Source of the DNA: an uncultured Anaerolineae bacterium
GTDB taxonomy: Bacteria > Chloroflexota > Anaerolineae > Fen-1058
NCBI GenBank assembly: GCA_964651475.1
Contig: CAZYXV010000012.1
Coordinates: 1 to 64,000 of the forward strand
DNA: 64,000 nt
Reading direction: 5' to 3'
Part shown: positions 1 through 64,000 of the stretch, piece by piece
Layout: each line of letters starts with the position of its first letter
Position numbering within the stretch: the first letter of the stretch is position 1
Program-made: the position numbers and the translations under genes
The notes under the pieces: model-generated
Seen by the model: the letters and a program-made list of their open reading frames with translations, nothing else
Database searches by the model: none
What the model was told of the DNA's origin: nothing

Positions 1-1212
1 CGTCATCACCGTGACCATTTCAGCGCCGCGCCGTACTATGGCCTGCCCGGGCGGCATGAGAAGCTCGGCCCCGGGGCTATCCAGGATAACTTGGCTGTCG
101 GTATTGGTGGCCATGGCCAGCGAAACGCGCAAGGGAATGTTGGCCTTGAGCGCGCCGGGGCAGCTATCTACACTGGGGCGCTGGGTGGCCAAAATGCAAT
201 GCACGCCAGCAGCGCGGCCAATGTTTGTGATCTTGATTAGCTCCCTGGCGCAATCGCCGCCGTACTCGTCATCCATCACGAGCATGGCCAGCTCATCCAC
301 CACTAGCGCCAAACGGGGCAGCGTTTCTTCCAGCTCGTCCAGCTTGCGCGCCCCTTGTTCTTCCAGCATCCCGTAGCGTTCCTCGATGGTGTTGCGCAGC
401 GAGCGCAGCAGAATGAGCGCGTCTTGGGCCGTCCTGGCAATCTCGACCGTGTGCGGCAGCTCTGCAAAGAGCGCCAGTTCCACCCGCTTGAGGTCAATGC
501 CGTAAAGCCTCACCTGCTCCGGCTTGTTGCGCGTGCACAGGTCTACCAGCCAGCAGTTGAGCAGGTTGCTCTTGCCCGTGCCGGTTGCGCCGCCCATCAG
601 CATGTGCGGAAAGCCCTCGGCGGCCAGGTTGCTCCATTGCTCGTTGCCGTATGCGTCTACCCCCAGGCGCAGCCACAACCCGCTTTCGGGCGGATAGTGC
701 ATCTCGCTATAGAGAACCTTTTGGGGCAGCTTGGCTTCCTTTTCCACTCTCGGGCTCAGTATCGGCACGTTGCCCACGCACACAAACAGCTTGTGCTTCT
801 TGGGCGATTCGACAATGCGCACATCTGTCCCCAAGATGCGCGATAGATCGCGCTCTACCCTGGGCTGCAAAAGTTTGGCTGGACGCAGGCCAGGGGGAAA
901 GCGATCTATCCGATACATAAAAGCATTTTCCGGCGCAAATCTCCAACTCGCGCCCCACTTGACGCGCAGATACTTGACCCTCCGGTGCTTGCCCTCGCCG
1001 CTCACTTTTTTAACGCGCAGTTCCAGCGTGTCGAACGCCTGGACCAGTTCGGCCTTGACCTCGGCTATGGCGCGCAGGTGCGCGCGCGCCCACACTTCGC
1101 GGGCGTTCAAAAAGCGTTCCGGCAGCAGCATGATCTTGAGACGCTGTAAGGGTGTGAAATATACCCACACTTCCTTATCCCCTGCCGCGTTAGTGGAGTT
1201 TGGGTCGCTCAT
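1..1212 (-). CDS. FtsK/SpoIIIE-family DNA-translocase-like ATPase; start codon at 1212, 3' end beyond the window edge
   Basis: Reverse-strand translation from ATG at 1212 gives MSDPNSTN... with Walker A (MLMGGATGTGKS), Walker B (LALVVDELAML) and an FtsK-like C-terminal motif (ATQRPSVD...KANIPLRVSLA). No N-terminal TM segments seen. Absent from the ORF track because it runs off the edge. Confidence 0.75.
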   Translation of the reverse strand, partial: MSDPNSTNAAGDKEVWVYFTPLQRLKIMLLPERFLNAREVWARAHLRAIAEVKAELVQAFDTLELRVKKVSGEGKHRRVKYLRVKWGASWRFAPENAFMYRIDRFPPGLRPAKLLQPRVERDLSRILGTDVRIVESPKKHKLFVCVGNVPILSPRVEKEAKLPQKVLYSEMHYPPESGLWLRLGVDAYGNEQWSNLAAEGFPHMLMGGATGTGKSNLLNCWLVDLCTRNKPEQVRLYGIDLKRVELALFAELPHTVEIARTAQDALILLRSLRNTIEERYGMLEEQGARKLDELEETLPRLALVVDELAMLVMDDEYGGDCARELIKITNIGRAAGVHCILATQRPSVDSCPGALKANIPLRVSLAMATNTDSQVILDSPGAELLMPPGQAIVRRGAEMVTVMT

Positions 1213-1286
1213 AGATGACCGGCCTCACCCCAGGCCGCCCACCCTAACTCTTCCAAACTCGCTTGCTTGCTCATTTTTCTTTTCCT

Positions 1287-1619
1287 TTCGTAAACAGGCC
1301 TTGATCATTGTTTCGGCCATTTTCACCGCAGAGGCGCAGAGGCCGCCGAGTTTTCAATTGATTTTCCTCTGCGTTCTCCGCGTCTCTGCGGTGCACTTTC
1401 GTAAACAGGCCTTGATCATTGTTTCGGCCATTTTCACCGCAGAGGCGCAGAGGCCGCCGAGTTTTCAATTGATTTTCCTCTGCGTTCTCCGCGTCTCTGC
1501 GGTGCACTTTCGTAAACAGGCCTTGATCATTGTTTCGGCCATTTTCACCGCAGAGGCGCAGAGGCCGCCGAGTTTTCAATTGATTTTCCCCTGCGTTCTC
1601 CGCGTCTCTGCGGTGCACT
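1287..1619. repeat. Tandem direct repeat, 3 copies x 111 bp, near-identical, each with internal inverted repeats (caccgcagag...ctctgcggtg)
   Basis: Unit starting tttcgtaaacaggccttgatcattgtttcggcc recurs at 1287, 1398 and 1509 with period 111. The third copy has 2 substitutions. The arms ccgcagaggcgcagagg / cctctgcgttctccgcgtctctgcgg are mutually complementary. Confidence 0.9.
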
Positions 1620-1666
1620 ACCGCCGCGTGGCCCATAGGATGACCAATGCTCGTAAACAAAAAAAA

Positions 1667-1704
1667 GCGGCGCACACCGAAAGTGCGCGCCGCCTTGCCC
1701 GCAA
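1667..1704 (-). terminator. Intrinsic terminator (GC hairpin + T8 on minus strand)
   Basis: Minus strand reads ggcggcgcgcactttcggtgtgcgccgc followed by tttttttt. Confidence 0.55.
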
Positions 1705-1722
1705 GCCCCCACAAAAAAAGCG

Positions 1723-1760
1723 GCGCACACCGCGTTAGTGCGCGCCGCCCCTACCCAAAT
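1723..1760 (-). terminator. Second intrinsic terminator on minus strand, near-duplicate of the first
   Basis: Minus strand reads gggcggcgcgcactaacgcggtgtgcgccgc followed by ttttttt. Confidence 0.55.
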
Positions 1761-1838
1761 AGGCTGGATCCCTTGGCTTGGCAAAACCATACCGTCAGCA
1801 ACTTGCAGGCTAAATCTCCCCCCAATAGCCAATAACAT

Positions 1839-1863
1839 AAAAAAACGGTAGCATAGCTACCGT
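1839..1863 (-). terminator. Third intrinsic terminator on minus strand
   Basis: Minus strand reads acggtagctatgctaccgt followed by ttttttt. Confidence 0.5.
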
Positions 1864-1870
1864 CTGCAAG

Positions 1871-1898
1871 TTAGAAAAATCCTGACCTGTGGTATAAT
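1871..1898 (+). promoter_or_regulatory. Putative sigma-70-like promoter (TTAGAA-N16-tgtggTATAAT) about 410 nt upstream of the phosphatase gene
   Basis: Extended -10 tgtggtataat at 1888-1898 and -35-like ttagaa at 1871-1876. It would imply a long 5' leader. Confidence 0.35.
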
Positions 1899-2306
1899 CT
1901 CACTTGCCCGGTGCAGCGCTCGCTCGCTGTGCTGGGAAGCCGTTGTTGACGGCCCGTCAATCTTGTCCAGGGACAGACGCATTAGAATTTAACCCCACAT
2001 CAAGACACAAAAGCGGAAAAGCAGATCATCATTCTGTCATTGCGCGCCGAGTTGCAAGGCTACTTTCGCGTGGTCACCACCGTTTGGGGCGCAGGGGTTG
2101 TGCGTCGCACCCTGGTCGGCGGGTCTCAAAATCGCATCGTGCCCTCGGCCACCGGGACCACCTGCCCGCCCACGCGGACGGCGGCGCGAACGGCTTTTTG
2201 CAGAGTGCTTTCATCCAGATGGGGGCGGCGCGCGAGGCCGCTGCGCGGATCGGGTAGCTAGTTTCTGTCTGGAAAGGCTCTACGCGCCGTCCCCCAGGAG
2301 TCAGAG

Positions 2307-4709
2307 ATGACGACCAAAGCAGATAATCACGTCAGGTCTTTTGATTCGCCGGGCCTGTCTGGCCAGGCAAGCATTATGCTATCAGGCGCGATGTTGGCGC
2401 TGGCGGTGGTGGTGATGATCGCGCTCCCCGTTCTCACGTGGCGTTGGGCCCAAAATCCCTTTCCCGCCGTATTATTTGGCCCCAGCTATATCGTCAGCGA
2501 CATAACACCCCCCAACCGGGAAAACACTCGTTTGGGGCTGGGCTCGTCCAGTCACCTGGATGCAGTGGACGGCGTCGAGCTAAACGGATCATTTGACCTG
2601 GAGCGATTAATGTCTGGACGCCAGGTTGGAGAACGTGTGACACTTGCACTTACCCGCCCAGATGGCTCCCGCCGCCAGGCGGTGGTTGCGCTGGTCCGCC
2701 TTGGCGCAGTAGATTGGGTCATATACGTGGCGCTGCCCTATCTCATTGGCCTGGTGTACGTCGTCACCGGCGTCTGGGTGTATCGCCAACGCTACAAGCA
2801 CTCTGATGGGCGGGCGTTTGGGGTGTTTTGCGCGGCGGTGGCGATTCTCACCGCTTCTACGTTTGAAAACTCGACTTTGCACATTTTGTCGTGGTTGTGG
2901 TCGGCGTGCGTCCCCCTGGCGGCGGGCGCTATTATTGGGTTGACGCTCGTCTTTCCGCAAGAGATGGCGCCAGCCAAGCGTTGGCCATTCTTGCGCTGGC
3001 TGCCCTACGTTGTGGGCCTGGGCCTGGCGCTCGTGGCGCTGCCGAGCATTTACAACGTGAAGGAGCCGTGGAGTTACGAAACAAGCTGGCGGTGGAGCCT
3101 GGCGTATCTTTTGGCGGGCATTGTATTCTTGTATGCCAGCGTGGGGTATCACCGCCTGCGTTCTCCTGCGCCCCTCGTGCGGCAGCAAACTCGCGTGATT
3201 TTGTGGGGCAGTCTGGCGGCGTTTGCGCCATTGCTTGTCGAATTGGTCTTGCTGATGGCGCCGGTTGTATGGCCTGCTTTGCCATCGCTTATGCTGCCGG
3301 CGCCCATATTTTTGCTGCCGCTGGCATTGTGGCCGCTGGCGTTGGGATACGCCATTTTGCGTTACCGGCTGTGGGATATTGACCTGCTCATCAATCGCGG
3401 CCTGGTGTATGGAACGCTGACAGTCTTGTTGGCCGGCGCCTATTTTCTCTTGTTGGCGGTTTTGACGCCCGCCTTTGTGTGGCTGACCGGACAGGCTGAC
3501 AATGCCACGGTGATTTTTGTGGCGACGGCGACGCTGGCGCTGATTTTCACGCCAGCGCGAGGCGCCGTCCAGGCCGCTATAGACCGCCTCTTTTATCGCG
3601 ACCGCCTTGATTTACGCGCTGCTCAAGGCGAGATCAGCCGCGCTCTAAGCACCACGCTCACGCTCGAACACGTCGTGCAATTGTTAACCGACGATGCGCC
3701 GCGCCGCCTGAGATTGGAACGCGCGACGGTGTGGCTGCACAGCCCCGATGGCCTTTTGCCCCATCCACCCGAATCGCCCGTCGCCGTAGAATCGGCGCCG
3801 CTGCTCGTTCCTCTCGGCAAGCAAGATGTGTATGCCATTGGCATGTCATTGGCGGGCCGTCCGCCCAATCGAGAAGAAGCGGACTTGCTAACCCTGCTAG
3901 GCAACCAGGCCAGTGTGGCGCTGGAAAACGTCCGGCTGGCAAAACAGTTGTCCGACCGCGCCCGCATCGAGCAAGAAATGCGCATTGCCCGCGAAACCCA
4001 GACGAGCTTGCTGCCCACCTCGGCGCCGCAATTTCCAGGCTGGGACATTGCCGGCTACTCACAGCCAGCCAGCGAAGTGGGGGGAGATTTTTACATTTAT
4101 CATCCATTAACAGATGGCAGCCTGGGGATCAGTGTGGGCGATGTATCGGGCAAGGGCATGTCTGCGGCGTTGTTGATGGGCGGCTCGGTTATCGCATTGG
4201 CGGCGCTCTGCCTGGACGATCCTACTCCGGCTGACTTGCTGCGGCGGATGGATCAGGTGCTGCAGCCCTATCGCGGATCAACCGGCCGCAATACGGCCCT
4301 GTGCTACGTGCGCCTGCCTGCGTCTGGCTCTGGTCCGCGCGCCATCCGCGCGGCCAACGCGGGCATGATCGCGCCGTTGGTGCGCCGCGCCAATGGGCAG
4401 GTAGCGTGGCTGGATGTGCGCGGGCTGCCGCTCGGCGCGCCGCGCATCGAAACGCACTATGCCGAGATGAGCGCCACGCTCGAGCCAGGCGACATGATCG
4501 TCATCGCCTCAGACGGCATCATCGAGCGCATGAACGCGGCCGGTGAATTGTTTGGGTTTGAGCGGTTCGAGCAAATGGTGGCTGCCTGCCCCTCCCACGA
4601 GAAGGCGGAACAAATCTGCAGCTTGATTCTTGAGCAGGTGGCGGCCTATGCGGCTTTGCGCGCGCCGCACGATGACATGACGCTGATTGTGGCCTGTGTG
4701 AGAGAGTAA
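2307..4709 (+). CDS. Membrane-anchored sensor with C-terminal PP2C/SpoIIE-type serine phosphatase domain (RsbU-like)
   Basis: 800 aa. The N-terminal half has multiple hydrophobic helices, the middle is GAF-like, and the C-terminus carries GGDFYIY...VGDVSGKGMSAALLMG...IASDGIIE motifs typical of SpoIIE/RsbU PP2C phosphatases. RBS aggag precedes the ATG. Confidence 0.85.
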   Translation: MTTKADNHVRSFDSPGLSGQASIMLSGAMLALAVVVMIALPVLTWRWAQNPFPAVLFGPSYIVSDITPPNRENTRLGLGSSSHLDAVDGVELNGSFDLERLMSGRQVGERVTLALTRPDGSRRQAVVALVRLGAVDWVIYVALPYLIGLVYVVTGVWVYRQRYKHSDGRAFGVFCAAVAILTASTFENSTLHILSWLWSACVPLAAGAIIGLTLVFPQEMAPAKRWPFLRWLPYVVGLGLALVALPSIYNVKEPWSYETSWRWSLAYLLAGIVFLYASVGYHRLRSPAPLVRQQTRVILWGSLAAFAPLLVELVLLMAPVVWPALPSLMLPAPIFLLPLALWPLALGYAILRYRLWDIDLLINRGLVYGTLTVLLAGAYFLLLAVLTPAFVWLTGQADNATVIFVATATLALIFTPARGAVQAAIDRLFYRDRLDLRAAQGEISRALSTTLTLEHVVQLLTDDAPRRLRLERATVWLHSPDGLLPHPPESPVAVESAPLLVPLGKQDVYAIGMSLAGRPPNREEADLLTLLGNQASVALENVRLAKQLSDRARIEQEMRIARETQTSLLPTSAPQFPGWDIAGYSQPASEVGGDFYIYHPLTDGSLGISVGDVSGKGMSAALLMGGSVIALAALCLDDPTPADLLRRMDQVLQPYRGSTGRNTALCYVRLPASGSGPRAIRAANAGMIAPLVRRANGQVAWLDVRGLPLGAPRIETHYAEMSATLEPGDMIVIASDGIIERMNAAGELFGFERFEQMVAACPSHEKAEQICSLILEQVAAYAALRAPHDDMTLIVACVRE

Positions 4710-4740
4710 AGGCTGGCAGGCCGGACACGCTCCGAAGACA

Positions 4741-6060
4741 TTAAAGCTCGTTCCCTGCCGCAATCGCCGCCAGGTTTTCCTCGGCATATTTGCTATCCTG
4801 GCGCGCTGCCTCTTCAAGCGCCTCTGGCGAAAATAACGCCAGGCGTTTCAGCGCCGCCGCCAGCATAACCAGCCCGCTGTTCGCTTTGCTCACGCGGCCA
4901 CGCGCCCGGTTAAGGTCAATGACGATTTTGCGCGCCGATGTGGTTATGTCCCAGTCTGGCGTCACAAATAGCCAATTCTCCGGCGTCATCAAGCGCAAAT
5001 AGTGGGCGGTTTTTTTGTACCCGTCGGGTGTGATAATGACCAGCGCGTCCGGGCAGGAGGCGCCGGTATAGCGCACCTCGCTTGGAGACAAGGTCACCTG
5101 GCTGATACTGTAGCCCGATTTGACCGTGACGGGGTAATCGTCGCGCTGCGCTGCCCACAGGCCAGAGAGGATGCCAGCCAATCCCACCAGCCGCGCCGCC
5201 GAACGTACCTTGCCGCCCGCCGAGCCGGCCGCCACCAGGTTAAACGTGCGGTCGAGCGTTGAAGAAAACAGGGGTGTTATTGGCTGCGCTTGCCCGAATG
5301 GTTTATGGCGCTCGTCGGCGTGCGCCAGGCGGTAAGCAGCGGCGTACTCGGGGCGATCTTCCTGGTGCAATACGCCGGTGTGGAATTTCAATTGCTCCAA
5401 AGTGCTCGTCAGCGCCTTGCGCGAAAAATCGTTGTTAGGCACGAAATAAGCCGTGCACAGTTCCCAAATATCCAGCAGGCCAAAGCCTTCGCGGCTGATT
5501 GCCTCCACTATCCGATCCGAAAGGTCTTTATCAAACGACGTGCCTCGATACACATAGCTCGCGCCATTGACCGCTGCCGTCGCGCAAATGTCCAGCGGGC
5601 GTTCCAGGTTGCCCTCGCGCGTGGTGGTCGTGATGCTGCCCTGCGGCGTGGTCACGCTGTGTTGCCCCCCCGTCATGCCAAAGTTTAGATTATTGAACAC
5701 CAACACTGTCACCCCCACGTTGCGCCGCGCCGCGTTAATCAGATGCGTCCCGCCGATGCCGCAGCCGCCGTCGCCCATCACCACAATCACTTTGAGATCG
5801 GGGCGGGCCAGCTTGATGCCGCTGGCGTAGGCCACGCTGCGCCCGTGCAGGCCGTGAAAGGCATTGACGTTGAAATACTGGTCGCTCAATCCCACGCATC
5901 CAATATCAGACACGATGACGGTTTTGCGCGGGTCGAGTTGGAGCTTGACCATCGCGCGGTTCAAGTGATCCAAAATCATGCCGTGCCCACAGCCGGGGCA
6001 AAACGGGTAGGGCGCTGCCGTGCGGAACGTTTGAATGGGTTCGGTGCTTGATGTGTGCAT
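4741..6060 (-). CDS. korB: 2-oxoacid:ferredoxin oxidoreductase beta subunit (TPP-binding) fused to a gamma-like domain
   Basis: 439 aa with CPGCGHG, GCxGxxD and GDGG TPP-binding motifs, plus a C-terminal gamma-subunit-like region. It starts 7 nt downstream of the alpha subunit stop. Confidence 0.85.
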   Translation of the reverse strand: MHTSSTEPIQTFRTAAPYPFCPGCGHGMILDHLNRAMVKLQLDPRKTVIVSDIGCVGLSDQYFNVNAFHGLHGRSVAYASGIKLARPDLKVIVVMGDGGCGIGGTHLINAARRNVGVTVLVFNNLNFGMTGGQHSVTTPQGSITTTTREGNLERPLDICATAAVNGASYVYRGTSFDKDLSDRIVEAISREGFGLLDIWELCTAYFVPNNDFSRKALTSTLEQLKFHTGVLHQEDRPEYAAAYRLAHADERHKPFGQAQPITPLFSSTLDRTFNLVAAGSAGGKVRSAARLVGLAGILSGLWAAQRDDYPVTVKSGYSISQVTLSPSEVRYTGASCPDALVIITPDGYKKTAHYLRLMTPENWLFVTPDWDITTSARKIVIDLNRARGRVSKANSGLVMLAAALKRLALFSPEALEEAARQDSKYAEENLAAIAAGNEL

Positions 6061-6066
6061 AACGGT

Positions 6067-7221
6067 TCAATCCAAAATCTGCTCGACGAACTGATCCGGC
6101 GAGATCAACTCACCGTCCACGCGATTGACGCCAACGACTTCCACCTGCCCGCAAGCAACGCGCTCAATCTCGCGGCGGTAGTCGCCCAGGTTCAATTCGG
6201 CCACCACTATGCGTTCAATCCCTTGCAGCGCTTTTTGGATGGCTGTTTCTGGGACGGGCCACAACGAGTGAAGGGTCAGCGCCGAAACCGCCCGTTGCCT
6301 GCTCCTGGCTTTCCAGACGGCTTCTTGCATCGCCCGCGCCGTGACGCCGTAGCTTGCCAGCAAGGTCTTGGCGCCCACTTGCACATCGGCCGCGACGAGT
6401 TCGAGTTCGCCGCGATGCTGCGTAATTTTAGCGGCCAGGTGGTCATTGAGCGCGCCGACCGTAGCGGGGTCCTTGCTCAACAAGCCGCGCTCGTCGTGGC
6501 TGGAACCGGTAAAGCGCACAATGTGCTCGCCGCCCAATGCTGCCAGCGGCGGCGCGCCGTCAGGCGGCGCGTACCGGTACGGCTTGGATTCTTCTATCCG
6601 GTCCGCCTCGCTCGTGGCGCTCGTCTCTTGCTTTTCACCTCTCACTCCTTGTCTACTTGTTTCCTCATTTACTTGCACCGTGTTCATCGTCATTACCAGC
6701 TCTTTGTCGGCTATCAAGAATGTGGGGCATCGGAAGCGCTCAGCCAGGTCAAACGCCTTGATCGTCAGCGTATAACATTCGTAAATTGAAGACGGCGCCA
6801 GCGCAATAATGGGATAACCGCCCGACGTTCCCCACCGCACGAATTGCACGTCGCCTTGTCCTACCGTCGTCGCGCCGCCGGTGGCCGGTCCTTGCCGCTG
6901 CACGTCCACAATGACCAGCGGCACTTCGCCCATGATGGCCAGGCCAATGTTTTCGCTATAGAGGCTGATGCCAGGCCCGCTCGTGGCGGTGAGCGTCCGC
7001 GCGCCCGTCATCGCCGCGCCAATGCACATGCTGATGCTGCCGATTTCGTCTTCCGCCTGAATCGCCACTCCGCCCGCGCGCGGCAACTCGCGCATCATGT
7101 GCATCAAGATGGGCGAGGCGGGCGTGATAGGATAGCCGGCAAAAAACGCGCAGCCGGCGTTCAGCGCCCCGCGCACGATGGCCGTTGCGCCGTCGGTGAA
7201 CTCACGCCTCGTCGTCGTCAT
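6067..7221 (-). CDS. korA: 2-oxoacid:ferredoxin oxidoreductase alpha subunit
   Basis: Start chosen at MTTTRREFTDGATAIVRGAL... (internal ATG of the 404-aa ORF). Typical KorA/PorA N-terminal sequence GYPITPASPIL. Confidence 0.85.
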   Translation of the reverse strand: MTTTRREFTDGATAIVRGALNAGCAFFAGYPITPASPILMHMMRELPRAGGVAIQAEDEIGSISMCIGAAMTGARTLTATSGPGISLYSENIGLAIMGEVPLVIVDVQRQGPATGGATTVGQGDVQFVRWGTSGGYPIIALAPSSIYECYTLTIKAFDLAERFRCPTFLIADKELVMTMNTVQVNEETSRQGVRGEKQETSATSEADRIEESKPYRYAPPDGAPPLAALGGEHIVRFTGSSHDERGLLSKDPATVGALNDHLAAKITQHRGELELVAADVQVGAKTLLASYGVTARAMQEAVWKARSRQRAVSALTLHSLWPVPETAIQKALQGIERIVVAELNLGDYRREIERVACGQVEVVGVNRVDGELISPDQFVEQILD

Positions 7222-8407
7222 CGCCGTCGTCGTCAAACGCTTCTTCCCCCTCTTCCATCCATACGGGCGATAGCAGCACACCTAAAAGAAATTGCCCGAA
7301 CGCGCCATTTTCCCAGTAAGGAACAGCAGCATTGGAAAATTGCCCGTGAAGCAGCCGCGCCCTGAGGGCTATCGTAGGTAGACTATCTTGATCTTCAATG
7401 ACATTTTCCAAGTCCTGAAGCAGCTCGCTAAAGCGTTCCGGAGAGAACCTGGTTCTGATCAATTCAGGTAGACGCTGCTCTATAGAATCGAGCGCGTCGT
7501 TTTGCACGCGACTCTCGCTTTGATCCTCTTCAATGTGCCCGCCCCTCATCGCTGCCGCCACGTCGCTAGAAAATCCTTCGATCTCTTCCGGGTCAAAGAT
7601 CGCCAGAGCCAACTCGCCGTCGAGTTTTTGTTGTATGTCCCACGAGTCGTCCGTCAGTTCCATTTGGCGCCTGACGTAATCTGCCAACTCGGTGTTGGTT
7701 CCCACGGCTTCCCAAAAGGCAGTGTAGGCCGGCGTCTCTGCTTCCAGATCGAACACGGTTTCGACGTCGGGCTGGAACGCCTGGGCCAACCTGAGCGCGC
7801 CGGCCTCTTCTTTTTCCAGGGCAGACGCCTTGCTCAGAGCGCGCTGAAGCGCCACGTGCAAAATGCCGCACGTGCCCCATATTTCCGCTCTCGTGTCCAT
7901 GCGCAGCAGGAGTTCAACCGCCGCCGCCAGCGACAATGTGTCGGTTTGCCCGGCGCGCTTTAGCCTGCGCCGGCATTGCCCAAACCGGTTCAACACATCG
8001 CGCTGCAGCGCTGGATTGACCAGTTTAGCCACAGTGTTGATGTCTGCCTCCGAGGTAACATCTTTACGCTCTTCATCAGACATTCGCGCCAATTCTTCGG
8101 GGGCGGGAACGTACAGAGTATGCATGGTTACCGACGCTTGCAGCGCATCTGCCGGGTTAACCGCCAGCCCTTCAAATTCTGGCTCGTCGCACAGCCTGGC
8201 CGAATCGAGCATGGCTCGAGTGGCAAAAACGAACCATTCTTCTTTGTCGTCCAGGTCGTATCCTTCGAGCAGCGGCTGCATCTCTCGCCACAATTGTTCT
8301 TCGACCTTGCGAGTTTCCTGGCGGCGCCGGCGTTGGCTCTCGGAGCGGCGGCGCTTGGCTTGCTCGTGGCGAACTTGTTTTTTGGTTGGTTTGGATTTCT
8401 TTTTCAT
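7202..8407 (-). CDS. Hypothetical protein with a strongly basic N-terminus and acidic C-terminus
   Basis: About 401 aa from MKKKSKPTKKQVRHEQAKRRR... to ...DDDGDDDDEA. RBS gggagg upstream. No recognisable domain. Confidence 0.55.
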   Translation of the reverse strand: MKKKSKPTKKQVRHEQAKRRRSESQRRRRQETRKVEEQLWREMQPLLEGYDLDDKEEWFVFATRAMLDSARLCDEPEFEGLAVNPADALQASVTMHTLYVPAPEELARMSDEERKDVTSEADINTVAKLVNPALQRDVLNRFGQCRRRLKRAGQTDTLSLAAAVELLLRMDTRAEIWGTCGILHVALQRALSKASALEKEEAGALRLAQAFQPDVETVFDLEAETPAYTAFWEAVGTNTELADYVRRQMELTDDSWDIQQKLDGELALAIFDPEEIEGFSSDVAAAMRGGHIEEDQSESRVQNDALDSIEQRLPELIRTRFSPERFSELLQDLENVIEDQDSLPTIALRARLLHGQFSNAAVPYWENGAFGQFLLGVLLSPVWMEEGEEAFDDDGDDDDEA

Positions 8408-8474
8408 GTTGCCTCCCAACGCCATAACCTTGACGCGACGGCATAGAGTTTACCATTGGTTAGGGTTGCGGTCA

Positions 8475-8507
8475 AACAAAGGCCCCCGGCTCAATGGGCC
8501 GGGGGCC
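8475..8507 (-). terminator. Intrinsic terminator downstream of the ABC ATPase gene
   Basis: Minus strand reads ggcccccggcccattgagccgggggcc followed by tttgtttg. Confidence 0.5.
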
Positions 8508-8561
8508 ATACCATTCAATTTGTTCGCGTCGCTGCTGCGCCCTTGCGGCTATCGAGTCGCG

Positions 8562-9662
8562 TTACCGGATAGCCAGATCGTTCTTTTTATCAAAGACGTG
8601 GAAATTGCCCATGTTGATGACCATGTCTATCTCGTTGCCCACCCGGGCGCGAGTGCGCGGGTCAACCCGCGCCACGCACAGGTTCTTGCCAACGTACAGG
8701 TGCAAAAAGACCTCATTTCCCATCAACTCGGTCACGTCCACCTTGCCGCGCAAGTCGGCCGCGATAATGCCGGGGGCGGCGAACTCTTTATCAAAGATAT
8801 CTTCGGGGCGGACCCCCAGGATAACCTCGTCCCCCTTGTGGCCGTGCAGCGCCTGGGCGCGCTCGGGCGGGACGGGCAGCGAAAAGCCATCGCCTGCGAT
8901 TACCAATTTGCCGTCCTCTTCTTTGATACGCGCATCGAGGAAATTCATTGAGGGACTGCCAATAAAGCCAGCCACAAACTTGTTGTTGGGACGGTCGTAA
9001 AGCGTCTGTGGCGTATCCACCTGCTGCAATTTGCCCTCGCTGATCACCACGATGCGCGTGCCCATCGTCATGGCTTCCACCTGATCGTGCGTCACATAGA
9101 TGAACGTCGTCTCCAACTGGCGGTGCAACTTGGAAATCTCGGCGCGCGCCTGCACGCGCAGCTTGGCGTCGAGGTTGGACAACGGCTCGTCCATCAGGAA
9201 CACGGCCGGGTTGCGCACGATGGCGCGCCCTACCGCCACACGCTGGCGCTGGCCGCCAGAAAGCTGCTTGGGCTTGCGGTCGAGCAGGTGCGCGATCTCC
9301 ATCTTTTCGGCGGCCTCTTTTACACGCTTGTCAATCTCGGCTTTGGGCGTCTTGCGCAGTTTGAGCCCAAACGCCATATTCTCGTAGACCGTCATGTGCG
9401 GATAGAGCGCGTAGCTCTGAAACACCATGGCGATATCGCGATCTTTGGGTGGCACGTCGTTGACTAGGCGGTCGCCGATATAAATCTCGCCTTCGCTGAC
9501 CTCTTCCAGTCCGGCCAGCAAGCGCAACGCCGTCGTCTTGCCGCAGCCCGAGGGGCCAACGAATACCAGGAACTCTTTGTCGGGGATCTCGATGGAGAGA
9601 TTGTTGACGGCAACCACATTGCCCCAACGCTTGTATACGCCTTTGTAAACTACACTTGCCAT
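8562..9662 (-). CDS. Sugar ABC transporter ATP-binding protein (MalK/UgpC/MsmX family), solitary
   Basis: 366 aa with GPSGCGKTT Walker A, LSGGQRQR signature, the VFLMDEPLSNLD Walker B region, and a C-terminal TOBE/MalK-like regulatory domain. RBS ggaggt upstream. Confidence 0.9.
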   Translation of the reverse strand: MASVVYKGVYKRWGNVVAVNNLSIEIPDKEFLVFVGPSGCGKTTALRLLAGLEEVSEGEIYIGDRLVNDVPPKDRDIAMVFQSYALYPHMTVYENMAFGLKLRKTPKAEIDKRVKEAAEKMEIAHLLDRKPKQLSGGQRQRVAVGRAIVRNPAVFLMDEPLSNLDAKLRVQARAEISKLHRQLETTFIYVTHDQVEAMTMGTRIVVISEGKLQQVDTPQTLYDRPNNKFVAGFIGSPSMNFLDARIKEEDGKLVIAGDGFSLPVPPERAQALHGHKGDEVILGVRPEDIFDKEFAAPGIIAADLRGKVDVTELMGNEVFLHLYVGKNLCVARVDPRTRARVGNEIDMVINMGNFHVFDKKNDLAIR

Positions 9663-9695
9663 TCTTACCTCCTCTATGTGATTTGTTTTTTCTGG

Positions 9696-10889
9696 TCACG
9701 AATAGGCCAGCAGGTAACGATCTATCGCTAACGCGGCCGCGCCCACGGCGGCGGCGTCTGAACCCAATGTTGCTTGAGTAATGTCTACCGTCGAGTAAGC
9801 GGCGGGCGATGCGCGGCGCAGGACGGCCTGGCGCGCCGAGCTAACCAGCGTGTCGCCTGTTTCGGCCAACATGCCCCCAATCACAACCAGGCGCGGATTG
9901 AGCGCGTTAACCAGGCCGGCAATGGCCAATCCCAAATACTCGCCGGCCTCTCGCACAGCCGCCAGCGCTGCCAGGTCGCCCGCGGCGGCGGCCTCCACAA
10001 CGTCTTGCAGTGTGAGCCTGCCTAAACTCTCGCGCGTCAACGAGCGCGTGCGCTCCCAGGCCCGCGCCACCTCTTCAACTATAGCCGTCCCACCCGCCAA
10101 CGCCTCGAGGCAGCCCATATTGCCGCAGGCGCAGCGCGGCCCGCCTGGATCAACAACCACGTGTCCCAACTCGCCCGCTCCGCCGCTGCTGCCTGAATAA
10201 AGTTCACCGTTCAGGATGAATCCCGCGCCAATTGTATCGCCAGCGGAAACGAAAATTAAATCATCGGCGGCCTGTCCGGCGCCGCTGCAATATTCACCCA
10301 ATGCGCCAGCGTGGCGAGTATTGACGAGCGCGAACGGCGCGTCCACGTCAAGCTGCTCGCGCAAGAGCGATACGAAAGGGACCTCGCCAGACCACGCCTG
10401 CGGCGCAAACACGAGTGCGCTTTCACCAGCCGCATCTACCAGACCCGGCACACTGATTCCCAGGCCAACGAGACGATCCTCACCGGATACAAGCGCCTTG
10501 ACCAGAGCCGCCGCTTCGCGCATTGCATCGTTTGGCGCCGCCGCTCTAAACGAGCGCCTTGCTGAACGTATGACCTTGCCAGAGAGGTCAGTCAAAACGA
10601 CCAGAGCACGTCCGGCATCCACCTCGATGCCAATCGCCATGCCAGCCTGGTGGTTCACTTGCAGGCCAATCCTCCTCCGCCCCGCGCTACGGGACGGCAT
10701 TTCCATTTCGAGCAGTAGCCCCTTATCCAACAAGTCTGCCACGGTGGCCGATATGGCAGCCTTGCTCAAGCCGCTTTCCAGGGCGATTTCTGCGCGAGAT
10801 ATACCGGGGTGTCTGTGAACCAGCCATAATAACCTGGCTCTGCTGCCAATGCGCGCAGTGTTTGTTTGTGGATAAACCAACGTGGACAT
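9696..10889 (-). CDS. ROK-family transcriptional regulator (NagC/XylR-like) with N-terminal HTH
   Basis: 397 aa. N-terminal wHTH (LLWLVHRHPGISRAEIALESGLSKAAISATVADL) and the ROK zinc motif CACGNMGCLEALAGG. Confidence 0.85.
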   Translation of the reverse strand: MSTLVYPQTNTARIGSRARLLWLVHRHPGISRAEIALESGLSKAAISATVADLLDKGLLLEMEMPSRSAGRRRIGLQVNHQAGMAIGIEVDAGRALVVLTDLSGKVIRSARRSFRAAAPNDAMREAAALVKALVSGEDRLVGLGISVPGLVDAAGESALVFAPQAWSGEVPFVSLLREQLDVDAPFALVNTRHAGALGEYCSGAGQAADDLIFVSAGDTIGAGFILNGELYSGSSGGAGELGHVVVDPGGPRCACGNMGCLEALAGGTAIVEEVARAWERTRSLTRESLGRLTLQDVVEAAAAGDLAALAAVREAGEYLGLAIAGLVNALNPRLVVIGGMLAETGDTLVSSARQAVLRRASPAAYSTVDITQATLGSDAAAVGAAALAIDRYLLAYS

Positions 10890-10968
10890 GGTTTGCTTTG
10901 CAGAACAACCCTAATTTATTAGTTTGGTTTATGAACTAATATGTTGTATTTTATACTATTTCAACACT

Positions 10969-10997
10969 TTGTCAAGTGCTGGATATTGTGCTATAAT
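10969..10997 (+). promoter_or_regulatory. Strong sigma-70-like promoter TTGTCA-N17-tgtgcTATAAT
   Basis: ttgtca at 10969-10974 and tataat at 10992-10997, with extended -10 TGn. Confidence 0.55.
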
Positions 10998-11015
10998 GGC
11001 GCTACGAGAGAAACA

Positions 11016-11864
11016 ATGACGCAACACGAAGAATATGCCCCATCTTCAACCCGCGCTGCCACCCCCGGTCTGCTTGAACAAACCTGGCTGTGGTTAGGCA
11101 CTGTCCTCATCTTATCCGCGGCACTCATTGCAGTGTGGCTATGGGGTCTGCCCGGCGATTTGCTGCACAAGGCGGACCTGGTGGGGTACGCTATTTGCCA
11201 TCGCATTCCTGAACGGTCTTTTGTGATTGGCGGGCGGCACTTGCCGCTGTGTGCGCGCTGCATGGGCATTTACTTGGGAGTGTGGGGCAATTTGATTGTG
11301 ATGACGCTGCTGAAACGTGGACGCAGCGCGGAACTCCCCCGGCCGGCAATACTGGCCGTGCTGATGATGTTCGTCGTCTTGATGGGAATAGATGGCCTCA
11401 ATTCATACATGACATTTTTCCCTGGCGCGCCGCACCTGTACGAACCCCGCAACGAACTGCGCCTGTTCAGCGGCATGTTGCACGGCGTGACGCTGTCCTC
11501 GCTGGTCTATCCGCTTCTTAACCAGACCTTGTGGGCAGATGTGGAGTGGGCGCCGGCTCTGCGCAACTTTAGGGAGCTGGCACTCGTATTATTAACAGGG
11601 GCGCTAGGCGCTGGCCTGACCCTGCTGCGCATCCCGGCCTTGCTTTACCCGCTGGCCTTTATGGGCAGCTGCGGCGTGCTGGTGATGCTGGCGATGATTA
11701 ATAGCGTTATTGTCGTGACGATTTTGCGGCGTGAAAATCGGGCCACTGTTTGGTGGCAGGCCATAGGGCCGCTGGCGGTGGGCGTCGTCTTGGCTCTGCT
11801 GCAGGTGAGTTTTTTGGACATGTTTCGGGCGTACATTACACAGGCGTGGAACTTGCCGTTCTAA
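11016..11864 (+). CDS. Integral membrane protein, DUF2085-like (conserved CHRIPERSF and CARCMG motifs)
   Basis: Start set at MTQHEEYAPSS (internal ATG of ORF 10941..11864), downstream of the promoter. Multiple TM helices. The DUF2085 call rests on motif recollection. Confidence 0.6.
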   Translation: MTQHEEYAPSSTRAATPGLLEQTWLWLGTVLILSAALIAVWLWGLPGDLLHKADLVGYAICHRIPERSFVIGGRHLPLCARCMGIYLGVWGNLIVMTLLKRGRSAELPRPAILAVLMMFVVLMGIDGLNSYMTFFPGAPHLYEPRNELRLFSGMLHGVTLSSLVYPLLNQTLWADVEWAPALRNFRELALVLLTGALGAGLTLLRIPALLYPLAFMGSCGVLVMLAMINSVIVVTILRRENRATVWWQAIGPLAVGVVLALLQVSFLDMFRAYITQAWNLPF

Positions 11865-11866
11865 AA

Positions 11867-11897
11867 TTGACAAAAATTTGCCGCTTTGTGCTATAAT
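11867..11897 (+). promoter_or_regulatory. Sigma-70-like promoter TTGACA-N19-tgtgcTATAAT, near-identical -10 region to the promoter at 10969
   Basis: ttgaca at 11867-11872 and tataat at 11892-11897. Followed by RBS gaaggagg and ATG at 11950. Confidence 0.55.
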
Positions 11898-11949
11898 TTC
11901 ACATAGGTACTACTTACTGTCCCCAATTTTCATATAGAAGGAGGCTACA

Positions 11950-12624
11950 ATGGATTTCGGCAAGGCGTTCTCGTACGTGTTCGAAGATCAAGACTGGACC
12001 AAAAAGGTTCTACTGGGGGGCGTCATCAGCATCGTCCCCATCCTCAATTTTGCTGCGGCAGGCTATTCCCTCGAAGTGACTCAGCGCGTCATCAACAATG
12101 ATCCCAAGCCCATGCCAGAGTGGGATAATATTGGCGATAAACTCGTCAAGGGCTTTCTCGTTTTCGTCATTGGCTTTGTCTATTCGCTGCCCTCGACTAT
12201 TGTAGGCTGCATTTCTCAGGGGATAAGCGCTGCCGTTCAGCAAGGCGCCTCTTCGGCTTCGAGCGACGAAGCGACCGCCGCCGTAACGGCCATGGCGGCA
12301 GTTACCATGTGCCTGGCGTGTTTTCAAATTCTCTATAGCTTGTTTGTCGGCATAGTGCTGCCGGCGGCCATTGGCCTGTACGCTGCCAAAGGCGAGTTTG
12401 GCGCGGCGTTTCGCTTTGGCGAAGTGTTTGGGCTGGTGCAAAAGAACCTGGGCCTGTATTTGATGGTATTGATCATCAGCATCGTCGCCGGCATCGTCGG
12501 CGCCTTGGGCCTGATCGCGTGCGTCATCGGCGTTGCCTTTACGGTGTTTTATGCCTATATCGTTATGGGGCACGCTTACGGTCAGGCTTACCGCGAAGCC
12601 AGCGCGAACATTGGGCTGGTGTAG
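11950..12624 (+). CDS. DUF4013-like integral membrane protein
   Basis: 224 aa, MDFGKAFSYVFEDQDWTKKVLLGGVISIVPILNF..., multi-TM. N-terminal sequence resembles DUF4013 family members. Strong RBS. Confidence 0.6.
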   Translation: MDFGKAFSYVFEDQDWTKKVLLGGVISIVPILNFAAAGYSLEVTQRVINNDPKPMPEWDNIGDKLVKGFLVFVIGFVYSLPSTIVGCISQGISAAVQQGASSASSDEATAAVTAMAAVTMCLACFQILYSLFVGIVLPAAIGLYAAKGEFGAAFRFGEVFGLVQKNLGLYLMVLIISIVAGIVGALGLIACVIGVAFTVFYAYIVMGHAYGQAYREASANIGLV

Positions 12625-12643
12625 CCCGGAATAAAGGAGCGCG

Positions 12644-13213
12644 ATGAGCGGCGTGTTAAATGTTTTTACGGCTTTTGGACTATCTACTTCGGCGGGACTA
12701 AACGCCTACGTGCCGCTGCTCGTCGTCGCGCTCCTGGCCCGCTTCACGAACCTGATCAAGTTACAAGAACCCTGGACGGCGCTGACAAATTGGTGGATCA
12801 TTGGCCTGCTGGTTGTGCTGCTGATTGTTGAAATGTTGGTAGACAAGGTGCCCGCCGTGGATAGCGTCAATGACGTGATTCAGACCTTTGTCCGTCCAGC
12901 AGCGGGCGCGGTGCTGTTCGCGGCTTCGTCGAATGCAATCAGCGATGTTCATCCAGTGCTGGCCATTGCGTGCGGCATCTTGCTGGCCGGCGGCGTGCAC
13001 GCGGCCAAGGCCACGGCCCGCCCCGTCATCACCGCCACCACGGCAGGTGTAGGCAATCCCATCATCAGCGCTGCCGAAGATGGCGTCGCGCTCGTGACCT
13101 CGCTGCTGGCCGTGCTGGCGCCGGTGCTCATGGCCGCAACGCTCTTGCTGGCCGTGTTGACCATTGCCTGGTGGCTGCGACTCAAACAACGCGAGCGCGC
13201 CGCGTATTTGTAA
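12644..13213 (+). CDS. DUF4126-like integral membrane protein
   Basis: 189 aa with STSAGLNAYVPLLVVALLARF motif. 4-5 TM helices. Confidence 0.6.
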   Translation: MSGVLNVFTAFGLSTSAGLNAYVPLLVVALLARFTNLIKLQEPWTALTNWWIIGLLVVLLIVEMLVDKVPAVDSVNDVIQTFVRPAAGAVLFAASSNAISDVHPVLAIACGILLAGGVHAAKATARPVITATTAGVGNPIISAAEDGVALVTSLLAVLAPVLMAATLLLAVLTIAWWLRLKQRERAAYL

Positions 13214-13224
13214 GGAGTTTTATC

Positions 13225-13581
13225 GTGTCCCAAGAATATCCACCTTCTTATCAAACTGGTCCAACCACCAACAGCACCGCCGTCATCAGCCTGATTTTGA
13301 GTATCTTGGGTGCTATTGGCATCTTGCCTCTCATCGGCAGCATTGCCGGAATCGTTACGGGCAGCATGGCCAAAAATGAAATCGCTCGCAGCGGCGGGAT
13401 GCAGACCGGCGAGGGATTGGCGCAGGCCGGTGTGATCATTGGCTGGGTTGGCATAGTGCTCGCCGTGCTCGGGATTTGCGTGGCGTTGTTAATTGTTGCT
13501 GCGGCGTTTGGGCTTGGTTTTTTTGCCATCATGGCCGAGTCCACGCGCAGCCTGCTGCCCCTGGCCTTGCCGTTCGTGTAA
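13225..13581 (+). CDS. DUF4190-like small membrane protein
   Basis: GTG start after aggag RBS: VSQEYPPSYQTGPTTNSTAVISLILSILGAIG...GIVTGSMAKNEI..., two hydrophobic helices. Confidence 0.5.
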   Translation: MSQEYPPSYQTGPTTNSTAVISLILSILGAIGILPLIGSIAGIVTGSMAKNEIARSGGMQTGEGLAQAGVIIGWVGIVLAVLGICVALLIVAAAFGLGFFAIMAESTRSLLPLALPFV

Positions 13582-13595
13582 AAGGAGAGTCTGCT

Positions 13596-14225
13596 ATGAC
13601 GATTGACGATCAATGGGCATCCCCCCCAGAAGTGCCAACGCCGGACGATAAACTGGCGTCCATTCCAGAGCCTTCCACCGAGGCTCCGGCTGCTGCTCCT
13701 TCGCCCAGGCCAAGCGCCCCCGAGGCAACTGTACCGCCATACGAGCCAATGGCGCACCCTGTACGAGAGCAAGAAAGCCATGAACGCTCCTGGTCGCCTT
13801 CCCCCGGTTCCGCAGAGCTTGCGCCGCTCTCGCCGGCCGACGAGCGCACCTGGGCCATGCTGGCTCACCTGAGCGTGCTGGCGAACCTGGTCACAGGTCT
13901 CTTGGGGCCGCTGGCGGCGCTCGTCATTTACCTGATGTACAAAGACCGCTCTCGCTACGTCGCCTACCAATCTATGCAATCCATGGTCATGCAGCTCGTC
14001 TGTTGGGTAGGGGGCGGGATACTGGCGGTATTTGCGTGGATAATCAGCAGTGTCCTGGCTGTAATACTGGTTGGCTGCTTGCTGATGCCATTCGCCTTAC
14101 TCGTTAGCCTGCTGCCGCTCGGCGCTCTTGTATATGGCGTGGTGGGGGCCATACAGTGCAGCCAGGGGCAAGATTTTCGGTACTGGCTCGTTGGCGACTG
14201 GGTGCGCGGCACGTTGGAAGGATAG
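13596..14225 (+). CDS. DUF4870-like membrane protein with Pro/Ala/Ser-rich N-terminal extension
   Basis: ATG after aaggagag RBS. Core motif ERTWAMLAHLSVLANLV...ALVIYLMYKDRSRYVAYQSMQSMVMQL is typical of DUF4870. Confidence 0.6.
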   Translation: MTIDDQWASPPEVPTPDDKLASIPEPSTEAPAAAPSPRPSAPEATVPPYEPMAHPVREQESHERSWSPSPGSAELAPLSPADERTWAMLAHLSVLANLVTGLLGPLAALVIYLMYKDRSRYVAYQSMQSMVMQLVCWVGGGILAVFAWIISSVLAVILVGCLLMPFALLVSLLPLGALVYGVVGAIQCSQGQDFRYWLVGDWVRGTLEG

Positions 14226-14299
14226 CGCCGCAGCGCGCCTGATGCTAAAAGATATATCGGCGCTAGGGCGCCGTGATTTGCACAGAAAGGATAAATTCA

Positions 14300-14527
14300 A
14301 TGAGTGACCAATTCCAATATGCGTCCCCGCCGACTGCTCCCGAAAAAAAGAGCAACACGGGCCTGATTATTGGCATTGTGGTGGGGGTGCTTGTGTTGTG
14401 CTGTTGTTGCGCGATCCTGGCGGCCTTGGCCTTTCCCGCTCTTTTTGGGCCGGACATCGAGAATATCTTTGAAGAGATAGAGCGGGAGATAAGCTACACA
14501 CTGCCGACGCTGCTTGCGTTTGTGTGA
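14300..14527 (+). CDS. Small single-pass membrane protein with CCCC motif
   Basis: 76 aa: MSDQFQYASPPTAPEKKSNTGLIIGIVVGVLVLCCCCAILAALAF... Co-oriented with the cluster. Confidence 0.4.
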   Translation: MSDQFQYASPPTAPEKKSNTGLIIGIVVGVLVLCCCCAILAALAFPALFGPDIENIFEEIEREISYTLPTLLAFV

Positions 14528-14555
14528 TCCATCGCGCCATATTGGCTTGGAACGA

Positions 14556-14590
14556 AAAAGGCCGGAGATGTTCCCCGGCCTTTTTCTTAT
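14556..14590. terminator. Bidirectional intrinsic terminator between the membrane-protein cluster and lysS
   Basis: aaaaaggccggagatgttccccggcctttttc: perfect GC stem with A/T runs on both sides. Confidence 0.7.
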
Positions 14591-16104
14591 TTGCTCCGCA
14601 AATGCGGAAACAAGATCACCTCGCGGATGGTATCCTGGTCTGTGAACAGCATCGTCAACCGGTCCACGCCCGTTCCGAACCCGCCGCAGGGCGGCATGCC
14701 ATAGCTCATGGCGTTCAGGTAATCCTCGTCCATGGGGTGCGCCTCCTCGTCTTCGGCGGCGTACAATCGCGCCATTTCCAAAAAGCGCGCCTCCTGGTCG
14801 AGCGGGTCGTTCAACTCGCTAAAAGCGTTGCCACATTCCAGGCCGCCGATAAAGAACTCGAATCGCTCGACGTGCGTGGGATCGTCAGGCTTGCGCTTGG
14901 CCAGCGGCGAAATATCGCGCGGATAATCTATCACAAACGTTGGCTGGATGAGCCTGGGTTCAACGTAATCGCCCAGCAGCCCATCCACCAGCTTGCCCCA
15001 CGTAGCGTTTTCCGGCGCGCGCCCTCCCATGCTCAGAATTTCCTGGCGGAGGCTGGCTGCGTCTGGATGCATCACATAATCAATCTCGCTGTATTGCCGG
15101 ATGGCCTCGCGCATCGTCACGCGCTGCCAGGGCGGGGCCAATTCGATTAGATGGCCGCTAAAGGTGATCTGGGTTGAGCCGGTCACCTCTCGCGCTACAA
15201 AGGCCACCATCTCTTCCGTCAGCCTCATCACGTCGTCGTAATCCATGTAGGCTGCGTAAAATTCGAGTTGGGTAAATTCCGGGTTGTGCTTAAAGCTAAC
15301 GCCCTCGTTGCGGAAATCGCGCCCGATTTCGTACACCCGCTCATAGCCGCCCACCAGCAAGCGCTTGAGATATAATTCAAAACTGATGCGCAAATACAAA
15401 TCCTGGTGGAGTTGATTGTGATGCGTCGTAAACGGGCGCGCCGCCGCGCCGCCATAGATCGGCTGCAAGATGGGCGTTTCGACTTCCAGGAACCCCTGGC
15501 CATCCAAAAAGAGCCGCAGGGCCGACACAACACGCGCGCGCGTGCGAAACACCTGGCGCACATCGGGGTTCACAGCCAGATCGGCGTACCGTTCGCGATA
15601 GCGCGCCTCGGTATCTTTGAAGGCGCTGTAGCGCACTAGCTGTCCATCTACCACCTGTTCTTTGGCCATCGGCAGCGGCCGCAGCGATTTGGAAATGATG
15701 CGCCAGGCGCGCACGTGCAGGCTGACTTCGCCCGTCTTGGTGCGAAACAGTTCGCCCTCTGCTTCGACATAGTCGCCCAGGTCTGTGTCTTTGAGCAAGA
15801 CTTGATAAGACTCTTCGCCCACGTCATCTTTGCGCCAGTACAACTGCAAGCGTCCCGCGCCGTCTTCGATGTGACCAAAGCTCGTCTTGCCCATCGCCCG
15901 AAAGCTGACCAGCCGGCCCGTCACAGCGGCGCGCACTTGCCCGGCATCTGGCAAGAGCTGCCCTTCACTTGCCGCAAAGGTGGATTGAGCTTGAGCCGTC
16001 GTGCAGGTGCGCTTGACGCGCGCCGGGTAGGCCTCTATGCCACGCGCGCGCAAACGCTCCAATTTGGCCAATCGCTCTCGCTCCAGTTCATCTCGTGGTT
16101 CCAT
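14587..16104 (-). CDS. lysS: Lysyl-tRNA synthetase, class II
   Basis: 505 aa with class-II aaRS motifs (EFTQLEFY, GGLECGNAFSELNDP, PPCGGFGTGVDRL) and an N-terminal OB anticodon-binding domain. Confidence 0.95.
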   Translation of the reverse strand: MEPRDELERERLAKLERLRARGIEAYPARVKRTCTTAQAQSTFAASEGQLLPDAGQVRAAVTGRLVSFRAMGKTSFGHIEDGAGRLQLYWRKDDVGEESYQVLLKDTDLGDYVEAEGELFRTKTGEVSLHVRAWRIISKSLRPLPMAKEQVVDGQLVRYSAFKDTEARYRERYADLAVNPDVRQVFRTRARVVSALRLFLDGQGFLEVETPILQPIYGGAAARPFTTHHNQLHQDLYLRISFELYLKRLLVGGYERVYEIGRDFRNEGVSFKHNPEFTQLEFYAAYMDYDDVMRLTEEMVAFVAREVTGSTQITFSGHLIELAPPWQRVTMREAIRQYSEIDYVMHPDAASLRQEILSMGGRAPENATWGKLVDGLLGDYVEPRLIQPTFVIDYPRDISPLAKRKPDDPTHVERFEFFIGGLECGNAFSELNDPLDQEARFLEMARLYAAEDEEAHPMDEDYLNAMSYGMPPCGGFGTGVDRLTMLFTDQDTIREVILFPHLRSK

Positions 16105-16127
16105 AGCCGCTCCTCATATCAAACGTC

Positions 16128-16180
16128 CAAAATAAAAAACAGTCCACGCTGGCGGGACACCCTGCCATGCATGGACTGGA
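16128..16180 (-). terminator. Possible intrinsic terminator after greA
   Basis: Minus strand cagtccatgcatggcagggtgtcccgccagcgtggactg followed by ttttttatttt. Confidence 0.4.
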
Positions 16181-16195
16181 TGTCAATCGGCAGGC

Positions 16196-16675
16196 TCAAT
16201 TTATAGAGACAATCTTGAACGTCAGCTTGCCGGCTGGCGCGCTAATGGTCACCTCGTCTCCTACCCGTTTGCCCAAGAGCGCCCGTCCCAACGGGCTTTC
16301 GTTCGAGATGCGCCCGTAGCGCGGATCCGCTTCGGCAGAACCGACCATCGAATATTTTTCGGCCTCCGCGTCGCTGCCCACTTCCTTGATGGTCACAACG
16401 CTGCCCAGCACCACTTCGGTATGGCGTTTCTTGCCGCTGTCTTCGATAATCACGGCATTTCGAATCATGGCTTCGAGCGTGAGGATACGCCCCTCGACGA
16501 ACGCCTGCTGATTTTTAGCGTCGTCATATTCTGCATTTTCGTCAATGTCGCCTTCTTCCATAGCCTCGTGCAGGCGTTGGGCGATTTCGGCGCGTTTGAC
16601 GGTGCGCAAAAATTCCAATTCTTCTTCTAGTTTTTTCAGGCCCTCGCGGGTTACATAAGTTGGTTGGTCGCTCAT
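16196..16675 (-). CDS. greA: Transcription elongation factor GreA
   Basis: Start at MSDQPTYVTREGLKKLEEELEFL... (internal ATG of ORF 16196..16924). C-terminal FKBP-like domain ...GKRVGDEVTISAPAGKLTFKIVSI. Confidence 0.9.
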   Translation of the reverse strand: MSDQPTYVTREGLKKLEEELEFLRTVKRAEIAQRLHEAMEEGDIDENAEYDDAKNQQAFVEGRILTLEAMIRNAVIIEDSGKKRHTEVVLGSVVTIKEVGSDAEAEKYSMVGSAEADPRYGRISNESPLGRALLGKRVGDEVTISAPAGKLTFKIVSIN

Positions 16676-16781
16676 CTTCCCTCTATTGGGCACATTCTCA
16701 CGTGTAGATGATAAAAAAAGAACACGCGCTGTGTCCCACATTTGTAATATAAGGCTGAGAGCGGGGGAGGCTTTCAGCTTT

Positions 16782-17591
16782 TTAAGCGGCTTGATTATAG
16801 CGGATTTTCTCCGAATTGTAAAGGGTCGCTCCGCGCTGCCACACGCGCTCGGCCAGTCCCTTCCCGCCTCCCTGAAGGTGTGCAAAGCTCTCCAGCCGCC
16901 GCGCCAACTCTTTTGTACTCTCAAAAAATGTAGATAGTTGCGATTGGTAGCAAGCTACAGCGGCTATTTTGCATTCCACATCTATTTTTTCTAACCAAAC
17001 GAGACAAGGCAACAGGTTTTCTTGAGCTAACGCAGCCTTGAGGGCCGCGGCGTCTTCAGCGTAGGGATAGTCCTCGTAATATATCAACTGCCCTTTTGTC
17101 GCATCCCAACTTTCGGTGGCCCGGCGAACGAGCTGATGGTCAACGTGGCGGCCCACGCACAGCGGCGTATATACCATTGCATCCTGCAGCGGCTCCAATT
17201 GCTTCAACTGCTGCATCACCTGGTTGATCAGCCCGTCTTCTTCATCAGACAATGCGCCAAAGATTGAATCTCGGTCGGGATATAATGGCTGGCTCGCCCG
17301 GTCCAGGCGATAGATGCAATCGGGGATAGCTAAATGGAGCGCGTGAGCGCGCAGACTGTGCAACGCGGCCAAATCTTCGGCGCGGCGGGCGGCCACAGCG
17401 TCATCGAGCGCCCAACGCGCGTGCAACTCGCGCACAAACGCCGAGCCAGGGGAGCGCGCCGGCGGATCGCCGGCGCACACCGTCACCACCAACACGCGCT
17501 TGCCCCGCCTGGCCTGTTGTGCAATTTGCCCTCCGCACGAAAGCACAGCATCATCCAGGTGCGGCGATAGATAAATAAAATCGGCGGGCAT
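16782..17591 (-). CDS. PIG-L/LmbE-family N-acetylglucosaminyl deacetylase
   Basis: Start at MPADFIYLSPHLDDAVLSCGG. Conserved HxDD...HVDH motifs of the LmbE family. Confidence 0.8.
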   Translation of the reverse strand: MPADFIYLSPHLDDAVLSCGGQIAQQARRGKRVLVVTVCAGDPPARSPGSAFVRELHARWALDDAVAARRAEDLAALHSLRAHALHLAIPDCIYRLDRASQPLYPDRDSIFGALSDEEDGLINQVMQQLKQLEPLQDAMVYTPLCVGRHVDHQLVRRATESWDATKGQLIYYEDYPYAEDAAALKAALAQENLLPCLVWLEKIDVECKIAAVACYQSQLSTFFESTKELARRLESFAHLQGGGKGLAERVWQRGATLYNSEKIRYNQAA

Positions 17592-17635
17592 GTTGTCTGG
17601 CAAATCGAGATCACGGCAAGACTGGCAACATCTGC

Positions 17636-26852: not shown

Positions 26853-26867
26853 AAGGCGCTCCTACGG
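26816..26867. repeat. REP-like palindromic element, copy 1 (24-bp perfect arms, 4-nt loop)
   Basis: cgtaggagcgcctttcaggcgcga ctat cgcgcctgaaaggcgctcctacg. Confidence 0.9.
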
Positions 26868-27002
26868 GAATTTGGGGACGTTTTTTCCCATGCCCATAAC
26901 ACCGCATGAACCCGACTTGACTCATCGGCACTTTTTTCGATTGCTCAACGCGCATTAATGATTCTTCTGTTGGTAATGTTTTGGGGAGAAAAAATCGAGT
27001 AT

Positions 27003-27371
27003 ATGCGCGATGCTCTCTTTACCTACTATATGTTCATGCTTTCCAGCTTCAGCCTAAAGATATCTACCTTTCCCCCAGACACTTTTCGGCTTTTGCGAGG
27101 GGCTGATTTCTTGTGGCGGTTTGAGGGCGATTGGAGTTCGAAAGAACGGGCAATCGTTCGAGCTGTTATGCGCCATTATGAATACAAGCACGGAGAGGAC
27201 CGGGGGTGGACGACCTGGTTACTTGTTTGCTATAAGCATCAGAACTGCAAGGACTTTCATGCTGTCTATGGTACCAAGGTGTCTTTGTACGGCGACTCGG
27301 TTGAGCAACTGGTGCAAAAGATTCGCTACTATTACGAAACAGGCAACCCTGCTTTAGGTCAAGGCTTTTGA
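27003..27371 (+). CDS. Hypothetical protein in a lower-GC segment (Trp/Tyr-rich, no TM)
   Basis: Start MRDALFTYYMF... chosen within ORF 26958..27371. Local GC is visibly lower than the flanks. No recognisable domain. Confidence 0.45.
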   Translation: MRDALFTYYMFMLSSFSLKISTFPPDTFRLLRGADFLWRFEGDWSSKERAIVRAVMRHYEYKHGEDRGWTTWLLVCYKHQNCKDFHAVYGTKVSLYGDSVEQLVQKIRYYYETGNPALGQGF

Positions 27372-27390
27372 GGACTGGCTGGACAGGATG

Positions 27391-28056
27391 CTAGGCCGTT
27401 CGGTCATTTTCTTCCGGCAATATTTGAGGTTGAATGATTTCTGGCGGCGCTTCTGAGGTTGGAGCGCCGCTTTCTGCTTCTGCCGGGGGCGGCGCTTTGG
27501 ACTCGGCGAGTGTTTCCATGGCGTCCGTTTCGGCGGGCTGCAGCGGCGGCAGTTCGGAGAGGTTGGATAGCCCAAAGTGTTGTAGAAACTCGAACGTGGT
27601 TCCATAGAGAATGGGGTGTCCAACCGTTTCCAGCCGTCCCACTTCTTCGATCAACCCCTTGCTCAATAAATTCTTGAGCACGCTATCGCAATTGACGCCG
27701 CGCACCGCTTCTACCTGGGCGCGCGTGCACGGCTGCTGGTAGGCGACGACGGCCAGCGTTTCCAGCGCGGCCGCCGAAAGCTTGCTGGTGGCCTCGATGC
27801 CCAAAAATCGCTCGATGACGGGCGCGGCTTCTGGATGCGTTACAAGTTGCAGCCGGTCCCCTTTGTGCTGCAAGCGGAGGCCGCGCTCGTGGCTGTCTGC
27901 GTTGAGCGCGGCCAGGGCCGTTTCGATTTGCTCGACGCTGGTTTCGGTGGCCTGCGCCAGGCGCGCCACACTCACCGGCTCGTCGGCCACAAAGAGCAGA
28001 TTTTCGATAATGGCTGTCAGAGACAGGCTGGAGGGTAGTGTCGCCGGATCAGGCAT
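27391..28056 (-). CDS. scpB: Segregation and condensation protein B
   Basis: 221 aa with LEALLFVADEP-like N-terminus (IENLLFVADEPVSVARLA) and two wHTH repeats. C-terminal acidic/Pro tail. Confidence 0.9.
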   Translation of the reverse strand: MPDPATLPSSLSLTAIIENLLFVADEPVSVARLAQATETSVEQIETALAALNADSHERGLRLQHKGDRLQLVTHPEAAPVIERFLGIEATSKLSAAALETLAVVAYQQPCTRAQVEAVRGVNCDSVLKNLLSKGLIEEVGRLETVGHPILYGTTFEFLQHFGLSNLSELPPLQPAETDAMETLAESKAPPPAEAESGAPTSEAPPEIIQPQILPEENDRTA

Positions 28057-28723
28057 AAGAATCTGGCGAATCCGAGCGCGCTGGCGTTGCCGGCGGCGGC
28101 AGTTCGGCCGGTTGTGATGGCGTGAACGCAGGCCGGGGGGCCGGCGCCGGTGTGGTGGTGGGAACGCTGCCGGGCGGGTAGGGCATCATGCGGATCTGAA
28201 CTTGCGGTTTGCCCGCCAGTTGAAGCCCCATTTTTTCTTCGATGACCTGGCGCGTGACTTCGAGCACTTCTTCTGCTTTGCGCGGCACGTTCACCTCGGC
28301 GGAGGCGTCCACCTCGATGGACAAAGCCACTCCCTTGCCTTTGCGGCTAACGCGCGGCTTGACGGCAAGTATATCCGGCAGCGGATCAATGTGATAGCGC
28401 AGCCGGTTGGCGATAGAGTCTATGGTCACCCGCACCTCGCCGCCCGTCACACTCGCCACGCGGATGGTCTTGCGGCGCGGGCCGCGAAACTCGGAGATGA
28501 TCAGCAGGACGAGCAGGAAATCTACAAAGATCGCCACCAGGATGAGCAGGGCTTGAGACAAAACGTTATACTCTGGCCTGATTCGGGCGAGCAGCCTCAA
28601 TATTGCCGAAGCTGTCTCCATCACCAGCGTCAGGCTCTTGACCGGAAAAGCCAGCAAGAGCGTGACGACAATCATGGTAAGCAAGGCATCCAGCACGACC
28701 ACAATGCGATTAAAAGTATTCAC
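28049..28723 (-). CDS. Membrane-anchored Asp23/Gls24-like (AmaP-like) envelope stress protein
   Basis: 224 aa. Two N-terminal TM helices, then an Asp23-like region (IDSIANRLRYHIDPLPDI...VLEVTRQVIEEKMG) and a Pro-rich tail. Overlaps the scpB start by 8 nt. Confidence 0.55.
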   Translation of the reverse strand: MNTFNRIVVVLDALLTMIVVTLLLAFPVKSLTLVMETASAILRLLARIRPEYNVLSQALLILVAIFVDFLLVLLIISEFRGPRRKTIRVASVTGGEVRVTIDSIANRLRYHIDPLPDILAVKPRVSRKGKGVALSIEVDASAEVNVPRKAEEVLEVTRQVIEEKMGLQLAGKPQVQIRMMPYPPGSVPTTTPAPAPRPAFTPSQPAELPPPATPARSDSPDSYA

Positions 28724-28978
28724 GTTTAACCTCCGGCTTTTGCAGAGAGTGAATTGAGCATGGTTTACGTTGGGTTGGCTAGCCTATGAATTGTACCATT
28801 GCGTCACCTAATGCGCAACACGGCCATGTTTTGACGTTTGCCGGGCCAGCGGTTATAATTAATTCTGTCTGGCAAACAAGGTGCGCGCGACGTGGCCTTT
28901 GGGCGGCGGGCGCTGATTGCCCGGCATTTGTCATCATGGGTGGTTTGGCATATAATGCACACGAAAGGAGAATGGAAC

Positions 28979-29320
28979 ACGATGATGCAAGTACGCTGCC
29001 AGCACTGTAGAGGAATGTTCACGCTCAGCCGTGACGGGATTGGATTGGCGTTAGCCGAGGCCCAGGCAAAGAATGAGCAATACCACGCTTTCAATTGCCC
29101 GCAGTGCCGTTACGTCGTCAAGCTGCAAATAACCGAACTGCGGCGGCATTTGCCGGCGGATTACGTGTTGCCGGAATGGACGCCTCCTCCACCCGCCGCG
29201 GAACCTGTGCCGGTTGAAAAGCCGCCGGAAGAAAACGCGGCTCCAGCCGAGCCGGCCAGGCCCAAAAGAGCGCCCCGGTTAACCCCCAGCAAATCGCGCA
29301 GACCCAAGAGTAAAAAGTAA
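28979..29320 (+). CDS. Zinc-ribbon protein with Pro/Ala/Lys-rich basic C-terminal tail
   Basis: MMQVRCQHCRGMF...FNCPQCRYVV (CxxC...CxxC) then ...PPPPAAEPVPVEKPPEEN...RPKSKK. RBS aaggag upstream. Confidence 0.6.
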   Translation, partial: TMMQVRCQHCRGMFTLSRDGIGLALAEAQAKNEQYHAFNCPQCRYVVKLQITELRRHLPADYVLPEWTPPPPAAEPVPVEKPPEENAAPAEPARPKRAPRLTPSKSRRPKSKK

Positions 29321-29363
29321 TTTTCCCAAGCTTTTTAAGGGAACTGGATAGGAGAGTAAACAG

Positions 29364-29837
29364 ATGGAGATTCAATGCCCCAACTGCGGTTGGAAAACTG
29401 ACCTGAAGGCCGAACAACTCGTGGCGGCCATCGGCGCTGCCGCGCAAAAGCAGGCCGAATACCATATTGAGCATTGCCCACAATGCCAGTGGGTCATTCG
29501 TATACCGGTGGCGAATATGCAGGCCGTTTTGCCTGTGCCTGAGCCGGCTGCGCCGCAAGCGCCCATTGAAGCACCTGTCAAGAGACCCGCGGCTAAGAAA
29601 CCAGCCGTCAAGAAACCCGTGGCCAAGCCAGTGGCCAAGAAACCAGCCGTCAAGAAACCTGCGGCCAAGCCCAAGCCAGCGGCCAAGAAACCTGCGGCCA
29701 AGCCCAAGCCAGCGGCCAAGAAACCCGCGGCCAAGCCGGCCACTAAGCCTAGACCTAAACCGGCGGCCAAGAAACCAGTCGCCAGGAAACCTGCTGCCAA
29801 ACCAACCGCCAAAAAAGCCAGGCCGGTTGCCAAATAA
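29364..29837 (+). CDS. Zinc-ribbon protein with histone-H1-like (KKPAAKPKPAA)n tail, paralog of the upstream gene
   Basis: MEIQCPNCGWK...EHCPQCQWVI aligns with the upstream protein (QYHAFNCPQCRYVV / EYHIEHCPQCQWVI). The C-terminal 95 aa are AKKPAAK repeats, and the DNA carries a 33-bp direct repeat (29659-29724). Confidence 0.65.
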   Translation: MEIQCPNCGWKTDLKAEQLVAAIGAAAQKQAEYHIEHCPQCQWVIRIPVANMQAVLPVPEPAAPQAPIEAPVKRPAAKKPAVKKPVAKPVAKKPAVKKPAAKPKPAAKKPAAKPKPAAKKPAAKPATKPRPKPAAKKPVARKPAAKPTAKKARPVAK

Positions 29838-29896
29838 CGCCGCCGAATTGTAGTGCAAACCAACTCCCCGAAATAAAGCTTTCGGGGAGTTTATCG

Positions 29897-30523
29897 TCAT
29901 TTGTACAGTTTGTGCTGTGCGATATATGCTTCGACGTCTGGAGGAACAAGGTAGCGGATTGACAGTCCGTGTTGCACGCGGCGGCGAATGTCGCTGGCGG
30001 CGATATCTAGCCACGGCGCATCTATCCACATGATGTGTTCTTGCAGGCCGGGCAATGATTCCTCAAGCTTGGGCAAGTTCAATTCCACGCCAGGGCGGGG
30101 CGCCACTGCGAGCCGCGCCAATGCCACGATGCGATGGGGGTCGCGCCACTTGAAAAGATCGCGCAGCGAATCGGCGCCCATCAGAAAATATAATTCGTGG
30201 TTGGCGTACTGTTCGCGCAAAAGACTCAACGTATCGGCGGTGTAATGCGGGCCGGGGCGGTCTATATCCACGTGCGATACGTCAAAGCCGGCGCGCCCGG
30301 CGAGCGCCAATTGCGTCATCGCCAAACGGTGATGAATGGGGGTGGTGGATTGATCGGCCTTGAGCGGCTGCTGGCCGGCGGGGCAAAATAATACAACTTC
30401 CAGCCCCAGTTGTTCGCGCGCCTGATCGGCCAGCACCAGGTGCCCGATGTGGGGCGGGTCAAACGTGCCCCCCAAGATGCCTAAACGCTTACTGGCGGGA
30501 TTGAAACGAGGTATCATAACCAA
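29897..30523 (-). CDS. nadD: Nicotinate-nucleotide adenylyltransferase
   Basis: 208 aa with GGTFDPPHIGH nucleotidyltransferase motif. Confidence 0.9.
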   Translation of the reverse strand: MVMIPRFNPASKRLGILGGTFDPPHIGHLVLADQAREQLGLEVVLFCPAGQQPLKADQSTTPIHHRLAMTQLALAGRAGFDVSHVDIDRPGPHYTADTLSLLREQYANHELYFLMGADSLRDLFKWRDPHRIVALARLAVAPRPGVELNLPKLEESLPGLQEHIMWIDAPWLDIAASDIRRRVQHGLSIRYLVPPDVEAYIAQHKLYK

Positions 30524-30578
30524 ATCAGTAAACTTGTGTGCGCATTGTAATCAGTGAACATTCACGTTCATTCGCGGA

Positions 30579-31232
30579 TCAGGGCAACTGCGCCAGCGCA
30601 TCGCGCACGGCCAACAGGGAGGGCATAGCCTGGTCCGCCGCCGAAAGGTCGAGTGCGCGCGTGTGCTCGTTGGGCACAGCCCAGCACATCATGCCGGCCG
30701 CCTTGGCCGCGGCAATTCCGTTGGGCGCGTCTTCCAGCACCAGGCAACCGTCCGGCGGCAAGTTCAATCGTTCCGCGCCCAGCAGATAGCAATCAGGCGC
30801 GGGCTTGCCGTGTGGAACATCTTGCCCGGTTACGACGGCGTCGAAATCACTCTCGATGGCCAGTTCGCGCAGGACGGTATTGACATAGCCGGGCAGCCCC
30901 GAAGTGACCACCGCGCGTGGCATGCCCTGCGCCTTGAGCCAATCGAGCAATTCAAACAGGCCTGGCATGACGCGCAAGCGGCCGGGCAACATTTCCATGA
31001 ATCGGGCGTTGCGCTGGCGGGCCAGTTCTTCGGGGGGAGCAGGCAGCGCCAACCACTCGCGCACCAGCCGCGAACACTCTGCCTGGCGCAAGCCCAACAT
31101 TTTGCCAAACATCGCCTCGTCAATCGTGCGCCCATAGCTGGCTGCCGTCTGTTGCCAGGCTTGTTTGGCCAGCGGCTCGCTATCTATCATCAAGCCGTCC
31201 ATATCGAAAAGCACGGCGCGAATCATCGTCAC
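30579..31232 (-). CDS. HAD-superfamily hydrolase, subfamily IA (beta-phosphoglucomutase-like)
   Basis: LFDMDGLMIDSE motif I, plus later motifs (VTSG, GKPAPD, EDAPNGIAAAKAAG). Confidence 0.85.
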   Translation of the reverse strand: MTMIRAVLFDMDGLMIDSEPLAKQAWQQTAASYGRTIDEAMFGKMLGLRQAECSRLVREWLALPAPPEELARQRNARFMEMLPGRLRVMPGLFELLDWLKAQGMPRAVVTSGLPGYVNTVLRELAIESDFDAVVTGQDVPHGKPAPDCYLLGAERLNLPPDGCLVLEDAPNGIAAAKAAGMMCWAVPNEHTRALDLSAADQAMPSLLAVRDALAQLP

Positions 31233-31244
31233 CCCTGTGGATGG

Positions 31245-31709
31245 CTAAAATAGCCTTGCGTTTGTCACGCGCACCAGGTCGGCTACGCCCAACTCGATAT
31301 TTACCCCGCGCTGGCCCGCGTTGACGAAAATACGCTCGTGCGCGGTCGCCGCCTGGTCGAGCCATATCTCAAAGCCGCGGTTGAGCAGCGCCAGCGCGCC
31401 AATGCCCCCCACGCGCAGGCCCGTCAGAGCCTCGGCCTCTTTTTGCGTTGCCATGCGCAGCTTTTTATCGCCAGTGGATTTTGCCAGCGCGCGCAAATCT
31501 AGCTCGCCGTCGCCGGGAACCATCACCAACAAAGGCCTGGCGCGCGGCACCTCGCGCAGCACAATGAGCGTCTTGTACACGCGCTCGACCGGCGCCTCCA
31601 TAGCCTGCGCCGCCTCTACCGCCGAATGAATTTCGGGCGAATACTCGCGCACCTCGTATGTGATCTTGTGCGAGTCCAGCACCCGTACCGCATTCGTCTT
31701 GACCCCCAT
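31245..31709 (-). CDS. ybaK: Cys-tRNA(Pro)/Cys-tRNA(Cys) deacylase YbaK
   Basis: Start MGVKTNAVRVLDSHKITYEV...; YbaK/ProX deacylase domain (KTLIV...GDGELDL...GGIGA). Confidence 0.8.
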   Translation of the reverse strand: MGVKTNAVRVLDSHKITYEVREYSPEIHSAVEAAQAMEAPVERVYKTLIVLREVPRARPLLVMVPGDGELDLRALAKSTGDKKLRMATQKEAEALTGLRVGGIGALALLNRGFEIWLDQAATAHERIFVNAGQRGVNIELGVADLVRVTNARLF

Positions 31710-31775
31710 GTACAACTCCGCCACAGGCGCCAGGGCAAAAGTCAATCAGAGCCTTTGCCCTGGCGGTTTTGTTCC

Positions 31776-33041
<1,266 letters not shown>

Positions 33042-33045
33042 TTAT

Positions 33046-34002
33046 TTATCCACTTGAAAGTGTCCACAGGTCCAAAACAAGGAATTGTTGAAAATTGTGT
33101 ATCTGTTCGCGCAATCGTTCGTTGGTAATCATTTCCGGTCGGGGGTCAACATAGTAGACGCCATCTAGTTGGTTCAATGCCACGGTGTAGCCCAGGAAGT
33201 GATTGCTTTTGAAGGTCGAGTTAACGCCGAAAATACTATCGCCACGTTGGGCGCGCTGAACGTCGTGGAGAAAAATTGCAATGACTGGCACCTCTCTGCC
33301 GAGGAGCTTGGTCAGCAAATACTTGTCGAGGAATATTTTATCTATCCGGTCCTTGCTGGTTGTTTTGACAGAACCGACTATTTCTGTAGGGTGAATGAAC
33401 TTGGTTTCTGAAGTGAGGATAGCTTTGTTACGCGAGAAAACCAGATCAAGCTCATAAGACATCTCGTAGCCAGCATAACCCGGTATAGGAATGTTGACGG
33501 TACGCGGCTCACATTCTAAACCGGCTTGCTGGATGATGAGCTTGACCAGCGACTCAAAAAGCTGCCCGACGCGTTTCCTGGATTGGTTAGGATTACTGAA
33601 CGAGTCGCCAATGCAGCCAATAATCTGTTGAATAGTATATACAACCTTGTTAATCCCTTGAGACTCGACGTATCGTTTTGTATTCCTACGACCAATCGCC
33701 TTATTTTGATATTTTTTGAGATCGGCAAGAAAAGCCATAAACCGTTCAAAAGCTTGTTCGAGGTCACTAGCCGATTCAAGAAACAGGGCAGTGTTCAGCG
33801 GACGTGTGATTTTGTGCCCATAGTCCTTGCCATACTGATAAAAAACATAATTGGGGTGGGATGGAGAAATGATGCGTGTTGGCTGTGTCTTTTCCATAAA
33901 GGCAAGAAAAGTTCGGCCAATGATGAGATAATCTTCCAATGCTGTGAATGCAGATTTATCTTGAACGCTTGTTTGCAAATCAGCCAACGTTATTTCTTTC
34001 AT
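33046..34002 (-). CDS. Putative type II restriction endonuclease (partner of the adjacent MTase), low-GC
   Basis: 318 aa, no recognisable conserved domain. Candidate PD-(D/E)xK-like stretch YELDLVFSRNK...ETK. Translationally coupled (4-nt overlap) to the downstream MTase. Base composition is clearly lower in GC than the flanks. Confidence 0.45.
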   Translation of the reverse strand: MKEITLADLQTSVQDKSAFTALEDYLIIGRTFLAFMEKTQPTRIISPSHPNYVFYQYGKDYGHKITRPLNTALFLESASDLEQAFERFMAFLADLKKYQNKAIGRRNTKRYVESQGINKVVYTIQQIIGCIGDSFSNPNQSRKRVGQLFESLVKLIIQQAGLECEPRTVNIPIPGYAGYEMSYELDLVFSRNKAILTSETKFIHPTEIVGSVKTTSKDRIDKIFLDKYLLTKLLGREVPVIAIFLHDVQRAQRGDSIFGVNSTFKSNHFLGYTVALNQLDGVYYVDPRPEMITNERLREQIHNFQQFLVLDLWTLSSG

Positions 34003-35012
34003 CGAATTGATTTTCTCCGTTCAACGTTGTCCGAATCGTATTGGATCCACTTTTCGATAGGCCAATCTTCCACAAGTTCAATTCTGTGAACCGCCCACTG
34101 GCAGTATTCGAGCGATATGTCACATCCTTTCCATTTCCGTTCGAGTTGTTCGGCCACGACGGCGGTAGTGCCCGATCCGAGAAATGGGTCTATTACCCGG
34201 TCGCCGATATTAGAGGAAGCCAGAATAATTTTCCTCAGCAGTTCTTCAGGTTTTTGAGTTGGGTGGGGCGTTTTTTCGTGCATACCATTGCACGTTGTCG
34301 GAATTTCCAGAACATCTCTTGGCTTGGCGCCACGCGGATGTGGTTGCCAGATGCGAGTTTTGCCATCGCCTCGCCCGTATTGACTGGTTTCGGCCTGTGG
34401 ATGTTCGGGATACTTGAGAGTATGGTTCCCATAAGGAACCCGCACGTCATCAACATTGAATGTAAACTGGCTGCTTTTTCTCAAGTGCAGAATGCTTTCG
34501 TGCGAGCGTCCCCAATCCGCGCCCAGGTTGGCCTTGTTTTTGTAATGCCATACCAACCATCGGCAACCTCTAAAAAAGCGCGAGGCGGGCAATCTAAGAT
34601 CGGCCAATATCTCGGAAAAGCCGCAGATATAAAGCGTGCCGGCGGGTTTCAAAACTCGCGCTGCTTGTTCAATCCATTTGAGCGACCAATCGAGATATTC
34701 TTGTTGAGATTCAAATGTATCCCACGCAGCCTTTTTGATATTGTAAGGCGGGTCGGCAAAAACAAGATCAACCGATTCGTTTTCCAAAGAGCTGAGCCAG
34801 GCGACTGCATCACCCACCCAGATTTCGCCATTGGAGTGAGAATAAAACAAGACTGGCGACTGCGGATTCAATTGCCCGCTATTGATTTGGGCAATGGTTC
34901 CCCTAAGCATCGGCTGTCCGAAAAAACTGGGAATGTCTGCATTGCGAGCATATTCCGCCACGGGTTCGCGCAAATCTTGCTTTTTGCTACTTGACATTTG
35001 CTTCTTGCTCAT
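33999..35012 (-). CDS. DNA methyltransferase, beta-class N4-cytosine/N6-adenine (DPPY then FxGxG order)
   Basis: 337 aa with DLVFADPPYN catalytic motif IV before DPFLGSGTT AdoMet motif I (ParB/beta-class permutation). Confidence 0.85.
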   Translation of the reverse strand: MSKKQMSSSKKQDLREPVAEYARNADIPSFFGQPMLRGTIAQINSGQLNPQSPVLFYSHSNGEIWVGDAVAWLSSLENESVDLVFADPPYNIKKAAWDTFESQQEYLDWSLKWIEQAARVLKPAGTLYICGFSEILADLRLPASRFFRGCRWLVWHYKNKANLGADWGRSHESILHLRKSSQFTFNVDDVRVPYGNHTLKYPEHPQAETSQYGRGDGKTRIWQPHPRGAKPRDVLEIPTTCNGMHEKTPHPTQKPEELLRKIILASSNIGDRVIDPFLGSGTTAVVAEQLERKWKGCDISLEYCQWAVHRIELVEDWPIEKWIQYDSDNVERRKSIR

Positions 35013-35088
35013 GAGGCAAGCATACCCGCAATGGCTAGGGTTGTCAAGACAAAAAACGGCCTCTGCAAGAGGCCATTTTTGTCATCTT

Positions 35089-36021
35089 TCAAGCAGCTTG
35101 TAACGCCGCCAGCCCCTCCGGGTCGCCCACGCTGTAGGTGGTCACATTATCGCAGATGCGCTTGATCATCCCGCACAGCACGTCTTTGGGGCCAACCTCG
35201 ACAAAGTGCGTGATTCCCTGGCCGGCGATATATTCGATGGATTCGGTCCACCGCACCGGCGAGGTCAGTTGCGCTTCCAGTTCGTTGCGCAGCTCTTCCA
35301 CGCTCAGCGGGCGCGCCTGCACGTTGCCGACGACTGGGATAGAGGGGGGGGCGAACGGCGTCGCGTCGAGCGCGGCGCGAAATTCCCTGGCCGCGGAAAG
35401 CATCAGCGCCGAGTGGGCCGCAATGCTCACCGCCAGCGGGATGCAGCGCTTGGCGCCGCGCGCGCGCGCCAGTTCCATGGCCTTTTCCAGTGTTGGCTTG
35501 TCGCCCGAAATCACGATTTGCCCCGGCGCGTTGTCGTTGGCAATTTGCGCCACACCATCGGTTGCCTTGCACGCCTCGGCGCATACCTCGATCAGCGCGG
35601 CTCGCTCCAGTTTAATCACGGCGGCCATGCCGCCTGGCGAATCCTCGCCGGCCTGCTTCATCAAGCGTCCACGCTCGCGCACCAACTTGAGCGCATCTTC
35701 AAAGGCTAGCGCGCCGGCGCACACCAGCGCCGAAAACTCGCCCAGGCTGTGGCCGGCCACGTAGGCGGGCTGCCATTCACCCGCGTGCTGATGGATCACG
35801 CGCAGCGCGGCGATGCTGGCTGTGAGGAGGGCGGGCTGCGTGTTGATGGTATCCGTCAGCGTCGCCTCTGGGCCTTGAAAACACAGCGCCGAAAGTGCGA
35901 ATCCCAACACGGCGTCGGCCTGGTCAAATACCTGGCGCGCTTCTGGATAGGTCTCGGCGAGCAGTTGCCCCATCCCGACAAATTGCGACCCCTGACCTGG
36001 AAAGACAAAAGCGGCGTCCAT
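35089..36021 (-). CDS. fabD: Malonyl-CoA:ACP transacylase
   Basis: FVFPGQGSQFVGMG and GHSLGEFSALVCAG active-site motifs. Confidence 0.9.
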   Translation of the reverse strand: MDAAFVFPGQGSQFVGMGQLLAETYPEARQVFDQADAVLGFALSALCFQGPEATLTDTINTQPALLTASIAALRVIHQHAGEWQPAYVAGHSLGEFSALVCAGALAFEDALKLVRERGRLMKQAGEDSPGGMAAVIKLERAALIEVCAEACKATDGVAQIANDNAPGQIVISGDKPTLEKAMELARARGAKRCIPLAVSIAAHSALMLSAAREFRAALDATPFAPPSIPVVGNVQARPLSVEELRNELEAQLTSPVRWTESIEYIAGQGITHFVEVGPKDVLCGMIKRICDNVTTYSVGDPEGLAALQAA

Positions 36022-36134
36022 GTTCACGCTCTCCTTCCTGTATAATACAAGACACGAGGCCGCCCTTGCGGCCTCGTGTATCGGTTTGTTGCCAGGCGTA
36101 CAAGCCCGTTGACGGCCAACGAGCTATTCGTGCA

Positions 36135-36326
36135 TTATTTCTTTTTCGTTTCGACTTTGACCACTTCGACGCCATTGTATGTGCCGCAATTGGGGCACAC
36201 GAGGTGCGGCGGCTTGGGTTCGTGGCACTGCGAGCATAATATCAATTGTTGCGGCTTGAGCGCCAGATGGCTGCGCCGGCGATTCCGCCGACCCTGTTGA
36301 ACTTTACGTTTTGGAAGGGCACCCAC
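36135..36326 (-). CDS. rpmF: 50S ribosomal protein L32 (zinc-ribbon type)
   Basis: 63 aa: MGALPKRKVQQGRRNRRRSH... with CSQC...CPNC. Located upstream of fabD as in the conserved fatty-acid-synthesis operon. Confidence 0.85.
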   Translation of the reverse strand: MGALPKRKVQQGRRNRRRSHLALKPQQLILCSQCHEPKPPHLVCPNCGTYNGVEVVKVETKKK

Positions 36327-36477
36327 AGAACAACACTCCTTTCAACCTGACCCAGCGGGCCGGTTTGCGCAATATCTGTGTATCCCCGCGCCATGCAGCG
36401 GGAACACGGTTGCTGATTATAACAGAAGCTTGCATACTGTCAAGCCGCGCGGGGCGCTGGCGGTTAGCCTCTCCGCG

Positions 36478-36978
36478 CTATTTGGCCGCGTTGGGTTCTT
36501 CTTCGGTGGGCGGAGCGGGCGAAACGCGAGCCGCGTGCTCTTGCCGCACGCGAGCGACGCCGTTGTTGACCTCGTTGAGCGCGCGTTCCAGGTCTTGCCC
36601 GAGCTGGGTCAGCACTTGCAGCACGTACTCGTCGGCGTCGGCGCGCAGCGATTCGGCGTCGGCGCGCGCGCGTTCCAAAATCGTGTCGGCCCGGGCCTGG
36701 GCTGCTTTGGCGATTTCGTGCTGGTCGGCCATGTTGGCGACCTGCTCGCGAGACAACTCGACAATCCGCGCCGCTTCTTCGTGCGCCTGCGCCAGGATGC
36801 GATCGCGTTCTTGATTGGTGCGTTTGGCGCGTTTGACTTCTTCGGGAATGGCGATGCGCATCTGGTCAATGATATCCCACATTTTCTGCTCGTCTACCAT
36901 GACCTTGTTGCTGAGCGGCAAGCGCCGGCCCTCATTGATCAATGCTTCCAGGCGATCTACCAGGTGCAAAATATCCAT
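36478..36978 (-). CDS. Hypothetical coiled-coil protein (Ala/Glu/Arg-rich)
   Basis: 166 aa, no Cys, helical heptad pattern. Not YceD/DUF177 despite its position upstream of rpmF. Confidence 0.5.
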   Translation of the reverse strand: MDILHLVDRLEALINEGRRLPLSNKVMVDEQKMWDIIDQMRIAIPEEVKRAKRTNQERDRILAQAHEEAARIVELSREQVANMADQHEIAKAAQARADTILERARADAESLRADADEYVLQVLTQLGQDLERALNEVNNGVARVRQEHAARVSPAPPTEEEPNAAK

Positions 36979-37034
36979 CAGCCCACCTCCGTCTCATTGA
37001 AAAGCAAGGATTGGAGCTTGCAAGTCAACGCGCC

Positions 37035-37562
37035 TCAGTCGCGCAGAGAGACAATGTTGACTTTTCCGCTGGCCTCGGCGCCCAAGCTCGTAAATTTTCT
37101 GGCCAGAGCAGTGACAACGTGTGGGGGGGCCATTCCTTCTACATTGCCGCCGTTGGAAAAAATCTCCTTGACCACGCTCGAACTCAAGAACGAATATTCC
37201 TGGCAGGCCATCAGGCAAACCGTGTCTATGTCTGGCATCAGGCGGCGGTTGGTGACGGCCAACTGAAATTCCCACTCAAAATCCGAAAGCACGCGCAGGC
37301 CGCGCACAATGACCTTGGCGCCGCTCTTGCGGGCAAATTCAATCGTAAGTCCATGATACAACTCAACCACGACATTTGGCAAATGCGCCAGAGCCTGCTG
37401 TGTCATCTCCATGCGTTCTTGTGGCGAGAAGAGCAAGTTTTTCAGGGGCCGGTCGTATACGGCCACGATCAGCTTGTCGAATATAAGCGCCGCTCGCTCG
37501 GCAATGTCAATGTGCCCATTCGTCACGGGATCGAATGTTGCGGGATAGATTGCTGTTGTCAA
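37035..37562 (-). CDS. coaD: Phosphopantetheine adenylyltransferase (TTG start)
   Basis: (M)TTAIYPATFDPVTNGHIDI... with RBS aggagaa 7 nt upstream of TTG. T/HxGH nucleotidyltransferase motif. Confidence 0.9.
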   Translation of the reverse strand: MTTAIYPATFDPVTNGHIDIAERAALIFDKLIVAVYDRPLKNLLFSPQERMEMTQQALAHLPNVVVELYHGLTIEFARKSGAKVIVRGLRVLSDFEWEFQLAVTNRRLMPDIDTVCLMACQEYSFLSSSVVKEIFSNGGNVEGMAPPHVVTALARKFTSLGAEASGKVNIVSLRD

Positions 37563-37591
37563 AGATGTTCTCCTGGTGAATGAGGCGGCGG

Positions 37592-40108
37592 TTAACTCGC
37601 GTCTCCCTCGCCGCTCCAGAAACGTGTTACACGCTCGGCCAATAACTGGTTTTCGGGTGATGTGAGATTCGGGTCGGCTTTGCATAACTCTTGAGCCTGG
37701 GCGCGCGCCAGCTCGAGGAGTTTGACGTCTGTAATGTTTGCCAGGCGCAGGTCGGGCAGCCCGCTCTGGCGTGTGCCGAAAAACTCGCCCGGGCCGCGCA
37801 ATTCCAGATCTTTTTCGGCCAGCTTGAAGCCGTCGTCGGTCGTCTCGATGGCGTGCAGTCGTTCGTCGCTGGCGGCGTTGCTCGAATCGGCCAGCAGCAA
37901 GCAATACGCTGGCGCCGGTCCGCGCCCCACGCGACCCCGAAACTGGTGCAGTTGCGATAGTCCAAAGCGGTTGGCGCCCTCAACCAGCATGACGGTGGCG
38001 TTGGGCACGTCAATGCCAACCTCGACCACGGAGGTAGACACCAACACGTCGAGTTCGCCGCGCGCAAACTGGCCCATGGTAGCTTCTTTGTCTTCGCTCT
38101 TCATGCGGCCATGCAGCAGCCCTAATCGCAATGAAGGAAACACGTTTTTCTTCAACCGCTCGTATTCGTCAACGGCGGCCTTGACTTCCAAATCGCGCGC
38201 CCTCAGTTTTTCGGATTCTTCGACCAGCGGGCAGATGATGAATGCCTGGTGATGTTGGGCGATTTGTGCCCTGATGAAATTATAGGCCCGTTCGCGCTCG
38301 GTGGGAAACAGCCAGTGGGTTTCGATTTTTTGGCGGCCAGGCGGCATTTCGTCAATGATCGAAAGATCGAGGTCGCCGTACAGGGTGAGAGCGAGTGTCC
38401 TGGGAATGGGCGTGGCGGTCATCACCAACATGTGGGGCAGGCAGCCTTGCGAAGTGTGGCGCAGGGCAGCGCGTTGCTGAACGCCGAAACGATGCTGCTC
38501 GTCAATAATCACCAATCCCAAATTGTGAAAGGCTACGCCGGCTTGAATCAGGGCGTGCGTGCCAACGACCACGTGGATTGTGCCATCGGCCAGGCCAGCG
38601 TAAACCTGTTCTTTTTCGGCTTCCGGTGTGCTGCCGGTCAGCAAGCGAAGGGTATGGGAGGAAAGATTGGACATTGAAGATGGAACCTCGTTGGCTGGCG
38701 CTTGGCCGTCAGTGGTCAAGATGTTTGTCAGGGTCTTGAAGTGCTGCTCGGCCAGGATTTCAGTTGGCGCCATCATGGCCACCTGCACGCCTGCCGCTAC
38801 CGCTGCTGCCGCCGCTGTTGCGGCAACGACAGTCTTGCCCGATCCTACGTCTCCTTGCAGCAGGCGATTCATCGGCGCAGTTTTTCTGACGTCGGCGAGG
38901 ATCTCGTTGACGGCGCGTTGCTGCGCGCCGGTCAGTGGGAAGGGCAGGCTGCCCAAGAATTGTTCGATGACGGTCGGGTCATATTCTAATGCCCGGCCGG
39001 GTTCGGCCTGCCAGGCGCGCCGCTGCACAAGCACGCCCACCTGGATTAGAAACAACTCGTCAAAAGCCAGCCGCTGGCGCGCGCGTTCCAGGTCGTTCCA
39101 ATCGTTAGGAAAGTGGATGTGTTTGAGGGCCGTGTTCAGGTTGACCAGTTGGGCCGACTCGATCACGCGCGCCGGCAGGTGATCAACGATGCGCGGCGCC
39201 CAATAATCTATGGTGCGTTTCATGAGCCTGCGCAGCCAGCGATTGCTGATGCCTTCCGTGAGCGGATAGATGGGGACGAGGCGGGCCGTGTGCAACAACT
39301 CTTTGTCGAGCGGCTCCCACTCTGGATTTTGAAATGTCAGCCGCCCCTGGTATTCTTCCACCTGGCCGCTGACGACGATTTGCATGCCGCGCGTGAGTTT
39401 GTCCAGCAAATACGCCTGGTTGAACCACGTACACTGGATCGTGCCCGAATCGTCGCTGAGGACGGCCTGGACAAGCTGGGCGCCGCCGCGCGTCCGGCGC
39501 AAACTGGCTTCCCATATCGTGGCCATAATGGTGACGTCTTCGCCGTATTCTAGCTGGCTGATGAGCTTGAGGCGGCGAAAGTCGTCGTAACGGCGTGGGT
39601 ATAGCTGTACCAGGTCGCGGATGGTCGTCACGCCCAGCCGTTTGAATTTGTCTGCATAGCCGGTGTTGATGCCAGACAGCGCCGTGATGGGCGCACCTAA
39701 TCCGAGCCGCTCGGCGGCGGCGCCTCTGGGTTTGGCTGGCGCTGTCCGGACGCGGCTCGCCCCGGGCTCGGTATCGGAATCGGGTTGCCCTGCATAGCCG
39801 TGGGGCGCATTGGCCTCGGCTTCCACTTTGAGCGGGGGCGGGGGGGGGCTTGCTTCCAAAAGGTGAGCAAGCGTCGCCTGTATTTGCTCGACCCGCGTTT
39901 GGCGAACGGCGCGCTCTTCCAGGGTTTTGTACGCGCGCAAAAATGACGCGACCTCTGCCGCCGCGACGGCTGCCTCGCCGGTCAGTTGCGCTGCCTCGTG
40001 TTCCCAGTGCTCGGCCATGCGTTCCAGCCCGCCGATCACAGCCCGGTCACGGTAGCCTTGCTCGGCTTCCAGTTTCAAAATTTTTAACAGTCTGTCTGTA
40101 ATGTCCAT
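37592..40108 (-). CDS. recG: ATP-dependent DNA helicase RecG
   Basis: 838 aa with wedge domain, helicase motifs (GDVGSGKT, DEQHRFG), a TRG motif region and Pro-rich N-terminal insert. Conserved position next to coaD. Confidence 0.95.
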   Translation of the reverse strand: MDITDRLLKILKLEAEQGYRDRAVIGGLERMAEHWEHEAAQLTGEAAVAAAEVASFLRAYKTLEERAVRQTRVEQIQATLAHLLEASPPPPPLKVEAEANAPHGYAGQPDSDTEPGASRVRTAPAKPRGAAAERLGLGAPITALSGINTGYADKFKRLGVTTIRDLVQLYPRRYDDFRRLKLISQLEYGEDVTIMATIWEASLRRTRGGAQLVQAVLSDDSGTIQCTWFNQAYLLDKLTRGMQIVVSGQVEEYQGRLTFQNPEWEPLDKELLHTARLVPIYPLTEGISNRWLRRLMKRTIDYWAPRIVDHLPARVIESAQLVNLNTALKHIHFPNDWNDLERARQRLAFDELFLIQVGVLVQRRAWQAEPGRALEYDPTVIEQFLGSLPFPLTGAQQRAVNEILADVRKTAPMNRLLQGDVGSGKTVVAATAAAAAVAAGVQVAMMAPTEILAEQHFKTLTNILTTDGQAPANEVPSSMSNLSSHTLRLLTGSTPEAEKEQVYAGLADGTIHVVVGTHALIQAGVAFHNLGLVIIDEQHRFGVQQRAALRHTSQGCLPHMLVMTATPIPRTLALTLYGDLDLSIIDEMPPGRQKIETHWLFPTERERAYNFIRAQIAQHHQAFIICPLVEESEKLRARDLEVKAAVDEYERLKKNVFPSLRLGLLHGRMKSEDKEATMGQFARGELDVLVSTSVVEVGIDVPNATVMLVEGANRFGLSQLHQFRGRVGRGPAPAYCLLLADSSNAASDERLHAIETTDDGFKLAEKDLELRGPGEFFGTRQSGLPDLRLANITDVKLLELARAQAQELCKADPNLTSPENQLLAERVTRFWSGEGDAS

Positions 40109-40164
40109 ACTGCGGCCTCCCGCCGCATGTTTGTAGCCAGCTCGTACAAGGGGTTGGTGAGCGC

Positions 40165-41007
40165 TTACTTGCCTCTGGCGACGGCCGCTAATCCGACCCC
40201 ATTGGGACCGACGTGTACTCCTATTGTCGGCGTGACCTCGACGATGGGTATGTATGTGCCTGGCACAAGCTGTCTGAATGATTCGGCCAACGCGGCGGCG
40301 GCGGGCGCGGCCGTTGTATGCATGACGGCCAGCGATTCCAGTTTGCCCAGGCCGGCGGCCATTTCGCCCAGACGCGCCCAGGAACGCGCCCGGGTGCGGA
40401 CGCGGTCCACCAGATCAACCGTGCCCTGATACAACCGTATCATAGGCTTGATGTTTAATACCTGCCCGATGAATGCCTTGGCCCATCCCACGCGCCCGCT
40501 GCGCCGCAAAAACTCGAGCGTGTCTAGCGCGGCGAATACGTAGACGCGCTCTTGCATCCCATCCAGCACGTTGATAATGTGCGCCAGGCTTGCCCCCGCG
40601 CGCGCCGCGCGCGCCGCGGCAATCGCCTGCCAGCCCAGTCCCATCGAAGTCGAGCGAGAGTCGTACACCGTCACGCGCACGCCGGGTATTCCCTGGCCGC
40701 CCAGGCGCGCCGCGTTGCACATGGTGCTCAGCGCAGCCGCCACGTGAATGGATAGGACCTCGTCGCCTGGCTGCGCGACGCCCCGGAACGTTTCTTCAAA
40801 TGTGCCCGAGCCGGGCGCGGCTGTGGTGGGCAACGGCGCGTTGCGCTCTGCCGCCAGGCGCGCGTAAAATTGCTCCCGTGTGATGGTGACGCCATCCACG
40901 AAACCCTGCGCGCCGAACATGATGAAACACGGCACCACCGTGATGTTTAATTCGGATACAAGTTCGGGGGGAATATCCGCCGTGCTATCGGTGACGATGT
41001 GAATCAT
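40165..41007 (-). CDS. DegV-family fatty-acid-binding protein (paralog 1)
   Basis: MIHIVTDSTADIPPEL... DegV signature. 280 aa. Confidence 0.9.
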   Translation of the reverse strand: MIHIVTDSTADIPPELVSELNITVVPCFIMFGAQGFVDGVTITREQFYARLAAERNAPLPTTAAPGSGTFEETFRGVAQPGDEVLSIHVAAALSTMCNAARLGGQGIPGVRVTVYDSRSTSMGLGWQAIAAARAARAGASLAHIINVLDGMQERVYVFAALDTLEFLRRSGRVGWAKAFIGQVLNIKPMIRLYQGTVDLVDRVRTRARSWARLGEMAAGLGKLESLAVMHTTAAPAAAALAESFRQLVPGTYIPIVEVTPTIGVHVGPNGVGLAAVARGK

Positions 41008-41013
41008 GCACGT

Positions 41014-41868
41014 TTACCCAAGCCCTTCGTAGACGACGATGCCTAGCCCATCTGGCCCGATGTCACATCCCAGGGCCGGGCCGTAGCGCATGACGGGGTA
41101 GGTGTAGTGAGGGCAATTTAACGTCAACCGATCCAACAGCAATTGGGTGTCTTCTGGCAGGGTGCTGGCGCCGTGCAAGATAGTGACGAGTTCAATGCGT
41201 GTAAACTCGGACACGAACTCGACGAGCTTGTCTATGGCTCTCTCGCGCGTGCGCACTTTTTCCATGGGGATGATTTGTCCATCCTCAATGGTGAGAAACG
41301 GCTTGATGCCCAGCATCGTTCCCAGAATGGCTTGCGATTTGCCGATGCGTCCGCTGTGTTCCAGGCAATTCAGCGAGCGCGTAAAGAACACCGTATAGAT
41401 GTGTGGAATCATGCCGCGCATCATCCTGACGATATCGTCCAAGGACTCGCCGCGTTGCGCGGCCTGGGCTGCGGCCTCGACCAGGATGCTCAGCCCCACC
41501 GAGGTGGTTGAAGAATCCACCACGATGATCTTGCTGCGCCCCAGGTAATCGGAGGCGGCTGCCTGAGCGCGCTCCACCACCTCGCCCAACTTGCTCGACA
41601 TGTGGATAGACAGGATTTGGTCGGTGCTGCGCAAAATTTCGCTGTACAGGCCCCGAAAGTCTTCCAACACCGGCGCGCGATAAAAAGGATGGTGCTGGCC
41701 TTCTACCAGCCGTTCAAAAAATTCGTCTTCCGATAGATTCACCCCATCGGTAAAGAATTCCGGTCCAAACTTGATGACGAGTGGCATGACCGTAATGCCC
41801 AATGCCGCCGGTGTAGCCGGATTGGTAAAGTGCGCTGCGCTATCAGTGACAATATGAACTTTACCCAC
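41014..41868 (-). CDS. DegV-family fatty-acid-binding protein (paralog 2)
   Basis: MGKVHIVTDSAAHFTNP... 284 aa. Tandem with paralog 1, 6-nt intergenic gap. Confidence 0.9.
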   Translation of the reverse strand: MGKVHIVTDSAAHFTNPATPAALGITVMPLVIKFGPEFFTDGVNLSEDEFFERLVEGQHHPFYRAPVLEDFRGLYSEILRSTDQILSIHMSSKLGEVVERAQAAASDYLGRSKIIVVDSSTTSVGLSILVEAAAQAAQRGESLDDIVRMMRGMIPHIYTVFFTRSLNCLEHSGRIGKSQAILGTMLGIKPFLTIEDGQIIPMEKVRTRERAIDKLVEFVSEFTRIELVTILHGASTLPEDTQLLLDRLTLNCPHYTYPVMRYGPALGCDIGPDGLGIVVYEGLG

Positions 41869-41890
41869 GAACTGCTCTCCTCACGTGTGT

Positions 41891-43591
41891 CTATTCTGCG
41901 CTCAAGATGTAATGGTAGTGAGGTTGCCCGCCTTCGACTACTTCTACCTCTTGGGATGGAAACCGTTCGCGGATGGCTTTGGCCAACGCTTCGGCTTGCT
42001 GGCTGGAAATCTCCTCGCCGTAGTATAGCGTGACGATTTCACGTGATTGCACGTTCATCTGATCTAACAGTTGCCAGACAACTTGTTCGACAGTGTGCCC
42101 GGAGGCGCTCAGGTTGTCATCCAGCAGGCCGATGATTTGGCCGGCGTTTACCTGGAGGCCATTGATTTCAATGGCGCGCGTGGCAACCGTCACTTCGCCG
42201 GTTTGAACGTTGTTCGCCGCCGTCTCCATGGCCGTTATATTGGCCGGCATATCCATCTGGATATTGAACGCCAGTTGCGCCGCGATGCCCTGGGGAATGC
42301 TGCGCGTCGGCACAACCTGCACGTGTTTGGGCGATAACTCGGCGGCCTGGCGCGCTGTCATCACCACGTTGCCATTGTTAGGCAAGAGGATGACGCGCTC
42401 GGTGGGCAAGGTTTCGATGGCCTGCAAGAATTGCTCTGTGCTGGGGTTCATCGTTTGACCGCCCGGGATCACCACGCTCGCGCCCAGGCTGCTGAACACG
42501 CGCGCGAGGCCGTTGCCCGGCGCCACGGTGATGGTGGCAATTTGGCCTGGCTCGATGGTCGCCGGCGGCGCGATGACGGGCGCTTCAGTGCGTCCCATAA
42601 TATATTCCTGGTATTGAGCTTGCATATCCTCGACGACCACGTCGCGCAAACTGCCCAGCTTGACGCCATAACTGATGGGCACGCCAGGATCGGGGACGTG
42701 AATGTGTACCTTGACGATCTCCGAGTCGCCGACAATCAAGGCCGACTGGCCCATAGCGCTGATTGTCTCGCGCACGGTGCTCACGTCTAGCTTGTGGCCG
42801 ACGATGATAAATTGCACGTCATAGCCATAGCCTTCCGCCTCCAACATCCCGATGGGTTGGGCGGGCTGCGGCTCGCGAGCGGCCGGTAAATCTACGGATA
42901 CTGCGAGTGTCTGATCAATGTCAACGGTTTCGCCGAGCAGATAACGCAACATACCCTCCAGGATAATAAAATAGCCTTGCCCCCCGGCGTCCACCACGCC
43001 GGCTTGTTTGAGAATGGGCAACTGGGTGGGGGTGCGGGCCACGGCCTCTTTGCCGCGCGCGACCATAGTTTCCAAAATGAGCACCAGGTCATCCGTGCCT
43101 TGAGCGGCATCGCTGCACGCCTTGGCTATTTCGTCCGCCACAGTCAGAATCGTGCCTTCCACCGGCTTGACGACGCCTTTGTAGGCGGTATCGGATCCTT
43201 CGCGCAGCGCGCGCGCCATGTCGTTGGCCGTCAGCACGCGGATGTCGCTTAGAGCGCGCGCAAATCCGCGCCAGAGCTGTGAAAGAATCACGCCGGAATT
43301 GCCGCGCGCGCCCATCAACGCGCCGTGTGCTACGGCGTGCGCCAGCCGCCCGATGTGATCTTCGGGCGAATGTTCGATTTCGGCCCAGGCAGACTGCATG
43401 GTCAATAACATGTTCGTTCCCGTGTCGCCATCGGGCACAGGAAAAACATTCAGCGCGTTGATGGCCTGTTGATGGTGGCGCAGCCAGCTCAGCGAGGCTT
43501 TGACCAGTCGCTTTAGCCCCTGGCCACTCACGGTCAATAATGGGCCTCGTGTGCGGCGCTCGCGCGCAGGGTGATACTGATCGGTCACCGT
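41891..43591 (-). CDS. yloV: DAK2-domain fusion protein YloV
   Basis: About 566 aa. N-terminal DAK2 (dihydroxyacetone kinase L-like) domain with PVPDGDTGTNM, plus a C-terminal DegV-like/YloV-specific domain. Start is GTG or TTG with ggggaggg RBS (ORF extends to 43603). Confidence 0.9.
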   Translation of the reverse strand, partial: TVTDQYHPARERRTRGPLLTVSGQGLKRLVKASLSWLRHHQQAINALNVFPVPDGDTGTNMLLTMQSAWAEIEHSPEDHIGRLAHAVAHGALMGARGNSGVILSQLWRGFARALSDIRVLTANDMARALREGSDTAYKGVVKPVEGTILTVADEIAKACSDAAQGTDDLVLILETMVARGKEAVARTPTQLPILKQAGVVDAGGQGYFIILEGMLRYLLGETVDIDQTLAVSVDLPAAREPQPAQPIGMLEAEGYGYDVQFIIVGHKLDVSTVRETISAMGQSALIVGDSEIVKVHIHVPDPGVPISYGVKLGSLRDVVVEDMQAQYQEYIMGRTEAPVIAPPATIEPGQIATITVAPGNGLARVFSSLGASVVIPGGQTMNPSTEQFLQAIETLPTERVILLPNNGNVVMTARQAAELSPKHVQVVPTRSIPQGIAAQLAFNIQMDMPANITAMETAANNVQTGEVTVATRAIEINGLQVNAGQIIGLLDDNLSASGHTVEQVVWQLLDQMNVQSREIVTLYYGEEISSQQAEALAKAIRERFPSQEVEVVEGGQPHYHYILSAE

Positions 43592-43606
43592 GACCCTCCC
43601 CAATGT

Positions 43607-43960
43607 CTAATCCGGGTCGCTCACGCGCAAGCTTTGAACGTGAACGTTGACGCGTTCCACCGGGATGTCCAGGGCGCGTTCTACACTGTACTTGACGACA
43701 TTCATAATGCTGTGCGCCACCGACGAGATGCGCGTTCCATATTCAATGATGACGTAAATGTCAATGACAATCCGGTCATCCAAAAGGTGCACGTCAATGC
43801 CCTGAAAACTAGGCGGTTGGAACGCTTTCACCAGGCCGTCGGCGATATTCTTGGAGGCTAAACCCACCACGCCATACGAACTGACTACAGCGTGCTTGGC
43901 GATGGTCGCTACAGCATTTGGCGATATTTCAATTTTACCTAACCCCGTCTTTTCTGTCAT
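43607..43960 (-). CDS. yloU: Asp23/Gls24-family alkaline shock protein (YloU)
   Basis: 117 aa, GKIEISPNAVATIAKHAVVSSYGVVGL... Immediately upstream of yloV, as in the conserved yloU-yloV pair. Confidence 0.9.
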   Translation of the reverse strand: MTEKTGLGKIEISPNAVATIAKHAVVSSYGVVGLASKNIADGLVKAFQPPSFQGIDVHLLDDRIVIDIYVIIEYGTRISSVAHSIMNVVKYSVERALDIPVERVNVHVQSLRVSDPD

Positions 43961-44106
43961 AAGCTCCTCGCATCAGGCAGCGTGCAATCGGCTTTATACT
44001 ATTTACCCTGGCAGCCGGCCTACTTGCAGAAAACTCTGTTCTATGGTATTATCCGCCCGCTTGGCCGCAGGACTTGCGGCGAATGAACTTGTATGAGGTG
44101 ATGACA

Positions 44107-44289
44107 ATGGCAAAATGTGAATTGTGCGGCAAGGAGCCTCAATTTGGTCACAATGTTAGCCACTCCAAGCGCGCCACCAATCGGCAGTTCAAGCCCAACG
44201 TGCAAAAGCGGCTGATTGAAATTGGCGGGCAGCGCCGCCGCCGGTACGTGTGCGCTCAATGTTTGCGCACCCTCAACAAGGGCAAATAA
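44107..44289 (+). CDS. rpmB: 50S ribosomal protein L28
   Basis: MAKCELCGKEPQFGHNVSHSKRATNRQFKPNVQ... Divergent from yloU-yloV-recG, the conserved arrangement. Confidence 0.9.
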   Translation: MAKCELCGKEPQFGHNVSHSKRATNRQFKPNVQKRLIEIGGQRRRRYVCAQCLRTLNKGK

Positions 44290-44348
44290 TTTTTTGTTTG
44301 CGCCCTTGCAGATATGACGCGCCGGGCTACAAGCTCGGCGTGTTTCTT

Positions 44349-45029
44349 TTAAGATGCAAGCTTGACGCTGGATATAGCCGCCCGGAGGCGTTGAATGGAT
44401 GGCGCAATTCCCTCGCCTGCCGCAAACACCGCCGAGCCGGCCACCAGCACGCGCGCGCCGGCCGCCACTACGGCGGGAATGGTTTGCGGATTGATGCCGC
44501 CGTCCACTTCCAATTCCGCCGCGCTGCTAATCTGGTCGAGCATCGCGCGCACGCGCGCGATCTTGTTCACTATATTGTCAATGAACGCCTGGCCGCCAAA
44601 ACCAGGACTGACCGTCATCACCAGCAACAAATCAATGTCTTGCACGATCTCTTCAACCGTTCCCAAGGGCGTGGCGGGATTGAGTGACACGCCGGCGCGT
44701 GCCCCCAATTCGTGAATGTATTGGATGGTACGGTGCAGGTGCGGGCAAGCCTCGACGTGCACGGTGAGTATGTCTGCCCCAGCCCGAACAAAGCTTTCCA
44801 CATATCGTTCTGGCTCGATCATCATCAAGTGAACATCCAAGGGCAGTCGCGTCGAGCGGCGAGCCGCCTGCACAACTATCGGCCCGACAGTCAGATTGGG
44901 CACAAAACAACCATCCATCACATCCACGTGAATGTAATCCGCGCCAGCCACTTCGGCCTGGGCAATTTGATCGCCCAGATGGGCAAAATCGGCAGACAAG
45001 ATGGACGGCGCAAGCTTGATTTGTGGCAT
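44349..45029 (-). CDS. rpe: Ribulose-phosphate 3-epimerase
   Basis: 226 aa: [25 protein letters not shown] motifs. Confidence 0.95.
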
Positions 45030-45138
45030 TGGGGCAATGATACACTGCTATGCCCAAAAAAGCAAGGGTTTCTTGTGTATTTGTCTAAAAACAAATAACG
45101 TCAAACGATTTGTATAAAAAAGTGTATGGCGCCTGATT

Positions 45139-46230
45139 TCAGGCAGAATGATGGGCTGACTGGCTCGACTGCCGTAGTTGGCCGCAGCCGGCCTGAATAT
45201 CTATGCCGCGCCGCAGGCGCAAGGTGTTGGGAATGTGGGATTGTTCGAGGATAGCGCAAAATGCCTCGATGTGAGCCTGAGGAGAAGCCGCGCCGGCAAA
45301 ATCTGCCGTCGGGTTGAGGGGAATCAAATTGACGTGGCACAGTACGCCCTTGAGCAGGCGTACCAATGCCCGCGCCTGTTCGGGGGTGTCGTTGACGTTT
45401 TCAATCAGCGCCCACTCAAAACTGACGCGCCTGTGGGTTTGCCGGATGTACTCGCGCACAGTGTTCATCAACTCGGCTAGTGGGTAGCGCTGGTTGATGG
45501 GAACGAGCTTGTCGCGCAGTTCGTCTGTGGCGGCGTGCAGCGAGATAGCCAGATTAATTTGCATCTCCTCGCCGGCCAACCTTTCGATGCCAGGCGTCAG
45601 TCCCACCGTGCTCACCGTCATGCGCCGCGCGCCCAAGTTGAACCCCGCCGGATCGTTCAAGCGGCGCGCCGCTTGCATAAAATTATCATAGTTGGCAAGC
45701 GGCTCACCCATCCCCATAAAGACGACATTAGAGATGGGGCGTTGGGTGTTGGAGCGGGCAAAGTAAAGAACTTGCTCGACGATTTCACCGGAATCAAGAT
45801 TGCGCTGCAGCCCGCCCTGGCCGGTAGCGCAAAACGAGCATCCCATGCCGCAGCCGGCTTGCGTAGAGATGCAGGCGGTGCGCCGCCGCTCGTATTCCAT
45901 CAGCACGCTTTCGATGTGCGCGCCGTCGGGCAGTCGAAAGAGCAGCTTGCGTGTGCGACTATCCCCCGAAACTTGCTCGGCCACTGGCGAGAGGCGATTG
46001 AACACGAACGCGTCGTTCAGGCGGGCGCGCACGTCGTTGGGCAAATCGCTCATCTCGTTGAACGAGCCGGCTAGTTTTTGGTAGAGCCACGACCAGACCT
46101 GCCGGGCGCGATAAGTGGGCTGTCCCCATTCGGTCAGGTGCGTTGCCAGTTCTGTCGGCGACACGTCGAAAACCGATACGGCCTTTCCGGGCTGGCGCGC
46201 GCCAGAGTTCACGCCAGCGCCTCTTGCCAC
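45139..46230 (-). CDS. rlmN: 23S rRNA (adenine2503-C2)-methyltransferase RlmN (radical SAM)
   Basis: CISTQAGCGMGCSFCATGQ radical-SAM motif and conserved C-terminal Cys (GIDIQAGCGQL). The exact start is uncertain (the ORF overlaps the upstream gene by 22 nt; an internal GTG is possible). Confidence 0.9.
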   Translation of the reverse strand: MARGAGVNSGARQPGKAVSVFDVSPTELATHLTEWGQPTYRARQVWSWLYQKLAGSFNEMSDLPNDVRARLNDAFVFNRLSPVAEQVSGDSRTRKLLFRLPDGAHIESVLMEYERRRTACISTQAGCGMGCSFCATGQGGLQRNLDSGEIVEQVLYFARSNTQRPISNVVFMGMGEPLANYDNFMQAARRLNDPAGFNLGARRMTVSTVGLTPGIERLAGEEMQINLAISLHAATDELRDKLVPINQRYPLAELMNTVREYIRQTHRRVSFEWALIENVNDTPEQARALVRLLKGVLCHVNLIPLNPTADFAGAASPQAHIEAFCAILEQSHIPNTLRLRRGIDIQAGCGQLRQSSQSAHHSA

Positions 46231-47054
46231 ACGCGCGTCAACTCGGCGATGTTTTCAAAGATGAGATCAGGCTGGGCCGGGTAGCGTTCGGCCTCCTGGC
46301 GAGTGTGCACGCCGCTGCACACAAAGATTGTCATCAGGCCGGCCCGGTAGCCGCCTTCAATGTCGGTCTCCAGCCGGTCTCCAAGCATGGCTACCGATGT
46401 GGCATCCAATCCCACTCGCGCCAGCGCCTGGTCGAACATGGCCTTGCCGGGTTTGCCGATGATGAGCGGCTCGACGTCGGTTGCGGCTTGCAAAAAAGCC
46501 AGGTTGGCGCCGTTGCCCGGCAGCAGCCCGTCTTCGCTGGGCCAGGTGCGGTCGGCGTTGGTGCCCACGAATCGAGCGCCGCCACGAATCAACTGTGTGG
46601 CGCGCGCCAGCTTGTTCCAGGTCAGGTTGCGATTCCAGCCCACCACCACGGCATCGGCTTGCGCGGCGTCTTCAGGCACCACCACGAGTCCGCGCTCGGC
46701 GAGCGCATGTTCGAGCGGCGTTTCACCAATGACAAAGATGCGCGCGCCCGGCATAATAGTCGCCAGGTGTTCGGCGGTGACTTCTGCCGCGCACAAGATT
46801 TCTGCGCGGGATACCTGGACGCCCATGCCGGCCAGCCGCTGTACATAGTCCAACGACGTTTTGCTGGCATTATTGGTCGCCAGCGCGACGCGGATGTTTG
46901 CCTGGCGCAGGAAGGCGAAAAACTCGATCAGCCCTGGCATTGGCTCGCGGCCACGCCACAAGACGCCATCCATGTCCGAGATCAACCCCTGGATGTTGCG
47001 GAGGGCCAGAGCATACGATTGAGAATTAAAGGTCAAAGGTTGAACGTTAGTCAT
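46209..47054 (-). CDS. HAD-superfamily subfamily IIA hydrolase (NagD/YutF-like sugar phosphatase)
   Basis: LISDMDGVLWRG motif I. IIA-type cap and later motifs (ATNN, GKP, GDRLETD). Confidence 0.85.
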   Translation of the reverse strand: MTNVQPLTFNSQSYALALRNIQGLISDMDGVLWRGREPMPGLIEFFAFLRQANIRVALATNNASKTSLDYVQRLAGMGVQVSRAEILCAAEVTAEHLATIMPGARIFVIGETPLEHALAERGLVVVPEDAAQADAVVVGWNRNLTWNKLARATQLIRGGARFVGTNADRTWPSEDGLLPGNGANLAFLQAATDVEPLIIGKPGKAMFDQALARVGLDATSVAMLGDRLETDIEGGYRAGLMTIFVCSGVHTRQEAERYPAQPDLIFENIAELTRVWQEALA

Positions 47055-47817
47055 AAATTTCTCCGAGTATTGGCTGTTCGGCGCGCAATGCGGCGACTAG
47101 AACGCCATCGAATTTGCCGGCGGCGATGAGCAGCTCTTGCACGGCGGCAGCCTGTGGATGCATCTTGGACAAATCACGTTGGGTGAGCAAAGCAATCACG
47201 CGCGCGCCCGGCGGCATGCCTTTTAGCCCTGCTCGTGGATCGGCCAGCACGCGCGCCATATCCTGTGGCGTGATGGGATCGCCGGGGCGCAGCCCCAACG
47301 CTTCCGCCTGCGCGAGGCGGTGAACGGTTTGCTCACTGGCTGGTTGGCCAAGAATATCCAGGTGCGCGCACACGACGACGCAATCGGCGCTGGCCGGAAT
47401 GACTGGCTCGTGATCGGCGGGGACTTTGAGGCCGCAGCCTTTTGCGCCGTCGGCTTCAATCAGCCAGGCGGGCGCGGGCAAAGCGGCGACGAGTTCGTCC
47501 AGGACGCCGGGCGGCAGGCCGGCCAGTTTGTGCGGCAGGCTGGGGATAGAGTGCCCCGGCGCGGAGGCATAGTCCCCGGGCAGCCGGGCGGCGGCCAGCA
47601 CCAGGCGCGGCGCGCGCGCAAGCACGTCGCGCACGCGGGCCAGATCAGGGCGCGGCGAGAGCATCAGCGCGCTATTGCCTGACAAGATGGGTTCCATAAT
47701 TTTCGTCGTCGTTGTGAACACGGCGGCCCCGTCCACCTCGTGCAACAGCCGCCAGATGGCCGTTGTCTTGCCGCCTGCTCCTACAAACGCAACAACGTGA
47801 CCGGGTAATGTGAACAT
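47047..47817 (-). CDS. P-loop protein, YqeC-like (putative selenium-dependent hydroxylase accessory protein family)
   Basis: 256 aa with HVVAFVGAGGKTTA Walker A near the N-terminus. Family assignment by motif recollection only. Confidence 0.45.
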   Translation of the reverse strand: MFTLPGHVVAFVGAGGKTTAIWRLLHEVDGAAVFTTTTKIMEPILSGNSALMLSPRPDLARVRDVLARAPRLVLAAARLPGDYASAPGHSIPSLPHKLAGLPPGVLDELVAALPAPAWLIEADGAKGCGLKVPADHEPVIPASADCVVVCAHLDILGQPASEQTVHRLAQAEALGLRPGDPITPQDMARVLADPRAGLKGMPPGARVIALLTQRDLSKMHPQAAAVQELLIAAGKFDGVLVAALRAEQPILGEIYD

Positions 47818-47970
47818 TTACATCTCTCTGAGTGCGATTATACGGCGCCATTGTAACAGAGAATTGGCTAATCGGCCAACCTGCCATGTGAGTGCTCACT
47901 GCTTATTCGCCGGATTGGCGAATTGGTCATTTGGCGGGTATAATCCAATGCAATAACTGCATGGGAGGAA

Positions 47971-48654
47971 ATGATGAGACTCAGTGTGGTGATGCCGGTG
48001 TATAATGAAAAGGATACCATCCGCGAAATTTTGCGGCAGATACGCGCCGTGGGGCGCGCCGACGAAATTATCGTGGTGGACGATGGTTCGACGGATGGAA
48101 CGCGCGATATTTTGCACGAGGAAGAAAAGTGCGGCGATATTATTCTGATCCTGCACCACAGGAACAGGGGCAAGGGCGCCGCCGTCACCACCGGCTTTCA
48201 ACGCGCCACGGGTGATATTGTCTTAATTCAAGATGCTGACCTGGAATATGACCCGCGCGATTATCCTGCATTGGTGCGCCCTATCGAGGAAGGGCGGGTG
48301 GTGGCTGTTTACGGCAGCCGCTTTTTAGGGCCGCGCAAAGCCATGATGTTCTGGCACATGCTGGGCAACCAGTTTCTCACCCTGATCACCAACATTTTAT
48401 TCAATGCTATTCTGAGTGATATGGAAACGTGCTACAAGGTGCTGCGCGCCGATGTGGCCAAGGAGTTGAACCTCAAGTCGCCAGGGTGGGGCATTGACCC
48501 GGAAATCACCGCCAAGGTGCTCAAGCGCGGCCACCGCATTTTCGAGGTGCCCATCAGCTATTACGGGCGCGAATACACCGAGGGCAAAAAGATCACCTGG
48601 CGCGATGGCGTGCGCGTTCTGTGGACCTTGCTCAAGTATCGCGTTGTGGATTGA
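47971..48654 (+). CDS. Family-2 glycosyltransferase, polyprenyl-phosphate sugar synthase-like (Dpm1/GtrB/CsbB-like)
   Basis: 227 aa with SVVMPVYNE, VVDDGSTDGT and QDADLEYDP (DxD) motifs. No C-terminal TM. Confidence 0.85.
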   Translation: MMRLSVVMPVYNEKDTIREILRQIRAVGRADEIIVVDDGSTDGTRDILHEEEKCGDIILILHHRNRGKGAAVTTGFQRATGDIVLIQDADLEYDPRDYPALVRPIEEGRVVAVYGSRFLGPRKAMMFWHMLGNQFLTLITNILFNAILSDMETCYKVLRADVAKELNLKSPGWGIDPEITAKVLKRGHRIFEVPISYYGREYTEGKKITWRDGVRVLWTLLKYRVVD

Positions 48655-48665
48655 GCGAGGGGCGG

Positions 48666-50180
48666 ATGGCGAATGGCGCGCCCCGGCGGCGCTGGGCGAT
48701 GATCTTGCTGTGCCTGGCAGCTTTTGCGCTGCGGCTTGGGCCGCTCTGGGCCAATCGTTTTCACCCTGACGAGGCTTTGTATGCTTCGTGGGGATTACTC
48801 ATTCGCACCGGGCGCGACGTGTGGTTGAGCCGGCAGGGTGTCGATAAATCCCCTCTCTTGTTTTATCTCATGGCGGTGTCTTTTCATTACGTGTGGCGTT
48901 CCGAGGTGGCGGCTCGCCTGCCCGGCCTCGTCGCCGGGACGCTGAGCGTGCCGCTCGTGTTTCAAATATCAAACGCCAAATATCACCCGTCCGGGTGGAT
49001 AGCGGCGGCGCTGGTGGCGTTTTCGCCGTTCGCGATCTTGTTTTCGCCCACGGCGTTTCTGGACCACGTCATGGTGATGCTGGGGTTGGCGGCCTGCGCG
49101 GCGGCGGTGCGTGGACGGGCGGGATGGGCCGGCGTGTTGATGGGCCTTTCGGCGGCGACCAAGCTAACGGGATTGTTATTCTTGCCGCTGGCGGCCGGGT
49201 TATGCGTTCAATCGCCGCATGATGCGCTTCGCACCCTACGCTCTACTGGGCGACTGGCGGCTGGGGTGCTCGGCATCATCGCGCTGGTCATTGTGTGGGA
49301 TCGCGTCAAGGGCGGCACGCCGTTTTGGATGCAGCAGGCTATCAACTATCAGGGGGTGCGCCTCGCGCCGCTGGTCCAGGTTTTCCCCCGCCTGCGCGCC
49401 TGGCTGTCGTTCTTTCCATACTTTTTCGGCTGGCCGGCGCTCGCCGTGATTGGCGGTCTGGCCGCAGCAAATCTCAAATCCCCAATACCTAATCGCCAAT
49501 CCCCATTCCCCAACCCCCAATCCCCAATAACAAACATCAATCTTCCCCATGTATTAGCTTGTTTTGCGCTGTTTTACGTGATCGTTCACACGCTGTTCTC
49601 GTTCGAGCTTTGGGACCGCTACTTGCTGGGATTGGTGCCTGTGATTGCGCTGCTGGCGGGCGAGTGCTTTGCGTCGCTGGCGTCACGCCTCGCACAGCGC
49701 GGCCACAGGTTGGGGCGGATTTTCGTAGAAAAGAGATTGCGTTCATCTGTCATGTGTGGAGTGTGCCTGGTTATTTTGCTCCCCCCTGCGCTGGTGGCCG
49801 CCCGCAGCGGTTATCCCATCGGCGGCGATCACGGCGCGTACGATGGCATTGACCAGGTGGCCGATTACTTGCGCGCGCTGCCCAAAGGCGCGGTGGCCTA
49901 TGACTACTGGCTGGGGTGGGAGTTCAAGTATTATCTGTGGGATGCGCAGGTATACCTGGCTTATTTTCCTACGCCGGACGTGTTACGTGACGACCTGATT
50001 GCCTTTGGCGACGCCTCGCCGCGCTATGTGACTATTCCCGCCTTTGCGGCGGCGCGGCCGGTGCTGGAAGCGATTGACCAGGCGGGCTTTCAAGCCGCGC
50101 CCGTGCTGACCACTGTTAATCGGCGTGGCCAGATTACATTTACGGTGTATAAAATTGAAAGCTCTGCAGCGTTTCGGTGA
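48666..50180 (+). CDS. GT-C fold membrane glycosyltransferase (ArnT/PMT, GT39/GT83-like)
   Basis: Start MANGAPRRRW... Multi-TM, with an N-terminal loop carrying a DE motif (FHPDEALY) typical of the PMT/ArnT family. Contains a low-complexity aatcccca repeat (49470-49545) encoding SPIPNRQSPFPNPQSPI. Confidence 0.7.
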   Translation: MANGAPRRRWAMILLCLAAFALRLGPLWANRFHPDEALYASWGLLIRTGRDVWLSRQGVDKSPLLFYLMAVSFHYVWRSEVAARLPGLVAGTLSVPLVFQISNAKYHPSGWIAAALVAFSPFAILFSPTAFLDHVMVMLGLAACAAAVRGRAGWAGVLMGLSAATKLTGLLFLPLAAGLCVQSPHDALRTLRSTGRLAAGVLGIIALVIVWDRVKGGTPFWMQQAINYQGVRLAPLVQVFPRLRAWLSFFPYFFGWPALAVIGGLAAANLKSPIPNRQSPFPNPQSPITNINLPHVLACFALFYVIVHTLFSFELWDRYLLGLVPVIALLAGECFASLASRLAQRGHRLGRIFVEKRLRSSVMCGVCLVILLPPALVAARSGYPIGGDHGAYDGIDQVADYLRALPKGAVAYDYWLGWEFKYYLWDAQVYLAYFPTPDVLRDDLIAFGDASPRYVTIPAFAAARPVLEAIDQAGFQAAPVLTTVNRRGQITFTVYKIESSAAFR

Positions 50181-50199
50181 ATTTTTGCGGCGCCATCCA

Positions 50200-53001
50200 A
50201 TGTGCCTGGATGGGGCGGTGTTGCTTGCGCTCGCGGCAATTGTTTTTTACAAGCTGGCGTTGACCAATCTCATCATCGCGCGCGGCGATGTGTTCACGTA
50301 CTTTTACCCGTATTTTGATTATGCCGCCCAAGCGACGCGCCAGGGACATTTGCCGTTGTGGAACCCGTACCTGTTTATGGGCGCGCCGTTTTTAGCCAAT
50401 AGCCAGGCGGGATTTTTTTATCCGCTCAACCGCTTGCTTTCCTGGCTGCCTGTGACGCGCGCGGTGAACGTGACGATTATAGTGCACGTATGGTTAGCCG
50501 GCTTGGGGATGTATGCTTTTGCGCGGCGCAGCCTGGATGTGTCTCGCCTGGCGGCGTGGATGGCGAGTGCTGCTTTTGCAGTGGGAGGCTACTTGGCGGC
50601 GCAGGTGGAGCACGTCAACCAGTTGCAAGGCCTGGCCTGGCTGCCGTGGTTGTTGGTGTGGTTTGACCTGGCGTGGGGCAGAAACCCGCTTCCTGCCAGA
50701 CGCGGGATTCCTGGTATTGGATTGGCTGTGACGGTGGCGTTGCAATTATTGACGGGACATACGCAATCGGCTTTCATCAGCCTGATGGGACTGGGGCTGT
50801 ACGCGCTGCTCAGCCACCCCCTTCAACCGTGCCGTGCGTGGCTCAAGCGATGGGCCGCATTGGCCGGCGCGGTGATGTTGGGGGCGGCGTTGGCCGCCGT
50901 GCAACTGGTCCCCACGTTTGAACTGGCGCAGCTTTCAATACGCAGCGGCGGATTGAGTTGGCGCGAGGCCGTGTCGTTTTCGCTCAAGCCGGCGCTGGTG
51001 GGACGCGCCTTGCTGCCAGACTATGGGCAGGCCATTTTCCCAGAGTACGTGGCCTACGTGGGCGTGGCGGGGCTTATGCTTGCCGTGATTGGGTTGATGG
51101 GGCGCTGGCGCGACGCGCGTATCCGCGTATTGGCGGCTCTGGCGGGCCTGGGGCTGTTTTTTGCGCTGGGCGGCTACAATCCGCTGTATCTTGCGCTGGT
51201 GAGATTTGCTCCCGGCTTTGGATTGTTTCGCGTCCCGGCGCGCTGGCTGGTGTGGTATGCGTTCGGCGCGGCGGGCCTGATTGGGTGTGGCTTTGATGCA
51301 CTGGCCGGATCGCCGCGCCGGCTCGTGTTGACGGTGTGGGGCGCCGCTTTTATGGCGCTGGCGGCGCTGGCGTGGTACGCGGCGCGCGTCATTGTGCCCG
51401 GCACGGATCAGCCCGCCGGAAACGTGAGTACGATGGCCTGGCTTGGGTGGCTCGTTGCGGCAGGAGGAGTTGCCGGACTGGTGTGGCTGCGCCCGCGTTG
51501 GAGCGCGGCGGCGCTGGCCGCCATCGTGGCGGTCGAATTGTTTGCCGCCAGCGCGGCCTTGCCCTTTAACCGCGCCACAGCGCCGGAAGCTCTGACCAGC
51601 CTGCGCCCTTCGATTCTCACGCTCCAATCTCCAGGCTCTGATCTGTCTTCCCCCATTTTCAGATTTCTATCGCTTTCCGACATTTTCTTTGATCCGGGCG
51701 ACCGCGCCGAACTGGATAGCGCCTTTGCCGATCAACTTGGGGCGGATGCTTTTTACGATTTATTGGTCGCTACCAAGCAAAAAGAAATCGTCGCGCCCAA
51801 CCTGCCCTTGTATTACCGGCTGCCTACCGTAGATGGGTTCGACGGCGGCATCTTGCCGCTGCGCGATTACGTGACCTTTCAGCAGCTTTTTGCGCCGACC
51901 GAACACATCAGCCCGGATGGCCGCCTGCGCGAGGCGCTGCGCGATGTGCCGGACGGCAAGTGGCTGTCGCTGATGAATGTGCGTTACGTCGTCACCGACA
52001 AGACGCTCGACGCCTGGCTAGACGATGTGTTTTACGACTTGCAATTCAGCACGGCGCTCGAAGCGGGGCGGGTGGAGCGTGCGGTTGTGGCGCGTGTCCC
52101 TCGCTTTGAGGCGACGGCGCTGGGGATGGTGAGTTACCTGCAAGGCGCGGCGCGCGCGCCGCAAGGCGCGCCCGCTGCCCAAGTGATGGTGGGCTTTGAC
52201 GGCGGTATGACGCAGACGTTCACCTTGCGCGCTGGCGTGGATACGGCTGAAGGCATATACCCCGGCGATGCCGCGCACCAGGCGGCGCAAGTGGGTGGAC
52301 ACTATGTGCGCGATCACCCCGAAATCACTGATTACGTCACGCGGCTGCGTTGGGATAGCCCGCGCATCGTCACGTCGGTCAGGGTGCAAGTCGAGACGCC
52401 TGGTTTTTCTGTGATCGTGCGCGGCGCGTCGCTCATTGACGAGCGCACCGGCGCTTTTCAATCGCTGGTGATTTCGGGGCGCGGGCGGTTCGTCCAACTG
52501 TATTCGGGCGATGTGAAAATATACGAAAACCTGGACGCGCTGCCGCGTGCGTTCGTGGTCCCGCGTGCGCTGGCGCGCCGCGGCAATGACGCGCTGGCGG
52601 CGATGCGTGACCCTGCTTTTGACCCGGCCAGCCAGGTGATATTGGATATGCCGGATGTTCCGCAGGTGGCTGCGGCGAACGATTACACGGCCACGCTGAC
52701 ATTGTACCAGCCCGAACACGTGCTCGTGGAAGTGGCAACCGATCAGTTGGCCTGGCTGGTGTTGACCGATACATATTATCCAGGTTGGCGCGCGTTTATA
52801 GACGGCAAACCCGCGCCCATCACGCGCGCAGATATGCTCTTTCGCGCCGTGGCGGTGCCGCAGGGAAAACATTGCGTGGAATTTGTTTACGATCCGCTCT
52901 CGCTCAAGATCGGGGCGGGGGTGAGCCTGGCGGCGTTGATTGTGGCAGTGGTTTGCCTTGTGCTCATTCAGAGGCGGCGTTTTGTTGGATGGGCAGGTTG
53001 A
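50200..53001 (+). CDS. YfhO-family large membrane protein (GT-C-like glycosylation component)
   Basis: About 933 aa from MCLDGAVLLALAAIVFYKLAL... with GDVFTYFYPYF...LPLWNPYLFMGAPFLANSQ motifs characteristic of YfhO. Many TM helices plus a large C-terminal extracytoplasmic domain. Confidence 0.75.
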   Translation: MCLDGAVLLALAAIVFYKLALTNLIIARGDVFTYFYPYFDYAAQATRQGHLPLWNPYLFMGAPFLANSQAGFFYPLNRLLSWLPVTRAVNVTIIVHVWLAGLGMYAFARRSLDVSRLAAWMASAAFAVGGYLAAQVEHVNQLQGLAWLPWLLVWFDLAWGRNPLPARRGIPGIGLAVTVALQLLTGHTQSAFISLMGLGLYALLSHPLQPCRAWLKRWAALAGAVMLGAALAAVQLVPTFELAQLSIRSGGLSWREAVSFSLKPALVGRALLPDYGQAIFPEYVAYVGVAGLMLAVIGLMGRWRDARIRVLAALAGLGLFFALGGYNPLYLALVRFAPGFGLFRVPARWLVWYAFGAAGLIGCGFDALAGSPRRLVLTVWGAAFMALAALAWYAARVIVPGTDQPAGNVSTMAWLGWLVAAGGVAGLVWLRPRWSAAALAAIVAVELFAASAALPFNRATAPEALTSLRPSILTLQSPGSDLSSPIFRFLSLSDIFFDPGDRAELDSAFADQLGADAFYDLLVATKQKEIVAPNLPLYYRLPTVDGFDGGILPLRDYVTFQQLFAPTEHISPDGRLREALRDVPDGKWLSLMNVRYVVTDKTLDAWLDDVFYDLQFSTALEAGRVERAVVARVPRFEATALGMVSYLQGAARAPQGAPAAQVMVGFDGGMTQTFTLRAGVDTAEGIYPGDAAHQAAQVGGHYVRDHPEITDYVTRLRWDSPRIVTSVRVQVETPGFSVIVRGASLIDERTGAFQSLVISGRGRFVQLYSGDVKIYENLDALPRAFVVPRALARRGNDALAAMRDPAFDPASQVILDMPDVPQVAAANDYTATLTLYQPEHVLVEVATDQLAWLVLTDTYYPGWRAFIDGKPAPITRADMLFRAVAVPQGKHCVEFVYDPLSLKIGAGVSLAALIVAVVCLVLIQRRRFVGWAG

Positions 53002-56000
53002 ATGTAAAAGTTGCGCCTTGTCCGGGCGTGCTTTCTACCCAGATGCGCTCTCCGTGCGCTTCGATGGCCAGCTTGCAAAAAGCCAATCCCAGGCCGCTGC
53101 CGCGCCCAATTTGCCGCCCGGTCACGAATTTTTGGAATAGCCTACTTTGAATTTCTGGCGGGATGCCCGCACCGGTATCGCTGACTGAAACCTGGAGCAC
53201 GATGCGCCCCTCTTTTTCTGCGGGTTGGGCAGTGACACGGACGACACCGCCGGGCGGGGTGAATTTTATGGCGTTGCCCACCAGGTTTTGCAGCACGCGG
53301 CTGATCAAGCCTGCATCGGCCCAGGCGTGCGGCAAACTGAACGGCGCGTCGCTTTCGAGGCGGATGCTCTTTTCGCCGGCGAGCGCCGCCTGCATTTGAA
53401 ACGTTTCGGCCACCAAATCAGCCAACGCAAACTCGTCGTGCTTGAGTGGCATTTGCTGGCTTTCCAAACGGCTCACGTCCAGTATAGAATCCACCAATCC
53501 TTTCATGCGCAGCGAGCTGCGTTGGGCTGCTTCCAGAATCTCGCGCTGCTGAAAGGCCAGTTCCCCAAAAGCGCCGTTGGTCAGGAGACTGAACGAGGTG
53601 ACGATACTCGTGAGTGGATTGCGCAGGTCGTGCACCATGGTGCGGGTCATATCTTCGCGCAGCCGCTCGACGGCGCGCTCGTCAGTCACATCGCGCAACA
53701 CCAGCAGCCGCCCCAGCGGCGTGTCGCCGGATAGCACAGGCAAGTTGAACCAATGGATAGTACGCGGCGGCACATCATATTCACCTTCTCCGGGCGGCTC
53801 GTCGCCGCGTTGAATGCGGCGTATCTCGTCCAGCACTGCCCGCATCACGGCCGGCGAGCGGCGGCGCAGCGGGCGCGCCAGGTGTACGAGTGAATAGCCA
53901 ATCCATTCTTCCGGCTGGCCGGTCAGCCGCAGCAGTTGCAGCGCCGTCTCGTTAATCACCAGGACGCGTTGATTCATCCCGATGAGGACTACCCCGTCGC
54001 GTGTGGATTTGATCAGCGCTTGCAGCTGGCTGCGCTCGTTTTGGATGGTCTGGAAGAGGCGCGCATTTTCCATCGCCAGGGCAATGGCGTCGGCCAGCGA
54101 CTCGGCCAACACGACGTCGTCGGCGTTAAAAGCCGCCAACTGGCTGCTTTCCAGGTTGAGCACGCCCATCACTCGCCCGCTGCGATGTATCGGAACAGCC
54201 AGTTCGCTGTGGATGGCGGCGTGCCCCACCTCGTAATCCGGGTCCGAGTGCACGTCTGGCACATTTTGCGTGAGGGCGGTTCGCAAAGCGCGCCCGATGA
54301 TGCCTCGGTTAATTGAAAACCTGTATTGGGTTGCTTGCGCAAGCTTGCCGCCGGCAGCGCTGATAACCCACTGCTGGCCGTCTGGGTCCAACCTGGCAAT
54401 CGCCACGTCAGACCACCCTGCAAAGCCAACGATAGCATCCACGGCGGCGCGCGCGACGGCGTCGGGGGAGCGCTGCTCGCTCACGGCGCTGAGGACTTCG
54501 TACAACGTGATTTGCCGGTCGGCCATGCGGCGTTGGACGTCAAAGATTTGCGCGTTGCGCACGGCCAGCGCCATCTGGTCGGCAGCAGCCTGCATCAACT
54601 CGACGTGGCCGGCGTCAAAATGGCCCGGCTGCGAGTGGGTTAGTGTGAGAATCCCCAACAATATCGCGCCGCTCGAAATCGGCGCGGCCAAGACCGAGCG
54701 AACGAGATAGGGTTCAGCAGGCAAGCGCACCCAGCGGTCGTCTTGAGTGATATCGGTGATGAGTGCAGGCTGGCGGTGATGAGCGACCCAGCTGGCTAAG
54801 CCCTTGCTCATAACGAGGTCGAGGAGGAGGCGGCGCTCCTCCGGCGTTACCTCGCGGCGCAGAATGCTGTGTGTTACAGCGCCGGAACTGTCTAGCAAGA
54901 ACAGGCTGCCGTGCTCGGCGCTGGTGAGCGTGGTGGACACATCCAGCACGTTTTGCAGCGTGGCTTCCAGCGTTGGCCCCTCAGCCGTGGCGCGCGCCAC
55001 GGCGACCAAATTTTCAAACAACTGTTTTTGGGCGCGCAGTTTAGCCTCGGCCTGCTTGCGTTCGGTGATGTCTTGTTTGATGGCAATAAAGTGAGCAATG
55101 CTGCCCTGCGCGTCGTGCACGGGGGTGATGCTTTGCTCTTCGGTGTAGAGGCTGCCATCTTTGCGGCGGTTCGTGATTTCGCCGCGCCAGACGCGCCCGG
55201 CCAGGATGGTGTCCCAGAGATTTTTATAGAATGCCTGGTCGTGCTGATCTGAGCGAAGCAGGCGTGGATTTTGGCCGATCGCCTCTTCCGAGGTGTAGCC
55301 GGTCAGATGAGTAAAGGCAGGATTGACCCACGTGATGTGGCCTTGCCGGTCGGTGATGACGATGGCATTTGCGGCGGATTCCGTGGCGGTGTTTGCCAGC
55401 CGCATGTTTTCTTCAGCTTGCTTGCGCTCGGTAATATCGCGCAAGACTACCAGCCGTCCTACGCTCTGGCCGCGCCGGCTGCTCAGCGGCGAGATGCGCG
55501 CGTCATAGATGCGGCGCGTTTTCCCGTTTTGTATCGCCATCTCGGTCTGCGCTGCGACCGTGTCTCGATAGCGTTCGACGAAATCCGGCCAGGCGCCAAA
55601 GACCTGCGCCGCCGGTTGGCCAATCACTTTGGAGGTCTGGCGGTCAATGATGCGTTGAGCCGCCGGGTTGAGGTCTATCACGCGATTTTGTGTGTCCAGC
55701 ACAATTACCCCGTCGCTCAGTCCCTCGACGACGGCGTCGCGTGCGACCGGCGCAACGTCGAGCAGCCGGAAGCGGAACAGCCCCCACGCGCACGCCAGCC
55801 CGCTGATTGCAAAAGCAAAGGGTGTGGGGTCCAATGGGTGCATCGGGTTGAGGCGAGCCAGGTACAGCGCGTTGCTGGCCAACGGCGCCAGCGCCCCAAC
55901 CAGCAAAATGCCGGCCTGCCAGCGGTAGAGATTCGCCGAGCGCACCAGCATCGAAATAATCAGGCCGGTGCCGACCAGCATATACCCATAAGAAAACACC

Positions 56001-56455
56001 AGGTGTACTCCAAACCATGCGCCATACGTCATGCGCAACACGGGCAGCAGTTCATCCGAATGCACATCGAGGCGTTCCCAGATCAAAAGGTGCGCTTCGT
56101 TTGTCCATGCCAGAAGCAGCGTGATCAGCGGCACAACACATAACACAGCCGCGCTGCGGCGCGTCAGCCACTTTTCGCGTCCGGTGTATTGGAGCGCAAA
56201 GGCCAGCCACAGCACGGGCGCGCTGGCGATGCCCAGGTACTCGAATTTGGCCCACACGATTTTGGCCGGCAGGTCAACGCTTGCGATTTCCAGTATATAG
56301 CTCAATGACCATTCGGCTACCGCCAGCATCAATAGAAAAAAGATGGCCGCGCCGAGCGCCGTGCGCCGCTGCCAGGCGCAGGCCGCCAGGCCAGCCAGAA
56401 CAAGCGTTACGATGAGCAAGGGCAGAAGGTAGGGTGTGTATTGCCAGTTCACCAA
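52964..56455 (-). CDS. Multi-sensor histidine kinase (N-terminal multi-TM sensor, several PAS and GAF domains, HisKA + HATPase_c)
   Basis: 1163 aa. N-terminal hydrophobic helices and at least 3 PAS-like segments (ERKQAE...). GAF segments. H-box VHDLRNPL. G-boxes DTGAGIP and GSGLGL at the C-terminus. Confidence 0.9.
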   Translation of the reverse strand: MVNWQYTPYLLPLLIVTLVLAGLAACAWQRRTALGAAIFFLLMLAVAEWSLSYILEIASVDLPAKIVWAKFEYLGIASAPVLWLAFALQYTGREKWLTRRSAAVLCVVPLITLLLAWTNEAHLLIWERLDVHSDELLPVLRMTYGAWFGVHLVFSYGYMLVGTGLIISMLVRSANLYRWQAGILLVGALAPLASNALYLARLNPMHPLDPTPFAFAISGLACAWGLFRFRLLDVAPVARDAVVEGLSDGVIVLDTQNRVIDLNPAAQRIIDRQTSKVIGQPAAQVFGAWPDFVERYRDTVAAQTEMAIQNGKTRRIYDARISPLSSRRGQSVGRLVVLRDITERKQAEENMRLANTATESAANAIVITDRQGHITWVNPAFTHLTGYTSEEAIGQNPRLLRSDQHDQAFYKNLWDTILAGRVWRGEITNRRKDGSLYTEEQSITPVHDAQGSIAHFIAIKQDITERKQAEAKLRAQKQLFENLVAVARATAEGPTLEATLQNVLDVSTTLTSAEHGSLFLLDSSGAVTHSILRREVTPEERRLLLDLVMSKGLASWVAHHRQPALITDITQDDRWVRLPAEPYLVRSVLAAPISSGAILLGILTLTHSQPGHFDAGHVELMQAAADQMALAVRNAQIFDVQRRMADRQITLYEVLSAVSEQRSPDAVARAAVDAIVGFAGWSDVAIARLDPDGQQWVISAAGGKLAQATQYRFSINRGIIGRALRTALTQNVPDVHSDPDYEVGHAAIHSELAVPIHRSGRVMGVLNLESSQLAAFNADDVVLAESLADAIALAMENARLFQTIQNERSQLQALIKSTRDGVVLIGMNQRVLVINETALQLLRLTGQPEEWIGYSLVHLARPLRRRSPAVMRAVLDEIRRIQRGDEPPGEGEYDVPPRTIHWFNLPVLSGDTPLGRLLVLRDVTDERAVERLREDMTRTMVHDLRNPLTSIVTSFSLLTNGAFGELAFQQREILEAAQRSSLRMKGLVDSILDVSRLESQQMPLKHDEFALADLVAETFQMQAALAGEKSIRLESDAPFSLPHAWADAGLISRVLQNLVGNAIKFTPPGGVVRVTAQPAEKEGRIVLQVSVSDTGAGIPPEIQSRLFQKFVTGRQIGRGSGLGLAFCKLAIEAHGERIWVESTPGQGATFTFNLPIQQNAASE

Positions 56456-56658
56456 AAAATTCCTCAGGGTAGATGGTTAAAAGTATAGCTTTAGCTGCGC
56501 GTCTTGTCAACACGCACGCGGCTTGGCTCGCCCAATTTGTGGTGAGCTATGGTAGAATGTGTCTTGGCAGGGGGATGGTAGACCTTGTTTGCCCGCAAGG
56601 GTTCGCCCCGCCGTGTTGAGATAAGGGACGTGGAAAAAATAAACCGTCCCAAAATTTC

Positions 56659-56709
56659 CGTAGGAGCGCCCTCTGGGCGCGACGGTCGCGCCTGGAAGGC
56701 GCTCCTACG
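56659..56709. repeat. REP-like palindromic element, copy 2 (same 12-bp termini cgtaggagcgcc...ggcgctcctacg)
   Basis: cgtaggagcgccctctgggcgcgacggtcgcgcctggaaggcgctcctacg. Shares outer and inner arms with the copy at 26816-26867. Confidence 0.85.
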
Positions 56710-56774
56710 CGGCGACATTGGGATAATTATTTTCTTCCGCATCCCTAACGTGCAGAATATCAGAAAGGGTTTGT

Positions 56775-64000: not shown

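Follow-up and report, generated by a model that had tools for sequence, protein, structure and literature searches.

The triple 111-bp repeat found in the 64-kb stretch of DNA analysed here (the window) is probably a non-autonomous selfish palindrome, MITE-like or IVS-like in character, namely a recently triplicated, gene-less copy of an element that elsewhere brackets a GxxExxY gene. More generally, such hairpins have, in our estimation, an even chance of being the cis-acting ends of an undescribed family of minimal selfish cassettes spread across many phyla, in which the full element would consist of a GxxExxY gene flanked by terminal inverted repeats of phased heptamers, would insert into the narrow intergenic spaces of operons in the direction of their genes and, on decay, would leave gene-less hairpins in abundance.

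Tandem Repeats Finder delimited the array, to which no strand is assigned, to positions 1285..1619 (period 111, 3.0 copies, 99% matches, 0 indels), and a repeat search placed the copies at 1285-1397, 1396-1508 and 1507-1619 with 100, 100 and 99% identity, the single substitution lying in copy 3 at about position 1590. Each unit is composed of a 37-bp spacer of unique sequence (1285-1321, 1396..1432 and 1507-1543) and a 74-bp hairpin element (1322..1395, 1433..1506 and 1544..1617). The latter is an imperfect palindrome with inverted arms of 27 nt that are 81% complementary and separated by 16 nt (1324-1350 and 1367-1393 in copy 1). The left arm of copy 1 reads TTCAC-CGCAGAG-G-CGCAGAG-GC-CGCCGAG and is followed by the 16-nt loop TTTTCAATTGATTTTC and by the right arm CTCTGCG-TT-CTCCGCG-T-CTCTGCG-GTGCA; copy 2 is the same as copy 1, and copy 3 differs by one substitution in its right arm (CCTCTGCG to CCCCTGCG). 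The near-perfect direct repeats with internal inverted repeats reported in the initial annotation were thus confirmed. The arm 27-mer occurs three times in the 64-kb window, against 0.00 occurrences expected. On both strands, each hairpin has a predicted folding energy of about -41 to -43 kcal/mol (z about -6.5 to -6.8), and 0 of 200 shuffled sequences were as stable; this fold, together with the lack of a credible family match for the open reading frames that cross the repeat, supports the earlier proposal of a structured non-coding element. No U-run follows the 74-nt hairpins, which are therefore not intrinsic terminators. Rfam yielded no family in the whole window at the gathering threshold, and only noise-level miRNA or sRNA matches between positions 1100 and 2400 at E<=10.

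When the unit was compared by BLAST with about 1.3 Mb of family loci, the matches spanned only unit positions ~33-111 and no alignment started before position 33. Judged from these alignments, the 37-bp spacer is a passenger of the duplication and lies outside the widespread element. A possible conserved 17-mer in the spacer, suggested by a match of unit positions 6-22 to one locus (L013, E 0.15), is probably due to chance. The copy identity of 100, 100 and 99% and the identity of the spacers show that two duplications took place on the spot very recently. They comprised the whole 111 bp, mini-element and 37 bp of ordinary flank alike, and arose via slippage or unequal exchange. The copy number of three is that of a metagenome-assembled contig, and short-read assembly cannot guarantee counts of near-perfect 111-bp repeats.

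The arms of the array belong to a large family. An arm consists of the outer end TTCAC, or a close variant of it, and of 3-4 heptamers of the type C-R-C-N-R-A-G (CGCAGAG in the window) at a spacing of 8-9 nt, and the consensus TTCAC-CGCAGAG-R-CGCAGAG-RN-CGCAGAG is common to 133 arms. Exact matches to an arm 19-mer were found in 17 IMG/VR contigs, and a degenerate version of it matched GTDB genomes of at least 12 phyla, in at least 120 stretches. The palindrome family is represented in Chloroflexota, Acidobacteriota, Planctomycetota, Bacteroidota, Gemmatimonadota, Proteobacteria, cyanobacteria and others. Cultured isolates are included: two Gemmatirosa megaplasmids carry arms at 16 and 7 places, and arms are also present in Sphingobium, Sphingopyxis, Bacteroides, Anabaena, Oscillatoria and Scytonema. 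In total, 106 inverted arm pairs were recovered, and a separate and looser regex scan gave 112, with interiors of 11-549 nt (median 72). The starting sequence of this DNA-first search came from the window itself, and only the protein-first sample, collected from GxxExxY genes, is independent. An HMM built from 92 arms of the protein-first sample gave six matches in the 64-kb window, which are the six arms of the array (E 1.6e-7 to 1e-6; 1.6e-7 and 1.9e-7 for the arms of copy 1, 1e-6 for an arm of copy 3), and nothing else at E<=10. Like the other members of the family, the window arms combine TTCAC with at least three heptamers and have an inverted partner of the same heptamer type, here across a 16-nt interior. 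The closest full hairpin to those of the window is found in an Anaerolineae MAG (87% over 71 nt), and no match to the 111-bp unit was found in annotated phages.

In 27 of 35 elements, both arms are of one heptamer type (17% expected), and within-element arm identity exceeded that of all 2000 permutations. Family elements sit 5-40 nt past gene ends, and the array of the window likewise follows closely on the end of a transcription unit, marked by the terminator T1 described below. The surrounding gene pairs are tandem in 34 cases, convergent in 22 and divergent in 7. Tandem clusters of elements also occur in three other loci (L087, L131 and L125). In the literature that could be searched, no description of this element family or of repeats around GxxExxY genes was found.

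The open reading frames inside arm pairs correspond to TIGR04256 (E 7e-43) and PF13366, and GxxExxY is the sole recurrent small ORF family beside the arms. In the protein-first sample, 61 of 76 GxxExxY genes from metagenomes showed significant complementarity between their 5' and 3' flanks, which was almost always of the TTCAC-plus-heptamer type. In isolates, a GxxExxY gene with arms on both sides lies between radA and an FAD-protein gene, and the order fabD>GxxExxY>fabG was also found. The gene, of about 125 codons, belongs to a family of putative minimal PD-(D/E)XK nucleases with an intact D...ExK motif, in which residues D64, E74 and K76 are invariant. The family is large, 7,999 of the 8,000 candidates scored passing E<=1e-10; no relative was found in the PDB by sequence, and the AlphaFold2 model is poor (pLDDT 46). 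GxxExxY genes are strongly co-oriented with the neighbours on both sides (44/52 and 47/60), which fits a role at the RNA level at least as well as one at the DNA level. No GxxExxY homologue was found in the 64-kb window and the interior of the hairpins is only 16 nt; the window copies are therefore gene-less members, as are the majority of the family. GxxExxY nucleases probably act in trans on the arms of such gene-less copies.

Several observations bear on the mobility of the element. Both the inverted repeat and the similarity between copies stop sharply at TTCAC. One locus (L102) contains two gene-less copies that are 87% identical and share a 300-bp interior within unrelated flanks. Another (L131, 4463-4582) contains what appears, on reading by eye, to be a truncated derivative, in which only the ~20 N-terminal codons resemble the GxxExxY gene of the neighbouring element. 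The sequences just outside the ends of the examined elements revealed no target-site duplication, and no pair of filled and empty sites was found, so that we infer mobility only from the multi-copy distribution: within the 64-kb window the copies are confined to the array, and other genomes hold several (16+7 places in Gemmatirosa, and L102).

The full form is a cassette in which two arms bracket the ~125-codon GxxExxY gene, wedged between co-directional host genes, and the far commoner form has an interior of 11-250 nt without the gene, as in the window. According to the mechanism we propose, the heptamer arrays would be cis sites for oligomers of the GxxExxY nuclease supplied in trans, and the nuclease would copy or move the arm-bounded unit without target-site duplication. 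The hairpin formed in RNA or single-stranded DNA would be a by-product and may also favour local duplication. The site of the array, just downstream of a transcription stop, would be a harmless location.

This transcription stop is one of three on the minus strand to the right of the array, whose end lies ~40 nt downstream, on that strand, of the first terminator, T1 (1659..1696). T1 has a 15-bp GC-rich stem (~1664-1696) followed by U8 and a folding energy of -27.1 kcal/mol on the minus strand versus -19.3 on the plus strand. T2 (1713..1752, minus strand) has a stem at ~1716-1752 followed by U7 (-26.9 versus -19.0 kcal/mol), and T3 (1839..1865, minus strand) a 10-bp stem at 1843-1865 followed by U7 (-13.5 versus -11.7 kcal/mol; z -3.9). 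All three present a GC-rich hairpin with a U-run on the minus strand and stems that are stabler as minus-strand RNA, and the three terminators described in the initial annotation are real. They would keep transcription that arrives from the right out of the array and the FtsK-like gene. T1 and T2 share the stem sequence GCGGCGCACAC/GTGCGCGCCGC with different loops, a pattern present exactly twice where 0 occurrences are expected, and the repeat search also lists a direct repeat here; by this shared sequence T2 is a local duplicate of T1, and the sequence of T3 is unrelated to both. Further right, a candidate extended -10 promoter (1890..1898, plus strand, TGGTATAAT), read from the sequence only, faces the SpoIIE-type gene at 2307; it was missed by a consensus scan and has a poor -35 region.

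The first syntenic host gene rightward is the SpoIIE-type gene itself (2307..4709, plus strand, PF07228), which encodes a membrane sensor/PP2C phosphatase and whose closest orthologue found is only at 66%. Around the orthologue P0129 (locus L231), the downstream POR genes are kept and RpiR/M50/SOD genes replace the FtsK-like gene upstream. The spacer 1213-2306 showed no homology to related loci, and within it the region 1756-2306 had neither a Pfam match nor a significant folding z-score; an ORF-like remnant is visible on the minus strand at 2126-2260. No tRNA or tmRNA that could serve as an integration target was found, and an Rfam scan of L231 and of L002, a locus encoding a relative of the FtsK-like protein, returned nothing.

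To the left, the array adjoins a gene for a soluble FtsK/SpoIIIE-like ATPase (1..1212, minus strand; PF01580, E 1e-28; phrog_1358), which starts with the ATG at 1212 and runs off the left end of the window, so that its 5' part of 404 codons is included. The relative P0001, which is full-length (506 aa) and 95% identical, ends in an HTH-like tail, and its residues 431-499 weakly match KfrA_N. For the sequence beyond the left end, a protein scan of GTDB representatives and a scan of IMG/VR gave no match, and neighbouring proteins led only to short Logan contigs ending at window position 2265. The initial annotation had proposed that the repeat is a binding-site array for this translocase or a partition or transfer-origin-like site; in the latter case, the site would belong to the element that carries the gene. 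The position directly upstream of the gene, the HTH-like tail of the relative, the arms built of short motifs with a period of ~8 nt, the size class to which the KOPS, SRS and TRS motifs also belong, and the FtsK-like gene itself, which is probably on a separate mobile element, are all in keeping with a recognition or loading site comparable to clt/TRS or KOPS. However, no FtsK relative was found in the 147 arm-bearing loci (1.03 Mb) and no arm in L002, L003 and L148, the three loci with a gene for a relative of the FtsK-like protein; the same arms adjoin unrelated housekeeping genes in at least 12 phyla and are statistically associated with another gene family, GxxExxY. As arms and FtsK-like genes show no shared context, the translocase-linked explanation fails; at the level of sequence association the array has no detectable link to the ATPase, this explanation is already largely refuted by the missing association, and we consider it very improbable. 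Among the options listed for the array in the initial annotation, a satellite comes nearest to the truth. We give practically no credence to a repetitive protein encoded by the repeat: both read-through ORFs noted earlier, 1271..1714 (minus) and 731..1738 (plus), are present, as 111 is a multiple of 3, but the one on the plus strand runs antisense to the FtsK-like gene, the one on the minus strand begins within T2 with a TTG start, neither has a credible Pfam match, and elsewhere the same arms are found in every reading frame as well as outside coding sequence. Two further candidates were rejected. Iterons are direct repeats of ~17-22 bp beside a rep gene and an AT-rich region; the present unit has 111 bp and inverted internal motifs, no rep gene is in view and the GC content is 53%, unlike a plasmid replication origin. 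In a CRISPR array, the 37-bp segments would be spacers, yet the whole 111-bp period is identical, these segments included.

The more serious competing explanations concern the level at which the palindrome acts and the order in which palindrome and gene came together. The paired arms might form a long stem in transcripts, as in 23S rRNA intervening sequences or REP/BIME, which would be processed by an enzyme such as RNase III or would stabilise and insulate neighbouring mRNAs; the window array would then supply the FtsK-like mRNA with a triple hairpin in its 5' region, or an upstream transcript with one at its 3' end, and modulate expression or decay. The strong folding on either strand (z about -6.7), the covariation of the arms of one element, the location of the elements 5-40 nt after gene ends in mostly tandem or convergent and rarely divergent pairs and the co-orientation of the GxxExxY genes are consistent with such a role, and an analogue is known in the IVS of Coxiella, which ends in a 28-bp stem, may carry an ORF, is excised by RNase III and spreads horizontally (PMC4990558). 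On the other hand, among the mismatches in the arms, G.U was not significantly more frequent than A.C on the coding strand (99 vs 95, p 0.83) and transversion mismatches were common (241), which indicates that the stem is not maintained as an RNA stem would be. Moreover, a simple stem requires neither phased heptamers nor a fixed TTCAC end, and neither an Rfam match nor the U-run of an intrinsic terminator accompanies the hairpins. We therefore regard a primarily RNA-level element as rather unlikely, while a role in RNA is compatible with mobility at the DNA level. Alternatively, the hairpins could be primary host sequences, REP-like intergenic palindromes, with the GxxExxY genes as invaders of their loops in the manner of homing endonucleases and the window hairpins as uninvaded targets. 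The PD-(D/E)XK fold is found in some homing endonucleases, gene-less hairpins vastly outnumber gene-bearing ones, the gene always lies between the arms and no target-site duplication was seen. Against this, the remnant at L131 4463-4582, which seems by eye to retain the first ~20 GxxExxY codons between intact arms, points to the decay of cassettes into mini-elements and not to the invasion of empty hairpins; the near-identity of arms in Bacteroidota and Chloroflexota is hard to reconcile with vertical inheritance in the hosts, and the pair of gene-less copies that have a 300-bp interior in common behaves like mobile units in their own right. We consider such an invasion improbable and retain the selfish cassette with gene-less derivatives as the preferred explanation.

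For the locus itself, these results remove a tempting story of a translocase-loading site or transfer origin. In its place, pursuit of the repeat uncovered a palindrome family that is sharply defined and brackets ~80% of the sampled GxxExxY genes, an enormous family of small PD-(D/E)XK proteins without an assigned function, for which a testable hypothesis can now be stated, namely that the nuclease acts on the heptamer arms. If it is true, the selfish cassette would provide a very large family of orphan proteins with a role and would explain palindromes scattered in environmental genomes that break metagenome assemblies. Hairpins sit within operons, for instance between fabD and fabG, and assemblies appear to break near them, since, for example, the Logan contig L232 begins exactly where the hairpin of L231 ends.

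The element shares features with several known systems. As in cyanobacterial STRR sequences, the repeats are heptamer-based and located in non-coding DNA; STRR, which are confined to cyanobacteria, consist of 7-bp units in uninterrupted tandem, whereas the arm heptamers are spaced by 8-9 nt, number 3-4 per arm and always have an inverted partner and a TTCAC end. The TraB-clt system of Streptomyces (8-bp TRS) and the FtsK-KOPS and SpoIIIE-SRS systems similarly combine a soluble FtsK-family ATPase that has a C-terminal DNA-binding tail with an adjacent motif array of ~8-bp period, but the arm motif is not associated with FtsK-like genes in either direction and is neither element- nor lineage-specific. 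REP/BIME, ERIC and Correia elements are likewise imperfect intergenic palindromes, usually just past gene ends, foldable from either strand and sometimes clustered. They occur in narrow taxa and REP are linked to RAYT (Y1) transposases, whereas the arm family extends over at least 12 phyla and is linked to GxxExxY. With MITEs the elements have in common sharp terminal inverted repeats, short gene-less copies that far outnumber gene-bearing ones, internal-deletion derivatives and several copies per genome in unrelated flanks. They differ from MITEs in that the arm elements have no target-site duplication, in that the candidate autonomous partner encodes a PD-(D/E)XK nuclease of ~125 aa and not a DDE, HUH or serine/tyrosine transposase, and in that the arms are nearly identical across phyla, classical MITEs being lineage-specific. 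The 23S rRNA IVS interrupt rRNA helices and are cut out by RNase III, in contrast to the window element, which is intergenic between protein-coding genes in a window without rRNA, and the IVS ORF belongs to the four-helix-bundle S23p family and not to PD-(D/E)XK. To our knowledge, no IVS has arms of phased heptamers with a TTCAC end. Nevertheless, GxxExxY cassettes share with IVS the layout of arms, small ORF and arms, co-oriented with the host transcript. Like the elements described here, the IVS of Coxiella, Leptospira and Salmonella are small selfish inserts with complementary termini, a ~28-bp stem and an optional small ORF, whose horizontal spread is sporadic and which are tolerated owing to their location (PMC4990558).

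A single tandem array occupies positions 1285-1619 (period 111, 3.0 copies, 99% matches and zero indels according to Tandem Repeats Finder), and the copies starting at 1285, 1396 and 1507 showed identities of 100, 100 and 99% in a repeat search. Within each unit lies an imperfect palindrome whose arms are 27 nt long, 81% complementary and separated by a gap of 16 nt. The three near-perfect 111-bp direct repeats with internal inverted repeats described in the initial annotation were thus confirmed, the sole caveat being a copy number taken from a metagenome assembly. The unit palindrome folds at -41 to -43 kcal/mol on both strands, with a z of about -6.7. Both ORFs that had been noted to read through the array, one on each strand, exist; one runs antisense to the FtsK-like gene, the start codon of the other is a TTG within the terminator T2, and neither has a credible Pfam match, for which reasons a coding array was rejected. 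The earlier preference for a structured non-coding element was upheld. An Rfam scan at gathering thresholds was empty and one at E <= 10 gave noise alone, no genes for tRNA or tmRNA were found, and the 27-mer arm does not occur in the window outside the array.

A 19-mer core of the arm matched 17 IMG/VR contigs of very diverse GC content, in which the likeness to the window element spans both arms, and a degenerate 19-mer retrieved at least 120 stretches in GTDB species representatives. The labels among the matches listed are Chloroflexota, Acidobacteriota, Planctomycetota, Desulfobacterota, Verrucomicrobiota, Betaproteobacteria, Gemmatimonadota, Armatimonadota, Bacteroidia, Binatia, Poribacteria, Desantisbacteria and Heliomicrobium. 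The motif is not confined to metagenomes and is also present in cultured isolates with finished replicons, including Gemmatirosa kalamazoonensis (16 and 7 places on two megaplasmids), Sphingobium, Sphingopyxis, Bacteroides finegoldii, Anabaena, Oscillatoria and Scytonema. The arm consensus (n = 133) is TTCAC-CGCAGAG-R-CGCAGAG-RN-CGCAGAG, sometimes with a fourth heptamer, and an inverted partner is present for 106 arms. A separate, looser regex scan yielded 112 pairs, with unconserved interiors of 11-549 nt (median 72). CGCAGAG is swapped in some elements, in both arms together, for other heptamers such as CACAGAG, CACGGAG, CGCCGAG, CGCAAAG or CACAAAG. The loci found via the arm (DNA-first) were seeded with the window's own arm, and genes in the loci were called heuristically, by picking the longest ORF. 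Elements are found 5-40 nt past the ends of genes, chiefly between tandem (34) or convergent (22) neighbours and seldom between divergent ones (7). The family elements have sharp ends and occur in several copies, truncated derivatives included. One MAG (L102) carries two gene-less copies, 87% identical over about 330 bp, whose similarity ends at the arm ends and whose flanks are unrelated. In locus L131, an intact-length cassette adjoins a 120-bp derivative in which, as read by eye, only ~20 N-terminal codons are left, and elements are clustered in tandem in L087, L125 and L131.

The arm family is linked to GxxExxY genes. The complete small ORF found in a few interiors encodes a GxxExxY protein (TIGR04256, E 7e-43; PF13366 PDDEXK_3, E 2e-41), tblastn placed such genes against arms in six DNA-first loci, and GxxExxY is the sole recurrent family among 88 arm-adjacent small ORFs. 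In a reverse test, metagenomes were scanned with a GxxExxY alignment and the best 80 of 577 relatives were kept; both flanks were available for 76 of these, and 61 of the 76 showed significant 5'/3' flank complementarity (z >= 4 versus shuffles), almost always of the TTCAC-plus-heptamer type. The inverted repeat around the genes ends sharply at TTCAC, and neither a shared flank nor a target-site duplication was found beyond these ends. The same dominant heptamer was present in both arms of 27 of 35 elements versus 17% expected, and the observed within-element arm identity was reached by 0 of 2000 permutations. The D...ExK motif is invariant in the GxxExxY proteins, for which no solved-structure relative was found by sequence; structure prediction gave a pLDDT of 46. 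Gene orders in annotated isolates include radA, GxxExxY, FAD-protein; ade, GxxExxY, manC-like; and fabD, GxxExxY, fabG. The last arrangement lies in the fatty-acid synthesis operon of a cultured isolate, on a Sphingomonas parapaucimobilis plasmid (482837-483265), where the GxxExxY gene has a CGCGAAG-type arm upstream only and a stop codon almost touching the fabG start.

The window was then compared with an nhmmer profile made only of the 92 arms that flank GxxExxY genes found by protein alignment, zero of them chosen via the window sequence. It gave exactly six matches in the 64 kb (E 1.6e-7 to 1e-6), the six arms of the three hairpins, and no other score at E <= 10. The window hairpins are members of the GxxExxY-linked arm family. 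The closest complete hairpin, in an Anaerolineae MAG, matches at 87% over 71 nt, whereas the 37-bp remainder of the unit has zero matches in about 1.3 Mb of family loci; the unit therefore combines one gene-less element (1322-1395) with unique spacer sequence. The identity of the spacers shows that a local segmental duplication, not three separate insertions, gave rise to the array.

From its start at 1212, the FtsK-like ORF runs out of the window on the minus strand; it encodes a soluble FtsK/SpoIIIE-family ATPase (PF01580, phrog_1358), whose 95% identical full-length relative P0001 has an HTH-like C-terminal tail with a weak KfrA_N match. The array had been proposed as a site tied to this adjacent translocase, which was not upheld: FtsK-like relatives are encoded in 0 of 147 arm-bearing loci (1.03 Mb), and no arms were found in the three loci of such relatives (L002, L003 and L148). 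In the loci compared, the gene associated with the arms is GxxExxY, not FtsK. A 41%-identical FtsK-like relative adjoins a phage-type integrase amid many small ORFs without known function. Eight other window proteins have no database relative at >= 90% identity, whereas the FtsK-like protein does (P0001, on a different contig). A related genome (GCA_041740315.1), with a 66% identical SpoIIE orthologue, keeps the downstream POR genes but has RpiR, M50 protease and SOD upstream in place of the FtsK-like gene. Together, these observations suggest that the FtsK-like gene is located on a mobile element.

Three hairpins with T-runs follow the array on the minus strand: T1 (about 1659-1696; -27.1 kcal/mol on the minus versus -19.3 on the plus strand), T2 (about 1713-1752; -26.9 versus -19.0) and T3 (about 1839-1865; -13.5 versus -11.7). 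All are stabler as minus-strand RNA, since G.U pairs of that strand become A.C mismatches on the other, and the stem sequences of T1 and T2 are identical, a local duplicate. The three tandem terminators recorded initially are genuine and minus-strand specific. The accompanying remark that no minus-strand gene lies to their right also held: up to the plus-strand SpoIIE-type gene at 2307, neither a convincing gene nor a Pfam domain, an Rfam family or a structure of unusual stability was found. T1-T3 would therefore mark the end of a short, unannotated transcript of the minus strand, or else shield both the array and the FtsK-like gene against transcription arriving from the right. Lying ~40 nt downstream of a terminator, the array follows the family habit of siting just after transcription-unit ends. 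A same-strand terminator directly precedes the FtsK-like gene in L002 but not in L148. In L002 (1620-1830), a near-consensus promoter (TTGACA-N17-TATCCT) and, after ~170 nt, this strong terminator, 35 nt before the start codon of the FtsK-like gene (product P0002), enclose a segment that could be a small RNA or leader; it has no Rfam match.

A 43-codon stop-to-stop frame without start codon or Pfam match (2126-2260, minus) resembles what is left of the C-terminal end of a gene. Logan contigs (L001/L023) from 11 public runs with an identical SpoIIE-type gene all stop at 2265, 42 nt upstream of that gene and short of the terminator and repeat region. The cause may be variation among strains, or a break in assembly where the non-syntenic segment has its border. 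In GCA_041740315.1, the orthologous intergenic region upstream of the SpoIIE orthologue contains a weak family hairpin (locus L231, 9773-9846) of CACAAAG/CACTAAG type, whose arms score E values of 0.008 and 0.03 with the arm HMM. Exactly at the right end of this hairpin begins a Logan contig (L232) from the same population, which suggests that family palindromes break assemblies.

Other repeats were seen in the window. A 12-bp unit, GAGGTTAAGGTT (6-bp sub-repeat GAGGTT/AAGGTT; about 4.8 copies, 24738-24796), spans the gap from a stop codon to the ATG at 24797 of an AMP-binding-enzyme-like gene, as a run of Shine-Dalgarno-like GAGG/AAGG motifs directly before this start. The heptamer AATCCCC (about 7 copies, 77% matches, 49470-49529) lies within a PMT_2-family glycosyltransferase ORF (48621-50180), where the predicted product is a linker rich in Pro, Asn and Gln; its likeness to the STRR-type heptamers of cyanobacteria is one of sequence alone. 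Tandem repeats of 15, 18, 33 and 42 bp that overlap one another (CAAGAAACCAGCGGC..., 29579-29737) lie inside an ORF (29118-30029, minus) without Pfam match, whose product is probably a low-complexity repeat protein.

We propose that the heptamer arrays are putative binding sites for oligomers of the GxxExxY nuclease, its activity being predicted, which would copy the unit between the arms, or move it, and leave the target unduplicated; copies that lack the gene would need such nucleases in trans. An RNA-level role of the arms, like that of IVS stems cut by RNase III (PMC4990558), is the chief alternative. It is favoured by the co-orientation of GxxExxY genes with their upstream (44/52) and downstream (47/60) neighbours, from which they are separated by median gaps of ~60 nt, but not by the arm-to-arm mismatches, whose many transversions and lack of G.U bias on the coding strand (99 vs 95) argue against a purely RNA-level constraint. 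The two roles are compatible and not mutually exclusive. In a variant reading, the hairpins are homing targets of the GxxExxY gene.

No description of the arms or of a role for GxxExxY was found in the literature searched, which covered few subscription journals, so that an earlier description may exist; in a 2012 survey of PD-(D/E)XK proteins, PDDEXK_3 is entered as 'unknown' and credited with multiple transfers between divisions (PMC3424549). The copied or moved element proposed here is a variant of the known MITE-like or IVS-like selfish palindromes rather than a new category.
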